This document shows, one piece after another, positions 1-40,427 of a DNA stretch of 40,427 bases (within the stretch, counting starts at the first letter, position 1; each line of letters starts with the position of its first letter). The notes under the pieces were generated by a model. That model was given only the letters and a program-made list of their open reading frames with translations. It had not been told where the DNA came from and did not search any database. A program made the position numbers and the translations under genes. Origin of the DNA: Promethearchaeota archaeon (GTDB lineage: Archaea > Asgardarchaeota > Lokiarchaeia > Sigyniarchaeales > SOKP01); contig SDNY01000019.1 in assembly GCA_004524535.1 (NCBI GenBank), positions 1-40,427 on the forward strand, written 5' to 3'.

Positions 1-478
1 CTCTTGGCCGTCCTACGATGAACAACTACTTACCCCAGAATCTGATTTTAAATGGAAGCTTATGAATAATATAATGGACGATATTAATAGCATTAAATTA
101 GCTATGAAAAAAGAAATATTAGAAGATATTTCAATCATTATAGCTGAAGACTGGAAATATAAATTCTATTCTCTCTTAATGTCTTCAATAGAAAAAACAA
201 AAAATCAAGGTGAACTCATGAAAAATATAATGAAAGAGGAGGAGTTAAGGAAACATAGCAAATATATTAGCAAAACCGTAGGAAAAATCTTAAAAAATAT
301 AGGAAAATATACTAAATTTACCATAACTCCTAATGAGGAATCTCAATTCTTCAGCGATATAAAGCCAATTATCGAGAAAAAGTATGGATGCACAGTCAAT
401 ATATATTTTGAAGGAGATTCAAAAGAAACTAAAGCTATTCAAGCTCTGCCAGGAAGACCTGCTTTAATTATTTCATGA
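1..478 (+). CDS. leuS: Leucyl-tRNA synthetase, archaeal type, C-terminal part (5' end outside window)
   Basis: Frame is open from base 2 (SWPSYDEQLLTPE..., typical class Ia anticodon-binding-domain end) and finishes with ALPGRPALII, the archaeal LeuRS C-terminal signature. Confidence 0.8.
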   Translation, partial: SWPSYDEQLLTPESDFKWKLMNNIMDDINSIKLAMKKEILEDISIIIAEDWKYKFYSLLMSSIEKTKNQGELMKNIMKEEELRKHSKYISKTVGKILKNIGKYTKFTITPNEESQFFSDIKPIIEKKYGCTVNIYFEGDSKETKAIQALPGRPALIIS

Positions 479-592
479 AATTCTTATCTGAACCCTAAAA
501 ATTAAATTTTTATATTGTTATATTTTAATTAACAATGTAATTAGAGACATAGTTTTACTTCCCAGAAATCAATTAAATCAATTAATTTAACG

Positions 593-1192
593 ATGCTTAA
601 TTTAAACCTATTAGATCAAATATATTTTTTTAATATTGGAAAATATCAGACAAATGATACTTATTTTGAGTGGAATAATGCATCTCATCATAAATCCAGC
701 ATATTAGATGTGAGAATGACCAGAAATCCTCCAGTTAATAATATTTTTTATAGTATTTTAAAAGTAGATTTAAAAATTGTCTATTTCTTAAAAGATAAGG
801 TTGTGTTTTCAATAGGTTCAAATCCAGAAATTCAATCTCAGTTATTAGAGGCGATTTTAGAATATTTAATAGAAAAATTTTTCTTTATGTTTGATGAATC
901 TTTGCTCTTGACTTGTTATGGAGATGTTAGCAGTATTTTTAATAGTTTTACCTCTGTAGTAGAAAGCACCTTTAAAGATTACGATAGTCTCAACATTATT
1001 AAAACAGGATTAGTTACCTGTAAAGCTTGTAATAAAACTATCCCCGTAATAATAAAAAAGTCGTTAGTTGAAAATTCTAAGAAATCTAACATACCATTGG
1101 TATATAGCCATTCAGGTCATGCAATATTAATTTATTTCGATAAGCAATTCAAAATCAGAGGTAGTGAGCCGGTAGACGTCTCATTAGGTTAA
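593..1192 (+). CDS. Hypothetical protein, possible longin-like N-terminus and C-terminal Zn-binding module
   Basis: 199-aa ORF. C-terminal CKAC...HSGH could bind metal. Fold call is pattern-based only. Confidence 0.5.
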   Translation: MLNLNLLDQIYFFNIGKYQTNDTYFEWNNASHHKSSILDVRMTRNPPVNNIFYSILKVDLKIVYFLKDKVVFSIGSNPEIQSQLLEAILEYLIEKFFFMFDESLLLTCYGDVSSIFNSFTSVVESTFKDYDSLNIIKTGLVTCKACNKTIPVIIKKSLVENSKKSNIPLVYSHSGHAILIYFDKQFKIRGSEPVDVSLG

Positions 1193-1354
1193 AAAATTTG
1201 TTTAATTTAGAGAACAATAAAGGCAATTCTATTATTAAAATCTCTTTGAATTTTTTAGTTATTAACACAAATTAATTTCAATTCGTTTAAATTTATATAT
1301 TTAAATTATATATATAAATAAAATAGATTTATTCAATTCAAGTAATTATTATTT

Positions 1355-2215
1355 ATGACAATTTACAGCATATCAGTAATTACAAGCTCCGGTTATCCTT
1401 ACTATAATAAAGATATCAGAGATTTACCCGAAGGAATTAAGTTATATCAGAGATTTTTTGATTTCACTGAAATTGAAAATACACCTTACAATCCAAACGG
1501 TGCTGTTTTTGAGTTAAATGCTGGGCTTGTCTCTGCGTTATTTGGATTTGCTAAAAATTTAAATAAAGAAATCAGAACCCTTGAGTTTAAATCCGTAAAA
1601 AGAGAAAATGATAAAGAAAATTTAGAAGAGAAAAATAAATATAAAGGAAATGTTTTAATTACTGCTCAAACTGAAACTTACTTGCTACATAAATCTGTTA
1701 GAGCAAAAATCGACCTTATATATAACTCAATTATCTCTCATAAAATTCCTCTCCAATCCGCTGAAATAATCAATGAAAATGAAGAGAAAAAAATTATTGA
1801 TATTTTGACTGATGCTAGCGCAAGAAATCGTGTTAATAATCATAAAAAAGACATACAAAACCTATCAAAAAAGTTTTTAACAGAAACTGGAAAGTATGGA
1901 TTATTTAATATTATCATAACCTCGTTTGATCTAAGTCCTATTGCTGTTTTTGGGGAAAAATACACTTTCAAAGAAATAGAAATAATATTAAGAAATATGG
2001 GGGATATACCAAATATAAGACCTATGGAATGGGAGCATCGCCAGAGCTTCTATAAGGATAATCAACTATGGGTCTATCTTATTAATTCAGCTATAGGAGT
2101 TACGGTCGATGGATTGTTTGAACCTTATTTTTACCTTTTATTTACTGATTTTGAATCTTATCTAGGGGAGTTCCCTGCAAAACTCACAAATAGCTTTAAT
2201 TATATACTTGGTTAA
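1355..2215 (+). CDS. Longin-like domain protein (probably two longin/roadblock-type domains)
   Basis: IYSISVITSSGYPYY...LNAGLVSALFGFAK is the typical longin beta1-beta2/helix1 pattern. A second similar unit starts near LFNIIITSFDLSPI. Confidence 0.6.
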   Translation: MTIYSISVITSSGYPYYNKDIRDLPEGIKLYQRFFDFTEIENTPYNPNGAVFELNAGLVSALFGFAKNLNKEIRTLEFKSVKRENDKENLEEKNKYKGNVLITAQTETYLLHKSVRAKIDLIYNSIISHKIPLQSAEIINENEEKKIIDILTDASARNRVNNHKKDIQNLSKKFLTETGKYGLFNIIITSFDLSPIAVFGEKYTFKEIEIILRNMGDIPNIRPMEWEHRQSFYKDNQLWVYLINSAIGVTVDGLFEPYFYLLFTDFESYLGEFPAKLTNSFNYILG

Positions 2216-2229
2216 AAATTGTCAATTTG

Positions 2230-3000
2230 TTATAATCTAGTTTTATCAGCAGCCTTTATTATAGCGAATAATGAATCTACTTGGAGTGAAGCACCACCTA
2301 CTAATCCTCCATCAATATTTCCTTGTCTAAATAGTTCCTCGGCGTTATTAGGCTTAATTGACCCACCATATTGAATTCTAACAGAATCAGTTGTCTCTTT
2401 ATCGTATCTTTGAGTTAAAAGTTCACGAATAAACGCGTGAATCTCTTCTGCTTGTTCAGGAGTCGCTGTTTTTCCTGTACCTATTGCCCAAATTGGCTCG
2501 TAAGCTATTACTGTTCTTATCATTTCTTCTCTTGTAATCTCTTTAAATGTTCTATCCATCTGAGTTTGGATTATTTCTTTCGTTTTTCCAGCTTCTCTTT
2601 CTTCTAAATGCTCTCCTATACACACTATCGGACTCAAATCCATTGATAATGCTTTTTTAAGCTTTTTATTAATAAGCGCATCTGTCTCTTTGAAAATATT
2701 TCTTCTTTCGCTGTGGCCGAGGATTACATATTCACATCCTATAGCTTTCAAAAAAGTTGGAGAAATCTCTCCCGTATAAGCGCCCTTCTCTTCAAAATAC
2801 ATGTTTTGAGCTCCTAATTTAATATTTGTGCTTTCTAAAATCTCTTTTACGGCATATAGAGCAGTAAACGGTGGAGAGATTACAATGTCAACGGATTGGA
2901 TATCTTTAACCAGTGGTATCAATTGCTTTAACATTTCTGATGCTTCGGCTGGAGATCCCCTATTCATTTTCCAATTGCCCCCTATAATTGGCTTTCTCAT
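2230..3000 (-). CDS. tpiA: Triosephosphate isomerase, bacterial/eukaryotic type
   Basis: GGNWKMN, GAYTGEIS, ILGHSERR, AYEPIWAIGTG, YGGS and LVGGAS motifs. Confidence 0.98.
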   Translation of the reverse strand: MRKPIIGGNWKMNRGSPAEASEMLKQLIPLVKDIQSVDIVISPPFTALYAVKEILESTNIKLGAQNMYFEEKGAYTGEISPTFLKAIGCEYVILGHSERRNIFKETDALINKKLKKALSMDLSPIVCIGEHLEEREAGKTKEIIQTQMDRTFKEITREEMIRTVIAYEPIWAIGTGKTATPEQAEEIHAFIRELLTQRYDKETTDSVRIQYGGSIKPNNAEELFRQGNIDGGLVGGASLQVDSLFAIIKAADKTRL

Positions 3001-3020
3001 TAATAATTACCTCATATAAG

Positions 3021-3233
3021 AAAATTTTACTTAAAAATTGAAATAATTCGTTATATTCAATTAAGTTTTAAACTCTATAAAATTCTAATGAAAATTTATT
3101 AATAAATAGTCTTTAAGAAAAAGTGGAAAAAATTTATTCTTTCTTCGGAAGCTTCTCTGTTAATTTTGTTGCTGTTAATAACTTTTTCACTTCATCCATA
3201 TCAGGAGGTATCACTGCGGGTAATCCTGATTGT
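3021..3233. repeat. Direct repeat copy 1 (213 bp): last ~33 codons of hdrC plus downstream intergenic DNA
   Basis: Ungapped alignment to 5673-5885 (offset 2652) with 16 mismatches by manual count. Confidence 0.95.
3134..3233 (-). pseudogene. Orphan 3' fragment of hdrC (QSGLPAVIPPDMDEVKKLLTATKLTEKLPKKE*)
   Basis: Translates almost identically to the C-terminus of 5786-6289 and has no start. Confidence 0.9.
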
Positions 3234-3234
3234 A

Positions 3235-3312
3235 TTGTACGAAAAAGGATATTATTATATTTATGACGCATATCCACAATATGAGGATTTTGATGGGTGG
3301 AATGAACTCTAA
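3235..3312 (+). pseudogene. Probable 3' fragment of a truncated unknown gene (LYEKGYYYIYDAYPQYEDFDGWNEL*)
   Basis: Open, protein-like frame running from the repeat junction to a stop that overlaps the LRR gene stop. Confidence 0.4.
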
Positions 3313-4919
3313 TTAAAAAGAAGACGATTTATCTTTTTTAGACTTGAAATCGTATCAGGAACTTCTTCAATAGAATTTATCTTTAATCTCAGCACTTCAA
3401 GGGAATTTAATTGAGAAATTACAGAGGGAAATTCATTGAATTGATTTTGGCTTAATTCCAATTCCTTTAGGAGTTTAAGATTACTCATTGAAGACGGCAG
3501 AGAAGTCAACCTATTTTTTAATAAATTTATTTTTTGCAGTTGAGTAAGCTTACCAATACTATCGGGGATTTCATTAAGGTCACATCCTTTTAAATTAAGA
3601 TCAACGATTCTTTTATTAACTATTCTCCTTCTTAGTAAATTTAGTTTAGGGGATAGGTCTAAGAAAAAAGGAATTTCGCTTTCTATTAAGATTTTTTTGA
3701 GGAATTTTTCGCTTTCATAAAATTCTTTTGCTTCTTGTATACCTAATTTTATCAGTTTTTCGAGAAATTTGGGGGCGATATCGAGATACTCTTCTGCTAT
3801 ATGTTCATAATCGATATCTCTAAAAAGTGCAGTGATATCCTCGATGCTATATTCATCTAATACGCCGCGTGTGATCTCATTCGCAATTTCATAAAAATCA
3901 AAATCAGTCTTTATCAAGTTGGCAATTAAATCTTTATATAGCTCTTTTAAATTGGGAGCCCCTAAGTACTTTAAATGTTTGAACAGAGTAAGCGCTTCTT
4001 TATGTTCCATAATATAGTTATAGTCTATCATATCAAATAACATCAATTTATCTTCTCTGTCAAGGAGATGTATCTGTCCGTGTATAATTAGGGATACTAT
4101 TTCTGAATTATTTCCGCTCTTGAACTTTTCGAAGATCCAATCCCTATAAAAGTTCTTAGCATTTGGTGCTTTTAATAATATTAATCTATTAAAGACTTGA
4201 TGACAGTAAGGATCCTCTCTTAAAATTAGACCATAATCAAAATTTTCAAATAAACGATTCAAATCATCACGATTAAGAGCTCGAATGTAGTTACTCTCGA
4301 TTAGGTTTTTAATGACAGGATAATCATAATGGTTAAGACTAAATAGAAATCTGTTTTTATTTATTCTAACTGTTCCTAATCTTGCATAGCAAATATGAAG
4401 ACCAATTAGAATGCCCGGCATTTGTCTTATAATAGATTCAAGATCAAGATCTTCAAATAGAGTTTCGATTTCCTCAGTATTTAAATAATCCAAATAACGC
4501 TCACAAAGTAAAAATTCAATGACAGAAGGGTGTCCACTTTTGACTCTTTTCGCAATCTCATCTTTGAAAACTCTTTTTGCTAACGGATCTCCTATTTGGG
4601 TTAATTTTTTTAATAAGGGAAATGCTAAATTTGAATGAAGGAGTCGAGTATCATAATTATTTTCTACCCATACCTGCAAATTTGAACAATGTACCCAGAA
4701 TCGTGTTTCAGGCGGGATATCTATTGGTAATGAAGGATCCAAATGTTCCGCCATTTCATCTACTGATTCGATATTTTCAAGAAAATCTTCCAATTTATAG
4801 ACAGTTTTCCTTATCAAGACATACTTACACTGAATAAATTTTTTGCCCTCTATATAAATATTAGTTCTACTATTCTCTAATTTCAGCGTGATATACTCAT
4901 TAACCTTAAACTCTCCCAT
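3309..4919 (-). CDS. LRR protein: conserved N-terminal domain, ~70-aa helical repeats, ~4 C-terminal LRRs
   Basis: N-terminal FKVNEYITLKLE...FWVHCSNLQVW...LLHSNLAFPLLKKL is shared with 26160-27533. C-terminal LxxLxLxxNxL repeats. Confidence 0.85.
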   Translation of the reverse strand: MGEFKVNEYITLKLENSRTNIYIEGKKFIQCKYVLIRKTVYKLEDFLENIESVDEMAEHLDPSLPIDIPPETRFWVHCSNLQVWVENNYDTRLLHSNLAFPLLKKLTQIGDPLAKRVFKDEIAKRVKSGHPSVIEFLLCERYLDYLNTEEIETLFEDLDLESIIRQMPGILIGLHICYARLGTVRINKNRFLFSLNHYDYPVIKNLIESNYIRALNRDDLNRLFENFDYGLILREDPYCHQVFNRLILLKAPNAKNFYRDWIFEKFKSGNNSEIVSLIIHGQIHLLDREDKLMLFDMIDYNYIMEHKEALTLFKHLKYLGAPNLKELYKDLIANLIKTDFDFYEIANEITRGVLDEYSIEDITALFRDIDYEHIAEEYLDIAPKFLEKLIKLGIQEAKEFYESEKFLKKILIESEIPFFLDLSPKLNLLRRRIVNKRIVDLNLKGCDLNEIPDSIGKLTQLQKINLLKNRLTSLPSSMSNLKLLKELELSQNQFNEFPSVISQLNSLEVLRLKINSIEEVPDTISSLKKINRLLFN

Positions 4920-4920
4920 C

Positions 4921-4988
4921 TTTTTAAAAAATAATTTTTCTAACTATTCTATGATAGTATCAGAATTCAAAAATTTTAATTTAACCTC
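4921..4988 (-). promoter_or_regulatory. Conserved upstream element of LRR gene (copy A)
   Basis: 31/36 and 20/25 identity in two blocks to 27534-27602. Confidence 0.65.
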
Positions 4989-5102
4989 CTTGAGAATTTT
5001 TCCATTCACAAGTTATTTTACTAATAAGTTATATTTTTTTACTTTGAATTGTATCTTTCTCATAGAAGGAAATATTTTTTTAAATCATATGGGAGAAGAG
5101 AA

Positions 5103-5624
5103 ATGCAAAAAACAATGTCTCAAATTATGAAAAAACTTACAGATGATCCTTTTTGGTTTGATGAGGAAGAAATGCTAGAAGCCATTGAACAATATGGCCA
5201 ACCACTATTAGATTTTTTACTTAATCTAGTGGTAGTACAAGATAGTGGAGAAATATTGTTAAACCGTATTGTTATAGGTTTTTTAATGACATTTTATAAA
5301 GACACACGTCAAACGGTTCTCACCAAAATTAGAAAGAGTCTTCCCAATTTACGTTTTGGAGGTTATGAATGGGGATTTAATGATGCAATTTATTCGATTT
5401 ATGCCACCCTAGGGGGTGAGATACTTCTAAGATGGTTAGATGGATTTAAAGATTTTTATGCAATTACTCTTAGTAAATCTGACATGCCCGACATGCCCCC
5501 TATTGAAACTATTCAGAGGGCAATCTCTGATTGTAAAGATAATGAAAATCCTAACCTTCAAGAAATAATCAAGAGTGTAAAGAAAAAGATTAACGATTTT
5601 TTTAATTCTTTTGGTTTACCCTGA
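5103..5624 (+). CDS. Hypothetical alpha-helical protein (start probably ATG 5103 or 5115)
   Basis: Intact ORF inside the repeat-flanked island. No family recognised. Confidence 0.6.
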   Translation: MQKTMSQIMKKLTDDPFWFDEEEMLEAIEQYGQPLLDFLLNLVVVQDSGEILLNRIVIGFLMTFYKDTRQTVLTKIRKSLPNLRFGGYEWGFNDAIYSIYATLGGEILLRWLDGFKDFYAITLSKSDMPDMPPIETIQRAISDCKDNENPNLQEIIKSVKKKINDFFNSFGLP

Positions 5625-5672
5625 AGAATTATGGTCTTTACTTCTTTTTAATGAAGTCAAATCGTTTAAATA

Positions 5673-5885
5673 AAAATTATACATAAAAATTGAAATAATT
5701 AGTTATATTCAATTAAGTTTTAAAATCTATAAAATTCTAATGAAAATTTATTTATAAATAGTCTTTAAGAAAAAGTGGAAAAAATTTATTCTGTCTTTGG
5801 GAGTTTTTCAGTTAATTTTGTTGCTGTTAATAACTTCTTTACTTCATCCATATCAGGAGGCATCACTGCTGGTAATCCTAATTGT
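5673..5885. repeat. Direct repeat copy 2 (includes the functional hdrC 3' end)
   Basis: Matches 3021-3233. Confidence 0.95.
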
Positions 5886-6289
5886 TCACGTCTTCTTTCA
5901 ATCGCGGGTTGGCTTGGTATGGCTTTACCATGCTCTAATACTGTTGAAGCTTGGCCTGTGTAATGTTCAGGAGCCTCGCCTCTCTCTACACTCATGTTTT
6001 TTAGAATTGTGAAGATCTCCGTCAGTTCTACTTTCTGAGGGCAAACCTCGTCGCATGTGTCGCACACAGTGCAGCCCCAAATGTTAAAAGCGTTTTCCTT
6101 TCCAAATATTTTTTCTTTTAATCCCAATAGGGCATCTAAAATTAGTCTTCTTGGATTATATCGACCTTCTGTAACTAGAGCCACAGGACATGCACCGGAG
6201 CACGTTGCGCATTGATAACAAAAACTTAAAGTTCCTCCAATCTCGTTTCCGAGAATCTGGTTTCGAAATTCAAAATCTAAAGTAGCCAT
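5786..6289 (-). CDS. hdrC: Heterodisulfide reductase subunit C-like 2x[4Fe-4S] protein
   Basis: CYQCATCSGACP and CTVCDTCDEVCP motifs, YNPRRLI, and the HdrC-type C-terminal RREQLGLP. Confidence 0.85.
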   Translation of the reverse strand: MATLDFEFRNQILGNEIGGTLSFCYQCATCSGACPVALVTEGRYNPRRLILDALLGLKEKIFGKENAFNIWGCTVCDTCDEVCPQKVELTEIFTILKNMSVERGEAPEHYTGQASTVLEHGKAIPSQPAIERRREQLGLPAVMPPDMDEVKKLLTATKLTEKLPKTE

Positions 6290-6458
6290 TTTAATAATAT
6301 TAATAATTTTTATTAATTAATGTAATGAATTATTTTTGAATTTTAAAATTATTTCTTTTCAATTTTTAATATCCTTATTTTAAATAAATAAAAAGAATAA
6401 AAGTGAGAAAACACTTAAATGAATTATAAATCTATTAACAATTTTAAGTGAATATTAA

Positions 6459-6803
6459 ATGAATATTGAAGAACTGAAGTCAGTCGGAATTGATGCCCCT
6501 GCGGAAGGGAAGCTTTTGATTGATGTGTATACTAATTGGTGCGGACCATGCAAATTTGTTGCTCCTATCCTTCATAAACTTAGGGATGAAGGGCTTATAA
6601 AACTCATTCAAGTTGATCTTGATCAAAATCGTCCTTTAGGTGAAAAGTTTGGAATAACGGCTATCCCTACATTATTATTTTTCAAAGACGGTGAACTTTT
6701 GAATGGCATTATTGAGATCCAAGGACAGCAGCTTGTAAAAGATGGAATAATGGTTGGAGCTGCTGGAGAAGCAATTCTCCGTGAGATCATTAATAAAATG
6801 TAA
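6459..6803 (+). CDS. trxA: Thioredoxin
   Basis: WCGPC active site and IPTLLFFKDG. Confidence 0.92.
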   Translation: MNIEELKSVGIDAPAEGKLLIDVYTNWCGPCKFVAPILHKLRDEGLIKLIQVDLDQNRPLGEKFGITAIPTLLFFKDGELLNGIIEIQGQQLVKDGIMVGAAGEAILREIINKM

Positions 6804-6995
6804 ATTAGAAGATTTCTTATTTTAAATTTATTTTTTCTATTTTGAAATTTAATGAAATATTAAATTGTATGAAGATTTATTAGAAGAAATCTTTTTAGAT
6901 TAGATATTTATAATATTTTTAATTAGATTAAAAGCTTTAAAACTGATCGTTATTTTACATTTATAATTTAATATAATTAACAATAATAATCGATT

Positions 6996-7505
6996 ATGAG
7001 CTATACAAGAAGTGATCTTTTCTTAGCAGAAGCAGCAATGAACCAAATGCGTAATAGCATCTATTTTCTTGCCCGTCTTATGGAAAAAAAGGGGAATATA
7101 GATATCATTGGAAGATTAAGAACTATGGGGCGCAATATTGCAAGAACTTTTATTAAATATTGGAAGCCAATAGAAATAGTAAATGGATCAAATATAAAAG
7201 ATGTTTTACAAACAATTTATCAAAAAATAGTAAATAGCTCTATTTCAATCGAAGTCAACAGTGAAGAGAAGATAATTATAATTAAAGATTATAAATGTTC
7301 ACTCTGTAAATATAATTACAAGGATATTAATATTGCAGGGTGCGAAATATTATTAGGATTAGTATCTGAACTTATTTTCCTTATAAATAATGAATTAAAA
7401 GATCCTTCGATCATTTTCTTGGAACCATATAAAGTTGAAGAATCAAGGGCCCGTGGAGATAATTTATGCTTACACGTTTTTAAATATAAAATAGGAGGTT
7501 CTTGA
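6996..7505 (+). CDS. V4R/Bet3(TRAPP)-like domain protein
   Basis: GRNIARTF helix, CSLC, GCEILLG and SRARGDNLCLHVF match the V4R pattern. Confidence 0.6.
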   Translation: MSYTRSDLFLAEAAMNQMRNSIYFLARLMEKKGNIDIIGRLRTMGRNIARTFIKYWKPIEIVNGSNIKDVLQTIYQKIVNSSISIEVNSEEKIIIIKDYKCSLCKYNYKDINIAGCEILLGLVSELIFLINNELKDPSIIFLEPYKVEESRARGDNLCLHVFKYKIGGS

Positions 7506-7509
7506 ACTC

Positions 7510-8961
7510 ATGGGGGCATTTCAATGGTTGATGAAGAAGATACTGGGGGCTTTTGGTCGAAATACTAATAGTTTATTTTATCAATTACTTTATCGTGAAA
7601 TCCTCAAAGAAATTAACGAGATTATTAAGGATGAAGAAGAAAGTATTAGTATTTTAAGAGAAATTTGTAAAAGAGCTGCTTTTGAATCTTGCGAACGACA
7701 TTCTAGCATTTTCAAGTTTATGCCTGGGAACCCGAAAAAAGTATTAACCTACTTCGAAATTTTATTCTCAATAGTCCTCGGAATGAATATGGGTGAATAT
7801 GATTTCGAGGAAATCCCAAAGGAAGGTGCAAAATACAATGATTACGTTTTAAACGTTACAGTTAATCCGATTTGTGCAGGATATGGAGATGATGCAGAAG
7901 ATACCTTTGATTTCAGCAAATTAAGTAAAGAGGTTGAGGGTTGTTCGGCAGGTTTGTGTGGTATGCTTGAAACTGTAGCAAACTTTATCCTAAAAGTAAA
8001 AAAGAACGATTTTCGCATAGGAATCACAGAAACGAAGTGCCTTATGAAAGGTGATGAATACTTACAAATTTATTGTAAAGTATATGATTTTAGAGAATGG
8101 AAAGAATTTCTGGATTCTAAACCAGAAATTAAATATTTCGAAGAAATCTTAGAGGAAGAAATTCATGAAGAGGCCAAATTAGATCTTATTGATAAATTAC
8201 AAGAAACTTTTTCTTTAGACAAATTGGATGATTTATTGGATGAACCTCTTGAAAGCATTAAAGAGAAAGTTGCTGAACTTATTAGAGATAAATTAAACAT
8301 GGAACCTAATCATTTCTTTGACTATTTCAGAAATTACGAGGATGATATGATTAGAATTGTTGGATTTTTAGCTGTTCATCTGATGAATGAGTATGGAGGT
8401 CTTGTGGAGAAATCATTAAGTAGCGATTTCACAGCTAAAATAATAGGTTATTTTTTTAAACATCTTAAAGAGATGACTTTACTATTTATACCCTTAGATG
8501 TGATTCGTGATTATAATGAATTATTTGTAAGTTTTTTGGAAGGACTAGCTCCTGTCGAAATGGTCGATAATGTTAGACAAATTACAGGAAAAGATACCAT
8601 AAACTATATTTTTGAAGGTTCTGAAATGGCATTAGAAAATTTAGGTATTGAATTTTCAGAGTTAAAGGAAAATGTATGGGAAGAACTGAAAAAAGAAAGG
8701 GAAGATGGATTAATTTCGGCAGAGCAATCAACGATGGAAAAAACCAGAGAAAACTTCCCGAAGATAATTAACATCCTTCAAGAACTTCTGATGATATTCA
8801 ACGAAATTATGACTCTGCCTATAAGAGTATTGATCTCTGAGAGCCATTATGGATTAAAAACAGCGATAAATTCAGTCGCTTCTGAAGAAGAGGGGCTTTA
8901 TGGCTCATTAAGAGAACGATTCGATAATATTTTTGATCAAATCCAAGAAATAAGGAAATAA
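7510..8961 (+). CDS. Protein with N-terminal V4R-like domain and long acidic helical C-terminus
   Basis: NPIC...CSAGLCGMLE...ETKCLMKGDEYLQIY resembles V4R. Lies 4 bp after the previous gene. Confidence 0.55.
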   Translation: MGAFQWLMKKILGAFGRNTNSLFYQLLYREILKEINEIIKDEEESISILREICKRAAFESCERHSSIFKFMPGNPKKVLTYFEILFSIVLGMNMGEYDFEEIPKEGAKYNDYVLNVTVNPICAGYGDDAEDTFDFSKLSKEVEGCSAGLCGMLETVANFILKVKKNDFRIGITETKCLMKGDEYLQIYCKVYDFREWKEFLDSKPEIKYFEEILEEEIHEEAKLDLIDKLQETFSLDKLDDLLDEPLESIKEKVAELIRDKLNMEPNHFFDYFRNYEDDMIRIVGFLAVHLMNEYGGLVEKSLSSDFTAKIIGYFFKHLKEMTLLFIPLDVIRDYNELFVSFLEGLAPVEMVDNVRQITGKDTINYIFEGSEMALENLGIEFSELKENVWEELKKEREDGLISAEQSTMEKTRENFPKIINILQELLMIFNEIMTLPIRVLISESHYGLKTAINSVASEEEGLYGSLRERFDNIFDQIQEIRK

Positions 8962-8976
8962 TATTAAAAATTCTTA

Positions 8977-9420
8977 TTATTTTAACTTTTTACGCATTAC
9001 AAAGTGCTCAATCTCATCAAAAAGAAGGGGACCTTCTCCAATTATTACATAGTCAAGCTTTTCAAAAAATTCTTTTGCCGTTTTTCTGGCATTCAACATA
9101 ATGCTGGAGACTCCAAGACTTAGCGCGAATCCTTCAATGTATCGAATTAATTTAGTTGCAATTCTTTTTTTTCGGTATTCTTTTTCAACTGCAATATATC
9201 TTAATTGTCCTTCCTTTTCGCTATTTTTATGAAAGCGAGCAGTGGCTACAATTTTATTATTTAAAATAACAATGAAAGGATATGACTCATTTTCGAGGTC
9301 ATCTTTTTCTGATCCTCTTGGCTGATTCCAAGGCTTTCTTAACACTCTCCATCTCAAATCATACATATACGAATAATCTTCTTTAGAGAGTGGTCGTTGA
9401 ATTATTAGAGGTTCCTCCAT
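8977..9420 (-). CDS. GNAT family N-acetyltransferase
   Basis: LRYIAVEKEYRKKRIATKLI (motif A) and LNARKTAKEFFEKLDY. Confidence 0.9.
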   Translation of the reverse strand: MEEPLIIQRPLSKEDYSYMYDLRWRVLRKPWNQPRGSEKDDLENESYPFIVILNNKIVATARFHKNSEKEGQLRYIAVEKEYRKKRIATKLIRYIEGFALSLGVSSIMLNARKTAKEFFEKLDYVIIGEGPLLFDEIEHFVMRKKLK

Positions 9421-9438
9421 TTAAAAAATCCCATAATT

Positions 9439-10956
9439 TTATTTTAAAGATCTTTTTGATGATATGTAGATCTCGTAAAACCAATCTATTATGTATTGAA
9501 AGAAAAATCGTTCTCGAAGGACATCGTAGTGTGATTTATTTTTTAGACTGGTCAATTTTGCAATATCTTCTGACTTAATCTTACCCTCGGCAATTAAATT
9601 CATTCTCGCCTTAAATTGGTCAATCATTGATATGGGCCTCAAAATAACTTCAATTGCATTAGAGATCTTGTTTATTAATTCGCGAAATTCTTTATTATAA
9701 TCATATTTAGATATTCGAGATTCGCTTAGAAAACTATTTATCTTCTTTAAGATTGGCTCCTTTTTATAATAATTAATTAATTCTTTTTGATCTATTACTT
9801 CTGAGAGATAATCTATAACTTTTTTGATAATCGAGGATTCAATTTGTAATTTTTTCATTTCTTTTTCTAATCGAACTAAAAATTGTTGCTTTAAAAACTG
9901 CTTATATTTCACAATAATTGCTTCGTTTTCTTTTATGTCTGAACAAATTTCGACAACCTCCCCCTTAGGGGTTGAGTAAGTGAAACCATGCCCTTGAGGT
10001 CCAAGGCCCCCAAGTAGGACCATTCCTAGAATATAAAATTTGTAATTATCCTTAGCAATAATATTATTCAGATTTATACTTATATTCTTTGGAGATATTA
10101 AATGCTTTTTAATTTCACTATATTCTCTTAACTCTTCAAAATCATAAAAATATGTATTGTAGCTATTTTTATAGTTAAATTCAATAAAATTTTCATTCTC
10201 AGTTAGTAAATCGCCTTGATTTTTATCTGATTGGTTTTTATGCTCTATAAGAATCTTATTAAATTCTCTAATGAATTTCTTTATTGAACCTAAATTTTTA
10301 ACACTAAGACCGTATATTGAGTATTGATTAAAAAAAAAATTTTTAATGTAAAATATTAATTGCTCTATATTCAAATTATATAACAGAAATCGATCGTTTA
10401 CTAAAAAATTGTAGAGATCTTGAGGCATAACTTTATATACATATAAAATCAAAGAATTAGATACCTTTCCAAACAAATCGTTTAAATTTGAGAGCAACAT
10501 TTTATCTTTCTTGAGTTCTTCTATGGTTTTTAAATCATCATTATCAAAATCTTTATCAAGCAAATTAAATTCGTTGAAAAATCTTAAAAGCTCTATTATT
10601 TTACCAAGTGAAGAAGTTTGATATTCTGTAGCTACTTCTTCTGTACAATTCAATAATAATTCTGAAATAATTTCAAAGCGATCAGGAATTTTTCTCACAT
10701 CAATAAAAATATCAAAATAGGATGATAAATTAAAAAACTCCCTAAAAATTTCAAATTTTTTATGTTTAAGATTTTTTGAAAGACATTTGTAAAAGTTCTC
10801 TTCAATTTTTTCTTTATAAATTTTATTTGAGGATGAGTTGATTAAATTTGTGAAGTTTTGTATTTCATTTTGCTCGATAACGCTTTTAATTTTAAATATT
10901 TCTCCAGATTTTAAAAAGTTAATTAGCGAATCAAAAAACTCTTCTAAAGGTATCAT
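9439..10956 (-). CDS. Hypothetical protein
   Basis: 505-aa ORF with one Gly-rich conserved-looking block, GMVLLGGLGPQGHGFTYSTPKGEVVEICSD. Confidence 0.65.
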   Translation of the reverse strand: MIPLEEFFDSLINFLKSGEIFKIKSVIEQNEIQNFTNLINSSSNKIYKEKIEENFYKCLSKNLKHKKFEIFREFFNLSSYFDIFIDVRKIPDRFEIISELLLNCTEEVATEYQTSSLGKIIELLRFFNEFNLLDKDFDNDDLKTIEELKKDKMLLSNLNDLFGKVSNSLILYVYKVMPQDLYNFLVNDRFLLYNLNIEQLIFYIKNFFFNQYSIYGLSVKNLGSIKKFIREFNKILIEHKNQSDKNQGDLLTENENFIEFNYKNSYNTYFYDFEELREYSEIKKHLISPKNISINLNNIIAKDNYKFYILGMVLLGGLGPQGHGFTYSTPKGEVVEICSDIKENEAIIVKYKQFLKQQFLVRLEKEMKKLQIESSIIKKVIDYLSEVIDQKELINYYKKEPILKKINSFLSESRISKYDYNKEFRELINKISNAIEVILRPISMIDQFKARMNLIAEGKIKSEDIAKLTSLKNKSHYDVLRERFFFQYIIDWFYEIYISSKRSLK

Positions 10957-11029
10957 TTAACAGATGAATTATAATAAAACTTGCTATTAAACTTATTGAT
11001 ATATATATAAAGAAAGTTGATTTTTTAGT

Positions 11030-11401
11030 TTAATCTAAAAGGTCTGCAATCTTTTGGCTAACTGATTGGATGTTGAGGAAAACCATTCCAAGCGAGGCAT
11101 CTGCTTTGGTGAGAGTCGCCAAAATCGCATTATTACCTGCTTTTGATAATATTATTATTCCATCAACACCTTCTATAAGAATTCTCTTAAGACTTCCTCG
11201 AGCAAGCTCTTCAACTGCTCTCTCAGATACAGATAAAATAGCTGCGGACATGGCGGACACAATACCATCATTTACATCCCTCGCAAGAACTGAACAAATA
11301 GGAAGTCCTTGCACACTCACAATTGCAGATCCTTGTATGTCAGCGTTGACCGCTTCCATTTTTCGCAATAATTCTATAAGATCGCTGATGTTTTCACTCA
11401 A
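11030..11401 (-). CDS. Roadblock/LC7 (MglB-like) domain protein
   Basis: GSAIVSVQGLPI...VSAMSAAILSVSERAVEEL...LGMVFL is the classic roadblock pattern. Confidence 0.9.
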   Translation of the reverse strand: MSENISDLIELLRKMEAVNADIQGSAIVSVQGLPICSVLARDVNDGIVSAMSAAILSVSERAVEELARGSLKRILIEGVDGIIILSKAGNNAILATLTKADASLGMVFLNIQSVSQKIADLLD

Positions 11402-11526
11402 TGATTTATCAACTAAAAAAAAATGATGTTATTATTATTATATTCTAATTTAATTTTAAATATTTTTTATTCTTTTATTCTTTTTTATTTTTATTTAATA
11501 TTTTTTATTATTTTTTATTATTTTAT

Positions 11527-11590
11527 TCTTTTTATCAAAATAATGACTAATCTTTTTATCAAAATAATGACTGATCAAAATAATGACTGA
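11527..11590 (+). repeat. Tandem repeat of the map start region (24 bp x2 plus a 16-bp partial)
   Basis: tctttttatcaaaataatgactaa / tctttttatcaaaataatgactga / tcaaaataatgactga. Confidence 0.9.
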
Positions 11591-12548
11591 GGATAAAAAA
11601 ACTCTTTCTAAGGAAGAGTTAGAAAAAGAAAAAGAAGAAAAGGAAAATGAGATTAAAATAGATTCCTTAAGAAAGGCTGGTGGCATAGCAAGCAAAGTAA
11701 AAAAATTTATGAAACCTCGTTTAAAAGTAGAAGCAAAAGTTTTAGATTTAATTAACACTGCAGAGCAGAAAATCATAGAATTAGGCGGGGAACCTGCATT
11801 TCCTGTTAATTTATCAATTAATAACGTAGCGGCTCATTATACATCTCCAATAAGAGATGATGATTTAACAATAAAAGAGGGGGATATAGTTAAATTAGAT
11901 ATGGGTGTCCACATTGAAGGATATATTGTGGATACGGCATATACAATTAGTTTTAATGACGATATATTGCTAGAAAATATTATTCAGTCTACTGAGGTGG
12001 CGGTTGAAGCTGCTAAAATGATGGTCAAGCCAGGTATCAATACCAGAGAAATAGGGAAAAAAATTGAAAGCATAGTTAAAGGGTTTAAATATAATCCAAT
12101 TAAAGAACTTGGAGGACACCAAATAGAAAGGTGGATTGTTCACGGAAAAAAGGCTCTTCCTGAATTAGGAAATCAAAGTGGAGATGTGATGGAAGAAGGA
12201 GATGTATTTGGAATAGAAATATTTGCATCAACAGGTGAAGGGTCCGTTCATATGACTAATAATTCTTTTATATACGAATTAAATCCATATTCAGGAAGGG
12301 TTCCCTTGCGTCGGAAAGTTTCTAAACAAATTCTTGGGTTTGTGAATAAAAATTATAAAACATTGCCATTCGCAGAAAGATGGGTGGCAAAAGAATTTAG
12401 AATGGGTGTAGCATTTGGACTTCAAGAACTAGTAAAACAAAATAAATTACAGGCTCATTATGTGCTAGCAGAAAATAAAGGTGAGTACGTTGCTCAAACT
12501 GAGGAAACCATTATCGTGACTGAGGATGGATTTGAACAGTTAACTTAA
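11583..12548 (+). CDS. map: Methionine aminopeptidase type II
   Basis: AFPVNLSINNVAAHYT, KLDMGVHIEGYIVDTA, GGHQI and the type-II helical insert. Confidence 0.95.
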   Translation: MTEDKKTLSKEELEKEKEEKENEIKIDSLRKAGGIASKVKKFMKPRLKVEAKVLDLINTAEQKIIELGGEPAFPVNLSINNVAAHYTSPIRDDDLTIKEGDIVKLDMGVHIEGYIVDTAYTISFNDDILLENIIQSTEVAVEAAKMMVKPGINTREIGKKIESIVKGFKYNPIKELGGHQIERWIVHGKKALPELGNQSGDVMEEGDVFGIEIFASTGEGSVHMTNNSFIYELNPYSGRVPLRRKVSKQILGFVNKNYKTLPFAERWVAKEFRMGVAFGLQELVKQNKLQAHYVLAENKGEYVAQTEETIIVTEDGFEQLT

Positions 12549-12592
12549 ATAATTTAAATATTTTATTTTAAAAAATCAATTTTAGTTTTTAT

Positions 12593-13702
12593 ATGAGAAA
12601 ACTAAACATTTGTCTTGTTTCTTTGACTATCGCTCCAGATAGTCAAGATGGAAGTGCTAAATTTTTTAGAGGGATTTTTGATTATTTGAAAAAACAAGGT
12701 CATAATGTATCTCTTTTAACTGGAAAATGGAGTTATCAGCTTTATAATCCTAACATTTTTCAAATAAATTTAATCAAGAAAAGTTATTTCTGGATACCTC
12801 AATTTAGTTTAAAGGTTAAAAAATATCTTAAGAATCATAATTTTGATATTATTCATGGAAATGGTCCAAAGGGATCATTGCCCCTTCTCTTCATCGGTAA
12901 GAAAAAATTTATATCGACACTTCATGACTTGGGACCATATGAAACCACGTTCTCACGAATTCCAATAGAAAAATATCTATTTAAAGCTGTTGCTAAAAAG
13001 GCTGACTATTTGACAACTTGTTCAGAATTCATTAAGAATGAAATTAAACATTATATTCCTCAAGTAGATCTTAATAAGATACATAATTTGTATTCTGCTA
13101 TTGAACCAAAATTCAAATGTTGTCCAGAAGAGGCTCAGGAATTAAAGAAAGTATTAAATATTCAAGGACCGATTCTACTCCACATTGGTCGTATAGCGCT
13201 ATATAAAGGTGTACACAATTTAATTTCTGCTTATCAAATAGCGAAAAAAGAAATTCCAGATCTTAATTTAGTTATTGGAGGAAAACCCGATTTTTATATG
13301 GAAAAATATTATAAAATTTGGAAACAAAAATATAAAGATATTCATTTTTTAGGATTTGTTCCAGAAGATGAGATCCCAATTTATTATTCTATGGGTGATA
13401 TTTTCGTAAATTATTCATATGCTACAGAGGGATTTGGGCTTACACCTCTTGAAGCGATTGCCTGTGGAACGCCAGTAATCTGTTCATCTATAAAGCCCTA
13501 CAAAGAAGTATTAAAAGATAATGCCATATTCGTTCCTCCAAAAAATCCTGAATTACTTGCTGAAGAAATTATTTCCTTAATACAAAATGATTCTCTAAGA
13601 AGAAAATTGGTCGATAAAGCTCAAAAATATATCGAAAGGTACACATGGGATGCTGTAGGTAAAAAACTCGAGAAAGTATACAGTAAATTTCTAAAAAATT
13701 AG
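12593..13702 (+). CDS. GT4 family glycosyltransferase
   Basis: IGRIALYKG and EGFGLTPLEAIACGTPVI. Confidence 0.92.
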   Translation: MRKLNICLVSLTIAPDSQDGSAKFFRGIFDYLKKQGHNVSLLTGKWSYQLYNPNIFQINLIKKSYFWIPQFSLKVKKYLKNHNFDIIHGNGPKGSLPLLFIGKKKFISTLHDLGPYETTFSRIPIEKYLFKAVAKKADYLTTCSEFIKNEIKHYIPQVDLNKIHNLYSAIEPKFKCCPEEAQELKKVLNIQGPILLHIGRIALYKGVHNLISAYQIAKKEIPDLNLVIGGKPDFYMEKYYKIWKQKYKDIHFLGFVPEDEIPIYYSMGDIFVNYSYATEGFGLTPLEAIACGTPVICSSIKPYKEVLKDNAIFVPPKNPELLAEEIISLIQNDSLRRKLVDKAQKYIERYTWDAVGKKLEKVYSKFLKN

Positions 13703-13713
13703 AAATTAGATCT

Positions 13714-14823
13714 CTAGTTAATTTCTAATAATTTTTTCTTAACAAAATCAAAACAAATTAAATTGGGATTTTCAAATTTTTTAATTTTTTCACTGAATGA
13801 CAAATTGAATCTATCATTTGAAGATTTTTGATTAAGAATCTCAGTTGATCTTTCAATTATTTTTTCTGGGTCTTTAATATGTTCTAAAGGAAAGCCGTTT
13901 TCTATTAAAAAATTTTCTTGTGGTGCTGTTTCACCTGGAAAATATTCAATACTTGGTACATTTAAAAGACTTGATTCGCGGACGATAGTGCCTCCACCAC
14001 TTATTATTAATGCTCCATAATAACAAAGATCGACTAAATTTGATAAATAACGAGTGATTACAACATTTTTATTACCTGAAAAATTCTTAAGTTTACTTCT
14101 TAGAAAGTTTTCTTGTTTTGTCGTTCGGACTAATAGAAAATATTTATGATTCGGAAATTCTTTATAAAGTGGTGGAAAGAACTCTGTTATCAATGTTTCT
14201 TCCGCTTTAAGTTTTTCAATAAAATAAGACGCAAAACTCGGTTCGCTTCTTATTATGACATAAGTACCTTTTTCTAAATCAAATCTTTCTAAAATTTGAG
14301 GATTTGGAGTATATTCTGAAAGCCATCCTATCTCATCAATGCCATTATAACGTATTAATTTACTAGGATCAGCATTTAGGCGTATATACCATTCCTGAGG
14401 AACACATTGAGGAGTAATAATTTTATCAAGAAATGGTAAAATTAATTTACAAACTGGTTCATTACGAGGTTCATCATTAAAACCTATTGATTGTATTTTT
14501 ATTCCATAAGCAATTCTAGTCCCTTCAACAGATGAGAAGGTTACAAAATAGTCTGGTTTAAACCGCTTAACAACTGGAAAAAGTTCTGATAATCGTTCTA
14601 TATATTGTTTTAATTTATCTTCTAATTTTTCCCCTCCATGTTTTCCAATTTTCTCATAATTTACACCTTGATCGTCTAAAATTTGATAAGTAGAATCATA
14701 ATCCCTTGCTGTTATTTTTAATTCAATCCCTTCATTATGAAACATATTAATTAAGGGAATAAACATTTGTGCCGTTTTAGGCTCTTCTATGTCAAGCCAC
14801 AGCTTTTTATCCGAAATAGTCAT
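13714..14823 (-). CDS. DUF354-like GT-B fold protein (start probably ATG 14823)
   Basis: LWLDI, ITARDY, IGKHGG, YNGIDE, IIRSEP and GGGTIVRESSLLNVPSI. Confidence 0.75.
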   Translation of the reverse strand: MTISDKKLWLDIEEPKTAQMFIPLINMFHNEGIELKITARDYDSTYQILDDQGVNYEKIGKHGGEKLEDKLKQYIERLSELFPVVKRFKPDYFVTFSSVEGTRIAYGIKIQSIGFNDEPRNEPVCKLILPFLDKIITPQCVPQEWYIRLNADPSKLIRYNGIDEIGWLSEYTPNPQILERFDLEKGTYVIIRSEPSFASYFIEKLKAEETLITEFFPPLYKEFPNHKYFLLVRTTKQENFLRSKLKNFSGNKNVVITRYLSNLVDLCYYGALIISGGGTIVRESSLLNVPSIEYFPGETAPQENFLIENGFPLEHIKDPEKIIERSTEILNQKSSNDRFNLSFSEKIKKFENPNLICFDFVKKKLLEIN

Positions 14824-14864
14824 GTCATTAACTCTTTTTATGTTATTATGAAAAGGGAATGAAG

Positions 14865-15620
14865 TTATTTCCAATCATCTGGAATTTTTTTTAATCTTTT
14901 AGCAGGATTCCCGACTATTATATCTCCTTCTTCTGTATTTTTATTAACGACTGCCCCAGCTCCTACGATTGTACCTTTTTTTAATCTTATTCCAGGAAAA
15001 ATGATCGAATTTGCACCCAGTGATACATTATCTTCTATTGTAGGCCCGATTAACTCGAACTCCTTGCGCAACATATATTTATCATTAGTTAATTTACTAT
15101 AAGGGCCCATGAAAACATTATTACTTATTGAACAGAATAATGGAATATATGCACCTGTTTGAATATTTGCATTAATTCCAATTGAAACATTACCATCAAT
15201 AATGCAGTTTGTACCAATTAAAGAAGAATCCCCAATTTTTGTTTTTTCCCGGATCAATACATTATGACCCGTTTGGCATTTTGCTCCAATACGAACATCA
15301 GAATAAATTATTGTTCCCGCTCGAATTATGCAGTTTTCATCGATAATCACTTCTGTCCCTTCAAAATCAGTTACTGGTTTTTTGCTTGCTATTACTTCTT
15401 TTAATTGATTTCTTTGAAAATGTCCAATAATGCAATTTTCACCTATATAGGTGCCGGTTTTAATTATTGCTTTTCCATAGATTTTTACTCCTTTAGATAT
15501 GTAAACATCGCTCCCAATTGAAACCCCTTTACCAATTACGACAAAATCGTCGATGAAAGCTTTATTATTAATATTAGTTTCAGGGTGGATTATTGAGAAA
15601 CTTTTAGGACCTTTTTCCAT
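14865..15620 (-). CDS. Hexapeptide-repeat (left-handed beta-helix) sugar N-acetyltransferase
   Basis: Hexapeptide repeats, LTNDKY, and VGAGAVV...VGNPAK. Confidence 0.88.
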   Translation of the reverse strand: MEKGPKSFSIIHPETNINNKAFIDDFVVIGKGVSIGSDVYISKGVKIYGKAIIKTGTYIGENCIIGHFQRNQLKEVIASKKPVTDFEGTEVIIDENCIIRAGTIIYSDVRIGAKCQTGHNVLIREKTKIGDSSLIGTNCIIDGNVSIGINANIQTGAYIPLFCSISNNVFMGPYSKLTNDKYMLRKEFELIGPTIEDNVSLGANSIIFPGIRLKKGTIVGAGAVVNKNTEEGDIIVGNPAKRLKKIPDDWK

Positions 15621-15683
15621 ATAACCTCTCCAATTATAATTAATATATATTTTAATAATCTTTTTAAAGAACTTTTAAATTAT

Positions 15684-15977
15684 TTATTTTACGCATCGGC
15701 ATGGAATAGAATTGCATTTGCTACATTTATTTGGATACTTATCAAATAAAGCTTTTTCAACATCAATATCTAATAAATTTGCTAATGAATTAGCCCAAGC
15801 AATTACATCTGCTATTTCTTCCGAAGCTTTCTCTTTATTAATCTTTTGATCCTTTATAATTCTTGCTAATTCTCCTATTTCTTCAACTAACCAAATAAAT
15901 GTGGACTTTTTCCCTCTTTTAGAATCTCTATTGAAATATATTTCTTTTATCATTTTTTGAAAATCAGAGATTTTCAT
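15684..15977 (-). CDS. MazG-like nucleotide pyrophosphohydrolase (start probably ATG 15977)
   Basis: LVEEIGELA...EEIADV and C-terminal CSKC..PCRC. Confidence 0.88.
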   Translation of the reverse strand: MKISDFQKMIKEIYFNRDSKRGKKSTFIWLVEEIGELARIIKDQKINKEKASEEIADVIAWANSLANLLDIDVEKALFDKYPNKCSKCNSIPCRCVK

Positions 15978-16048
15978 AATTATTAAACCAACAAGTACTC
16001 TCAATGAAATTATATATTAGAGAAATTTATGGTTTTGAGTATCACTAT

Positions 16049-16302
16049 TTAGCCTCCTGCGCTTCCTGGAGTTAAAATCCAAGCAAAAATTCCAAGATGT
16101 CCTAGAATTACGATTAAAATTAAGGTTGTTGCCAGCAATACCGTACTTATTGGACCAATTTTTACACCTATGCTTGAATCCTCGAAGAAGCGCATTTAAT
16201 CTTTTAACAGATTTATTCTGTTACAATTAGACCTGCGCCTCCAAGTGGCATCGGACTAGATTTACTTCTTCTTTTTTTTCGTCTTGACTGTCTACGAGAC
16301 AT
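16049..16302 (-). CDS. secG: Preprotein translocase subunit Sec61beta, split gene: exon 1 16302-16228, exon 2 16195-16049 (73 aa when joined)
   Basis: Joined product is MSRRQSRRKKRRSKSSPMPLGGAGL|MRFFEDSSIGVKIGPISTVLLATTLILIVILGHLGIFAWILTPGSAGG*. It has a basic N-terminus, the GAGLxRFF(E/D) motif, KIxP and a single TM helix. Not present in the ORF track. Confidence 0.9.
16196..16227 (-). other. Predicted 32-nt bulge-helix-bulge intron in Sec61beta mRNA
   Basis: mRNA reads GCGCA-GGUC-UA^A-UUGUAACAGA-AUAAA-UCUGUUAAAA-GAUU-AA^A-UGCGC. Standard BHB cuts restore the frame. Confidence 0.85.
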
Positions 16303-16426
16303 AATTAAAATTGTGCTGCAATTTATTTTTAAAAAACTCTATTATAAAAAGATTATACTACTAAAGATTTAAAATTTTATCTTGAATAAATTTTTATTAT
16401 TAGTTTTAATTATCTTTAGATAATAT

Positions 16427-18262
16427 ATGTTAAAAAAAAGAAAAATTTTATTTATACTAACTGGAACTCTTATAATTCTTGTTTTATTTTCATTCATTCC
16501 ATTTTCTTCCAAAGGATCCTTTAAAGATCAAACTATCATCGAATATCCCCAGAGTTCTGCTAGTTTAGAAGGTTCAGAAAATATTTTAATTACCAGTATT
16601 AATCGAGAGGCAGAATTAAACGGATATGGAGTAGCAAATATCATTGATTCGATCGTATTTAAAAATTTAAATACCAATCCAATCGATTCTATTTATATAG
16701 GCGTACCCTTAACATATTCAGATGATTTAATATTTTTTGAAGCAACTGGAGAGCAAGAGAATACATTATTAATTGAACGTAGTGAAAATATTATGAATGA
16801 ATATGAGATGTTCACGATTTATTTTGAGTCACCCCTATTACCGTATCAACCAAAAGAGATAAAATTTGCCCAAACTTATAAAGACATGTTAATTTATGAA
16901 AAAGAAGAAGGCCAGCTACAAAAAATTAACTACACCGCTATTGTGTATCCAGTTTTTCCATATAAAGCAGAAGGGACTATAATTGCGACGTTTGAAATAC
17001 CCTCTAGTTCAAAATTAATACCTCCAAACAAATGGGGGGATGAAGGTCCAGGGGGCAAATCAGTCATTTACGAAGTCTCCTCACTTGAACCCTTCTTAGA
17101 AGATTTAGAAGAAGAAACAATTACAATTGAATTTACAGATAATTCGATAACTAAATTAGAAATAAATGAACTACTTAGAGAAATTTATATAAATCCCTTT
17201 GGAACTATAAAAGTAAAAGAAGAGTATTTAATAAAAAACACTGGTGCTATCTCCATTGATGAGTTAAATTTTGAAATTCCAGGACCTGCCAAATCGATAA
17301 CCGTATATGATGATTTGGGTGAAATTTTAGGAGTAACTGTTGATCCTGAAGAAAATTATAGTAATCTAACTTATAAAGATCTAGAACTTGATTTATCTGA
17401 GAATCGCGTAAAAATTAACCCTGAAACTAAATTTAGATTCACAATTCAATATTTCTTGCCATTTGAAAAGTATATTTCGTTAAATTGGTTTCAACAATCA
17501 GTTAAAATGGATATTTTAACATCAATTTATCAATATTTAGGAAAAGATCAAACAATAAAAATAATAATAGAAGGATGTTTCAGCTTAGATTTTGCAAGCG
17601 ATGACCCAGATGCTATTGAGCATACTGCAAATTCTCTAATATTAGTATATACATCCGATTACGTCAGTCCTTTAGAAAGAAAAGAAATACAATTCACGTT
17701 TACAATTAATTTTTTCGATATTATATTAAGACCCTTAATTTTTATTATTTTAATTGCTTTATGCGCATCTGCTTATGTATTAGTAATTAAATCTAGAAAG
17801 GAAGAGGCTGCTATAGCTGCTTTTAGAAAAGAGTTAATTCCCATTAACGAAATCCGTGAATTCTGTTCTTTACTCGAAGAGAAAAACGCTTTAATTTTAG
17901 AAATTAGACAAGCAGAGGCAGATGTAAGGAGAAAGAAAATTATAAAAAAGAAATATAAAAATATTTTAAATAAAAATACTTTAAAAATACAAGAAATTGA
18001 AAAAGAAATTATTCCTTTTAAAAAAGAAGTTATGGAAATAAATACGACATTCGAAAATTTAGTAAAAAAAATAGAACTACTTGAGGTTGAGCGTGAAAGC
18101 GTTAAAGATAGTTTGAATCTTCTGGAAACTCGCTATAAAAGAGGACGATTGCCTTCTAAATCAGCTTATATGAAATTATCAGATAACTTTTTTAAACGAC
18201 AGAAAAAAATAGATAGAAGTATTGATAAAAGTATTCAACAATTAAGAAGCTACCTGCTTTAG
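16427..18262 (+). CDS. Ribophorin I (OST1/RPN1)-like oligosaccharyltransferase subunit
   Basis: N-terminal signal/TM, two beta-sandwich units (INREAELNGYG..., LLREIYINPFGTIKVKEEYLIKNTG), a TM helix and a cytosolic coiled-coil tail. Confidence 0.78.
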   Translation: MLKKRKILFILTGTLIILVLFSFIPFSSKGSFKDQTIIEYPQSSASLEGSENILITSINREAELNGYGVANIIDSIVFKNLNTNPIDSIYIGVPLTYSDDLIFFEATGEQENTLLIERSENIMNEYEMFTIYFESPLLPYQPKEIKFAQTYKDMLIYEKEEGQLQKINYTAIVYPVFPYKAEGTIIATFEIPSSSKLIPPNKWGDEGPGGKSVIYEVSSLEPFLEDLEEETITIEFTDNSITKLEINELLREIYINPFGTIKVKEEYLIKNTGAISIDELNFEIPGPAKSITVYDDLGEILGVTVDPEENYSNLTYKDLELDLSENRVKINPETKFRFTIQYFLPFEKYISLNWFQQSVKMDILTSIYQYLGKDQTIKIIIEGCFSLDFASDDPDAIEHTANSLILVYTSDYVSPLERKEIQFTFTINFFDIILRPLIFIILIALCASAYVLVIKSRKEEAAIAAFRKELIPINEIREFCSLLEEKNALILEIRQAEADVRRKKIIKKKYKNILNKNTLKIQEIEKEIIPFKKEVMEINTTFENLVKKIELLEVERESVKDSLNLLETRYKRGRLPSKSAYMKLSDNFFKRQKKIDRSIDKSIQQLRSYLL

Positions 18263-18311
18263 TAGCTTATCTATAAAATATAATAATTTTACTTAAAATT
18301 TGGAGTTATTT

Positions 18312-18935
18312 ATGAAACCTTGGTTATTTGATATTCTTGCCTGTCCCATGGATAAATATTTCCCCCTAAAATTATTTATTTTTTCTTTTGAAACTAAACC
18401 CGATGAATTTCAATCAATTTTAGATATATATCAAGAAAGAGACCTTGATTTGATTAAAAAACAAAAAATTATTGAAATCTCGGAAGAAAAAGGAAATTTA
18501 TATGTTAAAGACAATATTATAATTGAAAAAAATACTGCCGAGACATATTTTAAACTTCTAATTTCAAGTATTAACGAATTAAACAATATTATAGATAAAT
18601 CAACTCATGATATTACTAAAAAATGTTTTGCTCTTATCTTAACTGAAATTCAAGATAAAATCTTAGAATTTTCTAAAAATATTAATGTAGAAAAAATTGA
18701 AAATCTATTACCTGAATTATATTTTGTAAATAAAATTAAAATTGAAACTGAGATTGAATCTGGATTAATATTCTGCGAAAAATGTAATCGTTGGTTTCCA
18801 ATAATAGAAACCATTCCCCAAATGCTTCCTGATGAATATAGAGATGAAGAAAAAGATACTCAATTCCTTAAAACCAATAAAAATTTATTGGATGACGAAT
18901 TTCTAAAACAAGATCTAAAACCTTTTAAACTTTAG
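18312..18935 (+). CDS. Trm112-like methyltransferase activator with large internal insertion
   Basis: MKPWLFDILACPMDK...EIESGLIFCEKCNRWFPIIETIPQMLPDE. GGAG precedes ATG 18312. Confidence 0.82.
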   Translation: MKPWLFDILACPMDKYFPLKLFIFSFETKPDEFQSILDIYQERDLDLIKKQKIIEISEEKGNLYVKDNIIIEKNTAETYFKLLISSINELNNIIDKSTHDITKKCFALILTEIQDKILEFSKNINVEKIENLLPELYFVNKIKIETEIESGLIFCEKCNRWFPIIETIPQMLPDEYRDEEKDTQFLKTNKNLLDDEFLKQDLKPFKL

Positions 18936-18953
18936 ATTTCTATAAAATTTTGG

Positions 18954-19056
18954 AGCCCGGTGGTGTAGTGGCCAAGCATCTGGGGCCTTGAACCCCGTGA
19001 CTATTCGTTTCGATACGAGGCGAATCGCGAACACGGTTCGAATCCGTGCCGGGCTA
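18954..19056 (+). tRNA. tRNA-Gln(UUG) with a 30-nt intron (19002-19031), CCA not encoded
   Basis: Acceptor AGCCCGG/CCGGGCT with A1-U72, D-arm GTGTAGTGGCCAAGCAT, anticodon arm TGGGG-CCTTGAA-CCCCG, T-arm CACGG-TTCGAAT-CCGTG. Confidence 0.9.
19002..19031 (+). other. tRNA intron at the variable-loop/T-stem junction (48/49), relaxed BHB motif
   Basis: CGUG-AC^U-AUUCGUUUCG-AUA-CGAGGCGAAU-CGCG-AA^C. Removal gives a normal 73-nt cloverleaf. Confidence 0.85.
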
Positions 19057-19189
19057 TTTAAAATAATTTTGCGAGGATATTTCCAATAATTTTCTCTATA
19101 TTCTCATAATGGAAAATAAAAAATTTTATTGTAGTAAATATTTTAATTTTTAATTTAATCAGCTCAATGACAATAATATAAAAAAAAAA

Positions 19190-20566
19190 ATGACCTCTAT
19201 TATAAAACTTAAATGGGGGATTGTTGAAATCATATATTTAGTAATAATTTTTGCCATTGGCTTTCTGATCACCCTTTTAATTACTCCATATATCATAAAA
19301 TACATGAAAAAGAAAGGAAATGTTGGTTATGATATCCATAAAAATGCTCGACCTGAAGTTGCAGAATCTGGAGGAATAAGTCTAATCGTTGGAATATTTG
19401 CAGCAGCCATCCTTTCAATTATATTATTTCCTATTTTTTTTAATGTTATCTTGATTTTTATTATTACAATAGGTTTAGCCGCTGTTATAGGATTGATTGA
19501 TGATATAAAAAAATTGCGTTCAAGATGGAAAATAGCTTTAACAATTTTCACGGGAAGTGCTCTCTTTTTTGCTAATCTCTTTAATTTTATAAAAATTTCA
19601 TCTCCAGTACTCCCCTTTTTAGGTAAAACGAGATTGACACTGATATATCCATTATTAGTGCCGATAATCGTTGCAGTATTCGCCAACACAACAAACATGA
19701 TGGAGGGCTATAACGCGGAAGGGAGTGGAACGTGTTTAATTGCTGCATGCTTTTTATTTATTTGTGCTTTAATTTGGGACTCCTTTGAAGCCGTTCTTTT
19801 TACAATTATCGCTATTGCTGTTTTAATACCATTTTTTATCTACAATAGATATCCCGCAAAAGTTTTTCCGGGAGATATAGGTACATTAAGTATGGGTGTA
19901 ATGATTGCGTGTATCGCATTATTTGGTTCTCTCGAAGTTGTCATATTTTGCTTACTTCTAATGCATATCTTCAACAGCTTTATTCTTCTCAGTTCAGTCA
20001 GAGGTTTTCTCGAAAGCTCAAAAATTCAAAACTCTATGGATGATATTATACTTTTAGAAGATGATAGAATAAAAGCGTCAGATCAACAAAATGCTGCATT
20101 AACTTTACCCAGATTGATACTTGCCAAAGGGCCTTTAACAGAAAAAGAATTAGTTTTGAATTTTTTCATAATTTCGATTATTTGTGGCTTTTTTTCAATA
20201 ATCACACTACTAATTATTGCATGGACACATAGAAATTTAGATTTTATGTTTGTTATTATCACTGGCATTATTCTTTTAATCCCAACTATGTATTTTTTAT
20301 ATAAATTTAACAGAATCAGAGGTATCATTTTCTTAATGGTTGGGCTGTTAGTAGGAGGTGCATCTTTCTTAATTTTTGTTGATATATACATAATGCATCT
20401 CCCTTTTTCTGATATTGATTTGATTTTTATAATAATTCCAATAAAAGAATTAATAGCATTTGTATTATTTATTCCTGGGTTAGTATTATTTTATTTTATT
20501 ACAATTAAATACTTCTGGTTTCAAATTAATAAAGGAAAAAAAATAGAGACTAAAAAATCAGTTTAA
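19190..20566 (+). CDS. UDP-GlcNAc:polyprenyl-phosphate GlcNAc-1-P transferase (AglH/GPT, MraY-like) with extra C-terminal TM helices
   Basis: GYDIHK..PEVAESGG, GLIDD, NTTNMMEGYN and YPAKVFPGDIGT. Confidence 0.88.
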   Translation: MTSIIKLKWGIVEIIYLVIIFAIGFLITLLITPYIIKYMKKKGNVGYDIHKNARPEVAESGGISLIVGIFAAAILSIILFPIFFNVILIFIITIGLAAVIGLIDDIKKLRSRWKIALTIFTGSALFFANLFNFIKISSPVLPFLGKTRLTLIYPLLVPIIVAVFANTTNMMEGYNAEGSGTCLIAACFLFICALIWDSFEAVLFTIIAIAVLIPFFIYNRYPAKVFPGDIGTLSMGVMIACIALFGSLEVVIFCLLLMHIFNSFILLSSVRGFLESSKIQNSMDDIILLEDDRIKASDQQNAALTLPRLILAKGPLTEKELVLNFFIISIICGFFSIITLLIIAWTHRNLDFMFVIITGIILLIPTMYFLYKFNRIRGIIFLMVGLLVGGASFLIFVDIYIMHLPFSDIDLIFIIIPIKELIAFVLFIPGLVLFYFITIKYFWFQINKGKKIETKKSV

Positions 20567-20633
20567 TATTGTAATTTAAATCTCTAAGATAAGAAAAAAT
20601 ATTAAAAAATTTTGAAAAAATTAGGTATTTCTG

Positions 20634-23177
20634 TTGAAAAAATATAATAGATTCTTCTTATTGGTTTTTTATATAATCTTTTCACCCAGTCTATTCTATT
20701 TTTTTTATTTTATTGTATTTCCTCATGGTGTTGAGATTTTAACAGATTGGACTTTCTATCTTGTTATTATCTCTTTTCTCTTTTCTATAAATGAATTATA
20801 TCATTGGGCAAAGATAGGGAGACGTTCTGAATTAAGCGATCTAGTAGCTATCGCTCTTTTCTTTTGCATAATTTTTTTCATAACAAAAGATTTGTTGACA
20901 TCTCTTATGGGAGCCTTTTCCATTTATCTCTGGGTAGGTATTATTGAATTAAGAGAATATCCTGTAATAAATAAAATATTAATTATTTCATTAATTACCT
21001 ACAACGTAATCTTTGTTGCAGGTTTAGTATCTTTTTACTATGAAGATCCTTTTTATATTAATACTGCTTTTGCTTTCTCATTTTGGATCATTCTTATATT
21101 AGGATTTATTTTATTTGGGAGGAAGTATATTGTCGTCTGGAGGTTTATGTCTCCAGCCTATTTATTATTATTTTTATATGTTATAGCATGGATAGCGATT
21201 ATATTTATTAATCAATACACGCCACTTGAGTTTATATCTACATCTCCTCTAAACTCTGAAAGAATTCAGCCCATTGATTTCATTATGAATATTTATTTTG
21301 TTTTAATTGTTGTTAATTGGTTTGTTTATCTTATATCGGGTATCGTCCTGGATAAGCTACTCGGTATTAAAAAAGTTGAGGATGAAAACTTTTTAAAAAT
21401 TGTAGAAAATGTTAAGAATGATATTGGAATAAAAGGAAAAGTAAAAGTCGGTTTTGGTAGATATCCAATATTAAATGCAATGGCATATGGTGCCTTTTTT
21501 GATAAGAGAATTGCCATTATCGCTGAAGATATAGATCAAATTCCTGAAGATGAATTGAAAGGAATAGTTGCCCATGAATTAGCACACACTAAAGGAAAAC
21601 ATACTCTTATATTGACTTTCATCACTACTGCAGATTTAGTATTCCGAATGATAGTTGGTTTACCTGCTACATATTATGATTATACGTTTGGAGATCCTCA
21701 AATTCCAATGATCGGATTTATATTTTTAAATATTGTGCTGTATATGTTTATCTTTATTTTTATCAGATTTTTAGAGGGTAAAGCAGATTTAAAAGCAAAA
21801 AATTCGGGCTATGCTAAAGAACTTGCTAAAGCTCTTTATAATTTGGAAAGTTTTTATGCAACTGGACGGGAATTTGGGTTAAATACGATGCTTTTGTGTG
21901 AAGAAAGAATAACAAAAGATAATCAACTTTTAGATTATATGGATACTGCTGACTACATTCACCAATCAATAATTAAGCCTAAAAGAGGATCTCTTTTAGC
22001 TAATTTAATGAATTCACACCCTCCCACCTATTTTCGAATAGCAGCACTTCTAGGTGAAGAATTAAAACCTGGCAAGGAAGCTTTACTTCCATTTATCTGC
22101 TTAAAGAGATCGAAACAAAAAAAATACGCCAAAAAATTTGAAAAGGCTCGTTATGCGTTTAAAATTATTGCAAATGAAAAATTTAAAGATTATTTCAATG
22201 TTGAGAATGTATCATTATTATTAGAGAATTTAAGGAGGCGAGAAATATATAAGAGAGAATTAAAAAGAGATTTTATTTTTAAAAATAAAATTACAGACAA
22301 AATTATTTTTGGCAAGTTAGAAGATATTCAATTTCTTGATGATATTTGCGATTCTGATCAATATATTATCACGGATTTGAAAATGTCCCAAAAATTACAT
22401 TTAAATACTTCACTCTACACGAAAACGCAAGTAAATTTGAACAGTACATATTTCTTCAAAAAGAACGTACCAATGATTTTATCGGATATTGAACTAAACC
22501 TAGAAAAAATAGGTGGAAATTATGTTTTTTTAGATAAAGATGGTAATAAAATCCTTAAACCAATAAAAAAAACAAAATTACCTATTTCAGTTGATAATAT
22601 TAAAAAGTATAAAGATCAAGAGATTTTTTTAAAATTGAAAGGAGAACTAAAGATATATAGATGTACAAATATAATTTCTAAAGAAATTTTTAACGATTAT
22701 GAGTTAGAATTTAGTAGAACTATTGAAAATCCTATTGAACGTCAAGAATCTCTTAATTTCAAACTTAGTGAATTAATTATTAGACCTAGAAATATTTATT
22801 TCTCAATTAGTAGAAACGTATATTTTCGAAAATATGAAATAGAATTATTTAATTGGTTGTTAAACAATCAGATTCGTGTTTTTATATATCTTAAAAAACC
22901 CGTAAATAATTTAGAAATTGGAAAGATTCTTAAATTAAATGTTAATTTTGAAGGCATTGAAAAAGAATTAAATCATGATGATATAAAAAATAACGATTTT
23001 ATAATCGTAAAAAATATCTTTGGAAAGGAAATTAATATTCCATATAAACTCCTAGAATTGATAACTTTTAAATGGGATACCGCGATGATTCAAAAAAAAT
23101 CAGAGACAAGTTTTTTTAGCCGGATTGGATATAAAATTATGAACAAATTTAAACCAGAAAAGGTTCTCTATCAATAA
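20634..23177 (+). CDS. M48/HtpX-like membrane zinc metalloprotease with long N- and C-terminal extensions
   Basis: LNAMAYG, ELKGIVAHELAH, EGKAD and SHPPTYFRI motifs, with many N-terminal TM helices. Confidence 0.85.
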   Translation: MKKYNRFFLLVFYIIFSPSLFYFFYFIVFPHGVEILTDWTFYLVIISFLFSINELYHWAKIGRRSELSDLVAIALFFCIIFFITKDLLTSLMGAFSIYLWVGIIELREYPVINKILIISLITYNVIFVAGLVSFYYEDPFYINTAFAFSFWIILILGFILFGRKYIVVWRFMSPAYLLLFLYVIAWIAIIFINQYTPLEFISTSPLNSERIQPIDFIMNIYFVLIVVNWFVYLISGIVLDKLLGIKKVEDENFLKIVENVKNDIGIKGKVKVGFGRYPILNAMAYGAFFDKRIAIIAEDIDQIPEDELKGIVAHELAHTKGKHTLILTFITTADLVFRMIVGLPATYYDYTFGDPQIPMIGFIFLNIVLYMFIFIFIRFLEGKADLKAKNSGYAKELAKALYNLESFYATGREFGLNTMLLCEERITKDNQLLDYMDTADYIHQSIIKPKRGSLLANLMNSHPPTYFRIAALLGEELKPGKEALLPFICLKRSKQKKYAKKFEKARYAFKIIANEKFKDYFNVENVSLLLENLRRREIYKRELKRDFIFKNKITDKIIFGKLEDIQFLDDICDSDQYIITDLKMSQKLHLNTSLYTKTQVNLNSTYFFKKNVPMILSDIELNLEKIGGNYVFLDKDGNKILKPIKKTKLPISVDNIKKYKDQEIFLKLKGELKIYRCTNIISKEIFNDYELEFSRTIENPIERQESLNFKLSELIIRPRNIYFSISRNVYFRKYEIELFNWLLNNQIRVFIYLKKPVNNLEIGKILKLNVNFEGIEKELNHDDIKNNDFIIVKNIFGKEINIPYKLLELITFKWDTAMIQKKSETSFFSRIGYKIMNKFKPEKVLYQ

Positions 23178-23362
23178 AGTTTATTTTAAATGCGCTTTTT
23201 AAATTTTACAGCGCAGTCGATATTAAAATAACTATAACACACTAAAAGACTCCAAGAATAAAAAAATAAAAAATAATTTACCTTTTGGAATTCTAAGTTC
23301 ATTAATTAATTCATCACATTCATTTAGAAATTTATAGCTTTGAGTATTATTACTTTAGATAG

Positions 23363-23476
23363 GCTCGGGGAAGAGGATATCTTGTAGAAAAGAAAATTGA
23401 AGGTACGTTTATTATTAAGCTTGAGGATTATAAACAAGATGTTCTTAAGCTTAAAGAATCTATTAGCGTCCTATAA
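23363..23476 (+). pseudogene. Probable 3' gene fragment (ARGRGYLVEKKIEGTFIIKLEDYKQDVLKLKESISVL*)
   Basis: 37 open codons without a start, ending immediately beside the stop of the convergent gene. Confidence 0.35.
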
Positions 23477-25099
23477 TTAGTATTTATAATAAGGTTTTTT
23501 TATTTTCTTAAAATAGATTATTACCACTGCCGCTATGCCTCCAGAAACTCCTATTCCTATTACTACAGGTATCACAATATCAGGTTCTTCCTTAGCCTTT
23601 TTCTCACCATCATCGTCATCTCCACTTACAGGGGGTATCACCGGAGCCAAATACACTTTAGATTTAATCACGGTCACGTTCGCGAAGCCAATGTTTCCTG
23701 CGGTATCATTACAGTAAAAGATAATCGTAAAATTTTCTTCATACCCAATGGAATCCCATATTTTATCCCAATCTGCTCCATTTATCGTAGTATTTGTACT
23801 AAACGTACGATTCTCGGTATAATAAGTTCCATTGAATAATCGGTACCACATTTTATGGGGATTTTTCTCTCTAACAACTATGATAAAGGCAGCAGGACCA
23901 TCATTCTCGATGAATGTTTGATTCGCGACAGGCACAATGATCGTAATATTAGGAGCTATGATGTCTTTTCTCACAAGAATTTCATCAAACGCCCTTGGTC
24001 CAGTTGTTCTGTTCAAGAAGAATCGAATGATAACCGTCCCATTTTCAAATTGATTCCAGAGGTTATAATTAATCGTGTCTTCAATTACTCCTTCGAACAC
24101 ACTCTCAGAATAAGTAATATTGTTGGTGTAATCATTGCTATTTGTTCCGTTTATGAGCATATACCAAATAGTATCTAAGTTTCTGCCAGATACGGAAATC
24201 GTGAAATTCATTGCAACATTCCCAAAAATTTCGTTTGAAGTAGGTTTAGTAATAGCGATACTTGGTGGTTCAATATCTTTTCTTACGATTACTTCTGCCA
24301 TTCCAATGTTGTCTAACGAATCATTCGCAAAAATACGGATGATGACGGTTCCATTGCCCATTTGATTCCACGCAGTCTGATTGACTTGACCATTCCATGT
24401 GTAATTCTCCGTATAGTGAGTGCTGTCTGTTGCATTAATGAGCATGTGCCATTGAGCGTCAATACCACTCACGTCATTAAATAGAACATCACAATCTGCC
24501 ACACCGGGCGCGGTTGAGAAAAATAATTCATTCGGAGTAGGATTATTTATTGTTACTATCGGTCCCAGAATATCCTTCCTGACTGTGGTAGAATTCATCC
24601 TAAGATTCCCCAAAGTATCATTCGCATAGAATTCGATAATGACAGTACCATTCGGACGGTCATTCCATGCATCTTGGTTAATCTGTCCCAACCTTTGAGA
24701 GCCTAATCCCCCGATTGTATAATTTATTGACCAGTCAGTACCATTTCCGATCCGATACCATGTGTCGTTCAAATGAGCGTCTTTAAAGACCAAATTATAT
24801 GAAGGAGCCGTCGCGTTAAACAATTTATTATATTTAGGCTCAATGATCGTGATATTTGGAGCCATAGAATCTTTTAATACGGGTAAATCTATATTCCCAA
24901 TATAATTCCGTGAGTCATTTACATAAAAATGAATTATAACGGTTCCATTGTCTACTTTATCCCACCCTGTTTGGTTTATGTATCCTGATAGGCTTCCCGT
25001 AATATTATACATGGTTGGATCATTACCTAAAGTATACCATACTGTATCCTCAACGCCTTCCATAATGAACACAGCATAAAAGGGGGAATTACAAATGTG
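23477..25099 (-). pseudogene. 5'-truncated cell-surface glycoprotein with ~5 Ig-like ~98-aa repeats and C-terminal TM anchor
   Basis: Repeats of D..P.I.I..P..N...WY...NGTVII.F.AND..GN, many NxT/S sequons, then DDDD linker, TM and basic tail. It starts mid-repeat with no signal peptide. Confidence 0.75.
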
Positions 25100-26115
25100 T
25101 TAATTAAGAGAGGGATCGAGATTATTATTCCTTATAGTCAACTATTGGCGATAAGAGAGGAGATTTACTATACTCTGGTATTTTCTTCTCAGTCCCGTCA
25201 TCCTGAATGGGGTTTAATGTCTCCTGAAGGCTATTTTCTCCAGTTTTCTCTGCTTTGGTCTGATGAATTACAAGATAAAATTAAGAAAGCATATAATATT
25301 TTACTGGAAATGTTTGAATTTGGTTCGGACACATTCTATATAAAATTTCGTACCGAATCCGGAGGGGGTGTTTCAACATTAAGAACTTCACTCGATTACC
25401 ATTATGGTAAGTATGGATTTACTAATGATCCCATAAAATTTAAACCTCAGGACGCAAAGCATAGAGCTAGAGCTGCCCAGAGCATTCTTTTCTACAGCTT
25501 CGTGCTCCCCGATGTATTCACTGATGTTTTGATTGGTCCCGCCCCACAAGCCAAATCATTTTTACTCGCAAACATTTTTAGTACGTTCTCAGCCTCGGAA
25601 ATAAGAACTTCCACAGTACCCGAACCTAGACTGCCTACTTTGTTCTGGGAGGAATCGATCCGGCCGGAGCCGATAAAGATGTGGTGTTAGAGAATGTCTT
25701 GATGGATTGGTTGGACCCTCCAACCAAATGGGCAATCTTTAACTATTTAGAGGGCAATCCAAAAGCTACTGATGATCAGTTAATAGCACAATTCCCTCAG
25801 GAAGATCCGAATTATTTAAGAGATTTTAACAAAGAATTCAAATCCGCTTATGTCTCCATATTACAGTATGAATTCGGGCAAATCTTTTCCCCGACCGATA
25901 TCAGATATTTTCTCGGGTTTCATGATATGGGACGGGATACTCAAAACTCAGGGACTCAAAAGAGAATGATCCACTTTATTTGGCAAGTATTTTTCAAGGA
26001 ATTATTTGATAAAATGGCTAGAGAGGAACAAGATAGAAATCATGAAGGAAATTTGTATGATTTAACAATAGATGAGTATTTATCAAGGAGAAGGTGGCTT
26101 TTTCCACCACTTTAG
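25097..26115 (+). pseudogene. Probable single unknown gene, 5'-truncated and frameshifted (ORFs 25097-25690 and 25681-26115)
   Basis: The second frame is open from 25630 (TAYFVLGGIDPAGADKDVVLE...) and overlaps the first. There is no room for a promoter upstream. Confidence 0.5.
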
Positions 26116-26159
26116 AGGATGCAATGAAGGATAATTTAACGGGACACCATAAAGAGGTA

Positions 26160-27533
26160 TCACTTATTTTTTCCGAAATATAATTCTACTCCTTTTTTTT
26201 CCAAAGCATTTGCTAGAGACCAATTTCTGGTGATTTTTGTTTCATTTAAGTATATTATCCTTAAGGGAAGGTGTAATATCTCTTGCGGGAGACCTCTAAT
26301 TGGATTATGACTTAGACTTAATTTTTTAAGGCATTTTAATTTATAAATCGAATCTGGTATTGATGTAAGATTATTGCCAACAAGCTCAAGTTCTTCTAAT
26401 AATCTTAGATTCCCTATAGATTCTGGAAGCGAATCTAATTTATTATTCCAAATAGATAATTTTTTTAATGACATAAGATCTCCAATTGATTCGGGGATTA
26501 ATTTCAGTTTATTATTACTAAGTTCGAGATATTTAAGCTTTCTTAATTTACCGATGGATTCGGGAACAGTACTTATGTCATTTTCGCTCAGATCGAGATA
26601 TCTAAGAAAAGTAAGATCTCCTATGGAGTCGGGGATGTTCTCTATTTCATTGTGATGTACATCCAGACGTTCAAGGGATTTAAGCTCTCCTATCCATTCT
26701 GGTATTTTTTTTAGTTTTCCGACTTGTAGAACAAGATGCTTCAAAAACTTTAATTCCGATAACCAGTCCGGTAATTCTTCATTAGGTGGAGCATAAAGAA
26801 TCAGAATTTCAAGGTCTTTCAATTTTCTTATGGGCTCCGGTATCTCATTAAGTCCAGAACAATCGAAATTAAGACCCGCCACTTTACCTTCCTTCCACAT
26901 GATCGCATTATATATAGATTCTAATCGGGATACTCTAAACCATAATTGTCTTAATCCATGATGTTTAAGATTTTTAAGCATGATTCCCTCTAACTCCTCG
27001 ACGACCTCGATGTCCGATTTGAATAATACCCTTCGCTCCTCTTTTGTGAGGATATCTATATATCCTTTACTATTACAAAAGAATTCCCGTATTTTTTGCG
27101 GACCTTCCAAGAAGCGTTTTACGACTTCTTCTTTAAAGATTCTATTCGCAAGAGGATCCCCCGCTTCCGCCAATTCTTTCAGCAAAGGAAATGCCAGATT
27201 CGAGTGCAGCAGACGCATATCATAACCGCTCTCCGCCCAGACCTGAAGGTTGGACGAGTGCGCCCAGAACTCGGTTTCAGGAGGAATTCCATATACGGTC
27301 AGTGCATCTTCTTCTGAAGAAGGCGCATTTAGTGTCTCCATCGACTTATCCAATAAATCCGCCGCCTCGTCAATCGATTTAATCTCATCATATTTCTCTC
27401 TGTTCTCCTCACTGATATTGAAGAGTAGATATTTGCATTGCAAATATGGATAGTCATCTCCCTTTATGTAGATATTGGTTATTCCATCCTCTAATTTCAG
27501 CGTAAGATAGTCATTTACTTTGAACACATGCAT
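26160..27533 (-). CDS. LRR protein with conserved N-terminal domain and ~9 regular 23-aa LRRs
   Basis: N-terminus is homologous to 3309-4919. Repeats of IPxSIGxLxxLxxLxLxxNxL. Confidence 0.9.
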   Translation of the reverse strand: MHVFKVNDYLTLKLEDGITNIYIKGDDYPYLQCKYLLFNISEENREKYDEIKSIDEAADLLDKSMETLNAPSSEEDALTVYGIPPETEFWAHSSNLQVWAESGYDMRLLHSNLAFPLLKELAEAGDPLANRIFKEEVVKRFLEGPQKIREFFCNSKGYIDILTKEERRVLFKSDIEVVEELEGIMLKNLKHHGLRQLWFRVSRLESIYNAIMWKEGKVAGLNFDCSGLNEIPEPIRKLKDLEILILYAPPNEELPDWLSELKFLKHLVLQVGKLKKIPEWIGELKSLERLDVHHNEIENIPDSIGDLTFLRYLDLSENDISTVPESIGKLRKLKYLELSNNKLKLIPESIGDLMSLKKLSIWNNKLDSLPESIGNLRLLEELELVGNNLTSIPDSIYKLKCLKKLSLSHNPIRGLPQEILHLPLRIIYLNETKITRNWSLANALEKKGVELYFGKNK

Positions 27534-27602
27534 TTTTTAAAAAATAACTTATTCAATTATTCTATGATATAATTTTAAATTCAGAAATATAAATTTGATC
27601 TC
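27534..27602 (-). promoter_or_regulatory. Conserved upstream element of LRR gene (copy B)
   Basis: Matches 4921-4988. Confidence 0.65.
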
Positions 27603-27958
27603 TCTTAAAATTTATTATGTTTTTAAGATTGATTTTTACATATTATTTAAAGGCAAAAAAGAAAATTTGATACATTTCTGTTCGGTTTTTCAGTTGATTT
27701 TTCATTAAGTCTCACTCTGATCCTTCCCATTCAGAGAATTCAGAGCATTTTTCAAAAAAGATTCAAATCTTAAATTCATAATAATAACATCTAAATTAAA
27801 TAGTATTAATCTTTTTTATTTTCTTTTTTTTATTTAGAACCCATCAAGATTTTAACTCTGATTTTTCCGTAAGAATAATTCAGATGATTTTTTACTTCTG
27901 ATTTATATACCTAAATTTTAAAAAGGTTTAATTTAAATGTAATTTTTGAAAAATTATA

Positions 27959-28894
27959 ATGTCTAGGAAAATCAAAAACCTTCTAAATCTTCTGAGATTA
28001 AGACAATGGTACAAAAATGGTTTAATTTTTGTAGGGGCATTTTTTAGTGGAAATATACTTGATTTCTTTGTTTTATCCTTACTCATTATTGGCTTCGCTA
28101 TCCTATGTTGTGCCTCTTCAATCAATTACATTATAAATGATATAAGAGATATTGAAAAAGATAAAAAACATCCAGAAAAATTTGAAAAACGACCTCTTGC
28201 ATCTGGAGAATTATCTGTTTTTTTTGCTATTCTTTTATTGGCACTATTAGTTGGAGTTATAGTTATCTTAACTTTCCTTTTCATCATTCCAAATTGGAAT
28301 TTTGTTATTATGGTAATATTAATCTTAATAACAGGTCAATTATACAATCTCCTTTTTAAAAACTATGCCTTTATAGATATTTTATCTTTGTCATTAATCT
28401 ATCTATGGAGGGCTTTAGCAGGATGCTTCTTAATTGAAGTTTTTATTTCACCTTGGTTATTCTTAGCTATTTTTGAACTCGCATTATTTTTGGTAATTGC
28501 TAAGAGGAAGGGCGATTTAATACTTATTGGTGAAGAAAAAGCCCTTGAGCATAAAAAAAGCTACGATCAGTATTCACTTACATTATTAGATCAATTTCAT
28601 GTGATTATAGCGGGATCTTTATTTATTACTTATTCCTTATACCTTATATTACATTTTGATCTATTTTCAGCGGAAAAAGTTAATTTACACGAATATATAA
28701 CGATTTTAACAATTCCATTGTCTCTTTTTATTATTATGCGATATATGTATTTAACTTCAGCTAAACCAAAGATTGCACGTAATACAGAAAAGGCACTATT
28801 AGATCCTGGAATATTAATTGCTGGTATATGTCTATTAGGAATATTAACGTATTCCTTTTATATAAAACTATTTCTAAAGTTACTGAATCTCTGA
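27959..28894 (+). CDS. UbiA superfamily polyprenyl-phosphate phosphoribosyltransferase-like protein
   Basis: LRLRQWYKN, YIINDIRDIEKDKKHPEK..RPLASG, AKRKGDL and YSLY. Confidence 0.82.
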   Translation: MSRKIKNLLNLLRLRQWYKNGLIFVGAFFSGNILDFFVLSLLIIGFAILCCASSINYIINDIRDIEKDKKHPEKFEKRPLASGELSVFFAILLLALLVGVIVILTFLFIIPNWNFVIMVILILITGQLYNLLFKNYAFIDILSLSLIYLWRALAGCFLIEVFISPWLFLAIFELALFLVIAKRKGDLILIGEEKALEHKKSYDQYSLTLLDQFHVIIAGSLFITYSLYLILHFDLFSAEKVNLHEYITILTIPLSLFIIMRYMYLTSAKPKIARNTEKALLDPGILIAGICLLGILTYSFYIKLFLKLLNL

Positions 28895-28913
28895 ATTTTC
28901 AAGGTTTTAAAAG

Positions 28914-29597
28914 ATGAATTCTATTAAGCTAGATCTTCACGTACATACATGTTATTCAGGAGATTCTCTAATTAAACCAAAAGACGTTGTTAACTATGTT
29001 AAATTAAAAGGCTTAGATGGCTTCGCTATAACGGATCATCAAACTTTAAAAGGTTTTAAGATATCAAATAAAATTGGTCGTAATAAAGATATCATTGTTA
29101 TCCCCGGTATGGAAATTAATACCCATATTGGAGAAATCATAATTCTCTTTATTGAAGATGATATTAAATTTAATGATAATAATTTTAATACTATTGTCGA
29201 GAAAGTAAAAGATAATAATGGTCTAATCGTAATCCCTCATCCTTTTGATTTTTTAAGAGATAATAGGCTAAAAATGAATCTCTTAAATGATAATATTATC
29301 AATAAATTTATTGATGGTATAGAAATTATAAATTCACGAATTATCTTTAAAAAATGTATTACCAAAGCAAAAAATTTTAATAAAAAATATAATCTATTTG
29401 AAACTGGCGGTTCTGATGCTCATACTTTAAAGGAAATTGGAAATGGCTACACATTAATTCGAGATGCTGATAAATCCTTCGAAAGTATCAAAAACTGCCT
29501 ATTAGAGAAAAAATCAAGGAGTATGGGAATGCTTTCAAGTCCTCTTGTCCATGTTAAAACCGTGTTCAATAAAATAAAAAAAGGACTCTACTTTTAA
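28914..29597 (+). CDS. PHP-domain metal-dependent phosphoesterase
   Basis: DLHVHT, AITDH, GMEI, PHPF and GGSDAH. Confidence 0.92.
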   Translation: MNSIKLDLHVHTCYSGDSLIKPKDVVNYVKLKGLDGFAITDHQTLKGFKISNKIGRNKDIIVIPGMEINTHIGEIIILFIEDDIKFNDNNFNTIVEKVKDNNGLIVIPHPFDFLRDNRLKMNLLNDNIINKFIDGIEIINSRIIFKKCITKAKNFNKKYNLFETGGSDAHTLKEIGNGYTLIRDADKSFESIKNCLLEKKSRSMGMLSSPLVHVKTVFNKIKKGLYF

Positions 29598-29607
29598 TTA
29601 TATAGTT

Positions 29608-30807
29608 ATGCCAGAAAAACCTCAAATATTTGTAATAAAAACCTCTCCAAAAACAGTTCTAGAGGACTATGCAAAATTAATGCATATGGCTGAATATCAA
29701 AAACATTTTCCAAAAAATCTCCAGACGCTAATCAAACTCAACCTTAGTTGGTCTAAATTCTTTCCGTCATGTTCTAGCCCCCCATGGCAAGTAGAAGGCG
29801 TTCTAAAAGCTATGATAGAAGATGGTTATGATCCAAATAAGCTTTTTACAGCAGAAAATCGCACCGTTGTAACTAACATCGCGAAAGGTCTAGAAGGTAA
29901 TAAATGGAAACCAATAATTAAAAAGTATGGCACCTGGTTTGTGCCTTTAACTAAAATCCCCTTCATACCTTATAATGATCAGTTAAGATCAAAATTTGAA
30001 TCATTGAAAGATAAAGAATTACACGTTTTAGATTCAAAAATTTTTCCAAAAGGGTTCAGAATTCCGGAATTTTATATAGGAAAACCAATAATTCATTTAC
30101 CTACTATGAAGACTCATGGCCATACGGGAGCTATTGGTGGCTCTTTAAAAGATACAAGAGATGAGATGAAAAATGGTGGAATTACATGTGCGATGAAAAA
30201 TGCATTTGGTGGGCTTTTGACAAAAAGACGTCATTTTAGTCATCAATATATATCCGAAGTATTAGTCGATCTACTAATTATTCAAAAACAGATCCATCCT
30301 GAAATAATGGCAATTGTAGATGGAACTGTTTGCGGTGATGGTGCAGGTCCAAGAACAATGATTCCACGAATTAAGAATTATTTACTTGTGGGATATGACC
30401 AGGTTGCTGTTGATGCAGTTGTTGCAAAAATTTTAGGGTTTGATCCCCTTAAGTTACCCGCTATAAAAATTGCTCATGATGAGGGTTTAGGCTGCGGAGA
30501 TTTTAAACAAATTGAAATAATTGGGGAGGATTTATCTGAGATTAATTGGAATTTTAAAGTAAAAAGGAGTTTGGTAATTTGGGGTGATCAGATGGTAAGA
30601 AAAGGAAAATTATCCTTTTTACATCCGATGATGCATAATAAGCTTTTTATGGCTTTACCTATTTTAGGCTCACTTGTTTATCATGATATGGTTTGGTACC
30701 CAACTATCGGTAAAAAAAGGATCAAAAATTTTATGAAGACAAGTTGGGGAAAGATGTTTCAAAATTATCCTGCGAAAACTCAAGGCTTAATTAACCAACA
30801 TAATTAA
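29608..30807 (+). CDS. DUF362 family protein
   Basis: IKLNLSW, LPTMKTH, AMKNAFGG, VDGTVCGDGAGP and DQVAVDAV. Confidence 0.82.
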   Translation: MPEKPQIFVIKTSPKTVLEDYAKLMHMAEYQKHFPKNLQTLIKLNLSWSKFFPSCSSPPWQVEGVLKAMIEDGYDPNKLFTAENRTVVTNIAKGLEGNKWKPIIKKYGTWFVPLTKIPFIPYNDQLRSKFESLKDKELHVLDSKIFPKGFRIPEFYIGKPIIHLPTMKTHGHTGAIGGSLKDTRDEMKNGGITCAMKNAFGGLLTKRRHFSHQYISEVLVDLLIIQKQIHPEIMAIVDGTVCGDGAGPRTMIPRIKNYLLVGYDQVAVDAVVAKILGFDPLKLPAIKIAHDEGLGCGDFKQIEIIGEDLSEINWNFKVKRSLVIWGDQMVRKGKLSFLHPMMHNKLFMALPILGSLVYHDMVWYPTIGKKRIKNFMKTSWGKMFQNYPAKTQGLINQHN

Positions 30808-31586
30808 TCTAATAATTTTTTTACCCATTCCGAGTAATCAAAATCTATCTTTATCTTATCAATTCTATAATGAATTAAAAATTCAATCGAACCCCCTTTC
30901 CCTAAGAGGGGAGATTTTATTATTCCATAAGGAAAAAATAGATTGCTTTTACTCCAATTCAATAATTCAATCAAAATCTTATAGATCTTTTCTGGATCAA
31001 GGATAATTTTAAAAGTACTTTCCTGATGGAAATCAGTTTCAAATAATGGTTTTACTAATACAATAATATCTCCGCCTTTTTTCAAATAATTCTTTATATT
31101 TGGAAGAATGTCCTTTAAAGAAGCAAAAGTAATATCAATTGTACAAACATCGACTTTTTCTTCTAATTTATTTAGTACTCGGGCATCAATACCTAAAAGT
31201 GGAATCACCCGGTTCTTCATCTTTTCACATCTTAAAGATGGATGAAGAAGATCTTCGGCTGTATCAATTGCGTATACTTTTGAAGCACCATGCTTTAAAA
31301 GACAGTCGGTAAAACCCCCAACACTCGCTCCAACATCAGCACACACTTTATTTTCAATTGGTATTGAAAATTCTTTAATCGCTGCTTCTAGTTTAAGTCC
31401 CCCTCTTCCGACATAAGGAAATTCTTTTTTTAAACGAATATCGTACCTGTTATCTACTCTTTTTCCGGGTTTTTTTATTTCTACGCCATTCACAAGAACG
31501 TATCCGTTTCTAATCAACCATTGCGCTTTTGTTCTGCTCTCGACCAGTCGCTTGTCTACTAGCAATATATCTAATCGTTCTTTCAT
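30804..31586 (-). CDS. tlyA: TlyA family rRNA 2'-O-methyltransferase (S4 plus FtsJ domains)
   Basis: ERLDILLV...SRTKAQ, YVGRGGLKL, DVGASVGGFTDCLL and LVKPLFE. Confidence 0.9.
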   Translation of the reverse strand: MKERLDILLVDKRLVESRTKAQWLIRNGYVLVNGVEIKKPGKRVDNRYDIRLKKEFPYVGRGGLKLEAAIKEFSIPIENKVCADVGASVGGFTDCLLKHGASKVYAIDTAEDLLHPSLRCEKMKNRVIPLLGIDARVLNKLEEKVDVCTIDITFASLKDILPNIKNYLKKGGDIIVLVKPLFETDFHQESTFKIILDPEKIYKILIELLNWSKSNLFFPYGIIKSPLLGKGGSIEFLIHYRIDKIKIDFDYSEWVKKLLD

Positions 31587-31640
31587 TCTATATTTAATTA
31601 ATTAAGAGGAGTTTAAATCTATTACATAAAATTTACTTAT

Positions 31641-32147
31641 ATGGATAGTTTATTAGAAGAAAAATCGTTTTTAACTCAGAAAGTAAAAATTAAAAAAAAA
31701 TACTCAAATAAAGAAATCCAACTTCATCACTTTTTTCATCAAAAGACTAAAATTTTTCCTGAAAACGTCATAATTCATAATCAATTCATTTTCTTTTTTG
31801 TAAAGAGCGAAGATTATTTTAAAGCGAAGCGATTATTGAAAAATTTAAGAACACAATTAATTGATAAAAAAATTTTAATTATTCGATCTGAGACAACATT
31901 AATAAAATTATTATTTAGCTTTTTTCCGGACACCTATATTCACGATATTACTTTAAGCATTGTAGAAAATACTGGAAAGAGGTTGGTTAAAATAATCTTT
32001 TTATTTTATGAAGATAGAGGAATAGCAGTCGGTCGCAGCGGAGATTATATTAATCTTGTTAATAAAATCTTTGAAAATTATATTACATTAGAAAAATTTA
32101 ACACTTCAATAGAAATAAAATGTGAAATTATTGAATTAGAATATTAA
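31641..32147 (+). CDS. Divergent archaeal NusA-like KH-domain protein
   Basis: EDRGIAVGRSGDYINLV resembles the second KH GxxG loop of archaeal NusA. The first KH loop is degenerate. Confidence 0.55.
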   Translation: MDSLLEEKSFLTQKVKIKKKYSNKEIQLHHFFHQKTKIFPENVIIHNQFIFFFVKSEDYFKAKRLLKNLRTQLIDKKILIIRSETTLIKLLFSFFPDTYIHDITLSIVENTGKRLVKIIFLFYEDRGIAVGRSGDYINLVNKIFENYITLEKFNTSIEIKCEIIELEY

Positions 32148-32157
32148 ATATACTAAA

Positions 32158-33282
32158 CTATTCCCTACTATTTTCAAACTCTTTCTTTAATGCCACCACA
32201 TCAATATTTTCAAGCTTACATGCTAAAAAGATTGCCATCTTTCCCATTTGTACTTTTATAGAGAATTTTGATCTCCATCTTTTATGAATTGCTCTTAATG
32301 CTAATCCCATTAATGCTGATGTAATAAAAAAAGCAATAAAAAAATAAAATATACTTAGCTGACCATAAAATAGGAAAAATAATACATTGTGTCCCAAATA
32401 AACGGTAAGAGAATAATATGAGAAGTAATATGAAAACTTATAACTTTTCTTTGTATCGAAATAACCATATCCTTCAATAGTTAACAAAATTGACACCGCA
32501 ATTATAATAATTGATATCGAAAAGGGTACCCAAGCAAATGGGTAATCTATCCAAAATAATTCACCTATAAATATTACGCCGAGAATTAATATAACTATAC
32601 CAATTATAAATGAAGGAATTACAATCTTATTTCTTAAAGCTAACCTTCTTTTAGCAATATCTTCTATTTGAAATACTTCAAAGAGTAGATCTCCAAAAAC
32701 CGTACCCAATATATAAAAAGCATAGGAGACTAAAACCGGATATAAAAATAATGGATAATATAAAAGATGAAATAATATTCCATAGATGTTTAATTGCCCT
32801 TCATATGACCATAGAATAGTAATAATAATTTGATTAATAATTATAATAATAAATGAATAAATTAATCTAAAGAGTTTTGAAGTTTTAAAGAATGGATAGG
32901 ACATTAACATTGAAAACGCAAGAGCTAATAAAATAAACCATGCCCATATCCATGTTATATCGTAAATTACTAAAGCAACAACAATGTTATAACTAAAAGC
33001 AATAACCAATAATATTAATGCCCGAAAATAATACTCTTTTTTCATTATACGAGCATTATAATTCTCTAATTCTTTAGCTTTGATAGAAGCATTCCGATAC
33101 CATAAGATTAAACTTACACCTGAGAGCCATATAAAAGCTGGACCAAAAATTTTATCAATTAGAAGTCTAGAAATGTCATTAAACCATGCATCTTCCTTTC
33201 TAAGCCACCATGTACGTAAATGAACCCATACCATGCCGAGAATAATCAAGCCACGGGCAATGTCGAGAGTCTTTATTCTCAT
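32158..33282 (-). CDS. Multi-TM membrane acyltransferase-like protein (HGSNAT-like), paralog 1
   Basis: RIKTLDIARG...MVWVH, F..LSGVS and YSLTVYLGH. Confidence 0.75.
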   Translation of the reverse strand: MRIKTLDIARGLIILGMVWVHLRTWWLRKEDAWFNDISRLLIDKIFGPAFIWLSGVSLILWYRNASIKAKELENYNARIMKKEYYFRALILLVIAFSYNIVVALVIYDITWIWAWFILLALAFSMLMSYPFFKTSKLFRLIYSFIIIIINQIIITILWSYEGQLNIYGILFHLLYYPLFLYPVLVSYAFYILGTVFGDLLFEVFQIEDIAKRRLALRNKIVIPSFIIGIVILILGVIFIGELFWIDYPFAWVPFSISIIIIAVSILLTIEGYGYFDTKKSYKFSYYFSYYSLTVYLGHNVLFFLFYGQLSIFYFFIAFFITSALMGLALRAIHKRWRSKFSIKVQMGKMAIFLACKLENIDVVALKKEFENSRE

Positions 33283-33353
33283 TTCTTTAAATCTAATTGA
33301 TTAATTCAAGTTATTTATATAAAAATAATCTACTTTAGCCTTTATAATAATTT

Positions 33354-34454
33354 TTAAAAAGTAGTTTTTTTTATCTTTTTTTCTTCAATCTTTTTTGCTA
33401 GCCCGCTTGCTAATTTTCCTAGTTGAGCTTTTAAAGAAGCCCTATAACCCCATTTTTTATATATAAACCTGAAAATTAAACCAATGATAATAAATATCAC
33501 AGCAATATAAATCCAAATTTCAAATTTATTTAATTGACGGTAAAATAAGAAATATAATACATTATGGGCCAAATAAATAACCAGAGAATAATAAGAATAA
33601 TAGAATAGAAATTTATAGCTTTTTTTAGTTTTGTAAAATACAAATTCTTCAAAAAACAATAAAACTGATACTAGAGTTAATTGTATTCCTAAAGAATATA
33701 TTAACCAAATATAACTCCGATTTTTTGGAGGAAATTTAAAAGAAATACTATATATTATGAGAATTGGTCCTATTATCATTAAGGGAAGTAAATATTTTTT
33801 CATTAAAACCAATTTTCTCTCTTTTTGATTTTCTATACGATAAACATCGAATAATAATTCTCCTAAAACCGTTCCAAATAAGAAAAAAGGAAACATAGGT
33901 ACTATTGGATCAAGACTCCAATTATTATATAAAATATGGTATAATACTCCAAGGTAATTAGAATCATTTCGAAATGGATATAATGTTTCAAATAAGATTA
34001 TATGTGAAATCCAAAAGATTATTCCAAGAAAGATCCTGAATAATTTGGGAGTTTTCAACAACGGCCACCCAATAAATAATGAAATAGCAACCGTCAATAA
34101 AATAAACCATGTCCAGATCATATATGGATCACCTGTCCCTATTGCTATAAATACGTTATAAATCAAAGCGACTATTAATATGAAAAAGGCTCTTAAAAAA
34201 TATTCATTTCTTATGCGATTTTTTGTATATCCCTCCGATATTTCAATTTTGGCAATTCTATTATTTTGTGAAATCGCTGTGCTAATTCCTGAAACAAATA
34301 GGAATGCGGCAGCTCCTATAGGATCTAAAATATCAAATGTTAGAAGATAAAACCATCTATCCTTGTCTCTTATCCACCAAGCGAGCAGATGACCGATCAT
34401 CATCCATGTCATTGACAGTCCTCTTAAAATATCGATACTCTTGATACGTTTCAT
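33354..34454 (-). CDS. Multi-TM membrane acyltransferase-like protein (HGSNAT-like), paralog 2
   Basis: RIKSIDILRG...MMIGH, FLFVSGIS and YSLVIYLAH. Clearly homologous to its neighbour. Confidence 0.75.
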   Translation of the reverse strand: MKRIKSIDILRGLSMTWMMIGHLLAWWIRDKDRWFYLLTFDILDPIGAAAFLFVSGISTAISQNNRIAKIEISEGYTKNRIRNEYFLRAFFILIVALIYNVFIAIGTGDPYMIWTWFILLTVAISLFIGWPLLKTPKLFRIFLGIIFWISHIILFETLYPFRNDSNYLGVLYHILYNNWSLDPIVPMFPFFLFGTVLGELLFDVYRIENQKERKLVLMKKYLLPLMIIGPILIIYSISFKFPPKNRSYIWLIYSLGIQLTLVSVLLFFEEFVFYKTKKSYKFLFYYSYYSLVIYLAHNVLYFLFYRQLNKFEIWIYIAVIFIIIGLIFRFIYKKWGYRASLKAQLGKLASGLAKKIEEKKIKKTTF

Positions 34455-34465
34455 AATTAGAACTC

Positions 34466-35311
34466 CTAATATTTAAGGTTTTTTAACATTTCTGTTGATT
34501 CACTAAGAGAGAGTTTTCCATTTAATACTTTTTCTGCTATTTCACCAAAGCTTAATATATTGTTTGAATTTTCAATATTCTCTGCTAATAAATTCTGCTT
34601 ATTTAGTTTCTTTGAATTGATATATTTAATACCATTTTGAAAGCTTAGTATATTTACTTCAATTCCATCTCTAAAAGATAATACTAATGCTGAAGCCTCA
34701 TGCTTAGGAATCTTTCTTTTCTTTTTATAAATTTTTATTTTTGACGATTTTGATTCATCAATTAAATAGAATTTCATATCAGATCGATTTTTAAAAAGAC
34801 TATAAATGCTATTAATTAAATTTCTAGTAATTGGGAGAATCCCTTTACCAAATTTAAACTTCAAACTTATTAAATCATCTGTTTTCTGGAGCCCTTGCAC
34901 ATAATCTTTGATTTTTATTATTAAATCTTCTTTATTATAAATTGTATGAGAATTTAGATAATAATCATCTAGATAAATTAGTAGTCCAATGTGCTTAGTA
35001 CCGGGATCAATAGAAAAAATTAAATTAGAATATTGTTCTTTATATCCGATTCGATATGATGCTAGTATTCTCAAAATAAATTGATTAAAATTATCATTTT
35101 TATCGTAGGATAGAATGACAACCTTTCTATTCGGACTTTCAATTCTTTCAAGTTCCTTAACAGTTGTAATAATAACACAAGGAATACTTGGAATTTTATC
35201 ACCAAAATTTAAAATTTTAAATTTGATATTAAGATGATTTAATTCCCTATTTACTAAATAAAAGAAATTTAAATTTTCGGAATATATATATAAAATTTTA
35301 GACCTTCTCAA
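34466..35311 (-). CDS. Hypothetical protein with RNase H-like (YqgF/RuvC-like) domain
   Basis: FSIDPGTKHIGL...LIDESKSS...HEASAL. Confidence 0.55.
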   Translation of the reverse strand: MRRSKILYIYSENLNFFYLVNRELNHLNIKFKILNFGDKIPSIPCVIITTVKELERIESPNRKVVILSYDKNDNFNQFILRILASYRIGYKEQYSNLIFSIDPGTKHIGLLIYLDDYYLNSHTIYNKEDLIIKIKDYVQGLQKTDDLISLKFKFGKGILPITRNLINSIYSLFKNRSDMKFYLIDESKSSKIKIYKKKRKIPKHEASALVLSFRDGIEVNILSFQNGIKYINSKKLNKQNLLAENIENSNNILSFGEIAEKVLNGKLSLSESTEMLKNLKY

Positions 35312-35354
35312 AATTATAAATATAAATATTAAATAAAATTAAAATATTTTAACA

Positions 35355-36032
35355 ATGAATATGTTCCCAAGATTAAATAAGATTATTCCTTACCCATCTT
35401 TCATGTCTGTTTGGGGTGATTTTGGAGTTGGTAAAACTACATTCGCGCTTCAAACCGCTATAAATATGTCAATTCAAGGAAATAAAGTTATTTACATATA
35501 TAGTAAACCAAGTTTTCCCTCTGTAAGGATAGGAAATATTCTCAAGGATAATCAAAAAAAAGTACTTGATAATATTGTATTTATAAGAATTACAGATTTC
35601 ACAGACCTATATAATATCATTTTTAATTTAGAGTTTTTAATTTTAGATAATTTAAAAGAGAAAGCCAATTCATTTGGTCTTATTATTATAGATTCTATTA
35701 CTGATTTATATCGACTAGAATTAACTAGAGAGAAAAAAGAAAAAAATGTTAGTCTTAATTTTCAATTAAATCAGATTTTAGCGAATTTATCATACATATT
35801 TGAAACTTATGGCATCGAAGTTTTAGTTGTAAATGAATTAACTCGAAAAAGTCACAACGACCAAACTGAAGAAGTTCAAAGCGGTGGGAATGTTATGGAT
35901 TTCTGGGTCTCATATTCTATTAAAATAGAAAGAACAGAAAGATTAAGTGTAAGAAACTTGACCGTAAGAAAACATCGAGAGAATAAAGAATTTGAATTAT
36001 CATCCATTTTAACTAACAATGGATTTGAGTAA
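35355..36032 (+). CDS. RecA-superfamily ATPase, RadB-like paralog
   Basis: Walker A GDFGVGKT, Walker B IIIDS, VVNE and SGG. Confidence 0.8.
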   Translation: MNMFPRLNKIIPYPSFMSVWGDFGVGKTTFALQTAINMSIQGNKVIYIYSKPSFPSVRIGNILKDNQKKVLDNIVFIRITDFTDLYNIIFNLEFLILDNLKEKANSFGLIIIDSITDLYRLELTREKKEKNVSLNFQLNQILANLSYIFETYGIEVLVVNELTRKSHNDQTEEVQSGGNVMDFWVSYSIKIERTERLSVRNLTVRKHRENKEFELSSILTNNGFE

Positions 36033-36065
36033 TGTTAAAGAAAATTATCAATCAATATTCTGTAT

Positions 36066-37310
36066 TTGACAATGGATAAAAAAGAAATTTTTTTAAAAAA
36101 CGATTTTACGCTAATTAAAGAAGGTTCTGCAGATTTTTACATTCATGTTGCTGATATTCCATCAAAATCAATGAAAGTTTTTTATAATAAAAAGATGGAA
36201 ATTAATCGCGATCTCTCCTGTTTGGCTGTTAATGCGTATAGACATTTATTTAATCAAAAGAACCTCGTTATTGTAGATTGTATGGCAGCTTCTGGAATCA
36301 GTTCTCTTAGAATGATAAAAGAGTGTAATGATATAAAAAAGATTTTCATTAACGACATAAATCCAGTAGCAGTTGATTTAATACATAAAAATATTAAACT
36401 TAATAAAATAAATGGAAAATCTCCTGAAATAATAATAAGTCAAAAAGACGCAAATTTATTATTTTCTGAAATAACTCAAAACATATGTTCTCATGTAAAA
36501 AATTCACAAAAAAGACCAAATGTTATATCAATTGATCCTTTTGGAACTCCAAATCTCTATATTGATGGTGCTTTTAAAGCTATACAAAAAACAAACGGTT
36601 TAATGTGTATAACAGCGACCGATACAGCAGTATTATTTGGAGTAAGGCCACAGGCTTGCATTAGAAAATATATGTCTAAACCTCTTCACACTGAATATTG
36701 CAAAGAAATTGGCGCACGGATTTTAGTTCATTTCATTGCCCGCTTAGCAAATATCAATAAACTAGGGATCATTCCGATTTTAACTTTTTATTCAAATCAT
36801 TTTATTAGAGTTTTCGCTTTAACCATAAAAAATAAAAAAGAGATCTCTAAAAATTTCATTAATTATGGATTTGTTATTCACTGCAATAAATGCGAATATC
36901 GTACAATAATTCAAAATAATGTGTTTAAAATGCCTCATGAATGTCCAAATTGTGGTGAAAAGGAAAAATTAAATTATGCTGGCCCTCTATGGGTTGGAAA
37001 AATTCATGATGATCTTTTCATTAAGGAAATTTTAAATTTAAATAGTAAATTTAGTTATTCTAATCAAAAAAAATTAGATAAAATTCTTAATTTTACCTTA
37101 GATGAGATTAAAATGCCCGCTCTATATTATAACATACACAAATTAAGTCAGAAATTAAAGCTTCAGGAAGTTCCAAAAATGAAAGATATTTTAAATTTAA
37201 TTATGAAACAAGGTTATAGAGGTTCAAGAACTCATTTTGAATTTACATCAATAAAATCTGATATGAGTCTAGAGCTTCTTAAAGAGTTATTATTAGAAAA
37301 GTATAGCTAA
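36066..37310 (+). CDS. trm1: tRNA (guanine26-N2)-dimethyltransferase
   Basis: VFYNKKMEINRDLS, AASG, NDIN, IDPFGTP, ITATD, CxxC pairs, GPLWVG and RTHF. Confidence 0.95.
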   Translation: MTMDKKEIFLKNDFTLIKEGSADFYIHVADIPSKSMKVFYNKKMEINRDLSCLAVNAYRHLFNQKNLVIVDCMAASGISSLRMIKECNDIKKIFINDINPVAVDLIHKNIKLNKINGKSPEIIISQKDANLLFSEITQNICSHVKNSQKRPNVISIDPFGTPNLYIDGAFKAIQKTNGLMCITATDTAVLFGVRPQACIRKYMSKPLHTEYCKEIGARILVHFIARLANINKLGIIPILTFYSNHFIRVFALTIKNKKEISKNFINYGFVIHCNKCEYRTIIQNNVFKMPHECPNCGEKEKLNYAGPLWVGKIHDDLFIKEILNLNSKFSYSNQKKLDKILNFTLDEIKMPALYYNIHKLSQKLKLQEVPKMKDILNLIMKQGYRGSRTHFEFTSIKSDMSLELLKELLLEKYS

Positions 37311-37955
37311 TTGGTGAATAATATATCAAAAAGTCCTAAGTTTCATAAAAGAGATCCTGATTATAAAAAAGCTAAAAAGGAAGGATATAGAGCTCGTTCA
37401 GCATATAAATTACTTGATATTCAGAAAAAATTTAATATTTTTAAAAGAGCATTTTATATTTTAGATATTGGAAGCACACCAGGTTCTTGGCTTCAAGTAG
37501 CTAAAAAATTTGCTCAAGAAAATTTAGAAAAATATAATGACAAGCATTATCATAGAGATCATTTTAAAATTATGGGCGTCGATACAAAAAAAATAACTCC
37601 AATAGAAAATATAAAAATTGTGAAAATGGATGCGACATTACCCGAATTTCAAGAAGAACTCGTATCATATTTTCACGATAAATTAGATCTTATCCTCTCC
37701 GATGCCTCAATTCAGAAATCTGGCAATAAATTCAGCGATCAAGCAAGGCAATCTAATCTCTGCCATAAAATTCTCAACCTTGCTAAAAGAAATTTAAAAT
37801 TCAAAGGTTATTTTGTCGTTAAAGTTTTTCAAGGTCAAGATTTTAATCTTTTTCTTAAAACAATAAAAAAATCTCTATACGTAAAATCTTATAAACCTAA
37901 ATCTTCCCGAAAAGGCAGTAATGAGATTTATTTAATCGGTCAGAAAAAAAAATAA
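37311..37955 (+). CDS. rlmE: RlmE/FtsJ RNA 2'-O-methyltransferase
   Basis: GYRARSAYKL, DIGSTPGSW, ILSD, VKVFQG and KPKSSRKGSNEIY. Confidence 0.92.
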   Translation: MVNNISKSPKFHKRDPDYKKAKKEGYRARSAYKLLDIQKKFNIFKRAFYILDIGSTPGSWLQVAKKFAQENLEKYNDKHYHRDHFKIMGVDTKKITPIENIKIVKMDATLPEFQEELVSYFHDKLDLILSDASIQKSGNKFSDQARQSNLCHKILNLAKRNLKFKGYFVVKVFQGQDFNLFLKTIKKSLYVKSYKPKSSRKGSNEIYLIGQKKK

Positions 37956-37957
37956 AT

Positions 37958-38581
37958 TTATTCTACACCAGATTCCAATCTATCCATAATATCATCAAAG
38001 TTAACGTTATACTTTTGGTTTTTCAGTGAAAGGGCAATCCATTGACTAAGGAATGGGCAATGTTCTGGATTAAATTGGTCCAAATTTGTATCATTACATT
38101 TGTCTATGAACGGACAAATAAAACAAGGTTGACGAGAAAACAAATTCCAAATGAAATCATCCTCTTTATTATTAATTTTTTGTGCTTTAACTTTAACCTC
38201 ATTAGAGTAATCCTCGATTGAGCTTATCTTTTTTGTCCAAGAACTACTTACGAGCTCACGACGAATCTTTATTTTTAATTGCAATGCTAGTATATCTAAA
38301 ATGTTTTCTAATTCATTACGATTTTTATTAGTAAGTTTTTGAAGATCCTTAAGATACAGTGATTTTTGTTTATTAATTATCTCAAGTACCATTTTCTCGT
38401 CTTTTCTTAAGGAACGCTTTAAAATCTTTTTTGTTTCCTCCATTCTTTCAATATGGCGTTCTACATCGGATTTATCCTCTGTTGCTCCTTCTATCCTCTC
38501 CTTAATTTTACATTTGTGCCGACTAAGATATGCAAAGGATTTTCCGCAGTATTGACAAGTTTCTTTTTTTTTCTTTGCCAA
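37958..38581 (-). CDS. TFEbeta/RPC34-like protein (winged helix plus C-terminal Fe-S motif) with extra N-terminal Zn finger
   Basis: C-terminal PCFICPFIDKC...NPEHCPFLSQW, central wHTH-like segment, N-terminal CQYC...HKC. Confidence 0.7.
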   Translation of the reverse strand: MAKKKKETCQYCGKSFAYLSRHKCKIKERIEGATEDKSDVERHIERMEETKKILKRSLRKDEKMVLEIINKQKSLYLKDLQKLTNKNRNELENILDILALQLKIKIRRELVSSSWTKKISSIEDYSNEVKVKAQKINNKEDDFIWNLFSRQPCFICPFIDKCNDTNLDQFNPEHCPFLSQWIALSLKNQKYNVNFDDIMDRLESGVE

Positions 38582-38749
38582 TTGCTAAACTCTCTTTATT
38601 ATGATTTGTATAGTAGTTAATTTTTCCATTTTAATTTTTGCTTTTAAGAAATGTATTCTAAGCAGTATTTTAAGGAATTATAGAATTTTATAAATGTAGT
38701 GAAAATAAATACTATTGTTAACAGATAATAATAGGAGTATAAATTAAAA

Positions 38750-39577
38750 ATGGACTTAACTGAAACTTTAAACATCAATAAAGATAGAGTAATTCCATCA
38801 GAGTTTATATTAAATGAAATTCAAAATAGTAAAAATTTACAATATATACTCCCTTTAGGTTTAAAAACTTTTGATAAATCAATTTTGAATAGAGGATTTC
38901 ATCCTAATAAAAAATATCTTATTTTTGGAGTTAATAAATCTGGAAAAACTCAATTTTGTTATCAAATTTGCGTTCAAGCGTTTAAGCTTTTTTCAAAAGA
39001 GTTAGGTTATTCAAAAAAAGAAAATATTAAATTTACCTATTATCTTGATACAGAGAATACTTTTAGACCAGAGAGAATAAAACAAATCGCAATAGCAATG
39101 AATTTGGATTATTTTAAGATATTCAAAAGCGTAGATGTGGCAAAAATAATGAGTAATTATGCTTTACTGCTAAAATTAAAAGAAATAGAAGAACAAGAAC
39201 AATTACAGAATGTAAGAGTGCTTATAATCGATTCAATCAATAAATATTATAGATCTGAACAAGGAAATAAAGAAATTTCATATTATAATACTAGAAAAAC
39301 TTTTTTAAAAATTTTAAAAATAATTGACGATCTTACTGAGAAATTTAACTTGATCACTATAATAACAGCTCAAGTAGCTCCAAATTTTATTGATGACGCA
39401 ATCATTAGAGATATGCCCGTAGGAAATCAGTATTTAAATCATTTTTTCTCAGAATACTTATATTTAAGTCTTAAAGCTGATAAAAACTATATTCATCTTC
39501 TTAATTCGCAATTGCTCCCTGAGAATAAAGTGTCTTTTAAAATTACAACTAATGGAATTGAAGATCTTAAGATTTAG
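38750..39577 (+). CDS. RadA/Rad51 paralog lacking the N-terminal HhH domain
   Basis: FGVNKSGKTQ, YLDTENTFRPERIKQIA, LIIDS and TAQV. Confidence 0.82.
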   Translation: MDLTETLNINKDRVIPSEFILNEIQNSKNLQYILPLGLKTFDKSILNRGFHPNKKYLIFGVNKSGKTQFCYQICVQAFKLFSKELGYSKKENIKFTYYLDTENTFRPERIKQIAIAMNLDYFKIFKSVDVAKIMSNYALLLKLKEIEEQEQLQNVRVLIIDSINKYYRSEQGNKEISYYNTRKTFLKILKIIDDLTEKFNLITIITAQVAPNFIDDAIIRDMPVGNQYLNHFFSEYLYLSLKADKNYIHLLNSQLLPENKVSFKITTNGIEDLKI

Positions 39578-39586
39578 TAAAATAAA

Positions 39587-40417
39587 TTATTCAAGTATCA
39601 ATTTCTTAAACTCTTCTATCGAAATATATTTGAATTTCTCAGATATAACCTTGGAATTAACAAAATAAATCTCATTTTTAATTTTTTTTATAAACATCAA
39701 AATCAATTCTACCGCATATTGTAGTTTTTTAAGTTTGATTGGATTAGCCTTTTGATTATCTGTCATTTCTGGCTTAGAATATTTACCTATATTTTCTCCA
39801 AAATCCATTCCAATAAGAAATATATTTTGCTCTGGTAGAAGTAATGATCGCAAAAAATATAGAATTCTATCTCCATCTGTGAATCCACCGGCAGTAATTA
39901 TATTATTCAAAGACTTTACTTGAGCTGTACCAATAATCTTCTCAAAATTTAATATATCTTCTTCAAATTCTCTAATCTTATCCATATTATCTCCATGAGC
40001 ATGAATTACAACAAAATCAGAATAATTAAATTCGCTCTTAGTAATCCCATCTAAATCTGTGAAGATAGCATCAATGGGAATCCCTATCTCTTTTAATAAA
40101 ACAGAGGCACCATCAGCAGCTAAATTAACGTAATTATTAAACAATTTTATTCCTTTTTCTCTCATTAAATTTTTTACAGTGCTTTCCAGAGATGGGCCGC
40201 ATCCGTAAATTAATATAGAAGATTTACTCTGAATAGCATTTTTAAAAGAATTTAACGTCGTTTCAAGGTTCCAGTTCATACCTTTTTTGCTTAGTATTTC
40301 TGATAATAAATCACGTGCTTTATAATCTTTTTTCACATCGAATTTGAAATCTTTAATAATTTTTCGATACCAATGCTTAAATTCAGAGTAATAGTCAACT
40401 TGTTCCTTAAGAGTCAA
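39587..40417 (-). CDS. mptE: 6-hydroxymethyl-7,8-dihydropterin pyrophosphokinase MptE-like (DUF115)
   Basis: GCGPSL, AADGA, TDLDG, HAHGDN, GGFTDGDR and GMDFG. Confidence 0.85.
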   Translation of the reverse strand: MTLKEQVDYYSEFKHWYRKIIKDFKFDVKKDYKARDLLSEILSKKGMNWNLETTLNSFKNAIQSKSSILIYGCGPSLESTVKNLMREKGIKLFNNYVNLAADGASVLLKEIGIPIDAIFTDLDGITKSEFNYSDFVVIHAHGDNMDKIREFEEDILNFEKIIGTAQVKSLNNIITAGGFTDGDRILYFLRSLLLPEQNIFLIGMDFGENIGKYSKPEMTDNQKANPIKLKKLQYAVELILMFIKKIKNEIYFVNSKVISEKFKYISIEEFKKLILE

Positions 40418-40427
40418 TATCTTTTAA

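Follow-up and report, generated by a model that had tools for sequence, protein, structure and literature searches.

How can a Sec61β gene be expressed when 32 nt that carry stop codons lie inside a conserved motif? This question is raised by a locus on the minus strand of the window, that is, the whole 40,427-nt stretch of DNA that was analysed. A profile search found a single Sec61_beta locus in the 3.66-Mb genome to which the window belongs (99% complete; called G000 where it has to be told apart from relatives). There, 32 nt (16227..16196) split the gene between GGAGL and MRFFED. Exon 1 (16302..16228, minus strand, with the ATG at 16302..16300) consists of 25 codons, MSRRQSRRKKRRSKSSPMPLGGAGL, and ends in PMPLGGAGL. 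Exon 2 (16195..16049, minus strand) consists of 48 codons, MRFFED...PGSAGG, and a stop codon at 16051..16049. The intervening sequence is proposed here to be a bulge-helix-bulge (BHB) intron. Since A residues flank the insert, there are three placements that give the same product, and the bulge rule of the archaeal splicing endonuclease picks 16227..16196 on the minus strand.

Are the two pieces really parts of one Sec61β? A basic N-terminus, a G-x-G-L-x-R-F motif and one C-terminal hydrophobic anchor are the hallmarks of this protein, and all of them are seen in the two pieces, also when they are aligned with relatives. Exon 1 is colinear with the N-terminal part of uninterrupted Sec61β relatives, and exon 2, which starts with MRFFEDSSIG and whose last codon ends at 16052, is the part of Sec61β with the hydrophobic tail anchor. 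The Pfam profile Sec61_beta (PF03911) matches exon 2 alone at profile positions 6-36 (E 2.6e-5, 24.6 bits, with a cut-off of 27), while the uninterrupted orthologues of two congeners (G002 and G005; 83-85% identity in the exon-2 part) match positions 2-36 with 37.3 and 39.9 bits. Thus, the break lies inside the Sec61_beta domain. Within the insert, the frame of exon 1 runs into a TAA after four codons, and the frame of exon 2 is closed by a TAA immediately 5′ of the ATG at 16195. When the whole genome was searched with blastn-short, no further copy of the 32 nt was found; besides the locus itself there were only AT-rich matches of 18 nt or less. Thus, the insert is not a repeated element. No relevant Rfam family matched positions 15800-16600.

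The predicted fold and the splicing enzymes

The geometry of the Sec61β insert is that of the archaeal hBHBh′ motif. Read 5′ to 3′ on the RNA, the order is GGAGGCGCA, GGUC, UAA, UUGUAACAGA, AUAAA, UCUGUUAAAA, GAUU, AAA and UGCGCUUCU, all from the minus strand. The outer helix has nine contiguous pairs, formed between GGAGGCGCA in exon 1 (16234..16242) and UGCGCUUCU in codons 1-4 of exon 2 (16186..16194). The pairing test places the central 4-bp helix between GGUC of exon 1 (16230..16233) and GAUU of the intron (16198..16201); four of four pairs are formed, and two of them are G.U. The inner stem-loop (16202..16226) consists of UUGUAACAGA, the loop AUAAA and UCUGUUAAAA, with 9 of 10 pairs in the geometry test and one G.A mismatch. 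The archaeal endonuclease EndA cuts after the second nucleotide of each bulge. The predicted cuts are located between 16228 and 16227 in the 5′ bulge UAA (16227..16229) and between 16196 and 16195 in the 3′ bulge AAA (16195..16197).

Can such a fold arise by chance? The 32 nt were shuffled 200,000 times while the exons were held fixed. The central helix was kept in 2,290 of these shuffles, and it was accompanied by at least three contiguous inner pairs in 133. Just 1 of the 200,000 shuffled inserts combined the central helix with 9 of 10 inner pairs. The fold of the 86-nt region has a z of -3.36 against dinucleotide shuffles. The central helix of the Sec61β motif is weak, with its two G.U pairs and a pair probability of about 0.5 (0.45-0.51). 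The minimum-free-energy fold has an extra central pair and unpaired bases at the foot of the inner stem; it keeps the 3′ bulge and widens the 5′ bulge. The strict motif (-19.0 kcal/mol) is 2.3 kcal/mol higher than this fold (-21.3 kcal/mol). In the version of the gene found in a congener (G008), the minimum-free-energy fold has no central helix.

Two EndA paralogues, each with 201 residues and above the cut-off of the tRNA_int_endo profile, are encoded at C100:30773-31375 and C84:30333-30935, and a single RtcB (561 bits) on C101. The nearest solved relatives are 3p1z_B and 3ajv_B for one EndA, and 5x89_A and 1a79_A for the other. In the accessible part of an earlier study (PMC5829648), an (αβ)2 EndA with a loop that gives a broad substrate range is reported for Asgard archaea. 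Strict BHB introns were found at the canonical place in two tRNA genes of this genome, a tRNA-Pro gene (C118) with 28 nt and the tRNA gene at C140 with 20 nt. In design and size, the Sec61β insert is like these tRNA introns. ARAGORN detected 12 tRNA genes, and the Rfam tRNA model detected at least 18 (150 of 280 candidates were scored). These low counts fit the presence of interrupted tRNA genes.

I consider it very likely that the insert in the Sec61β pre-mRNA is a BHB intron, to be spliced by EndA and RtcB. Exon and intron bases of the pre-mRNA would fold into the outer helix, the central helix with its opposed 3-nt bulges and the inner stem-loop. A heteromeric EndA made of the two paralogues would then cut after the second base of each bulge, and RtcB would ligate the exons and probably circularise the intron. 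The outcome would be an mRNA for a tail-anchored Sec61β of 73 residues. In this course of events, I infer the cleavage, the ligation and the translation of the spliced form from the gene sequence.

Distribution in the family and further split genes

Is the insert common among relatives? The Sec61β locus was read in 37 genomes; 35 are uninterrupted, and two, G000 and its congener G008, have the 32 nt. All 35 uninterrupted loci read GGAGL followed directly by MRF or IRF, so that the joint corresponds exactly to the predicted cut sites. Of the 134 genomes of the family, 128 gave a Sec61β match. An open frame of 48 residues was seen only in G000 and G008, and the others have at least 69 residues. 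Since the 32 nt are confined to these two genomes, the insert is a recent gain in one sub-lineage. The initial annotation, made from this stretch of DNA alone, had described the GAGL/MRFFED motif as split by 32 nt with in-frame stops, had drawn a helix-bulge-helix-bulge-helix fold, and had joined the exons by the bulge rule into an in-frame product of 73 residues. The stops and the closed frames can be read directly, every detail of the fold was recovered in the geometry test, and the joined reading is that of the 35 uninterrupted relatives.

The outer helix, the central helix and the bulges are identical in G008 and G000, and the two differences within the intron both lie in the inner stem. 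In G008, as well as in the sequencing run X6, the G.A mismatch is repaired by G>U at 16224, and a C-G pair is lost through G>C at 16208. Another run, X2, has G>U at 16224 only, resulting in a perfect 10-bp inner stem. These inner-stem differences, seen in G008 and the two run variants only, are not compensatory. The comparison of relatives that had been suggested at the outset showed presence and absence of the insert (2 of 37 loci), and in the few Sec61β sequences that have it the core of the motif is invariant. The exon half of the motif is particular to the intron-bearing Sec61β genes. At the same positions, G000 and G008 have nine contiguous outer pairs, while the 35 intron-less loci have four at most and 1.4 on average. 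Moreover, rare codons are used in this exon half, namely CGC (4.9% of Arg codons), TTC (21% of Phe), GGC (10% of Gly) and CTA (10% of Leu).

In four DNA runs, no contig skipping the insert was seen. Among runs recorded as RNA, none was found to contain the region 15600-16800. A junction probe for the exon-exon joint gave four stretches in metagenome contigs, all of them chance matches whose flanks share 22-23 of 75 and 39-57 of 147 positions with the exons. None of the four is an intron-less or cDNA copy.

Is Sec61β the only gene of this kind? In this genome, the genes for the ribosomal protein uL11, a MoxR-type ATPase and Elp3 are interrupted in the same manner. These three were picked by eye from scan lists with the help of known protein motifs, and each was afterwards confirmed by Pfam coordinates that continue over the break and by uninterrupted relatives. 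In the uL11 gene (C188), exon 1 spans 92-174 and exon 2 starts at 205; between them lies a 30-nt insert (175-204), in which an in-frame TAA occurs. Its minimum-free-energy fold is the strict BHB motif, with the outer helix UAGGACC/GGUCCUA and the central helix GGCU/AGCC. Pfam L11_N positions 2-19 are found on one piece and positions 21-58 on the other, and the same intron is present in four congeners. A 29-nt insert in the MoxR gene (C26:5940-5968) leaves AAA_3 positions 1-88 and 89-131 on two pieces. A 31-nt insert in the Elp3 gene (C98:11116-11146) leaves an open frame of 389 residues in G000, compared with at least 538 residues for 21 of 22 relatives that match over the start of the query; in the 22nd (G005) the frame has 491 residues and a contig end intervenes. 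Neither the MoxR nor the Elp3 insert has an outer helix (relaxed HBh′ type), and both inserts are absent from G008, the closest relative with about 95% identity, whose MoxR and Elp3 genes are uninterrupted. Two synonymous exon differences from G008 complete the central helix of the Elp3 motif in G000. The cbf5 gene is uninterrupted in this genome, with an open frame of 353 residues.

The uL11 gene was followed across the family. Inserts were found in 8 of 30 uL11 loci of unselected relatives, with one more locus ended by a contig edge, and in all 37 further loci, which had been chosen for their short open frames. The inserts occupy four positions within 114 nt, and up to three are present in a single species. 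In a core test, one to three BHB-bounded segments were removed from each locus, and success was defined as at least 25 matches to a conserved 28-residue core; the rule was a central helix of 4/4 pairs plus at least three inner or at least four outer pairs. The core was restored in 18 of 36 interrupted loci with real pairing and in 0 of 36 with a mirror-pairing decoy. Loci interrupted at the last position only gave 5 of 9 with real pairing and 0 of 9 with the decoy. In 18 of the 36 interrupted and 4 of the 9 partial loci, no solution satisfied the strict rule; to the eye, several resemble relaxed motifs. Do the paired bases change together? Among 11 introns at position D, four pairs have changed on both sides. 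As many as 95% of the cells of these introns pair, against 24-45% with slid partners, a share inflated by the selection of the 11 from about 25 for their fit to the strict motif. Synonymous codon changes at positions A and B exchange A-U with U-A pairs and G-C with A-U pairs, both exon-exon and exon-intron. A MAFFT alignment of five position-A introns, in which gaps were misplaced, is excluded from these counts.

How many genes are split in the whole genome? Ab initio scans for BHB motifs with joined frames, run in five versions over the whole genome, gave no excess over the mirror-pairing decoy. There were 57 real and 128 decoy hits with U and D of at least 40 and an outer helix of at least 6, 40 and 54 with a codon score above 4, and 91 and 168, 486 and 563, and 244 and 349 in the other versions. 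The decoy is inflated by homopolymer runs, and the scans yield no total of split genes. Many candidates were rejected as gene boundaries, for example the HdrA-like starts at C147 and C113. A genome scan had been envisaged in the initial annotation; the lists obtained contained the three split genes that were verified. For an unbiased comparison by BLAST, one 205-kb contig of G008 was set against G000, with 166 kb aligned. It contained 27 indels of at least 12 nt, and a BHB motif with joined frames was found only at the MoxR insert. Two other indels adjoin T-arm-like sequence and may be differences in tRNA introns.

The initial annotation had gone further and held that this lineage splices mRNAs and that gene callers will miss such genes. 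The three additional split genes lend strong support to this idea, as far as gene sequences can tell. Several mRNA introns, that of Sec61β among them, have probably been gained recently in the lineage. I also lean towards an ongoing gain of short BHB introns in the protein genes of this Promethearchaeia (Asgard) family, because a single genome has at least four split genes, two of their introns are younger than the split from a relative of about 95% identity, uL11 introns occupy four positions, and exon codons have changed together with the intron, completing the motif.

Weighing other readings of the insert

Could the 32-nt insertion have inactivated Sec61β in the G000/G008 lineage, leaving a decaying gene with an incidental fold? 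Sec61β is dispensable in some organisms, and the codon differences between G000 and G008 in this gene are 2 synonymous and 6 non-synonymous. The synonymous to non-synonymous ratio is 28:16 in the two downstream genes (Fisher p = 0.058) and 51:48 when a third neighbour is added (p = 0.27). Given the excess over the neighbours, a relaxed constraint on the Sec61β of these two genomes may be possible. However, all six non-synonymous changes lie outside the conserved motif, and the start codon, the stop codon and both frames are intact, with no second lesion in either species. Exon 1 is identical to that of G008 at 72 of 75 nt. The exons are as conserved (94.6-96.0% identity) as the neighbouring genes (95.6-95.8%), and better conserved than the spacers on either side (74.2% and 86.4%). 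Moreover, the gene is the sole Sec61β copy of the genome. A decaying gene would leave unexplained a motif beyond chance and an outer helix made of rare codons, and inserts of the same design are present in three other genes, including that of a ribosomal protein. I regard this pseudogene reading as unlikely.

Is splicing needed at all? Exon 2 opens with an ATG, and its piece alone matches Sec61_beta positions 6-36, so that exon 2 might be translated by itself into 48 residues, with exon 1 giving a 29-residue peptide or nothing. However, the Met is ancestral; a majority of the 35 uninterrupted relatives have ATG at this codon, and the others have ATC, ATA or ATT. The 15 nt 5′ of the exon-2 ATG contain no GGAGG-like ribosome-binding sequence, while exon 1 is intact and conserved. 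Neither the BHB motif nor the codon choices in the exons would be explained. The same scheme fails for uL11, MoxR and Elp3, whose second pieces begin inside conserved domains. Separate expression of the two pieces is very improbable.

Recoding, in which the ribosome skips the 32 nt by translational bypassing or shifts its frame, would be harder still to believe. Bypassing is known from gene 60 of phage T4 and from the 'byp' elements of yeast mitochondria, and the Sec61β gene is loosely similar in having a short stem-loop after the last sense codon and a stop four codons downstream. Frameshifting cannot join the two frames, because that of exon 1 closes after four codons and that of exon 2 is closed by the TAA before the ATG. 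Bypassing requires matching take-off and landing triplets, and these are unmatched in all four genes: CUA/UAA in Sec61β, GUA/CAA in uL11, GAA/UAU in MoxR and GAC/UAA in Elp3. In addition, the helices between exon and insert would have no role.

An artefact of assembly or sequencing, with the 32 nt absent from the DNA of the organism, is refuted by the same insert at the same place in the independent genome G008 and by contigs of two independent DNA runs from two other studies (X2 record 2 and X6 record 19), which bridge it without a gap and with more than 31 nt on each side.

Relation to known introns

If the Sec61β insert is a BHB intron, does it have known counterparts? Watanabe et al. reportedly described a BHB intron in the crenarchaeal cbf5 pre-mRNA in 2002. 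Like the cbf5 intron, the Sec61β insert is short, lies in a protein-coding frame, is bounded by a BHB motif and is patchy among related species, having been gained and lost. The cbf5 intron is removed by a hetero-oligomeric tRNA splicing endonuclease, and an enzyme of the same type is proposed here for Sec61β. Unlike the case of cbf5, the host gene is that of Sec61β, the phylum is Asgard/Promethearchaeota, and one genome has at least four such genes. Splicing of cbf5 was shown with RNA, whereas the Sec61β intron is known here from DNA. The available text of Yokobori et al. (2009; PMC2738675) treats the intron of cbf5 pre-mRNA in Crenarchaeota. A second case is the HVO_1309 mRNA of Haloferax volcanii, with a BHB intron in the 5′ UTR; in the part of that 2020 paper which is accessible (PMC7714728), cbf5 is given as the only other mRNA example until then. 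This agrees with the initial annotation, which had called mRNA BHB introns rare and cbf5 the classic case. The HVO_1309 mRNA and the putative Sec61β pre-mRNA are alike as mRNA substrates of the archaeal splicing endonuclease, beyond tRNA and rRNA. In contrast, the intron of HVO_1309 lies in an untranslated leader and breaks no frame, and the enzyme there is homodimeric.

The nearest likeness within the genome is to the tRNA introns, which share with the Sec61β insert the motif, the size range (20-28 nt here), the enzymes, a repeated recent gain and an unexplained route of arrival. The difference is that the host is an mRNA, so that the cuts must preserve the frame, and codons have to spell out the exon half of the motif. 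The accessible part of a preprint on introns of Asgard tRNA genes deals with tRNA genes only, and names Jordiarchaeia and Atabeyarchaeia as intron-rich classes.

Outside the archaea, a parallel with the splicing of HAC1/XBP1 had been raised. In that system Ire1 is the endonuclease, a tRNA-pathway ligase (in animals, RtcB) joins the ends, and splicing is a regulated stress switch. Both cases would involve splicing of an mRNA by proteins only, at stem-loops, with a ligase of the tRNA pathway. The Sec61β case differs in its endonuclease and in giving no sign of regulation. The parallel is speculative, a functional resemblance only and not a membership of the same class.

No report that joins Sec61, intron, archaea and bulge-helix-bulge was found in the literature searched, which lies mostly outside subscription journals and supplements. 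Texts that combine bulge-helix-bulge with Asgard, so far as their searchable parts go, concern introns of tRNA and rRNA, group I or II introns and circular RNAs. In its accessible portion, a 2025 paper on splicing enzymes cites only cbf5 studies for mRNA. Very probably, Sec61β joins the BHB introns of coding sequences, which in the partly accessible literature found are cited only from crenarchaeal cbf5.

What would this mean? Genes of this kind are mis-called as truncated or frameshifted, with open frames of 48 residues for Sec61β, 145 for uL11, 184 for MoxR and 389 for Elp3, and this mis-calling affects marker-gene sets, completeness estimates and phylogenies of ribosomal proteins. If the splicing is true, a translocon subunit, a ribosomal protein, an AAA+ ATPase and Elp3 would be added to cbf5, all in one Asgard genome. 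The presence and absence of introns between near-identical genomes would make the gain of introns in protein genes directly observable beside the eukaryotes, and the co-adaptation of exon codons to the splice motif would likewise be observable. Should the gain of introns be an ongoing process as well, a prokaryote closely related to the eukaryotes would routinely express interrupted protein genes via splicing by protein enzymes.

Sister split genes of Sec61β

Besides the Sec61β gene, three further genes of the same genome (G000) appear from the DNA to be split by short introns. The ribosomal protein uL11 gene (contig C188:92-619, plus strand; locus L033) contains a 30-nt insert (C188:175-204), which has a strict bulge-helix-bulge (BHB) motif and an in-frame TAA. 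Four congeners of G000 carry this same uL11 intron. Across the family, uL11 inserts occupy four positions, all inside the initial 114 nt of the conserved core, with three inserts per gene in some species.

The other two inserts are of the relaxed HBh' type, which lacks the outer helix. The gene for a MoxR-type AAA+ ATPase (C26:5430-6388, minus strand; L194) has a 29-nt insert (C26:5940-5968), and its Pfam AAA_3 match continues across the break. The gene is uninterrupted in G008, a congener about 95% identical to G000. In the relatives G017, G011, and G023, the MoxR orthologues have open frames of only 239-279 residues, compared with about 330, and these shortened frames may reflect introns elsewhere in the gene. 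The Elp3 gene (C98:9949-11596, minus strand; L222) has a 31-nt insert (C98:11116-11146) and is likewise uninterrupted in G008. The codons GTG GAC, which complete the central helix of the insert in G000, are GTT GAT in G008.

Insertion site and clustering

In other genera, certain Sec61β genes that lack the intron, namely L008 (genome G020) and L015 (G023), already have four contiguous would-be outer-helix pairs (GCGCA...UGCG). The insertion site may be pre-adapted in such genes.

Although the scans spanned the whole genome, all of the split genes except Elp3 lie inside 92 kb of one syntenic stretch: MoxR, Sec61β, and uL11 are at about 34, 56, and 126 kb, respectively, on the G008 contig C30 (loci L211-L221). 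This clustering could be due to chance or to a region of highly expressed genes. The cases were recognised by eye, and the clustering could also be a bias from that recognition.

tRNA genes and their introns

I found two inserts in G000, C188:21796-21826 (31 nt) and C188:4387-4418 (32 nt), that have no counterpart in G008. Both adjoin a GTTCGAT-like sequence, and the BHB geometry fits partly. No tRNA gene was called at either position in G000. These inserts probably represent gain or loss of tRNA introns between the two near-identical genomes. In the whole G000 genome, ARAGORN detected only 12 tRNA genes, and 18 were recovered with the Rfam tRNA model. Since the genome is 99% complete, these low counts suggest that most of its tRNA genes are interrupted in ways missed by both ARAGORN and the Rfam model.
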